Shown: positions 1 to 50,491, numbered from the stretch's first letter. The stretch is DNA of 50,491 nt from Patellaria atrata CBS 101060 (GCA_010093705.1 MU006093.1:615557-666047); one strand, 5' to 3'. Program-made: numbers and translations. Notes: generated by a model from the sequence alone, not told the origin.

Positions 1-90
1 ACTGTAGGATCCTGGCTCGGTACAGGACTTTGTTGTTTCCATTTCATCGGCTAGTATCGCCGTCTGTTTCATAACATCGGAGAATGAGCT

Positions 91-582
91 TCATAACGTT
101 AGCCCCTTTGCTCGCATCAAGTAGTCGTACAACCGAAGCGCGGTATCGAGATCCTTCTGTGATGGTACGGAAATTGCATCCCTAGCCTGTCTCTGCGTCT
201 CCAATTCTTCCTCGTCTTGGTCCATACCGAGCTTAACATCCATCTCTTCCTCATCTAAAAACTCAAAATCTACTCCATCTATCTCAACTCCTCTCGTATC
301 TCCTATCGATCGTAAATGATTCAGTATCTTCTTCCTCGTCCGTTCGTACACATTGCGATTGACGCTACGGGGAATCGCCGTACGGTTGTCATCCAGTATG
401 AGGTGCTCTGCTATCTCATCTGCGAAAGGGGTGGAATGAGGCGGGAGTTCGTATGCCAGTACGCTAGGAACCAGATTTTTGTCATAAGTCAGTTCGTCGC
501 GCCGCATTTGAATTGCGATGCTACGTCGGTCTTCGTTGAACATAGAGTCTTCGTACTCTTTAGGGGTGCTTAGTTCAACCAT
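91..582 (-). CDS. Hypothetical acidic protein (upstream exon possible)
   Basis: Open frame of about 163 aa from ATG 582 with protein-like composition; no family recognised. Confidence 0.45.
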   Translation of the reverse strand: MVELSTPKEYEDSMFNEDRRSIAIQMRRDELTYDKNLVPSVLAYELPPHSTPFADEIAEHLILDDNRTAIPRSVNRNVYERTRKKILNHLRSIGDTRGVEIDGVDFEFLDEEEMDVKLGMDQDEEELETQRQARDAISVPSQKDLDTALRLYDYLMRAKGLTL

Positions 583-880
583 TCCCAAGGTGTTAAGTGT
601 ATAAGTGTATGGATTTGTGATAAGGATGTGCGCTTGTATAGGGGGTGTGAATGAGTGACGGTAAGGTAATGGTTGTATAGAATGTGTATCACATAATGGT
701 GAGGCATCAACATTAGCAAAAAATAATCATGTTACACTTGATAGATGTCTTACCCACTTTACGTGCTGGGCACTCTTCCCTAAGAAGATCAAAATTCACA
801 CACAACACCAAACCACGTGATCTACCCGCTCTTAGCTCTTGCACCTTATATACCAAATTTTCTGCAGCTATTTCCATAAC

Positions 881-1042
881 CCCCGGGAGTAGCTCAGTGG
901 AAGCGCCACTGGGCAACATCGACAGCCCCGGGGGTCGACTCCTCAAGGGGGCAAATAGCCCCCATACCTCGGGCCCATTTGGGGCAGCAGATGTACCACG
1001 TCGTCTTCGGAGGGCGTGGGAACTGTTTTGCTTCTTTTTTTA
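881..1042 (+). ncRNA. Candidate Pol III / tRNA-derived structured small RNA (or SINE-like element)
   Basis: TTATATA at 846-852; A-box-like TAGCTCAGTGG at 890-900; B-box-like GGTCGACTCC at 933-942; several GC-rich hairpins including one with a TTCG loop; T-run terminator at about 1035-1041; second B-box-like GGTTCGAGTAC at 1091-1101. Confidence 0.4.
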
Positions 1043-1370
1043 TTCAAACATTTATGTTATGCATAGAGTGGATGCGCGATGCTTTTTGCAGGTTCGAGTA
1101 CTGACGTAAGCGTTATATGTATGGCTTGGGGATTATGGACACGAAGTGGGTGAAAAATATATAAGTCGAAAATATGTTACTATTGATTTATACAAGATAA
1201 TTATTATATAGACAATACCTCCTAAAGATCTTGCATTAGGACTCGTAGATTAGACAGTCCAATACAGATTCACTCACAAGATCCCAACCACCTCCCCTAA
1301 CTCCAATGACAAGACCAGAAAACTTCATTCCAAACCTTTGGACCCATTGTCCGCCCTCCCAATTATACCC

Positions 1371-1715
1371 TCACAACCCCATCCCAACCCCAGCAGCCAC
1401 AGCACCCCATCTAAGCAGTTCCTGCAACCCCACCGTCGCAGTCGGAGCCGCACCCGAACTCGTCGGCGTAACAGGTGCTCCGACCTCCGTATTTGCAGAT
1501 CTACTCGTTGTCGCTGGGCCTGGAGGTGCACTGGTACCCGTGCCAGGGAGCATCTCTGTGTTCGCGGTTCGCGATGTCACGGCCGGGGCGGAAGAGACGG
1601 AGCCGATGGTGGTTGGACCAGCGGACTCGGTGTTGGCGGTGCGGGTGGTGATGTCCTCTGCGTAGGCGGTTGTGAGGAGGGCGAGGACGGGGATCAGGAT
1701 CGTGAGGAGATACAT
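1371..1715 (-). CDS. Small secreted Ser/Thr-rich, probably GPI-anchored cell-surface protein
   Basis: Signal peptide MYLLTILIPVLALLTTAYA; three T(T/S)R(T/S)ANTE repeats; SSGAA omega-like site and hydrophobic C-terminal tail. Confidence 0.8.
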   Translation of the reverse strand: MYLLTILIPVLALLTTAYAEDITTRTANTESAGPTTIGSVSSAPAVTSRTANTEMLPGTGTSAPPGPATTSRSANTEVGAPVTPTSSGAAPTATVGLQELLRWGAVAAGVGMGL

Positions 1716-3449
1716 AGTGTATGGTTTTTTTATGGGTGGTGGGTTGGTTCGATAGTGTTGAATGGATATAGAGCTCTCTGGTAGATTGTGGACGGTCAAT
1801 TGGGTGTTGAACAGAGCTCAGAGGGATATCTTCAGTTAATTGCAAGGGTTCGGTTTGTTGGAGGTTGGAGGGTGGTATGCGAGTCGGTTGGCTGGGAATC
1901 TAACACGGTATAAATATTCTCTGCATTCCCCTGAATATACTGGGCAGGCTCTGGTAGATTAGCGACGCTGTTACTTGACGTAGGTGGATCATCAGCATAT
2001 CGTGCTGCGACATGATGGGTTGCGATAAGAGGATCGCCCTCCAGCCTCCCAGTCGGGGTGCGGTTGAGATAAGGGATAAGGCATATTGCTCCCGAACAGG
2101 ATCGAGTTTATTGGTTATTCTGAGAAAAGCATGCGTTTGGAGAGCTCCTTCGGCTTAATAGCCTAGGATACTGATGAGTGGGATCTGATCTTTGCTAGAG
2201 GTGAAGAGATGGAAGGTTAGTGGTGATAGGTAGGGAGATGACGTCGGGTTGGTACATAATGGCTGGGCGCGTTTGTAGCGCGTCTATTTCATTCGTTAAG
2301 ATACATCTCAGACGACTCTCTATATTTATCTATCATCAAGCCTACATCAAGGTAAGTGGATTCAAAGGAAATTATGAGCACTATATTAACTGTACTCACG
2401 CAGAAACAAAGATGGTAGTCGGAGTACTGCAATGCTACCTTGGTCAACATCATAACGACAAACTATCTCCGCGCACGTGGATCTCTAGAAATCCTGAAGC
2501 GTCGCGCAGCACTGAAAGCATTTTAATCTCAACGGGCTTCAATTCAATTGCTTTTAGGCCCTAAGGGTTGTTGTTACCGCTCGTCAATGGTTCAGATCTC
2601 GAATGTTCTGCATTCGTACCTTGATCGCGAGTCAGATTCATGAAGGCAGCAGTTATGGTACTTGCCCGAGCAATATCGACCTAAGCAGAGGCTCAATGGC
2701 TCGTGGAAATAAATTCCATCTGCTTTGAGCACATTGAAAGATACTCTACGGAAGTCTTAGGTAGCCGGTGATGAGCGTCTCAAGACAAGATTGTTGACTA
2801 GTAGACTTCCTAGAGCAAATATCCCATCTCTTCTTTAAATACCTCTTTCAGTCACGGTACTCCTCAGCGAAGCCGAATTATCTCCCATGGATACCAACTA
2901 CAGTATTGGACGTCTTTAAGACCACCCTTTACCTTACCTTGTTAACATGCCCTCGGACGTAGGAGGCTGGCGCCGAATGCGCGGAGTAACGGTAATTCAA
3001 CATCAATAAGCTCATTACCTAGCTTGAGGTTGATTACAAGTTTACTTAGATCTTCTGATGGATCCTATAATTTTACGAGGAATCAACCGGCCTATGCAAT
3101 ATTACCAATAATGCCAATCTTGGCAATGGTGTGCCTTACTGATGAATTCATTATGCGTGAAGTTATCTTCTGGAGCAATGTTTAGGCTAACGAATTTAGC
3201 ATTCGTCCGTCAATTCCCCGTGCTTTACGGAGGTACAGTGGTACGGATCTGGTTTTGAATTAGTCAGTTGTTAACGATGTCGCCGTTTATACGGAACTCA
3301 ACTAGAGCTCTATCCATCGAGCCCGTGAGTACATAAGGGACTATAAAGATGAGGCTCAAGAGCTTGGAATTGAGGACCTTAAAGTCATATAAACCATCGA
3401 AATCTCATTCTCGGATTTGCTATAGGCCAATATCTGAATACAGAACAGA

Positions 3450-4535
3450 ATGGATCCCTCAACCTGGTCCTCCCTAGCAGCCATCAACCCTGAATCTAAA
3501 GAAGTGAGTCTATGTTCTCCCAATTGCACCCAAGACAGCCCATTCCTGAGCAGTTCCCAATTCCTCGACAAAGTCAGGCCCTTTCCTCTGCTCCCCTCAG
3601 TAGACCCCGCCGTCAACTCCCTCCCCTTCCACGAAATCCGCGAACGTGAACACGCCACCTGGGAAATGCTCCGTCGCTCCCCATCCGACTAACCCACCAT
3701 CCGCCGCACCAGCATCACAATCCCCGCGTGTGACGGCTACCCTCTCCGAACCCACCTACGAGCCCACCAACGCACCCTCAGAAGGCAGCCCCCTAATCCA
3801 CTACGTCCGCGGGGGTGCCTACGTCATGAGCAGCGCAGCCGTAGAGGAACGGTTCATGTACGAATTTCCCTCCCAACTCAACGCCGTGGTCATCGCACCC
3901 ACATACCGCCTCGCGCCCGAGCAGGCCTTCCCCACCGGCCCAGAAGATATCTGGGACGCCTTCAAACACGTCGCCTCCAATCACACCTCGATATCCCCTC
4001 ATATTGACATTGGTAAAGGTTTCATCGTCGCTGGTACCTCTGCCGGTGCCAACGCCGGTGCCGTCCTCGCCCTACGCGCTAGAGACGCGGAAATCGCCCC
4101 GAAGCTGACGGTCCAGGTTCTCTTGGCCCGACACACGCTCCCGCACCCTCCTTCAGCATACATATATCCATCGGAGCATACGTCGCGCAAGCAGAATGCG
4201 AGCGCCCCCGCGTTCGACACCTCGTTTCTCGACTGGCTGTTCGCGCACTACGCGCCGCCGCCGAGGTGCGGGCGGTTTGCGCCGCTGCTGTAGGAGACGG
4301 GACATGCGGGGTTCCCTGCGGCGTATGTGCAGATGGCGGGCATGGATCCGGTGAGGGATGATGGGTTGGTTTATGAGAGAAGGGTTAGGGGGGAGGGCGC
4401 AGGACAAGGTTGGATGTGTATGAGGGCGTGCCACATGCGTCTAGTGCGTTTTTGCCGCAGTTAGAGGTAGGTAAGAGGGCATTGGGGGATTTGATTGAGG
4501 GAGTGAAGTGGTTGCTTGAGGGCGGCGCGGAATAG
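3450..4535 (+). pseudogene. Alpha/beta hydrolase (Abhydrolase_3 / HSL-like lipase-esterase) pseudogene
   Basis: Motifs YRLAPE, GTSAG, AGMDPVRDDG and VYEGVPH; disrupted by TAA 3690-3692, a frameshift near 3755, TAG 4291-4293 and a second frameshift near 4400. Confidence 0.8.
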
Positions 4536-5116
4536 GTGGTTGGGTTGGGGGAGTGGTTTACTTGAGAATAGATGATTGGGGTCGTTCACGGCATGTGGAG
4601 GAGGCTCGGGTTATCTATTTGATGATATCCGCTTGATGTTGATTGTACTTACCCTATTCGCAACATTTCCTAAACGAGTGAAATGTCAAACTGTACAACT
4701 CAACCGGGTCATCAAGAACATTATATGCAGGGTCTCACTCAAAGAATACAGCCCTGAGGAGGAAGTAGAGGTTGAATGATAGTTCCGCACGCACATAACC
4801 CAGAGTACACCTTCGTTCCATTGCTTATGTCTGAAAATACACAATTAGGGAGATCATGCTAGTCAGACTCCGATATTATACACGAGGTTGTAAACACAAG
4901 GACAGTATTTATCACGTGCCAACAAAGATGATACGGGACGACATCGCATTGCAACCTGTGGATCCGACCGCTGAAATTATATGTCACCTCCTTGAAGGCG
5001 ACGTCAACGATGCGGCGGATCTACTTGCTGGTTGCAGTCGACCCAGATAATACTCCATCCTCAGCACTTCTGAACTTGAAATGAAATCCCTTCATTCCTA
5101 GATTACATGGAACACA

Positions 5117-6462
5117 CTACTCAGCATAGGAGTTTTTGACTGTCCTTCCGCTCCTCGTGGTCCTTGATACAGCGGTATCGGCTTTCAAATCTTTCGGAGC
5201 TTTCAAGCGCTTCTTCTTTGTGTTTTGCTCGACGCCGTTTTGTGAAAGTGCTATTGTGTCAGCATCGTTACGAGATAATTTGGTGTCCATTGGCTCTTCT
5301 GTAGTTAAAGGAACATTAACATCTTGGGCATCTTCCGCAGTTGAAGGCATATCAATGCCCTCGGACTCGTGCTGTGAAGCAAGTGTGGAAGGAGGATTGA
5401 CCGGAGACTTATTGATGTGTATTTCCCTCAACTTAGCAGTGTTATCGTCTACCGCAGCATCCACTTCTGGGTCCTCGAAGCTCGTTGATTCATCAGCGCC
5501 GTCAATCTCCGCTGGAATCTTGAGCACCTTTGTAGGTGATGCTACGTTTGCCACTTCGGCGTCTGCGTCTTTGTCGACCTTGCGTTTACGCTTAGGGGAT
5601 TGAGGGGCTTCCTTGTTCTTCTTCTTCGCCTCTACGGCACCGGATAGTTCTCCCGGGGGACGTTTCGTCACCTCTCCAGTTTCGACATCCTTCTTAATCA
5701 AAGCTTGGGCAGCTTCATCAAGGTCGTCAAACCCGTCCAAATTCCCAGATTGAACACGAGCTTTCACTTGTCGCAACTCCTTTGGAGAAATACAGTCCCA
5801 GTGTTTGAATTTGAAAGTGAGATGTTCCTGAAAGAAACTGGGGATGCAGAGCATCAAGTCTCCTTTGGCGATTCTGATACCCTGGTTCTTACATAGTGAG
5901 CCAATACAGCTCGATCGATTCGAGGTTGCAAGATCCACTTTGATCGGGTCACCCTCATCAGGACCGCGCTGGCCTACAAACGTACGATCTGGTACGTGTC
6001 CTAACGCGAAGGCGGCGCGGACCTGTTCTTGGCTTGCATCGTCAATAACACCCCATCCGGGAGCATCTTCAGGATTCTCATCCGCGATCTCGATGAAAGT
6101 GCGCAGTTGAGCCTTCGATATGCAACGCCTTCGCAGTCGTAAGATATTGTGGTCGAGGAAGTTGAATGGATGAACGCTTACCAGTGTTTCCATCGCCAGA
6201 TATACTTCTCTTCTAGTTGGAAGTAGGTCCATGTTCCGAACCTGAGTTCACCGGCTTCGATGATCGTGTTAGAGCGCTTGCATTCGGCTTTCTGGCAGAC
6301 CGCTACGGTGCTTGACGCGTGCTCTGAACAATCAGTTGAGGTTCCTACTATTGATCGGATCACTTCAGTCTACGTACGAATCGTGTGCTTTGGAGTGTCA
6401 TCCTCAACAAGCGAAGTATCACTCAGCTTTGTTGATTGCTTCGTGGTCTTTGTTAAAGCCAT
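5117..6462 (-). CDS. Protein with two PARP-type zinc fingers and a disordered acidic/basic C-terminus
   Basis: Introns 6377-6324 and 6181-6129 join CQKAEC...KHWRC and CIGSLC...KHWDC (zf-PARP pattern); NLS-like PKRKRK; no PARP catalytic domain visible. Confidence 0.8.
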
Positions 6463-7781
6463 GCTTGCGGAAGCGATAAGGGGATTATTTGCATTCAGTT
6501 ACTGGAGTCAGAAGCAGATTGTTTTGAGTGTCGTTCAAATGGGCGAAGCGGGATTTATATTCGAGTTTCGGATCGAGACCCCAAAAGGAAGGAACTGGGA
6601 AGGTACGCAAGACCCGGTGGGGGACAGGACTAACCCCGCATTCTGCTTTGAAATGTTTGGTGATATAAGTGAGGTGACAACCTAATGGAGAGATTCAAAG
6701 TGTACGGTGAATAACTCTACTCTCTAAGGTGGGTATGACCAGTCTTGCTTGCTTATTAAATGGAACAGAAGTATGAGCCAACTCGAGGTAAGAACCATTT
6801 CCTCACCCATAGTGTGATTTCATTACAATAGAACAACCGGAAGGATAAGCGTATATCAAGCGCTATCTGAAGAACCTTCATTTTTCCTTCTAAGGGAACA
6901 GATTCATCACTTTCGCGTTTACTGTTATCATGAGCAGTCAACATGGGAAATAACAAAATACTACACCTAGTTTGTATGCTTTGTTCTCTCGTTCCTACTC
7001 GGCCAGATGTTAAGTATCACCTTCACTCCTATCGTGCCTAAGGTAAGATATTATCCTTCCTTCAGAAGTTTTGAATGCTTTTACTTAGCACTGCATCCGT
7101 CTGAAATATGGGCCAGCAGCGTATTATTAGAAGATTACATTTAGAGAGACCCCGTTTCTTGTACAGTACAGCAAGCTGAAGTGGAACTATAATCTTCGGG
7201 ATATTCCGACCGTTTCCGACTATGAGTTTTACTGCACAGCACAACACTTCTACTGGAGAACACAGCAGTCACGAACGAGTAACGTGGAAGGGATATACAG
7301 GCTCAAATTAGACGAAAAAGACAATGGAAGGAACAAACCATCGAATCTATGGGACGAGAGGCAGCAGCCGACGATGTGATGTCGAGGCGCAAGCGGAACG
7401 GAAAAATAAATCGGCGGACCTGGCAGCCTTGACAAGGTACTGGCAAGACAAGGTCGAAGACTCACCAGAGTCCCAACAATTTTGGAACTCGAAGCTGACG
7501 ATGTTCAGGTGAGAACCGCACGCGGACGGACAGCCTGCAAGTTCCTCTGTCATTCTTTTCTACCTTGACATCTCATAAGCCACAATGAAATGAAGTAATC
7601 TGCATTTTTCCTTTTAGATTCTCATTTTCCCCATTTTACCCCCATTCCGTCTGCTGTCCTCATTGTACAAGTACACACTCAGCTCGGCTTCTCCACAGCC
7701 CGCCTTCACCTCCGCTTTTTATTGTATCCCTCGCTTTTCAAAATAGTTACTTTTAAGATAAAAGAGTGAACAACCGGCAAT

Positions 7782-9074
7782 ATGCTGGACCCAAACCCGA
7801 TAGCTAACCCTTCAATCCTCGTGCACCTTACCGAACCCATCGCCGAGTACCTCTCGCTCAAGACCCTCCACCTCCACAGCCATGAAGTCTTATTCGCAGC
7901 TGGCATGTACCATCTTATATGTCGCTTCGTCTCGCCATTCCTCTCCAACCTGATATGTCCTTCCATATACAGCAAACTGAATCCCCGAACGAGGATAAAT
8001 TGGGACGTGCATGTGGTATCCTTTGTGCAGAGTACTCTTATCTCAGTCATGGCCTTCTGGATCATGCTATACGATGATGACAGGTCAGAAATGAACTGGA
8101 GAGGACGAGTCTATGGATACACGGGCTCCTTGGGCTTACTACAAGCGTTTGCGGCGGGCTATTTCTTGTGGGACTTCTTCATCAGCACGTACTACGTGGG
8201 AATATTTGGCATAGGGCTATGGTTTCATGCGCTATCAGCGTTAAGCGTGTACACTCTTGGCTTTGTAAGAGATAACCCTTTTCCTTAGCACCTTTCATTC
8301 CCTTACATAGTCATCCTATTACTACTTTTTGCCTATGCATAACCCCCTGGTTAAGGATATATGAGTCACTTTGTTATCGATATCTGGCTTACCCATCATT
8401 AGCGTCCATTCCTCAACTTTTATGGCCCCACTTTCATCCTGTACGAGCTCTCTTCCCCATTCCTCAACATCCACTGGTTCTGCGACAAGCTCAACCTCAC
8501 CGGCTCCAAAATCCAACTCTACAACGGAATCATCCTTCTTACAACCTTTTTCTTCTGTCGAATCATTTGGGGGACTTACAACTCGTTCCATGTCTTCTAT
8601 GATATCTGGACCGCGAGCCGTCACCATGGAATCGACTTCGATGAGAAGTTTCCTCCTGGGGCCTCTGCAGATCCTATTATTAGCCCGAACAATGTGGGAG
8701 GTTCTACAATGCTACGTTTTCATAACTCCCAGATGGATGTCGTACCCCTCTGGCTCGCCGTAGCATACCTCTCGGCCAACATGACGCTTCACGCGCTCAA
8801 CTTCTTCTGGTTTGGCAAGATGATCGCGACGATCCGTAAGCGATTTGATCCCCCTCTTGGCACTCGCGCTAAGGTTCAGAAACTGCCACCTACAAAAAAC
8901 GAAGATAAAGTCTTTGTTGAAGGTGTGGACGTCGAGACTGACGATGAGGTGGATTTGGTGACGGGGAAGAAGACGAAGGGTGTTGAGGTTGAGGTGATGA
9001 GAGGTGTAGACTTGGATGGGAGAAAGACGGTGGAGGTTGAGGGAACGCAGGTGAGGAGTCGAAGACGTGGGTAA
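7782..9074 (+). CDS. TLC (TRAM/LAG1/CLN8) domain membrane protein, TMEM56-like
   Basis: WDVHVVSFVQS, GYFLWD and ELSSPFLNIHW motifs; one intron at about 8266-8402. Confidence 0.9.
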
Positions 9075-9734
9075 GGTGGATACGGGTCGGATAGGACGAT
9101 AGGGGCCGAGCGTTGGAATCTAGGGTTTTCGGATCGGGTCGGGTCGGGTCGGAGAGGTCACGGCACCGAGATGAGTCAGGTCTGGATTGGAACCTGTGGC
9201 GGAACGGTAACCGTGCTCAAAAAGGTAAATTACGGTACTTTATCTACTCCACTGTCATGTTGGAAACATAATAGATCAATTACTACTTTTTCATTATTAC
9301 TTTGAGGACGCATGACCTGCATGCATATCTCACCTTGTACGTAAACAGACTGGAATGGCGTTGTACAGTACAAAGACGCTAAAGGAAAAAATCATCATCA
9401 ATGGATATCGTGCGAGATGACATAGATCGACGTGACCGCATAAACAGATGAGAGAAGGGGTATATGACAACAGACATCGCCAGACTCCACTCCCGAACTC
9501 CAATCACACCAGCGTACCGAAAAAGTGAATGTACGCCGTTCTCTTACCTTGCCGTGGCGCCTCTAGCTTACTGTATGCTTACCTCAGAATAAGTTCTGAA
9601 ATTTCCGTACATCTCCGGGATATCCCCCCACCGGGCCGAAATTCATGTTCCACAATGACCGTACATCCTGTACAATACACCCACCCCTCTCACCTCCCCC
9701 TTTTCCCAATCCCAACAGCACAACCCCTCTCTTC

Positions 9735-11323
9735 TTACTCCTCCCAAGGCATCTCCCTCGCCTCAACACGCGTACACACCAAATACCCCAACCCGCCGCC
9801 TCCCCCCTCTCTGCCGAAATCCCCCTCGAGGAAATTCCGCATTAGCGGCTTGACGAGGTCGCAAGCTTGGTGTTTCAGCTCGTCCATCTTGCGCTCGAAG
9901 CGGCGCAGGTTGTCGCGCGTGTACGAGTCCGGGTGGAGCTTGAGGAAGCGCTTGAGCTCGTCGTGCGGGAGGTAGGATGCGCCGCCGGTGCCGAGGAGGC
10001 GGAATGTGCGGCCTGTGTTGTGAGGGGGAGGGGAGTGGGAGGTAGGGGGGTTCTGGGACGCAGATGTTGAGTGAACATGGGTGGAGGAGGAGGTGGTGCT
10101 GTGCCCCCGCGAGTGTGAGGGACGAGCGTGCGATGAGTCCTTGAGTATGGGGGCTGGAGGCGGGGTTGTGGATTCGGCGAGCCACTGTCTGAAGAAGCTC
10201 ATGGCGAGCCAGTCCAACCATGCGTTGGACGGTGTGACGCGCTCACCGCGGGAGGTCGTCAGTGTCAAGCGGAAGAGTTTGCCTTCTATTTTCGTTTTTA
10301 GCTCTTCGAGCTCGTCGACTTTGTCTTCGATCAGGTCGAGCACTGCGACTGGGACTTGGTTGCGTAGCTGTGGGGCGCCGGCGGGCCATTGGCCGACGAC
10401 GTGGATTAGGGCTTCGGAGAAGATGGCGCGACTCCGTGCGAGATAGGCCAGTTTGAGGTAACTGGGCGGGTACTTTGCGATTTGCTTCCAGAGGCGGGAT
10501 TGGAAGCGAAGGAGGTGATGGTCGATGCGGGGACCAATGACGTCGAGGGCGTCGTACATGTCGGCGAGTTGGAGGAGGGACTTGCATTCGACGTAGGCCT
10601 GGGCGATGTTGATTGGGTCGAGGGCAGGAGCGTAGTTGTAGAAGACGCGGAGGAGGTTTTCATAGTCGCGGAAGAGTTCGTCGTCTGGGTCGCTCGAGGT
10701 GTGGGGTTGCGAGGAGATGTTGAGGGCGGAGAAGTTGGCCATGCTGCGGAAGAAGCCGGTTTGAGGTGCAGAGGGTTTATTGCGGACTGGTGGAGGAAGA
10801 GGGGAGTTATCACCGCCAAAGAGAGAGGTGGTGTCCTAGAGCGCGGTTAGTATAGGGACGGAGATGGTTGGATATGGTTCTGGGCTACCTTTTGAACCAG
10901 CATGGGTATTTCGTCGTCCTTATTCCCCCAGTCCAATTCATACCTCCACCTCTTTTTAAGCACCAGAGCTCCATCCGTAGTCCCTCCACTCGGTATCCTC
11001 TCCAACGGCCTTCCATTACTCGGTCCAGTCTGCCCTTGCGTCTTGGACCATTCCTCACTCGTGCTCGCCTCAAAGAATCCAGAACATTGCGTCAATATTA
11101 TCTTGTGTAACAGATACCGCTTCTCTTTCCTTCCGTTCGATATGACAATCTCGACGTCGCCTGTGTGACTGAAAACGGGGAATTCATTCTGCGGTTGGTA
11201 CGATGCGCCGCCGTGGTGGGATCGCCCGTGTCGGTGTCGTCGCACGGTCGAACTATGGGATGCGATGGAGGGAGGTCTACGGAGTGAGAGCGCGCGCTCT
11301 GTGGACTCGGGGTGGGAGACCAT
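9735..11323 (-). CDS. Conserved fungal BTB/POZ-like domain protein
   Basis: GDVEIVI...YLLHKIILTQCSGFF BTB-like start; intron 10888-10836 joins to ORF 9735-10742 (LLQLADMYDAL, IFSEALIHVVG). Confidence 0.8.
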
Positions 11324-11777
11324 CTGGAGCTGGAGGTCGCCAGTACCTCCAAGCTGGCCGAAGAGGGTAGAGAGATAATCAGCTTCTAGGGATGCTAGAT
11401 GTGTAAAACTTTGAGGTCGGAATTAGTCGAGCTAGGAGCGCGTATGCTCGAGACAGACCGGGGAGTCAAGATATTGGGATTGTGTGTGGCTAAGGTCGCA
11501 AACCCCCGGGCTTGTTCCGGACAGTCCACCTCCACACCATTGGACTGTCCGGATCTCTGGTGGAAGTAAAGGCGGTAAATACCCCTGGTAACATATTAAA
11601 GCTACTGTGTAAAAACATCGGCTATATCTCGTAATATACGAGAGTAAATAATATTATAGTAGCTCGTTTTTAATACTATCTTTGATAGAGATCTTTACGA
11701 GGGGGATTTTAAGGCGGAATTTTGAGAAAAAAATATAAAGAGATAAATGTAATATTATTTTTAAAAATAAATATAAT

Positions 11778-12019
11778 TGTTACGACTATGGGAGTTTACA
11801 CTCGTCGAGACGGAACAAGACAAGTCTAGAGACGCGCAAGGTTTCTCACTGGTAAGAGACCTCCTATCTTCGTACAAAGGTAGGGTCTGGTTTTCGCTTC
11901 GTGTTAGATAGAACGTGTAAAGGTTACACTTCAAGTTAACGATATAACTTGCTGACTCCTCTACTCTTCCGTCCTCTTCAGTTGTCGGAATGATTAAGAC
12001 AAGGTCCACTGTACTGACA
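11778..12019. repeat. Possible solo LTR fragment
   Basis: TGTTACG...CTGACA termini and an abrupt composition change from the AT-rich host element; no TSD found. Confidence 0.35.
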
Positions 12020-12047
12020 CAGCTTGATAAGGACTAGTTAAGCTGAC

Positions 12048-12413
12048 TGTAACTTCCAATCTTACAGTAAGATATATTGGTAAGATGGTAAGAAGAACTA
12101 ACGTGTTTCACCACTCAAGTGGCCACTTGAGTGGGGTGGCCACTTGAGTGGTGAGACACGTTTACGAAGAATCTAAATACATGTGTAAAGGAGCGTCGTT
12201 AAGTATTCCTTCTTCACAGTCCTGATTTCCTGTACTCGCTGCTCGTTGCTCGCTCGTCTGTCACTCCTCACCGAGCGTCAAGCACCGATCACTTTAGTTA
12301 CGTGACGCCCGTGGCACTGACTTTCTCCCATGACTGTGCCGAGTGGTCTCTTTCTCTCCCCCACTGAGGGCCCACTCGCCTACTGCATGTCTTTTACAAC
12401 TTGTGCCGTAACA
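12048..12413. repeat. Solo LTR-like repeat (related copy at 49029-49310)
   Basis: TGTAAC...GTAACA termini; about 90 bp, excluding the mini-element insertion, clearly similar to 49029-49120. Confidence 0.65.
12101..12161. mobile_element. 61-bp TIR-only Tc1/mariner (Fot1/pogo-type) mini element
   Basis: 26-bp TIRs ACGTGT(T/C)TCACCACTCAAGTGGCCAC with one mismatch; inserted at a TA that is empty in the paralogous repeat at about 49060. Confidence 0.8.
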
Positions 12414-12416
12414 AAT

Positions 12417-12592
12417 TGTCAGGGCTCGAACAAGTACTTAACAGATAGTGTTAGAGTTGAACGAGAATTTTACTACGGAGATTGCTACGATCGGGTTTGT
12501 GGTTTTGACTAATTGCCAAGACACTAGCCATCACAGCCACGAGATGAGAGGCTGTGCTGATACATGTCACGTGATAACTGAGAGCCGTGACA
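12417..12592. repeat. Solo LTR-like element
   Basis: Termini TGTCAGGGCTC...GAGCCGTGACA (TG..CA with a short inverted repeat); no TSD. Confidence 0.5.
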
Positions 12593-12963
12593 CTTTATAA
12601 AATTAGCGTTGGCAGAATACTACTTGGTATACACAGTAAGTTTCGGATCAGTCCAGTGGTGTGGGGGCGGACTGTCCGGAACAAGCCCGGAAAACCCGAT
12701 CGTAAGCGCAATACCGGCGGGTGAGTGGAGGCTGATGAGGTCAAAACATCAGTATTAAGGTATCCCTAGCGAAGCCTACGTTTGTTTCAAGTTCGAGTTC
12801 AAGGGGAAATGGGAGTCGAGAATAATGCGTAGTGGCGACTCTTCCCAGTTCTCAGCGTACAGGTGAGGTGCAGGCAGAGTGATGTTGCGAAAACCAATCA
12901 CCACCCGATGGTGCGCCAAGACTTGGTACAGCCTTTCTCCTTTCTCTTGCTTGAATAGAACTA

Positions 12964-14825
12964 ACGTGGTCCACAAGCGAGCGGCGTATATAAGTGAGCG
13001 GCGCACTTTTCCACTCCACCATAACCTTCAAACTTAATTACATAGCTACAACCCGAGAAGATTAACTGCATTCAATTGAACTCTCTTCTTCAGACATTTC
13101 TTCGTCCTCCTAACAAGTTCGTATATTATGTCCAATCTTTCCGCACCTCCTACAACGCCGTGAATGCGATAATCCTTCCTCCACTGAACCCCCTTCCTCC
13201 AACTTCCTACCCGATTGTCGCCTAACAACCTCTTTCTAGGCAATCAATTCTTGTGCATCTTATACACTAAGTGCTCCTCCTGCTCGCACACGTGTTTTTT
13301 TGGCCCGTCGTCGCTTCGCAAGTGCCTTATTAGCCTGTCGAAGCGTTCGGACCTCGTCGCGTAGAAGTGTCATTTCATGAGCAATAAGCTCCGTACCCTT
13401 TGCTAACTACTTAACAGTAGAGAAAATAGTACTTGGAGAACTTCCTTGGTATCGGGCTATCCGATCCTTAACATGCTCAGACTGCGAAACAGCTTCTTTG
13501 GGGTTATTTGGTGTCTGAGAGACCCATGGGTCGGCAGCGGGGGGAAGGGCTCCGGCCGGTGTTGGCGTCCGTAGCTTCATATCAAGCTTTGAAATGACAG
13601 CTTAAGGGTCGTGAGGGACTAGGCCAGCGCCGAAGAAGCCCGCTTGGATATTTCCAATCGTCATAGTGTTGACGTGGGCGTCTTTTAACGCGATGAAGAA
13701 CTCGGTTTTGGTGATATAGTTAATATGGACTTTGATGAAGGCTTCGAGTTCCCGGCCGTACATCCGCTTCAGCACGCTGAAACATCCAACATCTAAAGGT
13801 TGGGTGAGGTGCGAAGAATGTGCAGGCAGGCAAACGGTGATAATGTTCTTTTCTTTGCAGAATTCCTCGAACTGAGCCGACAGATGGCTTGCATGACCGT
13901 CAAGAACAATCATCCGATAGACACCTTTCCGCCGGGCATCTATATGCTGGTGGAAATGCTGAATCCAGTCCATAGCCGTCTCTTTATCCGTCCAGCCGTT
14001 TGGCGAGGTCTTGATGACCCAGGAAGGCGGGAGACCGCATTCGGTGTACCAGGATGCGAGGTGGTTGACGCCTTGCACAACCAAGAAAGGAAGCAGCACA
14101 AAACCGTCGCTGCTCACACACTCGATTGCCGTGGCCCATTCGCGATTGCCAGGTTGAAGTTGTTTGCCTCTACCACGCCTGTCGGCACGCGTGACAACCA
14201 TGCCGCTGCAGATAACGCCCATCATGAAGCCTGTTTCGTCGAAGTTGTAAAGATCGGCATCTTAGATCGCGTATTTCGCGCGCATGTTAGCTACCAGACG
14301 GAACCACGCGTTTATCGCGTCCGGATCTTCGCAAAGAGCTCTCTAGAAGTCGTAGGCACGAGAAAAACGCTTTTTCAGCTCTGGTCGTCGCTTGACGAAG
14401 TTCTCCGCCCAATGCTTCCTGACGCGTCCCGCGACGCGCTCCGCGAGGAGCAGATTGGCCATCTCTTCCACATTAGCCAGCCGGGACGGAAACCCTCGCG
14501 CATCTAGGTCTAGAATATATTGGACGACCACCTCTTCTTCGGTTTCTGTCAACTTTTGAGAATTAGGGCGATAGTCGCGCTTGGGAGTTCGGCCGTTTAT
14601 TCTCGCGCGGAGGGTAGTTTCGGAGACGTTGTAGATCGCTGCGGCTTTCCGACGGCTGAGTTTTTTGTTGCGTTCGAGAGCTTGGATGGCAAGGACAATT
14701 TGACTTTCGTTTGACTGCGTAGGCATTGTTGGTTGTGGAGAAATGCGTTATTATAGAAGAAAAAGTTATGATACGTGGAAAAGTGCGCCGCTCGCTTGTA
14801 TACGCCGCTCGCTTATGGACCACGT
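12964..14825 (-). mobile_element. Full-length Fot1/pogo-family (Tc1/mariner) DNA transposon, 1862 bp
   Basis: 51-bp TIRs (12964-13014 and 14775-14825) beginning ACGTGGTCCA, with three C/T mismatches; TA target duplication at 12962-63 and 14826-27. Confidence 0.97.
13062..14726 (-). pseudogene. DDE transposase (HTH_psq / CENP-B HTH / DDE_1, C-terminal CCHC) inactivated by RIP-type stops
   Basis: Single 555-codon frame with NFDETGF, VLDGHASH, HLTQPLDVGCF and CRRCGKIGHNIRTC; about seven in-frame TAG/TAA stops (e.g. 14343, 14262, 13602). Confidence 0.95.
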
Positions 14826-15325
14826 TACGGTTGTTCATTAATTTACCTTAGTACCTCTTGTACCATTGACAATGGTTAGTATATGACCATTACATTTAGG
14901 TTCTTTACTTTGTTACAATAGCCAGTTCAAGGTCACTGTACTGTACTGTACGCTCGCTGTACGGTATATAATATGGTATATTACCACAATGCTCGACCTC
15001 AACGCTTGCCCGGAGAATCTCAAAATCATAACCGTACAGGCAAGTTAAAAAGACTTCAAAGGAATGACACTGATTGCCACGCTCTTCACCATAGGATACA
15101 AGTAAGAGATGGATTCCATGGTCAAGTGGCAGCCGGGTATCTCTCTTTTGATTGTATACCTCGAAATTCTATAGTCCGTATCACAGGAGACATGAAAGAG
15201 ACACCGAACAACAAAAGCAAGAATTAGCAACTCAATAAGATAAACCTTTGCTCAGCTGGAAAGAAGGCTCTTTGCAATGAGAAGAGAACGGACACATTCA
15301 ACCACAGAGTTAGGATACTCCAACC

Positions 15326-15560
15326 TCAATGCACCCCTGGATATCCTTGAGCCTGGACACAACGATTATAGTCTGCGGTGCAGACGAAATCGAGTCCACA
15401 TCTCGGATTCCCGCAAAGATTTCCCGTACCGCCGGTGCTATACCCTCCACTTGGTTGAGCCATATAGATGCTTCCGCCATAATTGTTATAGCCGGAATTG
15501 CTTGCGATGTAACCTCCTTGATCGTACGGGTAATTATCTGCACCATTCTCTTCATGATGG

Positions 15561-15598
<38 letters not shown>

Positions 15599-16057
15599 GG
15601 GCTCTTCCCCTTCCTCTTCTTCATCATCATCCCCATGATGATGGTGGTGATGCTTCTTATGATGAGAATGGTGGCTCTCCTCATTATCAGAGTCCGCTCC
15701 ATCGTCTTCATTTTTGTTCTTGTGGTGGGAATGAGAATTAGACTCTCCGTCGGAATCATCTACCTTGTTGGTGTTATGCTTCTGAGTCTTCTTTCCGGGG
15801 GTTACATCAGAACTTTTCTTCTTTGAGTGTTTGTCATCCGAGTTCTTTGAAGTGATCTTCTTGGGATGTTTGTCATCATTTGTATGATTTGTGCCTTTAT
15901 CGTTGGTTTTGTTTCCGGATTTCTTGTTTGTTTTAGGTGGACTTGCTCCTCCATACTCAATTGCATTCAACGGATCAGCGTAATCATATGGCTCCGGTCC
16001 GGTGTAGGTAGGTGCGGGAGTGATATAGGCATTGTACAGGTCATATCCGTTACCCAT
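15326..16057 (-). CDS. Orphan His-rich low-complexity protein with a C-terminal 4-Cys motif
   Basis: About 243-aa frame from ATG 16057; Lys-rich, then His/acidic blocks (H6 and H15), a G/Y/N-rich segment and CGNPRCGLDFVCTADYNRC. Confidence 0.6.
15554..15598. repeat. (ATG/CAT)n microsatellite encoding His15
   Basis: 15 trinucleotide units, one of them a variant. Confidence 0.95.
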
Positions 16058-17338
16058 TCTAAAAGGATGAATAAACTGACAAGATAAACGAAGTGAAGAA
16101 GATGAGAAGTATGATGTATACAAACTAATCACGCTAGAAAATCTGAAGATGAACTAATTGAGTTCTATAGCAACAAAAACCTTGGTATTACACTGGGTGA
16201 GTTAGAAGGCTTTATATCAACATTTTCCCCAGTTTTCTCACACCTCTCATCAGTTCATTGCACCTACGTTTCTGACAGGAATGTTCGTGGCTGTACTATA
16301 CCGTTCTGTTATTGTTCGATATCTCAGCTACTGGGGGCGATTCTACTATCAGTTACTCACTCAGACTGGCCCGCAACGAGGTCCAACGAGTGTGATACCA
16401 TGTTCTCTGGGACTGACCGTCTAAAACTTCAAGGGTGAGTATAGAACCTCCGAATGAAAAACGGTTGAGTAAGAGTAGGAACAATTTTGGCCCGCCCAAG
16501 AAACGACCCGCACAGATAGTGGCTGGCTGACGAAGTACATCTTTTGTGCTGAACACAGTAATGATTGGCGATGTATTATATCCGCATGGGCGGTTATTCC
16601 GAATTTGGCGAGCGATTATATTCTCACGTTGCTTCAATAAAGCAAGATTTGGCGAGGAAGATCGACCTTGCAGCTTTCCACATAACGAATCACCCCTCCT
16701 TTATGCTCAACCTCCAGCACACGAAACTTAGCAATGCAGCCGTCTCGTGGTTTATTCTGTCTATATAAGGGTAAGAGGTGCACCTATAGCGAACATTTCT
16801 AGCTGATGGTACCATATATTAGCTCTATTCGGAACAATTCCCGAACATTCACAACTCAGCCGCACCTCCGCCCTTCAGGGCAGTAGATGGCATGAAGATT
16901 CTTATATTAATTCCGACAAGAGATTGATACATCCTTATACAATTCCATTAATCCCCGCAAGCCGGGCATTCCCAACGCGCATCTGCGAACAGCTGAAACA
17001 CCCCTCAATCCCGGATCCCATTGACGCCATCAGTTCAATATTTCTTTTCTAGCGGCCGTCTCTACGAATTGCCGTGTGGACCAAGAGCATAGCCTTCTCT
17101 TTGTGAACTCCGCTTTGGTGGATTGAATGTTCTCAATTACCCAGGTCAACAGCACAGTTCCAATTATCAAGTTTGGTTTTGTTTCACAACGACCTGGTCT
17201 CACTCTTTTAGAAACACCTGCACTTAGCATTTAGATACTTCCTTCAATATCGCCTTCCATCTTGTCGGACCTCTCGGCCGTAGAAGGCTACATAAATTAG
17301 GGGCTTGTGTTCGAAACTTGGCTGCTCTTCTAGTCCAA

Positions 17339-19084
17339 ATGGATATCTATGGCACAGCGGTAACCGCCGTTGACCAAGTCATTAAAGTGACCATCTTTAT
17401 CAAAGGCGTGATTGATGATATAGAAGCATTCGAGGATGACCGCCAAAGTCTCCATTTGAAACTCAACCTTCAACTCACCACGTTGGAGTTTTTCCGCCGA
17501 AGATTCCTTGATAAAGAACATGGACTCATGCTCCCCGGATATCTTCCTGAATGGGTAATTGACACCATATGCGAACTGCTTCTGAAAATGAGCGAGGTAC
17601 TCGCAGGGTACCAACTACTTATGCACAAGTACGATGTGCTAGATGACCACAAAGAACCTACCGAGTCCCAAAATGAGACCACTTCCGAAAGAGAGAAATG
17701 GAAACAGTCATTTCTGGAGCGGGCGAAGTCAAAACTGAAAACACTGAAACTCAAAGGTTATGACTGGGCGATCTTTGATAAGAAACATTTTCTCGGCGTT
17801 CTAGATGAGTATAAGGGACACACTGATAGTCTAAGGGATATTATGCAGCATTTCTCGCAGGAAGCTGTCTATTCGCTCATGGCAAATAAACACACGCCAA
17901 CCACGGATACTGTTAGTCTGGAAGGTACTGGCTTAGGACCAGTCTTTAAACGACAAAAGCTTATTACGGCGCATGCACCGGAGGACTTCCAGGAGCTTGA
18001 AGGGGAGATAAAGGAGGATGGAGTACCATCGAATCGATTCCAATTAGCTCATTGGACGCACGAAAATGGAGAGCAGCAACTAACGCAAACTGTGGTTGTG
18101 GAGTATCATGAATATGATCGTCGGTTACGGCGGGATGATCTGGATTCTGACGAGATTGCTGAGCTGAAAGCCCCCATGAAGAACTTAGCCTGGCTTTTAC
18201 AGAATTCTACCTTCACTGAAGGGGACGAAGATCCCGATCAGTCAGAGCAGCCTACGATCTTCTCTCTCCAGTGTTTAGGATATAAGGACCAGGTGGACAA
18301 TCATCGAGCCGTATTCATTTACAGATTGCCTCTCCGTGATCAATTCACAAGCGGGACAGATGCCAGAGAAAGTCTTGTTACATTACATGACTGGATTAAC
18401 CGGGTTGACAGCAAGACTAAACGGTCTCTCAAGCCCTCCCTTGGTGATAGATTTTCCATTGCTCACTCTCTAGCGCTAACGGTTTTGAATGTCCACGGAT
18501 CTCTGTGGGTCCATAAAAATATCTGGAGTAGGGGTATTCTACTTTTTCAAAAGGACAAGAAGGGCATCTATACCTTGAACATGAATGGTAAAACGACTGT
18601 CTCCGAACCTATCGAATCAAGAAACGCGACAAGCCCACGAATGCTTGCTTTCCTTGCTGATTGGGGATACGCCAGACCCTTTGAGGGAGCCACAGAGATG
18701 AGGAGCGACTTCGACATCGAACCTAATCTCTACCGACATCCTGAACGACAAGGTGTACCAACAAGACAATTTGCTCGTCGACATGACATCTATGCTTTAG
18801 GAGTGGTTCTACTAGAAATCGGTCTATGGCATACAGTCTCTCAGATATTTGCTAGCAAGGTCAAGGCTGCACAACAAATCGGAAACCTGCCAAAACCGAA
18901 GGAAGTTCTCGCAACTTTGATTTCACTTGCACAAGGGGAATTGCCTAAGGAGATGGGAGCTGGGTATTCAGCTGCGGTTCTTGCTTGCTTGAAGGGAGAT
19001 TTTCGCAAGGCTAGTGACATGGAACTGTCATTGGACTTTCGGAAAAAGGTTATTGATGTGACTACTTTGGGAATGAAACTGTAG
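17339..19084 (+). CDS. HeLo (prion-inhibition) domain plus C-terminal pseudokinase
   Basis: Amphipathic N-terminal helix and WAIFDKKHF..L...TDSL HeLo-type motif; kinase-like C-lobe LADWGYARP, YRHPERQ, HDIYALGVVLLEIGLW; catalytic loop HKNIWSRG lacks the HRD Asp and the conserved Asn; intronless, 581 aa. Confidence 0.85.
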   Translation: MDIYGTAVTAVDQVIKVTIFIKGVIDDIEAFEDDRQSLHLKLNLQLTTLEFFRRRFLDKEHGLMLPGYLPEWVIDTICELLLKMSEVLAGYQLLMHKYDVLDDHKEPTESQNETTSEREKWKQSFLERAKSKLKTLKLKGYDWAIFDKKHFLGVLDEYKGHTDSLRDIMQHFSQEAVYSLMANKHTPTTDTVSLEGTGLGPVFKRQKLITAHAPEDFQELEGEIKEDGVPSNRFQLAHWTHENGEQQLTQTVVVEYHEYDRRLRRDDLDSDEIAELKAPMKNLAWLLQNSTFTEGDEDPDQSEQPTIFSLQCLGYKDQVDNHRAVFIYRLPLRDQFTSGTDARESLVTLHDWINRVDSKTKRSLKPSLGDRFSIAHSLALTVLNVHGSLWVHKNIWSRGILLFQKDKKGIYTLNMNGKTTVSEPIESRNATSPRMLAFLADWGYARPFEGATEMRSDFDIEPNLYRHPERQGVPTRQFARRHDIYALGVVLLEIGLWHTVSQIFASKVKAAQQIGNLPKPKEVLATLISLAQGELPKEMGAGYSAAVLACLKGDFRKASDMELSLDFRKKVIDVTTLGMKL

Positions 19085-19798
19085 ATTAACCATCTATAAT
19101 CTCATGGGGAATTTGCCTCATCTTTCACAGTCCTTTGTCCAATACGTATAAAGACAATTATGCAGTCGCTCCTAAAAGTGCTCACTAACCTTCTTGACTA
19201 CCCTATACTATAAGGATGATGCTTCGTACGGTTTCCTTCGCCTTATTCATTCGTAGACAGACACGATAGTCGATAATTTTTATCTTCTCATATTCTTTTG
19301 TGCTACGAAAATTTCTTCACAAAATCATATACCTCCATCATCTTATATGACGCTCAAAATCGTGCAAGCAACAAGCAGTAGCGCTTTAGGTCTCAGCTGA
19401 ACTTGTAGCTCTACAACTGAAGCTCCCTTGCCCTTGGCTGCATCTCGCTATCTTGACCGGTCAGATGCGTGTTTTCACATCCGGAGAGCCCGCATAATGC
19501 AGGGCCGAAAGCGGAATGAGATCCGAGGCAAGAATTTAAAGAGACCTGTAACTCCGCCACAGCAACACATTCTGGGCATCCACAAACAACATTAGCCGTA
19601 TCTGAGAGCTGATGGTTCTCCTCACTACTTCTTGCCATTCTTCCCCAGACTCGATTCGGCGAACCGAGTTGTTAAGTTGGGAACTTAATTGACACGATTG
19701 AAAACAAAGGGTTTATTGTTTTTGCTGGGACAGTCAGGACTGTATCCATCCTACCAAACACCATAGTCCTTTGTCATCTCTGCCAACACTCCGCAGGA

Positions 19799-22114
19799 AT
19801 GTCTTTCTCCTCAGACTTGCTCGACGTGGAGGGCATAAGTACTTTATCTATTGATTATGGCTTGTCTCATGGGTTAATTTCTTACATGGAAGGTGAGTAT
19901 GTAGAGTATTCTGCCGCTACGACTACCAAGGGAAGCATAAAACCTGCAGAGGACTCTCCATATAACTTTCTTTCTCTTTTAGCAACTGCTCAAAAGAAGA
20001 AGATTGATTTCCTCCCTATCACATGGGATGGGTCACTCAATGAAAGTGGCGGGCAGGCCAGTATCAGCCAGTCATTTCTGAGCGAGAAGTTGAGTTATGT
20101 CTTCAAGCGCATTCGAAGAGACTTTCGATTCCCTGCTGAAGAGATCATTGCCCTTAGAGCTATAATATCGGAGATCGTTATTCTAGCCCATCCAGAAATT
20201 AGAGGTCATCCAAATATCGTTCGGTTGGTTGGAATATGTTGGGATATAAGTTCTAGAAATAAGTCGATCTGGCCAGTCCTAGTATTTCAAAAGGCCAAAT
20301 ATGGAGACCTGAAGGCGTTCGTAGAATCAACGCAAGGAAAGCGTCTTAGCTTTGAAGAGCGGTTGAAATTTTGCAAGGAAATTGCAGCAGCAATTACACT
20401 TATGCATTCAAAAGGTATGCCTGTGAACCTGCTGAGCTGCACCTTTTATTGATTGGATCTCTATCTCCAGACATTGTTCATGGTGATGTCAAGCCGCAGA
20501 ATGTGTTGGTCTTTGCAGAGGAAGATGGAAACTACTGTGCGAAGGTAACCGACTTTGGATATTCAACACTTCATGCGAGTAAATCGACCGACGACCGGGA
20601 GATAAATCTGCCAATTTCACGGCCATGGAATGCCCCCGAAACTGAAGAAGGTTCCTGGGATACCGCATTTTCACTCGAGGAAGCGAAGCTAACGGACGTT
20701 TACTCGTTTGGTTTACTCTGCATGTGGCTCTTGTTCCACGGGCCGTTACGAAATATGCAACAAATTGCTCTGTTGAGGGAAAAGGAAGAACTTACCGGCT
20801 TTATTGATGATAATGTATCCCAAGTAGCGGACCTGAGTGACGAACAGAAGTCCAGTCTTCTAGCTTTCTTCCATTCTACACTTGAAAGAGATCCTAAACA
20901 TCGGTCATTAGACTTAAAGGACGCAATGAAAGGGTTTGCTTCATTTATGTGAGTCAAGTTAAACAACTAATTTTTTTTGCTAAGGAACGTAAGCTGATTA
21001 ATCAGTGTCCCACCACTCGAAAATGATGGGTTTAGTACGTATGAGATGTACATGCCATATCTCGGTGTGCTCCCGCACCATAAAGACTTCGACCACATGA
21101 AAGCTCAAGAAGAACACTATGGGGATATGTGGGATAAGGGTCCTCAGGCTGACAGCGGCTGGGGTGGTTATTACGCAATGTATTTCTCTCCACAAGTACT
21201 ACCTAGGGAGGACACGATTGCCAAATATTTTCAGGTACTAAAATGCATCATGTCCTAGCTCAGTGGGAGTTTTATAACTAATACTCTAGCAGGTTGCCAG
21301 AAGCTATAATCAATTGATGCGGGGGGACTTTCGGCTGTGGAATTATATATTCTGTCTTCTTAAAACAAAGGCAGAGTCATCTTCAGATAAGTTCTTCGCG
21401 TTCCAAGTAGCCTTCTGTAACCGAGTCGGGTTTGGCACGCCAATTAATGGGTCTAAAGCTTTGGAATGGCTGAACCGCAGTGGTAGGGGAGTGGAAGATC
21501 TAGAAAAAGAGGTCGAGTTAGTGAAGACAGATCTGAATCCCATGTTGTATAAAAACCTCGAGACAGAGGTCAAACCCATTACTTGGGTTGAGTATTATCA
21601 ACTTTCGGAAAAGCTTCCTGAGGTGCAGGAAGTGTACGAAACTGCAGCGAGAATCGCAGGAGAGACGTTCGGTCCTACGCATCCGACGTCTGTGTATCTG
21701 ACCAATGTTACGATTTCCATTCTGCTCGGCAAGGGTGAGTATCAGGAAGCGTTTTCGAATGCTGATAGGCTCCAGAAATTGTGCGATGTGCTATTAGGAC
21801 CGGAAGATCGGAATACAGTAGCGGTATCGTCATATAAGGATACAGCGGCTGAGCATCTTGGGCTTTCGGAGGTTGGGACTTCTATATCAGAGGCCGCAGC
21901 AGAGGAGGACAAACCAGAGGCTTCAACTGCAGTTGCTCCCTCAAACGACGAAATCAACGAAGGGTGGTCAGTAGTATCGCCCTTTGGTTTCATTAGAGCG
22001 TTTAATATTCTGACTTGAGAAAGGTCGCGGGCTTACTACGGGTTTCCTCCTAAAAAGCAATCGTCTAAGTCCAGCACTCCATCTTCTGGGTACGGGTATT
22101 ATGGATATATGTAG
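19799..22114 (+). CDS. Ser/Thr protein kinase plus SEL1-like repeat plus kinesin-light-chain-type TPRs
   Basis: VFKR lysine, HPNIVRL, HGDVKPQN, DFG, WNAPE and DVYSFG; SEL1-like AFQVAFC..VGFGT....KALEW; TPR-like FGPTHPT and LGPEDRNT; predicted introns 20415-20470, 20949-21005, 21235-21292 and 21967-22023. Confidence 0.85.
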
Positions 22115-22443
22115 GTTTAACCTCACCGAAGCTCCCCTGAACACATCGTATAGAGAGATTATAATATTTCATGTCTACGAAATCTCTCGGCCGTCGGTAG
22201 TGAGGGATTGCCAGTGGTATATGATGAAATAGATTTGAGTATTCAAGCATTATAATACCACGCCTAGCATTGATACTTAACGGTCTAACGCAGACCCTGT
22301 CATATGTATTCAAAGACCTTGAATGTAAGTGAGAAATACTTAAGCAAGTTATATCGACACATACATTTGACCCCTTGAAAGTTCATTTCAGCTGAGAACA
22401 GGGGTGCAGAACCCTTAATACCTTCGTGTCTGTTCTAACCAAG

Positions 22444-22616
22444 TGTCACGGGTTAGACCTGATAGGTATAAGTGCCTTGGATGATCCAGCGGCTTAGTCA
22501 TACTGTGCTTTAGTAGAACAGCATATGCTATCTCAACACTTTCTTTCCTTAAGTTTAAGCTTCATGTACATATAGCAATATACCTTTCAGCTTCCATCTG
22601 AGGTTGAGCCATGACA
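22444..22616. repeat. Solo LTR (same family as 49974-50252)
   Basis: TGTCACGGGTT...GAGCCATGACA; high identity to the copy at 49974-50252; flanks CCAAG/GGAAT do not match. Confidence 0.85.
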
Positions 22617-22773
22617 GGAATAATCCACTAATCGGTGCAGTAGCAGCGGACAACTTGGCTATCGTTAAATGTTTGGTTGAAAAGGGGGCTAACATCAACG
22701 CGGAGGACGAATAAGGGGCCACTCCACGATCATGGGTTAGTGACTTGGGTCTTCTTGATATACTCGATTATTG
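22617..22773 (+). pseudogene. Ankyrin-repeat gene remnant
   Basis: From 22619 reads NNPLIGAVAADNLAIVKCLVEKGANINAEDE*GATPRSW...GLLDILDY*; 5' part cut off exactly at the LTR end. Confidence 0.75.
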
Positions 22774-23527
22774 ACTCTATGGATGGCCTCATTGAGTAGA
22801 CTCGGCAAGAGGAAAGGTTCTTGACGTCCTACTCTTGTACCTTTGATCACTGCAGTTCAAAGGTTCCAGATGCCAGTTTTATGTACTCTTAGCGAAAAGT
22901 TGAATTTTCAAATGTGACGACAGGATTGATGTGTGTGCTAACGTTCAAGCGAATATGAAGGATATTGTACAGTAAACAGAATCCTATTATGACCTCTCTG
23001 AGTGCTGTACGAAATGGCACAGGGCACGACGGGGTCGTACACAATTGCGTCAGATACTCTGACATCGAATCAATACGGAGTATAATGCTCAAAATCTGTT
23101 CCTTCATGAGCTTGATCATGGAAACCCCCAAAACGGACGGGGAGGTTGAAATAAACTCAACTCATCCTAGTTCTAGTTTCAACGCGCCAAGCTATTGAGG
23201 CTGCGATGTTATCTCCACTATTTCATTGTTCCTAATCCTCTATACATTGGTGTACAGAGTACAGACAATAGTTGACCGTCGAACCGACAACCTCTTGTCA
23301 TTTCACCAGTTATAGGCCTAGCCAGTGTAGCTAGCTGGGAGTGTTATGAGGAGTAGGAAGACCCAGTTCTACCCAAGGTTACCCCATTTCCACTCCCCTC
23401 CTAGAGAAAACGACGTCCTCCATAAGGTCTGGTTCCGCTCTTAACTCTCATTTCCAAGTGCTTCTGGTTTCGTGGCATTTTCTTCCGGAATTACATAAGA
23501 CATCACCCATTACCGAACTCGATTTTT

Positions 23528-24493
23528 TCATGGAATCCGAGAATTATCTCTAAGTTCTGCTGTAGTAACCAATCTGCCCCGTGTGTCGATACTCCGTCCA
23601 GAGACACTTCGCTCAGGTCTTCTAATATCCGTCCTTGTCGTCCTAACGGAGGCGCTCCTTTCAATATATGATTCCACATAAGACCTCGACGACCACACCG
23701 AAGCACTCCTCGAAGGCGATCCAGAGTGTCGTCTTACCTCCCCACGCCCCATCCGCGGTCCTTCCGACAATTCGTACTCCGGGGGTTTCGGTAGCGCATG
23801 CCCTAGCCTCGAGAGCGTCCTGAGAGGTATAGCGACACTGCTCTGCATTCTCTCCCTCTCGGCCACTGATGTTGCTTGGTGTACCGCATCTATTGGCGCA
23901 GGAGGTCCTTCTATAGAAGTAGGGGGCCGATACGGCGGCGGTGCCTCCCCGTTCTCATCCAACCCTTCTTCCTGTCTCCTAACAGTATTGGGTCCTCCTC
24001 CTCTCCAGCGACCGTTGATGAACCGTCTTGTGTTGATCCAGCCGTCCAAGTCTCTTGCTAGCGCCGCTTGGCCGCTGTTGCGGGAGAGCGCTTTCGCCTT
24101 CCTTTTTCGCTTGTGGAGGACATACAGAGCCGCGAAGATGAGGATGAGAAAGATGAGGAGGAAGACGAAGTAGAAGTTGAGGACGTTAGAGTCCTTCTTT
24201 TGCTCGCTGCCGATGGTGGTGCTTTGGGCTTCGCTAGTCTTTTCGGGCATCTCTTCTGATGGGCTGGTGGTGTCGGGGTGGAAGGTGAAGATTTGGGTCG
24301 CAAAGCGTGAATCAGAGCTTGTAGGACTTGCTGAAGTTGCTATAAGAAGTCTAGATGTCATTGGTATGCCAGATGCAGCGGATGGTGGGGTGTCCGTCTG
24401 CGAGTATGAGGGCGATACTGTGGTACAGAGGATCAAGAGCAGTCTCAAGAATAGTGTGGGGTAAAGCATCTGTGATGGATCCACTCGAGCCAT
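23528..24493 (-). CDS. Type I single-pass membrane protein with PY motifs
   Basis: Signal-like N-terminus, Ser/Thr-rich ectodomain, TM FYFVFLLIFLILIFAALYVL followed by KRKRK; PPPY and PPEY in the tail. Confidence 0.85.
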   Translation of the reverse strand: MARVDPSQMLYPTLFLRLLLILCTTVSPSYSQTDTPPSAASGIPMTSRLLIATSASPTSSDSRFATQIFTFHPDTTSPSEEMPEKTSEAQSTTIGSEQKKDSNVLNFYFVFLLIFLILIFAALYVLHKRKRKAKALSRNSGQAALARDLDGWINTRRFINGRWRGGGPNTVRRQEEGLDENGEAPPPYRPPTSIEGPPAPIDAVHQATSVAERERMQSSVAIPLRTLSRLGHALPKPPEYELSEGPRMGRGEVRRHSGSPSRSASVWSSRSYVESYIERSASVRTTRTDIRRPERSVSGRSIDTRGRLVTTAELRDNSRIP

Positions 24494-25032
24494 ATTCAAT
24501 GTATAAAAAGGATAAATTCACTGTTGGACAGAACTCATTAACTCTGCCAACTAGATATGGAATTTCAGCTATAGCTCGTAAGAGCCATATCGCAGGGTGT
24601 GAAAGACATCCTGTGACACCTGGGGACAGGTTGAACGGTGTTCTATGCATCGAACACCTCTCTCACTCATAGAGAGGTGTAAAGTTGGTTGGGACGGTGG
24701 TATAACTTAAGATGTAGTGCGTTAAGGGCTTCCGCGCTCCTCCGCACAGTGATGGTGGGACAAACTCACCCTTAGTCAGCCGTTCGATCTCATATTCAGG
24801 TCAACCATAAGAATCTCACTTCTGAATCTCTCTAACAACCTCAGCTCTTCGGATATACCGATCTTAAAGCACCAAGACCTCGATTTGACAAATTATAAGA
24901 AAACTATCTAGATGATGTCGCAATAGCGAAAAGGAAAGTAAAAAAGCCGATGGGGGAACAATAGCATCCACCTCAACCCCTTAGATACCGACAATAAATC
25001 CTTGCATTTAAACTCTCTTCTACGTAAAAAGG

Positions 25033-25791
25033 ATGCCTCGAGCAACCAAAGGTATGATAGATATCCATTCAATTCTCCTCATACGTAGATCTGTTATTCC
25101 GCTACATGAAAAGAATCCTTAAACCCGCCCCCACCCCCTTATGGTCCGCCCACCTGCAACATCCCTTCAGATCCTCCACCAATTCTCACCACTGTATCCC
25201 CTTTCTCATCTCCAACTCCAAAGCCACCCTCTCCCACCATTTTTCTCTCGCCCCCAGCCTCACCACCTCCTTTCAACACCCCCTTTTAATCCCCTAGCAG
25301 GCGTCCTCATCCAAGCCGACGCCTCCATAAAAGCGATCCTCGTGAAAATCGACAGCGAGCAGCACAACGCCTTCATAATCGAAGACCTCGACGACGAGAC
25401 ACTCGTCGTGAAAGAGGGTAAACTAGCCGAATTACAGCAGCGACTTAAAGACGTCAGTCCTCCAGCTCCTTCTTGTTCACTCCTTACCCCCCTCCCCCAT
25501 CCCTTTATTATCTCTGTATATGATGGTTATATAAGAAACCCTCTTTTTTTTTTCTTTTTTTTTTTTTTTGGGGGGGGGGGGAAGGGGGGCGCTTATGGTC
25601 TTGGTCTCTTGTCATTTTGTCATGCTATGATATTACCCTATTGTCCTATTCCCGTTCACCTTTCCCCCATCCCTACTTCTACCGACGTTATTATTTTGGG
25701 GAAAGCGAGAACAACTCAAACAGACCTCATTAACACCACACAGAAACTCAAGGACACAATCAAAGAAGCCGAGGACTCAGGAAGCGATTGA
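25033..25791 (+). CDS. TFB5: TFIIH subunit Tfb5 (TTDA/GTF2H5)
   Basis: Exons 25033-25051, 25301-25452 and 25744-25791 give MPRATKGVLIQADASIKAILVKID...FIIEDLDDETLVVKE... Confidence 0.93.
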
Positions 25792-26416
25792 GCGTTCCCT
25801 TTCCACGCATCCACGGCATCTCATGGTAGAGTGTGGGAGTGGAGAAACAGTAGACGGGCGCAATTAACCCGGTACTCGGCGTAGAGCTTTGCTTTTGGCT
25901 GTCTATTGGTTGTATTTTTTCTGATCACTTGGTGATGTTGAAGGAAAAGTGCTGGTGGTGGGTTTGGGCGAGAGGAGATGGTTTGGTGCTATAGTTTTTT
26001 TGTGCCAGGACGGGTGGAGAGGAGGGGATGTAACACCCACTGAAGCTCTCCTTCAAGGACGTCATTAAGAGGGTATGGGGATGTGGGATACGGGATACCA
26101 AGCATGAAAGCCCATTAGAAGGGCTGAGAAAAGAATAATCTAGTGAACGACGAAACTCAGTTCTTACAACATCTCGCAACGCAATCTCATTAAACTTAAT
26201 CATACAAAATAGCGAATGACGCTCATCTCTCGACGGGTATATTCTCATCCCAAACCAAACCGGGCAAAATGCAAAATGCCAAAAAAAAAAAAGCCAACAC
26301 AAACCACCCATACGCTCAAATGCGTTATTCCAACGCCAAAAAATGCTCACAAACAAAAACACCGACCAGATGCGATATATACACCCCTTCTCTCTTCAAC
26401 TTTTTCCACCCCAGTT

Positions 26417-28553
26417 CTAAAACTCCCTCCCAATCAACCTCGGATCCGCAAACTCCAACTCACTCCCAACGGGACTAACCTCCCTCCCCCTCTCTCTTTC
26501 CCTCTGTCCTCTACTGCCACCACTCCCCGTACTCCTCGTAGTGCGCCAACTCCGACTCGTCCTCAACGTCCTCCGACTCCTTCTCAATTCCCCAATCCCC
26601 GCTCCACTGATACCCCTGCCCTCAACATCACCATCCCCCTCACTGCTCCCCCCAATCGACACATCCTCCCAATCCCCACTATCCTCCCCTTCCCTGACCC
26701 TCGTATAGGCATGCCCCGCGCTCGGAGCGGGGAGATGCAACTCATCCGGCCGCGCGAGCTGCGCATACCTAAGCGGGGGTGGGACGGCCGCGGAATCGGG
26801 TCTCGGGATCCCGGATCCTAGTCCCTGTGCGGGTATGGGCGTACTGACATCCCAGACCCCAGCCTGAGCATCAGGAACATCCGCCCACTCCCTCTCCGCG
26901 CGTGGATGGAAAGCCGGAGAAATACTCAACGGCGGGAGGATGAACGGGTTATTTTCCTCCTCCATCTGCGCGCTTTGCGGGACGGCGGACTGGACGTCCG
27001 GGCTGGGGCTTCTGATGAGGGGCATGGGTGGTGGGGTGGGTGTGGGACCGAGACGGATGGGGTGGTGGTGCGGTGTTGGGCCGCCGGAGACGGTGGTTAT
27101 GATCCCGGGTTGGGACGGGGGGTGGGCGTTGTAGGGGTCGTAGATCCAGGCGTGTTCGGGGTAGTATTTGGGGGAGTGGCGGCGGCGGGATTTGAGGTGC
27201 CGTTTTAGGAGGTAGAGAATTAGGAGGGCGAAGAGGAGGGTTGCGGCGCTGGAGGCGACGGCGATGCCGGCGATTGTTGACGAGGGGATGCCGGAGGAGG
27301 ATGAGGAGTTTGAGGTTGGTGCTGTTGCGGAGGGTATTGAAGAAGAGGAAGCGGATGAAGGAGCGGAGATCGAAATCGAAGTGGAAGTTGTAGAGGTAGT
27401 AGATTTTGTGGTTATAAATGTGGAAGGCGTCGTTTCAGAAGATGATAATTCCGATGAAGAAAAAGACAGCGTTGCTGTTATAGTTGTTACAGTTGAGAAA
27501 CATGGTTGCGACGTAGAAAATATTGAAGGAGAAGAGACTGGGATGCTTGGCGTTAAGCTGAAAGATTTCGTGGGTGTGGGTATCGGAGGTATAAATGGAG
27601 AAGTTTGCTGACTTGCTGTTTGGCTGACAGATGGGGTCCACCACAGTGATGTCATTGGTGTCCACCATGTCGTAGATGTAGACATCTGACTAGACGATCT
27701 AGACGTGCTTATTCTAGTGGAAGTAGAAACAGTAGTGGTATTCCCGTTCCCTAAGGAGCTTGAATCGGGAACAGAATTGGGTATCACAGTAGGAAAAGAA
27801 GAAGGCACGCCAGATATTACGATACTCGAAAAGCTCGCTGATACATCGGTGCCGATGCTTGAAACTTTTGTTGTAGAGAGTAAAGAACTAGAAAGGCAAA
27901 CTGTTTGTATCAAAATTGAGAGTGTAGAGGGAGTTGGAATCAAAGTAGATGATGTACTAGTCGGTCTAAATGGAAATGTGACCGGTGATGGAGGAGTGAC
28001 GGCAGGTATCGTACTTTTCTCTGAAGTGAATGATGATTTGGACACGAAAGTAGCGAAGACAGATTGAGTGGTATTAGAGGGGTTGACGTCTGGAAATAGA
28101 ATAGGGTCACCGGAGACGGGAAGTTCAATTGAAGACGTGGCAGTAGGACCCGATCGCGATCCCGATCCCGATCCTGAGAGGTTGCTTGTGACTGAAGGTG
28201 GTAATTGACTCGTGGAGGTAGAGACAGGTCTTGAGGATGAGAATGCGATGACTGGTAATGGTATGGAGCTGATTGGTCCGAGAAGCTGAGTCGAGGAGGA
28301 CAAAAGGGTAGAAGAGAAGAAGCTGGAAGATAGGGCGGAAGTGGAAGTTTTGATAGTTGAAGTGGAAGAAGCATTTTGCCAAATGGGGAGATGGTCATCT
28401 AAGCCAGGATCAAAAACAATCCACCATAACATAACACAGCCTAGAGCGGGATGACTGAAACTTACCCTGACTCTGTAGCGGAGCCGTAGGCTCTTGAGCT
28501 AGTATTGAAGTAAACGAAGTAAGGAAGGTGAATAATAGAAAAGTGAGCCGCAT
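26417..28553 (-). CDS. Ser/Thr-rich mucin-like type I membrane protein (cell-wall sensor-like)
   Basis: Signal exon MRLTFLLFTFLTSFTSILAQ (28553-28466); intron 28465-28399; long S/T/P ectodomain; TM IAGIAVASSAATLLFALLILYLL followed by KRH; Pro-rich tail. Confidence 0.85.
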
Positions 28554-29656
28554 GGCAATGCATTATCGTGAACAAAGAACGCACAGCGACCTATGGGAAA
28601 CCGAGAAATGAATATTCTCAGTCATACGAACTGCTAGTTGAAGAGCAGTAGGAATGAATGAGTTGTAAGACATGAATATTTGGAAACAGAGGAAAAGAGA
28701 CATCTCAGATGGAGAGAGACGGGATAGCGGGAGTAAAGTAAGAGAGGTTCGCTCAGCCATGTTTACAAGTAGGGGTGTTGGATTCACGATCTGCTGTCCC
28801 CTTAGATGTAATATTTGCGTCGGATTACTGTTGGATACGATGAGATGAGGATTATTTTGGGGGACACAGAAACGGCAGTTTAGGGAGCTTGAGGCGCAGT
28901 GAGGTGAAAGTGCAGGTTGTGAGGATTCTTGGGTGTGTTAGGTGTGTTTAAGTGTGTCGTGTAAGGATTTTAAGATCCTCGCTTTACCTACCTGATACGG
29001 TAACGGGTCTTCTGAAAATAGGCCATCCCCTGTAAAACCTTCCGAGATCGATTTAAAGCAGCCGAGGTATTAAAAAGTCTTGTCAGGTGTTCTGTACGAT
29101 AAATACAGTACAACACCTTAACCTCATGGCAGTACGGAGATTTCGAATGATTTGGTTACTGAAGCAAATCATTGTTAGCAATAACATATTCCGAATTACG
29201 TATAAAGTCCACGTCATATCTCACATTGTCATAATAAAATTAAAAGTTGTTCATAACTGGCACGACTGGGTATCTAATTAAATGCTCGCAAAATCAATTC
29301 CCCAAGTAAACAAACTCCCATTCGCCCTTTGATCTTCGAAATTACTCGGTCCGGAACACTTACAGTGAAAGGATATAATTGAAATTGAGAAAGATCGAAG
29401 ATTGCTATATAAACAGCAGAGAAAAAGCCACCCGAGGCGTATTAGAGGTCGTGTCGGGTAACGTCCTTGCATAGTGCGTGTACACATTGCGGTATTCATA
29501 GCAATAGCCGCATCAGCCTCATCCATGACCCCGCGATTAAACCCAGAAATAAAACATCCGCCGGGAAAAATTAGACGCATGAAGCGGAAACCCTATAGGA
29601 AGAAGATAAGAAGCATTTTGAATTTCGGTTAACATAAATGATACTTCATGTGTTAC

Positions 29657-30766
29657 CTAGGTCAAATCTTTCATCTTAAGAGACGAACTGCCGAATCCGA
29701 CCTTGCCTCGTAGAAATTCTTGGAGCCACACAGGGTAGCCTCTCCAGGAGGACATGCTTGAGGCTCCGGCAGGAATAATGAAGTGACCACTACGTCCACT
29801 CATAACATGCTTCACTACAGCATTGGCAACGTGAGATGCATCGAGCAAGGTTAGCCCTTTATCTTTGAGTGCTTTCTCCCACGGTTTGCTCATTGGAGAC
29901 TTGACATAACTGGGATGAAAGATACTCGTCTTGACTTGCGGCGCACCATAAACAAGCCTTAACTCCGAGGTGAGGGCTTCGTGAAGAGCAAGAACACCAG
30001 CTTTGGTAGCGGAGTAATCCGCGAATCCAGCCACTCCGAGGTAAGATGAAAGACTGGCCATGGTCAGAACGTGACCTTTATTCTTCTTGATCATACCGGG
30101 TAAAAATTGTTGAATTAGATACCAGTTACTAAGTACGTTCACATCGAAAACCTTTCGGAGGTAGTCCGGATTCGTGTCGAGGATGCTATGAGCATCAAAT
30201 ACGCCTGCATTGTTGATCAGGATAGTTGGTTCACCGACAGATGAGCGGACAACCTCCGCCATCTCTTTCAAAGCCTCGATAGAGGTGATGTCGCATTGCT
30301 GGAAGCTGATATTCGCCCCTGAAATCATCATGTCAGTATCAATACAGCCGTCAAGGCGTTGGTACTCACAGCCTTGTAAACCTTCTGGCATTGGAATAAC
30401 ATCTACCACGACAACCTGGAGCCCTTTCAAGGCTAGACCTTTTGCTATCAACGACCCGATGCCACCAGAACCTCCAGTGATAAGGACTATTTCTTCCTTC
30501 CAGTTCCACTTCTGCCTCTTCAATTCCCAGTTGTTCAAGGCCCAATCGCTTAAGAATCGATTGACATGTTTGACCAATCCAAGTCCCAGAAGCCACTTTA
30601 GGGTTGTAATAGCTTTGTTCACGTTGTCGGGTGTAGACAGTCCGCGGACGAAGGGTTGACGGAGCGATTCTGGACCTTTGGTGAGGACGTAGAGCAGAAG
30701 TCCCGTAATTGCTGGCGAAAGAGCAGCATCACTAGCCGTAGAGACGGCACGAATGAGAGAAGTCAT
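29657..30766 (-). CDS. Short-chain dehydrogenase/reductase (17beta-HSD XI / retinol dehydrogenase-like)
   Basis: TGGSGGIG, NNAG and YSATK motifs; probable 51-nt in-frame intron 30369-30319. Confidence 0.93.
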   Translation of the reverse strand: MTSLIRAVSTASDAALSPAITGLLLYVLTKGPESLRQPFVRGLSTPDNVNKAITTLKWLLGLGLVKHVNRFLSDWALNNWELKRQKWNWKEEIVLITGGSGGIGSLIAKGLALKGLQVVVVDVIPMPEGLQGCEYQRLDGCIDTDMMISGANISFQQCDITSIEALKEMAEVVRSSVGEPTILINNAGVFDAHSILDTNPDYLRKVFDVNVLSNWYLIQQFLPGMIKKNKGHVLTMASLSSYLGVAGFADYSATKAGVLALHEALTSELRLVYGAPQVKTSIFHPSYVKSPMSKPWEKALKDKGLTLLDASHVANAVVKHVMSGRSGHFIIPAGASSMSSWRGYPVWLQEFLRGKVGFGSSSLKMKDLT

Positions 30767-31152
30767 GTTCGCTATAGCCAGATTGAGAGATTATCAGAGT
30801 AGATGATAAAGATGTACTTCGTAGACGTGCATGTACTCGAGAATTGGTGGGTTTATGAGGACGAGATAGCGCACCTCAGTTAATATCTGAGAGTGGGATT
30901 GTGTAACTACAATGCAAGAAATTGACCTCACAATGTCTGGGAGATTTGGTCGGGCAGAATTGAATCCTCCCCGCGAATGCTAAGTGACTTAGGTTCCCTA
31001 GAAAGGAAGCTGTCCGTTGAAGCTGTAAGGTGCTCTATCGCAAGCCGAGGCATAGCAACATCCGGCAAATCTACGGCTCAGAATTACTTTCTCCCGTCCG
31101 ACTGTCTCTTTTGGGACGGGATAAGTTAGCAACACCTGTAAAAGGCCTATCA

Positions 31153-32856
31153 ATGTCATCCGTACGCGTACATTTTCTAAGGGATACCCTGACACCATTC
31201 CTGTACCCGACTCTACTCGAACAATCGGCGATTGGCAGTAGAATAGCTTCTCGCTACCAATTCAAGGCTTCCCGTGCGAGACGATGTAACAGCACTACAA
31301 CTTTGGCTGATAGCATCCCGTCTAGACCGGGCATCCATCACACCTTTACAGCTAATACCGCCGAATCGCATCTTAATCCTTCTCCGGATTCATATTCGCT
31401 CACTCCGTTCACCGACCGATGTACTCTTTTACTCCAAGCCGGGGCTGGCGGTCACGGGTGTGTCTCATTCGTAAGAGAGAAATACATTGAACAAGGACCT
31501 GCGAATGGCGGGGATGGTGGAAGCGGTGGGAGCATATACATACAAGCCGTGAGGGGAGAAACATCACTTCATAGGCTTGCCCGAAGAGGTCAGGTGAAGG
31601 CAGAAAGAGGGAAGAATGGACAGGGCAAAGGACAGGGAGGAGAGAGAGGGAATGATCTCATCCTCAGTGTTCCAGTTGGAACTGTGGTTAGAGAGCTATG
31701 GAGACATGATCCCATTGCAGAGGAAGAGGAGAGACAGAGGAAGGAAAGGATGACACAAGATCCAAATCAAGAGTCGACTGGCAAAGAATTCAGGGGTGAT
31801 AAGTGGCTGTTGTATCCCGGAGCCATGCCAAAATCTTTCACACCAGATGACTTACCTCAACTCCCTCGTGCGCGGAGATCGCATCTTATCGCAGTACAAC
31901 CCCAAGCTCCTATCAGATTAGATCTGGATACTCCCATGGAACGGCCAATGTTACTGGCTGCAGGGGCAATGGGCGGATTGGGAAACCCCAATTTTGTCAC
32001 AAAGGAAAGACCTAACCCTAAATACGCTACGCGTGGTGAAGAAGGTATAAAGCTTACTTTGCAATTGGAATTGAAAATCCTCGCAGACGTTGGCCTCGTA
32101 GGCCTTCCTAATGCAGGTAAGAGCACTTTACTTAGGGCGTTGACGAATAGTCGTGCAAGAGTAGGCAATTGGGCATTCACCACCCTACAGCCCAACATAG
32201 GGACAGTGGTCCTAGACAATTTTAAGGGAAGACCAAAACTCAAGGCTGCAAGACGATCTGGTGAACCAAGAACGAATTTCACAATCGCAGATATTCCTGG
32301 CTTAATAGAGGGCGCACATGAAGATAGAGGTCTGGGTCTTGGCTTTTTGCGTCATATTGAACGAGCTGCTGTTCTTGCATTTGTCGTAGATCTCTCCGCG
32401 GGAGATGCGGTCAAAGCTTTAAAAGGTCTTTGGACTGAAGTCAGCGAGTATGAGCGACTACGAGGCGAAGAGGTGAATGCTGAAACCGAGGCACGAACAA
32501 CGTGGCAGCCCCTCGAGCTCCAAGAAGCCGCAGCTGCTGCTGCGAAAAAGGACAGTGATGCTCTAGGCTTCTACCCGATGGATTCCGACCTGCCTGAGTT
32601 ACCACCTCTTACGATGCCACCAATCTCTTCAAAACCGTGGCTGGTTATCGCTACGAAAGCCGATCTTCCAGATACCCAGGAGAACTTCCTCAAGCTTCAG
32701 GAGTATCTCTCGGCTGTACGTGACGGGACAGATGAACATCCCAGCGGAAAGAAGAACGCATGGAGGAGTGATGTCCAAGCTCTTCCAATCAGCGCGATTA
32801 GAGCTGAGGGTGTTGATAGAATCCCGGAAATGGTTGTTAGTCTTTTGAATGATTGA
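31153..32856 (+). CDS. MTG2: Mitochondrial Obg-family GTPase (mitoribosome large-subunit assembly)
   Basis: Gly-rich Obg fold (GAGGHGCVSF, ANGGDGGSGG); G1 GLPNAGKS; FTTLQP; DIPGLIEGA; GLGLGFLRHIER; TKAD; presequence-like N-terminus. Confidence 0.93.
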   Translation: MSSVRVHFLRDTLTPFLYPTLLEQSAIGSRIASRYQFKASRARRCNSTTTLADSIPSRPGIHHTFTANTAESHLNPSPDSYSLTPFTDRCTLLLQAGAGGHGCVSFVREKYIEQGPANGGDGGSGGSIYIQAVRGETSLHRLARRGQVKAERGKNGQGKGQGGERGNDLILSVPVGTVVRELWRHDPIAEEEERQRKERMTQDPNQESTGKEFRGDKWLLYPGAMPKSFTPDDLPQLPRARRSHLIAVQPQAPIRLDLDTPMERPMLLAAGAMGGLGNPNFVTKERPNPKYATRGEEGIKLTLQLELKILADVGLVGLPNAGKSTLLRALTNSRARVGNWAFTTLQPNIGTVVLDNFKGRPKLKAARRSGEPRTNFTIADIPGLIEGAHEDRGLGLGFLRHIERAAVLAFVVDLSAGDAVKALKGLWTEVSEYERLRGEEVNAETEARTTWQPLELQEAAAAAAKKDSDALGFYPMDSDLPELPPLTMPPISSKPWLVIATKADLPDTQENFLKLQEYLSAVRDGTDEHPSGKKNAWRSDVQALPISAIRAEGVDRIPEMVVSLLND

Positions 32857-33506
32857 TAGGCTAAGCCGGTGGGGTCATCATGAGAGGATGGTGAGTGCTG
32901 AATAGGTATGAACCACCTTACTTTAGGTCTACAAGAGGTAGTATTTCAATAGAGTTCTATGTTAGGGTGGTGGATGCATGGTATTGAGGTTGGAAATGGT
33001 TATTGAAAACCCGGTATATCCCCTCCCGTATCAGGAGAAATATGTACTATTGTACTGTACAATTAGATGTGGACAGAGCTCCGACATACCTGTACATATG
33101 CATATGAGAATAGGAAAAGGTCACATTTAGTTGAATACCGTCATCTGTACAGCAAATGTACTGTACAGCGACTGGTGACTACATTTCCCACATGAAAAAA
33201 TATGAATGATTGGAATGAAGGTTCAAAGTCGTGAAAACTCATGAAGTCTCAGTTATCATCTCTTGCCGTTATTCGAAAATTAGCCTTGCGATTTAAAATT
33301 CCCTTTTTGGGACAAGGTAAAAATAGACCTACTATCTCAAACTCCAGCTCAAGATAAACTGCTTTATCAACACCACAACATATAACTCGAGCCTGATGCA
33401 AATTGCGCAAGCGTACAACTTTTGTTCTGTTTGCACAACTGTCCTCAGACGGCAATCCTCGAAGTCTCAATCACTATTAGAGAACCCCAGAAGATACATC
33501 TCCATT

Positions 33507-34681
33507 ATGACTACCAGTAGTCCGAGACCGAGACGTCGATTCGCACCTTTGAACCCTGAAGTTTTGAATAAATATGACGCTCCTAAGTTAGAGGGCATAG
33601 TATTCGATGTGGATGGCACGTTATGTAAGTGAGTCTCTTTTCTAGCTCCTGAAAAATGAAGGAATGATATATAAGATTTTCTGTTTTCTTTTGTCGTGAT
33701 ACTGATCGTCAATCTCCTCCGTGATTTGTTCACTCAAGCAATTACAATCAAGTCATTCTAAATTCCATCGATCTAACATTTAAATCTTAAGGTCTACCAC
33801 AAAACTACATGTTCGCAGAAATGAGGTAACCCTCCTCCCAAATCCTCATCCCAACCCCTCTCCTCTCCTCTCCGTCTCTCATCTCTCCCTCTAACTTCCC
33901 CCAGAGCCGCCCTCGGCATAACCAAAGACCAAGACATCCTCGAATCCATCTACGCCCTCCCCCCGGAAGAGCAAGAAGCAGCAATGGAAAAGATCCGCAA
34001 GATCGAACGCCGGGCCATGGCATCCCAGCAACCCCAACCCGGTCTCGTGGAACTGATGACCTACCTCGACATGCGGGGAATTAGAAAGGGGATCTGCACT
34101 CGGAACTTCGAGTACGTCTCCATCAATCCCCCTCTCTACCAACCTACCCTTTTCCTCACAACCCTGATATCATATCATCCTTACCTCACCCTACAACCCA
34201 AGCGGGACAAGAACCCGAGAAACGAGAAACTAAACTAACACCCCCAAGCTTGCCAGTAACCCATCTCCTGCGCACCCACCTCCCTACATCCCCTTTCTCC
34301 CCAATCATAACCCGCGCCTTCCGCCCGCCTAAACCCTCCCCCGCCGGTATTCTCCACATCGCTGCGTCGTGGGGTCTGTTTCAACCTAGTGTTAGTCCCT
34401 CTCCTATCCCCCTTGACCCCCCTATCCCCTCTACGACCATCGCCCCTGAGCCGCCAGCACAACTCCCCACAGCAACGAACCTCATCATGGTGGGGGACTC
34501 CCTAGACGACCTGCTTGCCGGCCATGCGGCTGGGGCGGCAACGGTGCTGCTTCTTTACGATCCGGATGATGGGAGGGGGAACGCGCACTTGGTTGATCGG
34601 GCGGATTTGGTGGTGAGGACGCTGGATGAGCTTGTAGCGGTGCTTGAGGGGGGATTTGTGGGGTCGTTGGAGGAGGTATAG
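33507..34681 (+). CDS. HAD-superfamily hydrolase (yeast YOR131C-like)
   Basis: FDVDGTL motif I, CTRN motif II, KPSPAG and MVGDSLDD; introns at about 33625-33791, 33826-33904 and 34111-34248; in-frame upstream ATG 33396 may add a targeting peptide. Confidence 0.88.
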
Positions 34682-35159
34682 GGAAGGAAAAGGGGGTTAG
34701 GGGAGGAATGGGATAGAGGGGTGGAGTAAGATTGGGTTGAACGGGGGATATCGGCGCGTGGCGGGGTAGACAGCTGAGGGGTGTTATGCGCGATGGGGCA
34801 TTATGGATAGGGGACCAGGGTTTAGTTAGAGGGAGGAGATTATATCGGCCATTAGAAGTACCATGCACCAGAAGTATATATGAACCAAAGGTGTCACGAA
34901 CCAGAAGCGTCAGGTGCAGAAATAATCTACTCCAGGAGGTAGAATTAGATGTTTCTGTTATTTTCTTACATTGTTTTGGATTTTTGTACCATCATCTCGC
35001 ATGATGAAGGCGCCATTCCTCCGCTCTAATGCCTACACGGCGTCACGACGCCATCCGAATAAACAACCACCGAAGTCTATTTTGAGGGTATATTCTCCAC
35101 CCAGCCATATTACGCCTCAGAGAAGGCTCTGCCAGTAATAATACATGTAAGAATCAAGG

Positions 35160-37292
35160 CTACTTTCCCCTCCCACGCGCGCGGTGGCGTGGTTTCCTTG
35201 CCCTTCCACTACCACCGCCTCTCATGCTCGGCTGCAAAGGCGGAGGTGGTCCATTTGGCAACGGCGGCTGGTTCTGTCCGAAGCCGCCTTTGTCGTCTCG
35301 ATACCGGGAACCGTGCGGATAGCCTTGCAAAGGGGCGTAATACTCCGGAGAGGCGCAGGGGACGGGTACGTAGGAGTCGTAGCGGTTACCTGAAGATGGC
35401 GGGAGCTGGGACGTGATGCCTTTGATCTTGATGGAGCCGCGGGCGGGGCCAGGATTGACTGGGGTGTTTTGGGCGGCACGGCCTCTGATAGTGAGTCCGC
35501 CATCGTTGTTGTTACCGTTGGTCTTACTTTTGCTTCTGGGTTTCTTCTTCTTTTTATTGAGGTTTGGTGGGGGTGGGAGGGGTCGGAAGGGTTGAGTGGG
35601 CAATGGGGCTGGCACAAAACCCGGAACCACGTAGATGGAGGCTTCGGCGTTGGAGAATGTTGGTATATTGACGCGTTTTTCAAGATCGCGAAAGGGACAA
35701 TCATCGCCCCAGTGATTAGGAGCACTGCATTGATAGCAGTTCATGATCATGTTGTCGATTTTCCGGGTTGAGGAGGTGTCGGGCTTGTAGGTACGCCAGA
35801 GCCAAGAGCATTCTTCTTCCTTGTGCCCTTCTGTATTGCACATATCGCAAGAGACACCATCTGCATGGCTACGCATGAGACGGGATGGGCAATTGCTCTG
35901 CCGATGACCGCGCTCGCCACATTTGGGGCATTTAAGCCAGAGTGGACATGCGTGCGAGAAGTGGAGGTCTACGGATTTGCAATGTTCGCATATGACTTCC
36001 TTTGACGGACACGTCTCCTCCATATGTCCATTTTCAGAGCACACAAGACAACGGGCGAGGTCGTCAGCTTTGAATCGATTCCAATAGCGCCCCTGAAGGC
36101 GCCGTTCTTCTCTCGTGAGATCGCGTAGATACGATCGAGAGCCCTCGGGAAAGATTGGCATTGGTTGCAATTGTCCGTTCATGCTCGAATGATGGCGCAT
36201 GTCATCGTCCGATTCCTCTTTTCGCTTCTCCATCATAGCGATATCGTCTCTAGCGTCTTCCTCGTCGTTGAAGCTCTCCTCATAGTCTTCTATAACATTT
36301 ATGGAGGGTGATGGGGGATCACTTTCTGTTAGATCATTGGTGACGGATGTTAACGTCGCTTTTGGTTCGATCCCAATGGAGTAATCGTCGAGAGCTAACA
36401 CTCCTGATATAATTCGCTTAACAATCAAGGAGCGTCTTGTCATGTTCCACGTTGTGTCGAACAACTTCTTCAAGATATTGCTCCATTTTTCCCGGTCATA
36501 GGTACGCTCCATTTCCACTGTCTTCGAGGCAAAGATGGTATCATCTACCTTGAGCGGTGTAATCTCTAGCGTGTTGCGGGCTCTGACGCGAGACATTTTA
36601 TCAGAATAAATCAAAAGGTAAATGAGATCAACCTCTTTGTAGTCGAATGGCCGTCTCAACTGGTCCTGTCGTTCGAGTATGCCCCAGACATTGTCGCCAG
36701 CATTATGAGCTAAGTATTTCAATATCGTCGAGTGTAAACGAATCAGTTCTTTCTCTCCTCCCCCAACAAGTACTTGTGGAGGGGATACCCGAAATGATAG
36801 CGCTAAATGATGTTCCTCAACCATCTGTTTCAGGTTTGGGTGTTGCTTATCTGCTGATCGAATCTTCATAGCGAGGGATTTTTCGTGGGCAGTTATCATA
36901 TTCTTCATATCATCCGAAATCTTAACTCGTATTTTTTGAGAAGAATGCTTCTTTCCCTTAGTGGCTCTCTTGTCCTGGCCGTCCATTGTATCCGGCTGAT
37001 ATGTATGCTCTTCATCTACGTCGAACGCAATATAATCTTCCCCTGTGGTAAAGGACGACAGTTGTTCTTTCGAGGTGGCTTGATCCATCCTGACCTTGTG
37101 GAGTGTACTCGACTCCCCAGGTGGCGATTCATTCTCGATACCGTAGGACACACGTTGTCGCTTGGAGGGAGCTGAGTTGGAGAGTCCAAGAAGTGTTTGA
37201 GGATATTGTTCGTCTTCTGGAGGCTCTTCATTCCTAAAATGCTTGCGGCCTACCGTAGCGGTACGTGAATCTTCATTGTCGGATGTCGCCAT
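35160..37292 (-). CDS. Air1/Air2-like zinc-knuckle protein (TRAMP complex)
   Basis: Five CX2CX4HX4C-type knuckles with WRTY after knuckle 4 and an RYW motif before knuckle 1; RG-rich tail. Confidence 0.85.
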   Translation of the reverse strand: MATSDNEDSRTATVGRKHFRNEEPPEDEQYPQTLLGLSNSAPSKRQRVSYGIENESPPGESSTLHKVRMDQATSKEQLSSFTTGEDYIAFDVDEEHTYQPDTMDGQDKRATKGKKHSSQKIRVKISDDMKNMITAHEKSLAMKIRSADKQHPNLKQMVEEHHLALSFRVSPPQVLVGGGEKELIRLHSTILKYLAHNAGDNVWGILERQDQLRRPFDYKEVDLIYLLIYSDKMSRVRARNTLEITPLKVDDTIFASKTVEMERTYDREKWSNILKKLFDTTWNMTRRSLIVKRIISGVLALDDYSIGIEPKATLTSVTNDLTESDPPSPSINVIEDYEESFNDEEDARDDIAMMEKRKEESDDDMRHHSSMNGQLQPMPIFPEGSRSYLRDLTREERRLQGRYWNRFKADDLARCLVCSENGHMEETCPSKEVICEHCKSVDLHFSHACPLWLKCPKCGERGHRQSNCPSRLMRSHADGVSCDMCNTEGHKEEECSWLWRTYKPDTSSTRKIDNMIMNCYQCSAPNHWGDDCPFRDLEKRVNIPTFSNAEASIYVVPGFVPAPLPTQPFRPLPPPPNLNKKKKKPRSKSKTNGNNNDGGLTIRGRAAQNTPVNPGPARGSIKIKGITSQLPPSSGNRYDSYVPVPCASPEYYAPLQGYPHGSRYRDDKGGFGQNQPPLPNGPPPPLQPSMRGGGSGRARKPRHRARGRGK

Positions 37293-37566
37293 CTTTGAGG
37301 TTTGCTTGTTGAACGGCAGTTGTGCCAGAGGGAAACCTCAAATACTTATGACATTGGTATTGAGGTACGACCTCGAGAGGAAGGTGGCCGGGAACGTCCT
37401 TATGTTTGAGCAATGTTCGAGTTCGAGGTTCGATAATCATCAGAATCGTAGCACTTGAGCCAGCCGACGCATAAACCTCGGTAAAACTAAAGAAAGTTTT
37501 AAAGATTCTGAATACTGTTATATTTACTTTCTTCCGCGAAGGTATCGAGAACTGTTATATGGCAAA

Positions 37567-38871
37567 ATGGCCCGCGAGAAGAAATTGAAGGTTAAAGAGG
37601 CCGCAGATAAAGCAGCATCAAAGAAGAAGGAAGTAGTACAGGAAAACTCTAAAAAGCGCAAGAGAGATAAGGCTACAGAAGAGCTCGAGATCGACATAAA
37701 CCTGCCTGAACCGCCCTCTAAGAAAGCTCTGAGAAGGCTAAAGAAAGGCAAGAGTGTATCCTCACAAGTTCCATCCTCGCGAGACAACCAGAATTCCAGT
37801 AATGTCCCAAATGAAGGCCGCAAAACAGTGAAGGATGAGGTCCGGTCGGAGTATTCAGTATGGATTGGAAATTTACCCTGGACGATCACAAAATCCGATC
37901 TCAGATACTTTCTCTGCACAAATGCAAACGTCGACGAAAATCATATCACTCGAGTCTATATGCCTCCGCCGCCGTCCCACATCAAACCCGACCCAAACGC
38001 GATCATTAGAACTACGAACAAGGGTTTCGCATATGTGGATTTCAAAACTGCCGAGGATATGAATGCAGTAATTGGTGTGAGCGAAAAATTATTGGCTGGT
38101 AGGAAGGTACTCATCAAGAATGCGAAGAGTTATGAGGGACGACCCGAAAAGCCTTCTATAGAGCAGACAAATGGACAGAGTAAACCTGCCTCGAAGAGAG
38201 TGTTCGTGGGGAATCTTGGTTTTGATGTCACGAAAGAGAATCTTACAGATCATTATACTCCTTGCGGAGAAGTCGTAGATATTCACTTAGCTACATTTGA
38301 AGACTCGGGCAAATGTAAAGGCTTCGCTTGGGTCACATTCGACAGTGTCGAAGCTGGTAAAGCTGCTGTTAGGGGATGGACAAAAATACCCGTGGAGGAA
38401 AAAGATGAGGGGGAGGGTAGTGATGAGAACGATACAGAGACTGAAGAGGATGCTGATGATGCGATAGAAAAGAAGACGAAGAAGAAGAAGAAGAGTCGAA
38501 AATGGTTCGTGAACAAATTAAAGGGCCGTATGCTTCGGTGTGAGTTTGCCGAAGATGCCGCGACCCGATACAAAAAGCGGTTCGGAAAGGAAGCTCGCGC
38601 CAAGCTTGAAACTTCGGAGGGAGTCGGTGAAAATGGAGTCGGTGGCGAAGATGGAGAGGCTGATCCAGGCTTTTTAGCCGCCCCGAGCCAGTCAACCCAC
38701 CAGATGAAAAGAAGATCTGACAAGGCCACGAATGTGGAAAGATACCATGCAAATAGAGAGGCTCAAAAAGTGGATGCACGTACGATCAAGCCAGGTGCTG
38801 CTCTTGCGAATGCACATAGAGCATCCGGAGCGATCGTTACAGGAACGGGCAACAAGGTGACTTTCGATTAG
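37567..38871 (+). CDS. NOP13: Nucleolar two-RRM protein, Nop13-like
   Basis: LEIDINLPEPPSKKALR motif; RRM1 VWIGNL/KGFAYVDF; RRM2 VFVGNL/FEDSGKCKGFAWV; C-terminal KPGAALA...G.KVTFD. Confidence 0.85.
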   Translation: MAREKKLKVKEAADKAASKKKEVVQENSKKRKRDKATEELEIDINLPEPPSKKALRRLKKGKSVSSQVPSSRDNQNSSNVPNEGRKTVKDEVRSEYSVWIGNLPWTITKSDLRYFLCTNANVDENHITRVYMPPPPSHIKPDPNAIIRTTNKGFAYVDFKTAEDMNAVIGVSEKLLAGRKVLIKNAKSYEGRPEKPSIEQTNGQSKPASKRVFVGNLGFDVTKENLTDHYTPCGEVVDIHLATFEDSGKCKGFAWVTFDSVEAGKAAVRGWTKIPVEEKDEGEGSDENDTETEEDADDAIEKKTKKKKKSRKWFVNKLKGRMLRCEFAEDAATRYKKRFGKEARAKLETSEGVGENGVGGEDGEADPGFLAAPSQSTHQMKRRSDKATNVERYHANREAQKVDARTIKPGAALANAHRASGAIVTGTGNKVTFD

Positions 38872-39777
38872 AGTAACCCAGTCAAAATAATTCCGTATTG
38901 AGGAATCGTTCTTCAATCGATTTTTCGACTCATTTTCTTTCTGATATGATGATTTGCTGTTTACCTGTCGAATGTTCCTTGCTGAGTGAGTTACTTTTGT
39001 CGATATGCACCGAAACTGGCTGTTTCCGGTAGTGTCCCAAATGGGAAGTTAACGGCGACCTGTATCTGGAAAAGGTCGGGGAGAATCGTAGCTGATTCGT
39101 TCTCACGCACTTGACAACTGCGACTCTTATGCACTGCCCTACTGAGGTAGTGACTTACTGGGCAGTGGTTCATTAAGCGAATACCAGCCTCGCGCCTCGT
39201 TGCCTTGGGATCAAATTGGACCTAAGACCCATATACTAACCTGCCATCCCCCAACGCACCTCTTAGAACGTCATATTTCGAAAAACCGTATTTTTGTGAC
39301 TCTCCTCCGTCTAAGAATTCGTACTATCTCCAGTGGATTCTTCATCAATATCCTACCAATTTGAGAACCAATATCCGCTTAGATTGGCACGCAAGATTCG
39401 AGTGCATTTGAAGATAGAACTAGTAGAAGTAGATCTCTATCTTTCTAACAACTTGAGAGTCCGCAAGCAGTTACTTTTAAGGACAACCGCGGCCTTTTGT
39501 TGACTTGGAGGCGAAATTCGATCTTTGTTGATTTGTCTCAAAGGTGGAAGGTACGCCAGACCTACTCTATTCATACTGGTTCTACGCTTCGGTTACTGCT
39601 CCGCTGTCGCCTTGGGGGAATCCAAACTTCCATATCAAGGAGGACATCGATTCCAAGTGGAAAAGCTGCCGGACGAGGTCACTCCGTATACTCTACCTTC
39701 ACAGTTCAGCCTGAAAATCGCTCTAAAACTCGGTAAACTCAATTTGTTAGAAATACAAGCAGAATAGTACTTGAGTT

Positions 39778-42700
39778 ATGTCTTCAAGGGACATCACTCC
39801 GAAATACCGTGTCTGGAGACCGGCAGGGAAGTTGAAAGGTGTTGATGACCTTTGCTGGAACCCTCCTGTGGATTCGGATGAACTTTTTGAAATCCTAAGA
39901 GACTCATTTCCTGATATAAAGACGCATCAGCAAAGGAAACAGCAAGCTGTCATCCAATTCTTCCTCTCCGAGAACGAACAGAACTCTCAATCCCTGCTCA
40001 CCCGCGTCAATTCCAACGATTTGGAGTCTACTAACGCCAATTCGAACCTCAAGCGAAGTTCGGGTATCACCACTGATCGGCCTGCAAAATCATTATCTCC
40101 ACAACACGTCACTAGTACCAGCTCTTTTAGCAATTCGTCGGACTGTCCTTCATTGTCATCTAGGTCTTCTCCTGCCTCAGTCTCTCAACTATCAACAACA
40201 TCTTCGCCCCACGAGAGTGTAATATCCTCAAAAAGGTTATCTCCACCCTCGTTCGATGACATGATAACCGTTTGGAATAGCGGAAGTGTAACCAAGTCTA
40301 GGACAACACGTCATCCTCGGAAGCAAATGACCGATAAGCAAAGGGAAGCTTACCGAATGCGCAGGATCTTAGGAGCTTGTACTGATTGTAGGAGGAAGAA
40401 GTCTCAGGTAACATTACTCTATATATATATATATATTTAAAAGAAAAGCCCTTTGCTAACTATTAATAGTGCTTTCATGACCAGGCCTCATCTAATCATA
40501 GCATTCCGAAACAGAAGAAAACGAAGGAAAGCCTACACTCCAATCCAAGTGGCTTTTCAGTCATGAAACTAAATGGAAAAGACGATCTTCAAGTCTCTTC
40601 ACAAGACAATAGAATGAAGCAAATTGAAGGGAAGATATCCGGTCCCGAGATGTCTCCAACAGCGTACAACTCAAGTTCCGTTAGCGTACAGAAAAGTTCT
40701 GATGAAGATAAACCGAATCTCCCTTCGCAAAGCGCCCTCCAGTTTCCAGTTAATTTAGGAGCAGAACATTCCGACATTAACGGTACGAATATGAATGGAA
40801 ACTTGTCGGTAATAAGTCAACAGCCTAGCTCATTAGTATCGGCACTAGCAGTCAGCTTCAGAGAGGAGCAATACATGCCGGCCATCACGAACGAAATATT
40901 TACTTTTCCTCACACGGCCCAGCCACCTGTTTCTCCCCATAACAATTCAATGGGGCCTTATTTTCAAAGCGTGATGCAAAATGATCCCTTTGGAGAGCCG
41001 AGCGGATTCTCAGGTAACGATTTTGTCTACAGTTACACCCCCAAGATTAATGACTCTGGTCCACACTCAAACTTCCCTTCACAAGTCCAGAAATCCACGC
41101 CATATGGGAATTTCGATCAATTCAATCATGGAACAAGTCCCGATACCCGGAATTACATGACACAAGACCCCTTTTATGGAGTCTCGTTTGAGTCACCGGA
41201 TAAGGTACCAGCGGATTTCTTGATGCAGGTCGAAGATTCTTCTATTGACATAAACCTTAATTATGGTTTAGATATAGATCTAAATTTCCAAACCTCGTAC
41301 CCTCACACTGGAATGTGGGACATCCCCGATTCATTTAGTAATGGTCATTTGGATCGGAATTCATTCCAGGAAAATATCAATTGGGCTACTATACCGCACG
41401 CTCCTCGGCGAAGTGATTTTGAATATGAAATGCCAGTCAACTTGGATAGGTCCCCGCTGTCAGCAAGCTATCCAGCTAGCCTCAATCCCAGTAACACTGT
41501 CATGTGTGGTTCCCCCGATGAGGACAGCGGTGGTCATACTTCGACTGGTTTCGGCCAGTGTGCAAGGCTAAACCCACAAGTTTCTGCCCATGAGCCACGG
41601 GATATTTTTGATAGTTGCACTGACTATGGACCGGATTCTCCTGCGGTAGTGAAGGGCTGCGCATTCTGTGTCGACACGAGGACGACAAAGGAACAGTTTA
41701 AAATATGGGCCAAGGACAACCTCACGTGTTGGGACAATTTCCGACATGGCGGAACCCAGAACCCGTTGCTCCATTTTCAGCATGCGGATATTCAATGGCT
41801 TCCGTGGTTCGACGATGCCCCCTATTTGTGTCCTCCTCAACCCTACCTCTCTCCGAACAATGCTGTATTCTTCTCTGCAGATCAATCTCCTTCAACTTCG
41901 CCCCTTGGTTTCATCACGTTTATACTTTCCCTTTATCTTTATTGGTTATTTCCCTCTCGTGTGTGGAGTTGTTGCCAATGCTTTCGTGGACCTTATCGCA
42001 TCCTTTCTTCTACCGTGAGGAGACTGTGTCCGCCATATTTCCTCGGCATCGAGTTTTGTAATACTCTTGAAAGCATCTTCTTGATCTCAAAGATTACGAT
42101 CATCTCTTTAATTATTTTTATTGGACTGATCACTACCGACGGACCATCAGACCAAACGAGGAGAGATACCACATCGCAGACCAGAATAGCTCCGATGACC
42201 TTGGATCCCAATAAACTAGCCCTACCCCATGTCACTATCCAATTTCCTGTCTACAGAGAGGGTCTTAACTCTGTTATCGAACCTACCGTTAGGTCAATAA
42301 GAGCGGCTCTCTCCGCCTACGAGATGCAAGGTGGCACGGCGCTTATCTTCATTAGTGATGACGGTATACAGCTTCGCTCTGAAGGGGAACCTTGTTACTG
42401 GAAGGAAAATCTCATGTTCTTCTCTCCCTTCGCGGAATCAGATTTGATTAAATTCCTACGCCACAGATTCAAAATTCTGGATGAACCGTTTACGACTCAA
42501 AAAATCGCCTCTCAGAAACTAGTCAGTCAAACCGAATCGCCTTCGCCAACAGTCCCCTCTTTATCCGTTACCCTCTGTTGTCTTGGTTTTGTCGTTGGTA
42601 CGACTTTCATTCTCATGAGGGCGCTTCTGGTGCCTTTGGATCTTCTTTTCGTTGTGTGCAACGTTTGCCAACTTCATATCTATGGTCCCTGGGTTTCTAA

Positions 42701-42902
42701 AGTCCTATGGCTTTGCTTCAAAGCCTGGGAGAATCTAAGGTCTTTGCCCGCATTGTATAACTCGGCCTTTCTAGAAAGCGCGCATCTTTTGGTCGGTATT
42801 TCTGCCTTTGTAGTCTTCTCTGCAGCCTTTTCTAGAAAAATGATCCTGATCAACGGTATGTTATATCCCCTTGGCGCATTATCTTTACTGACGTGCTTGT
42901 AG
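39778..42902 (+). CDS. Putative Zn-finger (C-x2-C-x6-C-x-H) regulator with C-terminal hydrophobic segments and a GT2-like fragment
   Basis: RMRRILGACTDCRRKKSQ|CFH across intron 40408-40469, in frame with ORF 40563-42902; S/P/N-rich middle; several TM-like stretches; LPHVTIQFPVYREGL...FISDDG segment. Confidence 0.6.
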
Positions 42903-44421
42903 GACGAACTCGCAAATGTGGATCCGAACTGCTCCTGCTAGTTCTACATTTTTCGACGCAAACTGCGAAGACATTCTTCACCCAAGTGCCCAGCTTTCCA
43001 GGCACCAGGATCTTCGACTGGATACATAAGGGATTTACCCTCTTTTTCTGCTTAATACCTCATCTTAAATCTCGTCTTGATTTTCATCCCAAAGCTATAC
43101 CCTTCAGATCAAAATTTCTTTCGGCGTTGAGGGTAAACTTCCACTCTATTCATGATTTCTTACATTGTCTTTCTTCTCAGCTGCGTTGTTCATTTAATGT
43201 CTTGTTTCCAAAAGCTTTAAGGGTTAGTGCCTCATCTCCTTTCATGTTTCCATGACCTTTCCCCATTAATAATAACAGAACGTCGGAAAGATTTAGGAAT
43301 CCGCAAAGACATTTCATATTTAGAGGATCTCGGTTTTTTGGGGTACACTGGGCAAGGGCGCCGGGATAGGGGGTGGAAACCACTGCTTTTTGTTGTTTTC
43401 TTGGAGTTTTCTGATTGGCATTAGATAGTGCAATCCAAGGTCGTATACAGCCGAAATATGTTTATTGTATATTTATTGACCCCAGGAGAGATTGATGTGA
43501 CATCACTTATTGCACCGTGGACTTATATCTCAAGTGCAAGAGAAAAGACAAGAGATTTCGTGCTGGTGGGATCTATAACATCAAGGGAGTGGTGATGCAA
43601 ATCTCGTTAGTGATGCGGAAGAGATTGAACTGCAGTGATTTTCAAATTTCCAGGTATGCGAGGGATACGGAACTATGTGAAATGGCCTTGGATGGATGAT
43701 GAGCATAAACATTGACACCTCCATTCATGGTTTCCTCTCAAGTCCTGTCACACAGCGGGTTTTCGCTTCGATCTGTTTCAGTCCAGCGTAGGCAATTTGG
43801 AAAGAGACATGAAAATGTAGGATGAGATATTAATAAGTCTCTCACCAGATTATTTTTCCTCTATTCCTTTAAGATTCCTTTATCTCAGTGGGAATCATGT
43901 TTACTCGAGTACATTTAATACATAGGCCCAAGCAATTCTTCTTTTATGCGGATTTGTTAGAACTAGAATTCTAAATAGTTGTTACTGATCAAATTCAATG
44001 TCCAACGAATTATTAATATGAGGGTTTCGATGAGTTGAAATCTACTTCACTGCTCGTAAAGATCTTGATCACCGCTTTTGGTGGTGGTTAAAAACTTGAT
44101 TCTGTTTTAAACTATTTTTCACCCCTAATTTTCGCCCCTATAAAAACATTGCCTATCCACATCACTCCCAAAATTTCTTAAGATAAAATCAACTTCATTC
44201 TAGCTATCGAACCCGCAATTACACTATATCTACCCTCAAACATGGAAGAAACTTGAATCACAATTCCAGTATGTCCGTCTTTTGCACATCTAGCTCTTTA
44301 CATTTACTAGAACCCATGATAACTCGATGGCGGACGACCCAAGATAGACATAGGACTCAGCTGTTCCTAGGATCATCTCGTTTCCTTATACCTTGAAACC
44401 GTGTGCTAAACAAAACTACAG

Positions 44422-45171
44422 GCGGAAACGATCGAGTCGAATTCGCTCAAATTTCCGGAGGAGATCCTCAACGAGATATACTCCTATCTTTACCCGGTGC
44501 GAGATCACTTGTGTATAGTCACAGACCGCGGTTGAGGACCCATAGTGCACTATACCGGGGTAAAGTACAAAAGCGACAATGACATCATGAGACTATTTCC
44601 GTCGTATTACTACCAATACATACATGAAAGGATGTCCTGCCATTTCCCCGACATCCTTACCGTGAGTAAGGCAGTGTATCGGAGAGTGGTGTATTCATTA
44701 TACGGGGCCAATACCATAACGTTCATCGACCCCCGGGATTTGGCCTGCTACTTCAAAATGCTTCCTCGTAGGAGAAATGTGCTGCGTTCTGTGAGGATCG
44801 AGGCGATGTATGATATTGGGAGGTATATGGATGGTCTGAGGGCTTGTGCAAATTTGAAACGTGTCGAGCTCTGTTCTAGGTCGATAGATGTGCTTGCGGA
44901 ACAGATGATCATGTATTATAGGTACATGCATCCTGAGTTGCAGGTTAAGGGGCTTGTACAAGAGGTTTGCGATCTTGAGCAGAGACTAGGGAAAGAGCAG
45001 AGGAGTGATGGCGGAGGGTGCGAGATAAGGTTTGAAGAAGAAGTTGCGGGGATTGTCGAAGAGAGTGTGTTCTATTGTCCGCCGACCACTCGACCGATGT
45101 CTCGAGAGGAAAAGGACACTTTCTACGAAAAATTGGCGGAAGGACGACTTATGTTTGAGGTCCCTCGCTAA
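44422..45171 (+). pseudogene. F-box-like hypothetical gene with an in-frame TGA
   Basis: After an acceptor AG reads LKFPEEILNEIYSYL (F-box-like), then TGA 44533-44535, continuing in frame into ORF 44545-45171 (ILTVSKAVYR...LYGANT). Confidence 0.5.
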
Positions 45172-46340
45172 CCTCATGTCTACATTCCTCGCACAGTTAC
45201 ATTGGGTTGATTGTGGAGATGTACATAGGGTTGCCGTCTTGAAAGTAATGAACTGAAAACTAGGATGAGAGAAGTCTGGGATGTATAAGAATATAAACGG
45301 CCAAACCTGTATTACTAGTACTTCTTAAACTATTAAACCTGTCCTTGCGCTCTACATTTGAACCCAATCCCCCTTTTAGGGAATGTCTCACCTACTGTCT
45401 GCTACTCCACTGAGCTGCTCCTGACTCTGACGTACGGAAAGGGACAAACCTACGGGGACTCCCTACTTATACGAGCAAGCCATCCATATTAAGATAGGTG
45501 CTATGCGCTCATTCTTCCAGAGTGCCTAACTATGCAGTACTAAATGAGATCGGAGAGCGTACATAAATACTTCTGACCGTGCGCAAGTCCTCACCATAGT
45601 AGAACTCTTTCGGTCCTCGTGGCGTAAAGGACTCGCCAGTAACACTTTGAGGAGCGTAAAAAGGCCGATGAATGCCAGCCTCGTAGGGGAGGGGGTCCTT
45701 CTACTTGTCAGGCCGTTCCTGGCTTACTGTTAAGTAACATATAGTAAACGATTTCGGTGAACTCGTTGAATTGTACGGCATGGTTATGAACTTGACCGTT
45801 CCGGCCACGCGTAGATCACTAATATAGAGATAGAGTAACAGAAATATAGACTATGAAAGAAAGGTATATTTGTCTCGTTAATAGCCCAAAGTGATATAAC
45901 AAATGAGCCATATGATGGAGAAGGGAGCGTACAAGAGTCCTAGTGAAATTGAAGGGGATGGTTTACTTTAAAGATCCTCTAGGAATGTTGGATTATTCTA
46001 GCGGAAGTTTTGTGATCTTATTGAATAAACAATTCTAATTATCATTATCGTAAACTGATCCTCTGAGGTGCTGAATTTTGAATCTCTGCACGTGGAGATG
46101 GGATGAAGTCGGTTGGAGCCAAGTCAAACAAGTCGTCTCCGCGTCATCGAAGAGACGGTCCTTGCTCAAACAAGACATCAACTGCTTCAGATCTCTTCTA
46201 GGTCCTATGCGCCATGCTTTTGCGAGCATCGGCATTTCAAATACCTGATGGAGCAGTTCACAATGTATATAATCGCAAGATGCTCTAATCTTCCAATTCC
46301 TCCTCGTTCACGGTAAAGTAGATTTACGACTAAACGAATA

Positions 46341-47143
46341 ATGGCCCCTTTGAAAACCCTAATAACAGTGGCGCTGGTGTCTGCTATCACAAGTATCGCG
46401 AACGCGCAAACACCCAATGGCTATGTTCCTGCTGTGCAGGCAAGCCTAAACGTCGCATATGGCTCTAATAGTGTAGAGCCGGCTGGAGAGCTCATACCGC
46501 GTCCAGGTCACCAATTCTCCCCAACTCCTTCAATTGAACGCTCAATTGACGTATTACTGCAGAAACCGCATCTCCCCCAAGTATCACAACTCCGATCTTT
46601 CGCTCTACAGATCCTGGCATCATCTTCATGATCGACCTGGACGTCCCCCGTAACGGCAACCGCGTCACCCTCCTCCATTGGTTCGTCCCAGACGTAACCT
46701 TTTCGCCCACAGGGGAACTCTCCATACCCGTCCCAGACGGCGATAGCGTAGCAGGCGCACCGTACTTACAACCCTCTCCCCCCGTAGGCGACCTCCCACA
46801 CCGCTACACTTTCCTACTATTCGCGCAGCCGGAGAACTTCTCGATCCCAGACGATTTGCCGATCAATCCCCCGACAAGCGTACAAGACCGTATTGGCTTT
46901 GATATTGAGGCGTTTATTGAGGAGTTTGGCTTGAAGGCGCCGCTGGCGGCGAACTTCATTCAAGTCCAGAATACATCGGGGACAGCGACAATGACATTTC
47001 CTGGGCCGAGTCCTTCGGCCACGGAGAGTGAAGCGGAACCTACTGTTTCAATGTTTGACGGGGGCGCATCCAAGGGAAGAGACGGAATGAGCGCAGGAGT
47101 TATGGCTGGGTTGTTAGCTGGTATCTTTGGAGTGCTGTTGTAG
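46341..47143 (+). CDS. Secreted, probably GPI-anchored PEBP (phosphatidylethanolamine-binding) family protein
   Basis: Signal peptide; intron 46507-46562; MIDLDVP, LLHW, YLQPSPP and HRYTFLLF motifs; hydrophobic C-terminus. Confidence 0.92.
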
Positions 47144-47805
47144 GTCATGAAGATACTCCTTTCTTTAGTTGGGAACACGCGGATTGGTGTAAGTTGGAAG
47201 GTATTATGCTCTCTTGAAAGTTACGTAGATCCACAGAGTCCAGAACATAATTTGTCGCATTTTCCGCAAACGCTACCATTCATTCTCAGTCTATCTAAGC
47301 CGCGGTTCACGCCGTGCTGATATCTTATCTTCTCTCAACCCTCTTCTGCTACCTCACTTAGGAGAAACATCCTCTTACATACTTCTAGTCATACTACAGT
47401 TTCAAGTTCTTTTACTCTCTGTCTCCTTTCTCATGATACAATTTGCAAGGCTTTCCCTATACTTCCTTAAATATAAGGGACACTGTGCTCTATAAAATTG
47501 ATGGAAGAAAACTGCCCGAGATCGTATCGTGAACGGGGCAATGACAAGCTCTGCCGGGCAGTTGGAAGGCTCGGAGACCTATAACAAAAGAGTGCATGAG
47601 CGCGCCGATCTCAACTGAGACAGACTGAAGTAAATCCAGTAGTATCGCCAAGAGCTGAATCTGCAAGAGGTTATGCACTGCACACCCAACTGCCTATTGA
47701 ATCAAGTATGGAAACAACATCCACACCTAGGTAGCTTCGGTGTGCTTGCGCATTTGACAGTTTCATACTTTTCAAAAAACATAGGGCGTACGTTATGATT
47801 ATACG

Positions 47806-48450
47806 ATGCCATTCGCGAGCGTAGATGAGTTTATCGCTGTTAGCAAGCTGATCAAGGACATCGTCACACTCCTTCAAGATGCTAGAGCGGCGACGTCTTA
47901 ATTCCAGGAGCTCCTTCGCGAACTAGAATCACTCGATAAAGTCTTCCGGCACCTTGACCATCTTCAACCTACTGGCACTGGTACTACAAATCTCGACTCC
48001 ATAAAGTTTGCAGCAATCTAGTGTCATAAGTCTCTTGAAGATTTCCTCCAGAGCGTCAAGAAGTATGAGCAGTCTCTCAGTCTGTACGATACGGATAATA
48101 GAATCCAAAGCACAAGGGATAAGCTAAAGTGGGCTTTCTCTCAAAAGGGGATAATAAAGAATTTGCAAGCTTATTAAAAAATTCATATTGGAACTATAAA
48201 CCTTTTGCTTGTGGAATATAGACTGGAAAAGCTAGACCTGTTGAGAACCGAAGCAGAGGCTGCCGATGCGAGGATAGAAGAAAGACTCGGCAATACCGAG
48301 GAGATAATACGCCGAATCAGTGGTACTCTGACTGGACAGGCGATGATTATAGGTAGTGTCCATTCGATGCTCAGCCGGCTTTGCAGCACAATTAGCGGGG
48401 AGGCTATAATAGTAAGGTCACTCACTGATATGGTCGACAAGGTCTGGTGA
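47806..48450 (+). pseudogene. HeLo-like (fungal STAND N-terminal) domain pseudogene
   Basis: MPFASVDEFIAVSKLIKDIV...FQELLRELESL...FLQSVKKYEQSL...KLKWAF; in-frame stops at 47899, 48019 and 48175. Confidence 0.75.
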
Positions 48451-49028
48451 ATTTATCCATCGTATATCCCTCTCCCTTTGCCCGAATGTTTAAATAATAG
48501 CTATTAGACCTGACTAAGCACTCAGTCGGGTATATATACTGGTTCTCCTGCAGTTTCTCCTACAGAAGTACGATCAACTCTACACTTCACTTCACACATT
48601 CATATTTTCCAATAGTTATGAGCCCGGCATAATCCGCTCCTATTAATAACCAACTGTGAGATAAACTGTATCTGCAGGTGCATGGAGTATGTCGCTTCAT
48701 TCTCCATCTATCCACTAAAGGAATTTCTATACATACTCAAGAGCTACCGAGAACACGTATCCAAATCTCAATATATCTAATAGTCGTTGAGATATCTGTT
48801 GAGATAGTGGAGTCAGTTGAGGACGAAACAGATAAATTGTTGAAGAGAGATTTTTTTTGTGCTCCATGCTACTCCGTGGTTGACAGCTGACAGATAGTTG
48901 ACAGATCCACCAAAGGACCCATACTTCAACATTGCCCCTGGTCGCCAGTAGGACCGATACTCCAACAGCTCCACCATCTAACAATACTGTACGAACATAG
49001 TATGATAAAGGTGAGTTAAGTCAAAGAT

Positions 49029-49310
49029 CGTAACATCCAACTTATAGTAAGATATGTTGGTAAGAAGAACTACGAAGAATCTGAATACATGCGTAAAAGA
49101 GCGTCCTTAAGTATTCCTCCTTCCTAGCTCTAAACGAGCACTGCTCCCTCCTGCTCCCATCCCCACTATAGGATGACCTGGGATCACTACGTTTACTAAG
49201 CGTTGGTCACGTGACATTAGCTACGGTTTCTCCATTCCGATGCGTTTCTCACTGTGATTCCTCTCGTCCCTCCTGCTGATAATGCTGCCCCTTGTTTTGT
49301 GGTTATAACA
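49029..49310. repeat. Solo LTR-like repeat related to 12048-12413
   Basis: Shared GTAAC..CCAA..CTTA.AGTAAGATAT..GGTAAGAAGAACTACGAAGAATCT block; ends ATAACA. Confidence 0.6.
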
Positions 49311-49973
49311 TTCTCATAGTCCAATCAATCCAATCCTCTCAAAGGAATCTACGGCATTATGCACTGGAATATATTTCTTGGATTTGAGTCACTACGATCA
49401 TTTCGACACTTCTATAGGGTAATTTGCAGTGCCTCGATGAGCCGTAGAAGTATTTAAGAAGACCCATCTCATGGAATAATAGAGCTGTTAATCATGAAGA
49501 GCCCTATATCATATATCCTATATCACTATGGCACTTCTAAGACGTCTAATTACATATTTAGGAAGTTTATAAATTGAGAGACGATTGAGATCACTTAACC
49601 AACTCGTGGAACACACACATTCAGCTCCATATTACGTTCCTAGCAGGACCTGTCACGCGATCTCAATGATAAAAACCACTTTCAAATTTTTGACTTTATG
49701 ATAAACACCTTCTATTATGGTGAGGTAATCGTCTTAGTATCACTTATAAAGATACATCTTGGATAAGAGTTACGTGATGTTAGGTAGCTACAGGTGATAT
49801 AGATAATTAGGTTATCTACTAGTATCTAGCTATATACTAAGACGTTAAGATAAAGAGAGAAAGGAAAAAGAAAGAGAGGGCTTATCTATAAGTAGGTAAT
49901 CTAGCGTCTGTAAGAGTGTAGCATAAGTTAAAGTATCTTTAAACCGCAATATCTATGTTTTCTAGTTGCCATT

Positions 49974-50252
49974 TGTCACGGGTTAGACCCGATAGGTATA
50001 AGTGCCTTGGATGATCTAGCGGCTTAGCTATGCTATACTTAATAGAACAGCTTACGCTGTTCTGCCACTTTCTCTTACTTTCTTTCCTTAATTTTAAGCT
50101 CCATGCATGATCCAGTAGCTTAGTCATGTTGTACTTTAATAGAACAGCTCACGCTGTTCTGATACTCTCTTTTACTTTCTTTCCTTAAGTTTAAGCTTCA
50201 TGTACATACAGCAATATACCTTTCAGCTCTCATCTGAGGTTGAGCCTTGACA
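49974..50252. mobile_element. Solo LTR with 5-bp TSD and an internal tandem duplication of about 96 bp
   Basis: TG...CA termini; CCATT at 49969-49973 and 50253-50257; duplicated unit at about 50010-50105 and 50106-50202. Confidence 0.92.
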
Positions 50253-50491
50253 CCATTGATTTAGAGTCGCAACCGATGATATTACGTATGGATGTTGGGG
50301 GCCGAGAATCTGTTTCCCTAGCTGGGAGCATTGTCTCATTAATAAAATAGCATCGTCCTTACGGCCTTGAACCTGAAACGTAAATGCGAGGTTATTCATG
50401 CTGGTCAGCATGTCTGGATGCTCTTCCCCAAGCACCCTCTTTCTCGTCTCCATCACTTGCACCTCCAGCTCTTCGGCCTCCTTCCATCGCC
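50223..50491 (-). CDS. 3' end of a TPR-repeat (kinesin-light-chain type) gene, probably an NB-ARC/NACHT-TPR NLR-like protein; partial
   Basis: GRWKEAEELEVQVMETRKRVLGEEHPDMLTSMNNLA consensus; frame runs off the window end. Confidence 0.85.
   Translation of the reverse strand, partial: RWKEAEELEVQVMETRKRVLGEEHPDMLTSMNNLAFTFQVQGRKDDAILLMRQCSQLGKQILGPQHPYVISSVATLNQWCQGSTSDES

What the first reader, a model, noticed from the sequence alone, without database searches (positions are those of the whole stretch)
17339..22114. Candidate fungal necroptosis-like module: HeLo-pseudokinase beside an active kinase-SEL1-TPR sensor
Seen: two intact co-oriented genes about 0.7 kb apart. Gene 1 has an N-terminal HeLo-type helical domain and a kinase fold with degraded catalytic residues (Glu where the beta-3 Lys is expected, VVVEY; HKNIWSRG for HRDxKxxN; DWG). 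Gene 2 keeps Lys, HGDVKPQN, DFG and APE, and ends in SEL1/TPR repeats of the kind used as fungal NLR sensors, but has no NTPase domain. Known: the HeLo domain of HET-S is a membrane-disrupting death domain, and the related HeLo-like family is homologous to the MLKL four-helix bundle. MLKL is a bundle plus pseudokinase activated by RIPK3 phosphorylation. Inference: the TPR kinase senses a cue and phosphorylates the adjacent pseudokinase to release HeLo, giving an NLR- and amyloid-independent two-gene cell-death or allorecognition switch.
Basis: partly seen in the sequence, partly recalled or inferred. Interest (0 to 1): 0.85.

Follow-up and report, generated by a model that had tools for sequence, protein, structure and literature searches.

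The report
Fungal MLKL-like killer gene with partner kinase
Two neighbouring fungal genes, a HET-S-type membrane-attack domain fused to a dead kinase and an intact kinase beside it, form a gene pair that recurs in many fungi and looks like a fungal counterpart of the animal RIPK3-MLKL cell-death switch, though no activity has been tested.

Summary
Gene 1 (17339-19084, one exon, 581 aa) has a HeLo domain above Pfam's cut-off and a kinase fold. It lacks the beta-3 Lys, the catalytic Asp (HKN for HRD) and the Asn. Gene 2 (19799-22114, five exons, 695 aa) keeps every catalytic residue. Only the "SEL1/TPR" tail is overstated: there is no SEL1 hit, and one sub-threshold TPR unit remains where longer relatives carry full arrays.

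New here: the pairing recurs.
Three have consecutive locus tags and one pair shares a 9.2-kb contig.
- Of 20 distinct metagenome loci with at least 5 kb on both sides, 13 have a related kinase within 5 kb, mostly head-to-head.
- All 25 neighbour kinases keep HGDxKxxN and DFG. None of 61 HeLo-linked kinase-like domains keeps the catalytic Asp.

The wider family's pseudokinase domain finds MLKL as its best solved relative (E 6e-12). It often carries MLKL's GFE motif, and it has a conserved activation-loop Ser/Thr aligning with mouse MLKL S347.

The best reading is a kinase-controlled HeLo executioner that works without an NLR or amyloid. Phosphorylation, binding and killing are untested. This window's kinase has lost most of its repeats. 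I found no description of the pairing in the searched literature.

The parts
17339..19084 (+). Gene 1: HeLo + pseudokinase protein, 581 aa, single exon (P0001)
   Evidence: ORF. Identical to P0001. 291 relatives at E<=0.001 among 8000 scored candidates, and the best 120 are colinear.
17339..17893 (+). HeLo domain (residues 1-185), all-helical, with a highly conserved N-terminal helix
   Evidence: Pfam HeLo 29.1 bits against a cut-off of 23.2. The N-terminal profile A4 hits the HET-S/HET-s N-terminal domain 2wvq/2wvo at E 3e-14. Helices at 3-27, 35-56, 71-97, 115-134 and 148-185 in a model of pLDDT 75. Residues 1-30 have mean conservation 0.79 against 0.64 overall.
18005..19081 (+). Kinase-fold domain without catalytic residues (residues 223-581; Pfam DUF7580)
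   Evidence: Foldseek hits to kinase domains. HHalign to the gene 2 kinase at 91% probability, E 1e-6. DUF7580 31.6 bits.
18092..18106 (+). Beta-3 strand VVVEY: invariant Glu255 and no Lys anywhere in residues 246-260
   Evidence: Invariant E255. Strand 246-258 in the model.
18512..18535 (+). Catalytic-loop remnant HKNIWSRG (HRD Asp replaced by Asn394, Lys by Trp, Asn by Gly)
   Evidence: H392, K393, N394 and I395 are invariant in 24 sequences. They align onto HGDVKPQN of gene 2.
18659..18754 (+). DWG motif, activation loop with invariant Thr452 (18692-18694), and YRHP motif
   Evidence: The most conserved segment of the protein, 0.80. Ser/Thr at this position in 60 of 65 distinct related loci. 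It aligns with S347 of mouse MLKL in the family profile alignment.
19085..19798 (.). Intergenic spacer, 714 bp, between the two co-oriented genes
19799..22114 (+). Gene 2: active-type protein kinase with conserved middle domain and TPR remnant, 695 aa. Exons 19799-20414, 20471-20948, 21006-21234, 21293-21966, 22024-22114.
   Evidence: The spliced translation equals P0121. The last intron is annotated but has no RNA or homologue support.
20081..20907 (+). Kinase domain (residues 95-351, spans intron 1) with K103, E125, HGDVKPQN, DFG and APE
   Evidence: Pkinase 87.2 bits. These residues are invariant in 20 family members.
21593..21691 (+). Single sub-threshold TPR_12 unit (residues 542-574), homologous to the first TPR of longer relatives
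   Evidence: TPR_12 17.8 bits against a cut-off of 30.1. Alignment A2. The family profile hits kinesin light chain TPRs at E 4e-40.
22568..22765 (+). Ankyrin-repeat relic with an in-frame stop, about 450 bp downstream of gene 2. It may be the remains of a lost C-terminal repeat array.
   Evidence: tblastn to the C-terminal ANK of P0147, a kinase+TPR+ANK member of the gene 2 family, E 8e-4. ORF listing.

Best explanation
The two genes form one functional module of a widespread fungal family.

Gene 1 is an MLKL-like executioner. It has a HET-S-type HeLo domain whose N-terminal helix would attack the membrane. A catalytically dead, MLKL-related kinase-fold domain would hold it in check.

Gene 2 is the cognate upstream kinase. 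In the family at large it carries C-terminal ankyrin or TPR repeats that would act as the input or sensor part.

On activation, the kinase would phosphorylate the conserved Ser/Thr of the pseudokinase activation loop (Thr452 here). This would release the HeLo domain to oligomerise and permeabilise the membrane, giving regulated cell death without an NLR or an amyloid relay.

Shown: domain identities, the active or dead state of the catalytic residues, recurrent linkage, co-diversification, likeness to MLKL, and the conserved loop Ser/Thr.

Inferred: binding, phosphorylation, release, killing and the biological trigger.

In this particular window the kinase has lost nearly all its repeats, so its input may differ or be reduced.
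For: (1) Identity of the parts.
- HeLo is above the Pfam cut-off. HET-S/HET-s is the best solved hit for the N-terminal profile, at E 3e-14.
- Kinase fold.
- In gene 1 the catalytic Asp, Lys and Asn are replaced, invariantly in 24 relatives.
- Gene 2 has all catalytic residues, invariant in 20 relatives.

- Consecutive locus tags in Trichoderma viride (ACHAQJ_003099/003100 and ACHAO4_005319/005320) and Penicillium sp. (N7535_002318/002317).
- The same contig in T. arundinaceum (106,501 bp), T. evansii, T. ceciliae, T. austrokoningii, Fusarium tjaetaba (9,253 bp) and one unnamed contig (12,180 bp).

(3) Linkage in metagenome contigs.
- 80 loci collapse to 67 distinct groups.
- A related kinase lies within 5 kb in 13 of the 20 groups that have at least 5 kb on both sides.
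- There are 22 kinase hits in 334,384 bp within 5 kb, against 3 in 194,526 bp further out.
- A 14th locus, L005, has two kinase-ankyrin ORFs that the tblastn criterion missed.
- Of the 25 neighbours, 21 lie upstream on the opposite strand.

(4) The live-and-dead pattern is general.
- 25 of 25 neighbours keep HGDxKxxN and DFG.
- 0 of 61 aligned HeLo-linked domains keep the catalytic Asp.

(5) HeLo lies upstream of the pseudokinase in 21 of 45 loci above the Pfam cut-off, and in 6 more just below it.

(6) Likeness to MLKL.
- A profile of 21 family pseudokinase domains finds MLKL in its ten best PDB rows (4m68 at E 6e-12).
- 29 of 67 groups have GFE at the DFG position. PMC6013482 (passages read) gives GFE as the MLKL orthologues' motif.

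(7) Activation loop.
- Ser/Thr occurs 11 residues after the DFG-equivalent in 60 of 65 groups.
- In one search it aligns to the second Ser of the SIS triplet of mouse MLKL. S345 is a RIPK3 site (PMC6013482, passages read). S345 and S347 are both named in the abstract of bioRxiv 10.64898/2026.06.10.731390 (search listing only).

(8) The N-terminal helix (0.79) and the activation loop (0.80) are the most conserved parts of gene 1, against 0.64 overall.

(9) Partner distances correlate: Mantel r 0.82 over 35 pairs, 0 of 2000 permutations as high, and the same nearest neighbour in 20 of 35.
Against: - No experiment or expression data exist for either gene.
- The window's own subfamily is atypical of MLKL. 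It has DWG rather than GFE, no beta-3 Lys (MLKL keeps its VAIK Lys), and its profile hits MLKL only at E 0.62, behind IRAK4 at 0.006.
- The kinase is not RIPK-like. Its best solved kinase matches are generic (phosphorylase kinase, a plant kinase, Roco4, CDK6, ZAK), and no RIPK is among the 60 rows shown. It has no RHIM-like tetrad.
- The presumed sensor repeats are nearly absent here and in Trichoderma.
- Structural comparison of the N-terminal model is not discriminating. Foldseek gave nothing at E<=0.001. VIA-align gave MLKL Z 7.5 and HET-S Z 7.4 among many unrelated helical bundles of equal or higher Z.
- 6 of the 20 long-flank loci show no kinase by the tblastn criterion. Of the five I looked at further, only L005 has clear kinase-ankyrin ORFs by Pfam; in L056, L028, L068 and L078 no kinase was found. 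The sixth, L010, has its kinase at 5.5 kb.
- The Mantel correlation is inflated by shared ancestry.
- The DNA search patterns included the HKNI motif, which biases the sample towards dead catalytic loops.
Confidence: 0.55

Rival explanations
1. The pair is functional, but the logic is different. The pseudokinase could be an allosteric activator, scaffold or membrane anchor for the neighbouring kinase, as in other pseudokinase-kinase pairs. Or it could be a decoy or guardee that the repeat-bearing kinase monitors. In this reading the HeLo domain serves localisation or signalling rather than killing on phosphorylation.
For: - Linkage and co-diversification show coupling but not its direction.
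- The kinase domain resembles plant immune kinases or pseudokinases such as RKS1 as much as any other.
- The sensor repeats can be lost while the pair is kept, as in Patellaria and Trichoderma.
Against: - The executioner-type features are the best conserved: the N-terminal helix and an activation-loop Ser/Thr at the MLKL phosphosite position.
- HeLo of HET-S is an established membrane-targeting death domain (PMC12881547, passages read).
Confidence: 0.2
2. In this genome the module is a decaying remnant. Gene 2 has lost its repeat array and the pair is no longer regulated or used, whatever the family does elsewhere.
For: - Only one sub-threshold TPR unit remains.
- An ankyrin relic with an in-frame stop lies 450 bp downstream, next to a very high-copy repeat.
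- A DDE transposon lies 2.5 kb upstream of gene 1.
- The C-terminal exon of gene 2 found no longer relative except itself.
Against: - Both reading frames are intact, with canonical introns.
- All family-invariant residues are kept in both proteins.
- Six Trichoderma copies share the short form and keep the linkage, which suggests a working short variant.
Confidence: 0.15
3. The pair is an allorecognition (heterokaryon incompatibility) system. Mismatched alleles of kinase and executioner would trigger death on cell fusion, as with het-Q1/het-Q2.
For: - Fungal death effectors and their activators are often encoded in two-gene clusters, and several are het loci (PMC12881547, passages read).
- The kinase partner diverges faster than the executioner. 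Between Patellaria and Penicillium the kinase is 28% identical and gene 1 is 49% identical.
Against: - Gene 1 is well conserved across fungal classes, with mean column identity 61% in 24 sequences.
- No allele data could be obtained.
Confidence: 0.1
4. The two genes are neighbours by chance and have unrelated roles.
For: Both belong to very large families. Gene 1's profile finds 4633 clusters at 50% identity at E<=0.001.
Against: Recurrent adjacency in nine other genome records and in most long-flank metagenome loci, with a fixed live/dead pattern and correlated divergence.
Confidence: 0.03

Closest known systems
Animal MLKL with its activating kinase RIPK3 (necroptosis)
   Same: - An N-terminal helical-bundle executioner fused to a dead kinase domain.
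- MLKL is the best solved match for the wider fungal family's pseudokinase, and many members have GFE in place of DFG.
- A conserved activation-loop Ser/Thr at the aligned phosphosite position.
- A separate active kinase as the presumed activator.
   Different: - The bundle is of the HET-S HeLo type by sequence.
- This window's protein has DWG rather than GFE and lacks the beta-3 Lys that MLKL keeps.
- The partner kinase is not RIPK-like, has no RHIM and carries ankyrin or TPR repeats.
- The two genes are adjacent in the genome.
- No function has been tested.
HET-S / NWD2 and related fungal HeLo or HELL effector plus NLR clusters (amyloid signalling)
   Same: - A HeLo death domain with a conserved N-terminal helix.
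- Effector and presumed activator are encoded side by side.
- The repeat types (ANK, TPR) are the same as in fungal NLR sensors.
   Different: - The effector has no C-terminal amyloid motif; a pseudokinase stands in its place.
- The partner has a kinase domain where an NLR has a NACHT or NB-ARC NTPase.
- Signal transfer would be by phosphorylation, not by amyloid templating.
Plant MLKLs (HeLo-type bundle plus pseudokinase; Mahdi et al. 2020, cited in PMC12881547)
   Same: The architecture: helical bundle plus pseudokinase, outside animals.
   Different: - To my knowledge (recalled, not checked here) no adjacent activating kinase gene has been described for the plant proteins.
- The plant proteins were not compared here beyond a weak PDB row (6ka4).
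Fungal gasdermin HET-Q1 with its protease HET-Q2 and related gasdermin-protease clusters
   Same: - A two-gene cluster of a pore-forming executioner and an enzyme that would activate it by post-translational modification.
- The activators often carry WD40, TPR or ANK repeats (PMC12881547, passages read).
   Different: The executioner fold is HeLo rather than gasdermin, and the chemistry would be phosphorylation rather than cleavage.

Membership tests
HeLo domain (Pfam PF14479, HET-S type) | Match to the family model above its curated cut-off | tested here: met
   29.1 bits against 23.2, residues 18-183
HeLo domain (Pfam PF14479, HET-S type) | Sequence relationship to the solved HET-S/HET-s N-terminal domain | tested here: met
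   A1 profile to 2wvo, E 0.0019. N-terminal profile A4 to 2wvq/2wvo/2wvn, E 3e-14 to 9e-14 over positions 5-174.
HeLo domain (Pfam PF14479, HET-S type) | Helical-bundle fold like HET-S or the MLKL four-helix bundle | tested here: inconclusive
   The model is all-helical. Foldseek gave no match at E<=0.001, with HET-s at rank 27. VIA-align gave MLKL 4btf Z 7.5 and HET-S 2wvo Z 7.4, but unrelated bundles score as high.
HeLo domain (Pfam PF14479, HET-S type) | Membrane targeting and permeabilisation by the N-terminal helix | not testable with these tools
   Only conservation of residues 1-30 was seen: 0.79 against 0.64 overall
MLKL-type pseudokinase | Protein kinase fold | tested here: met
   Foldseek hits to TYK2, JAK1, ALK, IRAK4 and KSR1 at E about 1e-7. 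HHalign to the gene 2 kinase at 91% probability.
MLKL-type pseudokinase | Loss of the catalytic Asp of HRD | tested here: met
   HKN, with N394 invariant. 0 of 61 relatives keep the Asp.
MLKL-type pseudokinase | GFE in place of DFG | tested here: not met
   The window's protein and its close subfamily have DWG. GFE occurs in 29 of 67 more distant groups.
MLKL-type pseudokinase | MLKL is the nearest solved relative | tested here: inconclusive
   Own subfamily profile: MLKL E 0.62, IRAK4 0.006. Profile of distant family members: MLKL fills the ten best rows, E 6e-12.
MLKL-type pseudokinase | Retained beta-3 Lys (VAIK) for nucleotide binding | tested here: not met
   No Lys in residues 246-260, and Glu255 is invariant
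MLKL-type pseudokinase | Activation-loop residue phosphorylated by an upstream kinase | not testable with these tools
   A conserved Ser/Thr is present (60 of 65). Phosphorylation is unknown.
RIPK3 / RIP kinases (for gene 2) | Intact catalytic motifs | tested here: met
   K103, E125, HGDVKPQN, DFG and APE
RIPK3 / RIP kinases (for gene 2) | RHIM motif | tested here: not met
   No [IV]Q[IVLC]G tetrad in P0121, P0180, P0128 or P0122. The pattern was written from memory.
RIPK3 / RIP kinases (for gene 2) | Closest solved kinases are RIP kinases | tested here: inconclusive
   The best rows are phosphorylase kinase, TYK2, RKS1, a plant kinase, Roco4, CDK6 and ZAK. No RIPK is among the 60 rows shown out of 439 and 635 matches.
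TPR repeat proteins (TPR_10/TPR_12, kinesin-light-chain type) | Repeat array matching the family models | tested here: inconclusive
   Window copy: TPR_12 at 17.8 bits against a cut-off of 30.1, one unit. Longer family members: clear arrays, with kinesin light chain 5fjy at E 4e-40.
SEL1 repeats | Match to the SEL1 model | tested here: not met
   No SEL1 row at E<=10 in the Pfam scan of P0121. HMMER's filters may drop very weak matches.
Fungal NLR (STAND) receptors | Central NACHT or NB-ARC NTPase domain | tested here: not met
   No such Pfam hit and no Walker A pattern in either protein

The most novel reading that the evidence does not exclude
The kinase-to-MLKL-type-executioner axis is not an animal invention. 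Ascomycete fungi would carry a large, old family of two-gene modules. In each, a repeat-bearing (ankyrin or TPR) active kinase acts as an NLR-independent sensor and switches on a HeLo-pseudokinase killer by phosphorylating its activation loop. This would be a third kind of fungal cell-death cluster, beside the amyloid/NLR and protease/gasdermin kinds, and a direct fungal counterpart of RIPK3-MLKL.
Probability: 0.4. Interest if true: 0.9.

Novelty: new variant of a known kind. Interest (0 to 1): 0.8.

Why it matters
Fungal HeLo/HELL domains are accepted relatives of the MLKL four-helix bundle. However, the known fungal ways of switching them on are amyloid templating from NLRs or fusion into NLRs. 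A 2025 review notes in one sentence that some HELL domains sit on kinase or pseudokinase proteins, and it asks for broader study (PMC12881547, passages read).

A conserved, genomically linked active kinase would supply the missing upstream component. That would make the question 'is necroptosis-like kinase signalling ancient or convergent?' directly testable with two genes.

It would also define repeat-bearing kinases as a class of fungal intracellular sensors that work without an NTPase.

The family is large: 3309 clusters at 50% identity at E<=1e-10. It is present in Aspergillus, Penicillium, Trichoderma, Fusarium and Onygenales, so genetics is feasible.

Tried and rejected
- Complex prediction of the two kinase-fold domains (gene 1 residues 200-581 with gene 2 residues 50-400): no verdict, score 0.00, and the alignments were not used. 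I draw no conclusion from it.
- RNA evidence: no RNA holder was listed. The two runs found are DNA contigs that contain the introns. Expression and the last intron of gene 2 therefore remain untested.
- The window's own genome is not held, so paralogues in this genome could not be counted.
- Cluster look-up for accession numbers of the named pairs: the database was switched off.
- Foldseek on the N-terminal model gave nothing at E<=0.001. VIA-align gave many helical bundles of similar Z. Fold-level likeness to the MLKL four-helix bundle is therefore neither shown nor excluded.
- The whole-protein Foldseek list did not have MLKL among the 50 rows shown.
- The search with gene 2's last large exon among longer proteins found only itself.
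- Earlier findings of this scan: nothing by place, sequence or words.
- Literature: ten full-text searches and passages from PMC12881547, PMC10197012, PMC9815663 and its preprint, PMC11476962, PMC12258605 and PMC6013482. None describes a HeLo-pseudokinase gene linked to a kinase-ankyrin or kinase-TPR gene. 'DUF7580' occurs in no held paper. Subscription journals are not covered, so prior description cannot be excluded. PMC4815980 is not held.
- SEL1 reading of the AFQxAFCxxxGFG motif: the motif is conserved (Q479, C483, G487, F488 and G489 are invariant), but it matches no Pfam repeat model. I treat it as part of an unnamed middle domain.

Full report
WHAT IS THERE

The window is fungal. A tool row names the source of gene 2 as Patellaria atrata CBS 101060.

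Gene 1 is a single open frame at 17339-19084 on the + strand, 581 aa. It is identical to database protein P0001.

Gene 2 starts 714 bp downstream on the same strand. Five exons (19799-20414, 20471-20948, 21006-21234, 21293-21966, 22024-22114), joined across four GT-AG introns of 56-58 nt, give exactly the annotated 695-aa 'kinase-like protein' P0121. The last intron has no independent support. If it is retained, the frame stops at 22018 and gives 682 aa.

GENE 1

Pfam gives:
- HeLo: PF14479, 29.1 bits, cut-off 23.2, residues 18-183.
- DUF7580: PF24476, 31.6 bits, cut-off 27.
- Pkinase: 13.8 bits only, below its cut-off.

An AlphaFold model (pLDDT 69, pTM 0.68) shows long N-terminal helices followed by a two-lobed domain. 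Foldseek matches that domain to protein kinases (TYK2, JAK1, ALK, IRAK4, KSR1; E about 1e-7, TM about 0.6 on the target).

Profile-profile alignment with the gene 2 family (91% probability, E 1e-6) gives this mapping:
- HKNIWSRG (392-399) falls on HGDVKPQN. The catalytic Asp is Asn, the loop Lys is Trp and the Mg-binding Asn is Gly.
- DWG (441-443) falls on DFG.
- HPE falls on APE.

No lysine occurs anywhere in the beta-3 strand (246-260), where Glu255 is invariant. These substitutions are invariant in 24 relatives from Eurotiomycetes, Sordariomycetes and a lichen fungus. This is therefore a long-standing pseudokinase, not a decayed gene.

The N-terminal domain is of the HET-S type:
- The family profile hits the solved HET-S domain at E 0.002.
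- A profile of N-terminal domains from the wider family hits it at E 3e-14 over nearly its whole length.

Fold comparison of an N-terminal model (pLDDT 75) did not discriminate:
- Foldseek found nothing at E<=0.001.
- VIA-align placed MLKL (Z 7.5) and HET-S (Z 7.4) among many other helical bundles.

GENE 2

Pfam gives Pkinase at 87.2 bits, residues 95-351. K103, E125, HGDVKPQN, DFG and APE are present and invariant in 20 relatives. There is no NTPase hit, no Walker A pattern and no RHIM-like tetrad.

There is no SEL1 hit, and there is one TPR_12 unit at 17.8 bits against a cut-off of 30.1.

Relatives of 800-920 aa (Xylaria, Fusarium, Orbiliomycetes) carry full kinesin-light-chain-type TPR arrays. 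The Patellaria and six Trichoderma proteins stop after one or two units.

About 450 bp beyond the stop, next to a very high-copy repeat (22444-22600), lies an ankyrin-repeat relic with an in-frame stop. It matches the C-terminal ankyrins of a kinase+TPR+ANK family member. The repeat array of this copy therefore seems to have been lost.

A conserved middle region (about 352-530, with the invariant pattern Q-x3-C-x3-GFG) matches no known model.

IS THE PAIRING MORE THAN CHANCE?

Comparing the two homologue lists gives nine further pairs in genome records (eight named, one unnamed) on the same contig.
- Three have consecutive locus tags: T. viride ACHAQJ_003099/003100, T. viride ACHAO4_005319/005320, and Penicillium sp. 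N7535_002318/002317.
- Fusarium tjaetaba has both genes on a 9,253-bp contig, and an unnamed record has both on 12,180 bp.

Metagenome contigs. A DNA-pattern scan with the gene 1 family gave 80 loci, which collapse to 67 distinct groups at 95% identity.
- By tblastn with the kinase parts of P0121 and P0180 (E<1e-8), 25 groups have a kinase neighbour.
- Among the 20 groups with at least 5 kb on both sides, 13 have one within 5 kb.
- Hits are 22 per 334 kb within 5 kb against 3 per 195 kb further out.
- One 'negative', L005, has two kinase-ankyrin ORFs by Pfam. L056 has ankyrin and SH3 ORFs. In L028, L068 and L078 nothing was found.
- Orientation: 21 of 25 neighbours lie upstream on the opposite strand, with roughly 0.1-0.8 kb between ORF limits. 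Two are convergent. One is downstream and co-oriented, as in this window. One is 7.4 kb away.

Nature of the neighbours.
- Kinase plus ankyrin repeats in 19 of 24 loci scanned, and none with TPR.
- All 25 keep HGDxKxxN and DFG.
- None of the 61 gene-1-like domains with an aligned catalytic loop has the Asp. Instead they read HKS 23, HKN 15, HQG 7, HES 6 and others. One of the two search patterns contained HKNI, which biases this count.
- Upstream ORFs carry HeLo above the Pfam cut-off in 21 of 45 loci, and just below it in 6 more.
- Distances between pseudokinases and between their partner kinases correlate (Mantel r 0.82, 35 pairs, 0 of 2000 permutations as high; same nearest neighbour in 20 of 35). 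Shared ancestry inflates such figures.

LIKENESS TO MLKL

- A profile of 21 pseudokinase domains from the more distant loci finds MLKL in its ten best PDB rows. Mouse 4m68/4m69 scores E 6e-12 and human 6o5z/7mon scores 2e-7, ahead of LIMK1 and IRAK4.
- 29 of 67 groups carry GFE at the DFG position. PMC6013482 (passages read) describes GFE as the motif of MLKL orthologues.
- The activation loop has a fixed length. It has Ser/Thr eleven residues after the DFG-equivalent in 60 of 65 groups, and this is Thr452 in the window's protein.
- In the alignment this residue pairs with the second Ser of 'SIS' in mouse MLKL. S345 is the RIPK3 site according to PMC6013482. S345 and S347 are both named in a 2026 preprint abstract, which I saw as a search listing only.
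- Within gene 1's own subfamily, the N-terminal helix and the DWG-to-YRHP stretch are the most conserved segments (0.79 and 0.80 against 0.64 overall).

The window's subfamily is the less MLKL-like branch. It has DWG rather than GFE, it has no beta-3 Lys, and its own profile reaches MLKL only at E 0.62.

The partner kinase is not specifically RIPK-like.

HOW IT MOST LIKELY WORKS

A repeat-bearing kinase receives an input and phosphorylates the activation-loop Ser/Thr of the adjacent HeLo-pseudokinase. This frees the HeLo domain to insert its N-terminal helix into the membrane.

Everything after 'the genes are linked, one is live, one is dead, and the dead one resembles MLKL' is inference. The complex prediction gave no verdict and no RNA data were found.

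Rivals are:
- a reversed or scaffold logic;
- local decay of this copy;
- an allorecognition role;
- chance, which the linkage data contradict.

CONTEXT AND SIZE

The pair sits among ordinary genes (hydrolase, TLC-domain, Tfb5, Obg GTPase, SDR and RRM proteins). A DDE transposon with 53-nt inverted repeats lies 2.5 kb upstream.

The gene 1 profile finds 4633 clusters at 50% identity at E<=0.001, 3309 at 1e-10 and 312 at 1e-30.

NOVELTY

The architecture 'HELL/HeLo plus kinase or pseudokinase' is mentioned in one sentence of a 2025 review (PMC12881547). 'Fungal MLKL homologues' are mentioned in PMC11476962.

In ten full-text searches and the passages read, I found no account of a linked active kinase with ankyrin or TPR repeats. 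Journals outside the library are not covered.

I rate it a new variant of a known kind, with interest 0.8.

Noticed in passing
window 22568-22765 (+): Ankyrin-repeat relic with an in-frame stop, about 450 bp after gene 2. It matches the C-terminal ankyrins of a kinase+TPR+ANK relative (P0147) at E 8e-4.
   Followed up: partly
window 22444-22600: Very high-copy repeat. Summed contig depth is about 88,755 against 326 for the flanking single-copy DNA, and many contigs end here.
   Followed up: no
window 12962-14827: DDE_1 transposase fragment (13605-14261, minus strand; 104.5 bits) bounded by 53-nt inverted repeats at 12962-13014 and 14775-14827. It is a Tc1/pogo-like element 2.5 kb upstream of gene 1.
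   Followed up: partly
window 50232-50489 (-): Tail of a kinesin-light-chain-type TPR protein (the repeat type of fungal NLRs), cut by the window end.
   Followed up: no
window 15326-16057 (-): ORF of 243 aa with long His and Asp/Glu runs and no Pfam hit, between the transposon and gene 1.
   Followed up: no
window 18101-18103 and 18167-18169 (gene 1 Glu255 and Lys277): Glu255 in beta-3 and Lys277 in the predicted C-helix are both invariant. This could be a charge-reversed version of the usual Lys-Glu kinase salt bridge. The model coordinates could not be inspected.
   Followed up: no
L014:8502-8951 (+): Weak caspase-domain (Peptidase_C14) hit, 20.6 bits against a cut-off of 21.4, in an ORF between a kinase-ankyrin gene and its HeLo-pseudokinase partner.
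   Followed up: no
L005:3633-9043 (-) and L005:15924-16865 (-); L056:16784-17698 (+): One locus has two kinase-ankyrin ORFs in tandem beside the pseudokinase gene, and a SLATT_fungal ORF downstream. Another locus has a NACHT-type ORF about 6 kb away.
   Followed up: no
window 11506-11547 / 12649-12690 and 12100-12162: Two further inverted-repeat pairs (42 nt at 93% and 27 nt at 96%) just upstream of the transposon.
   Followed up: no
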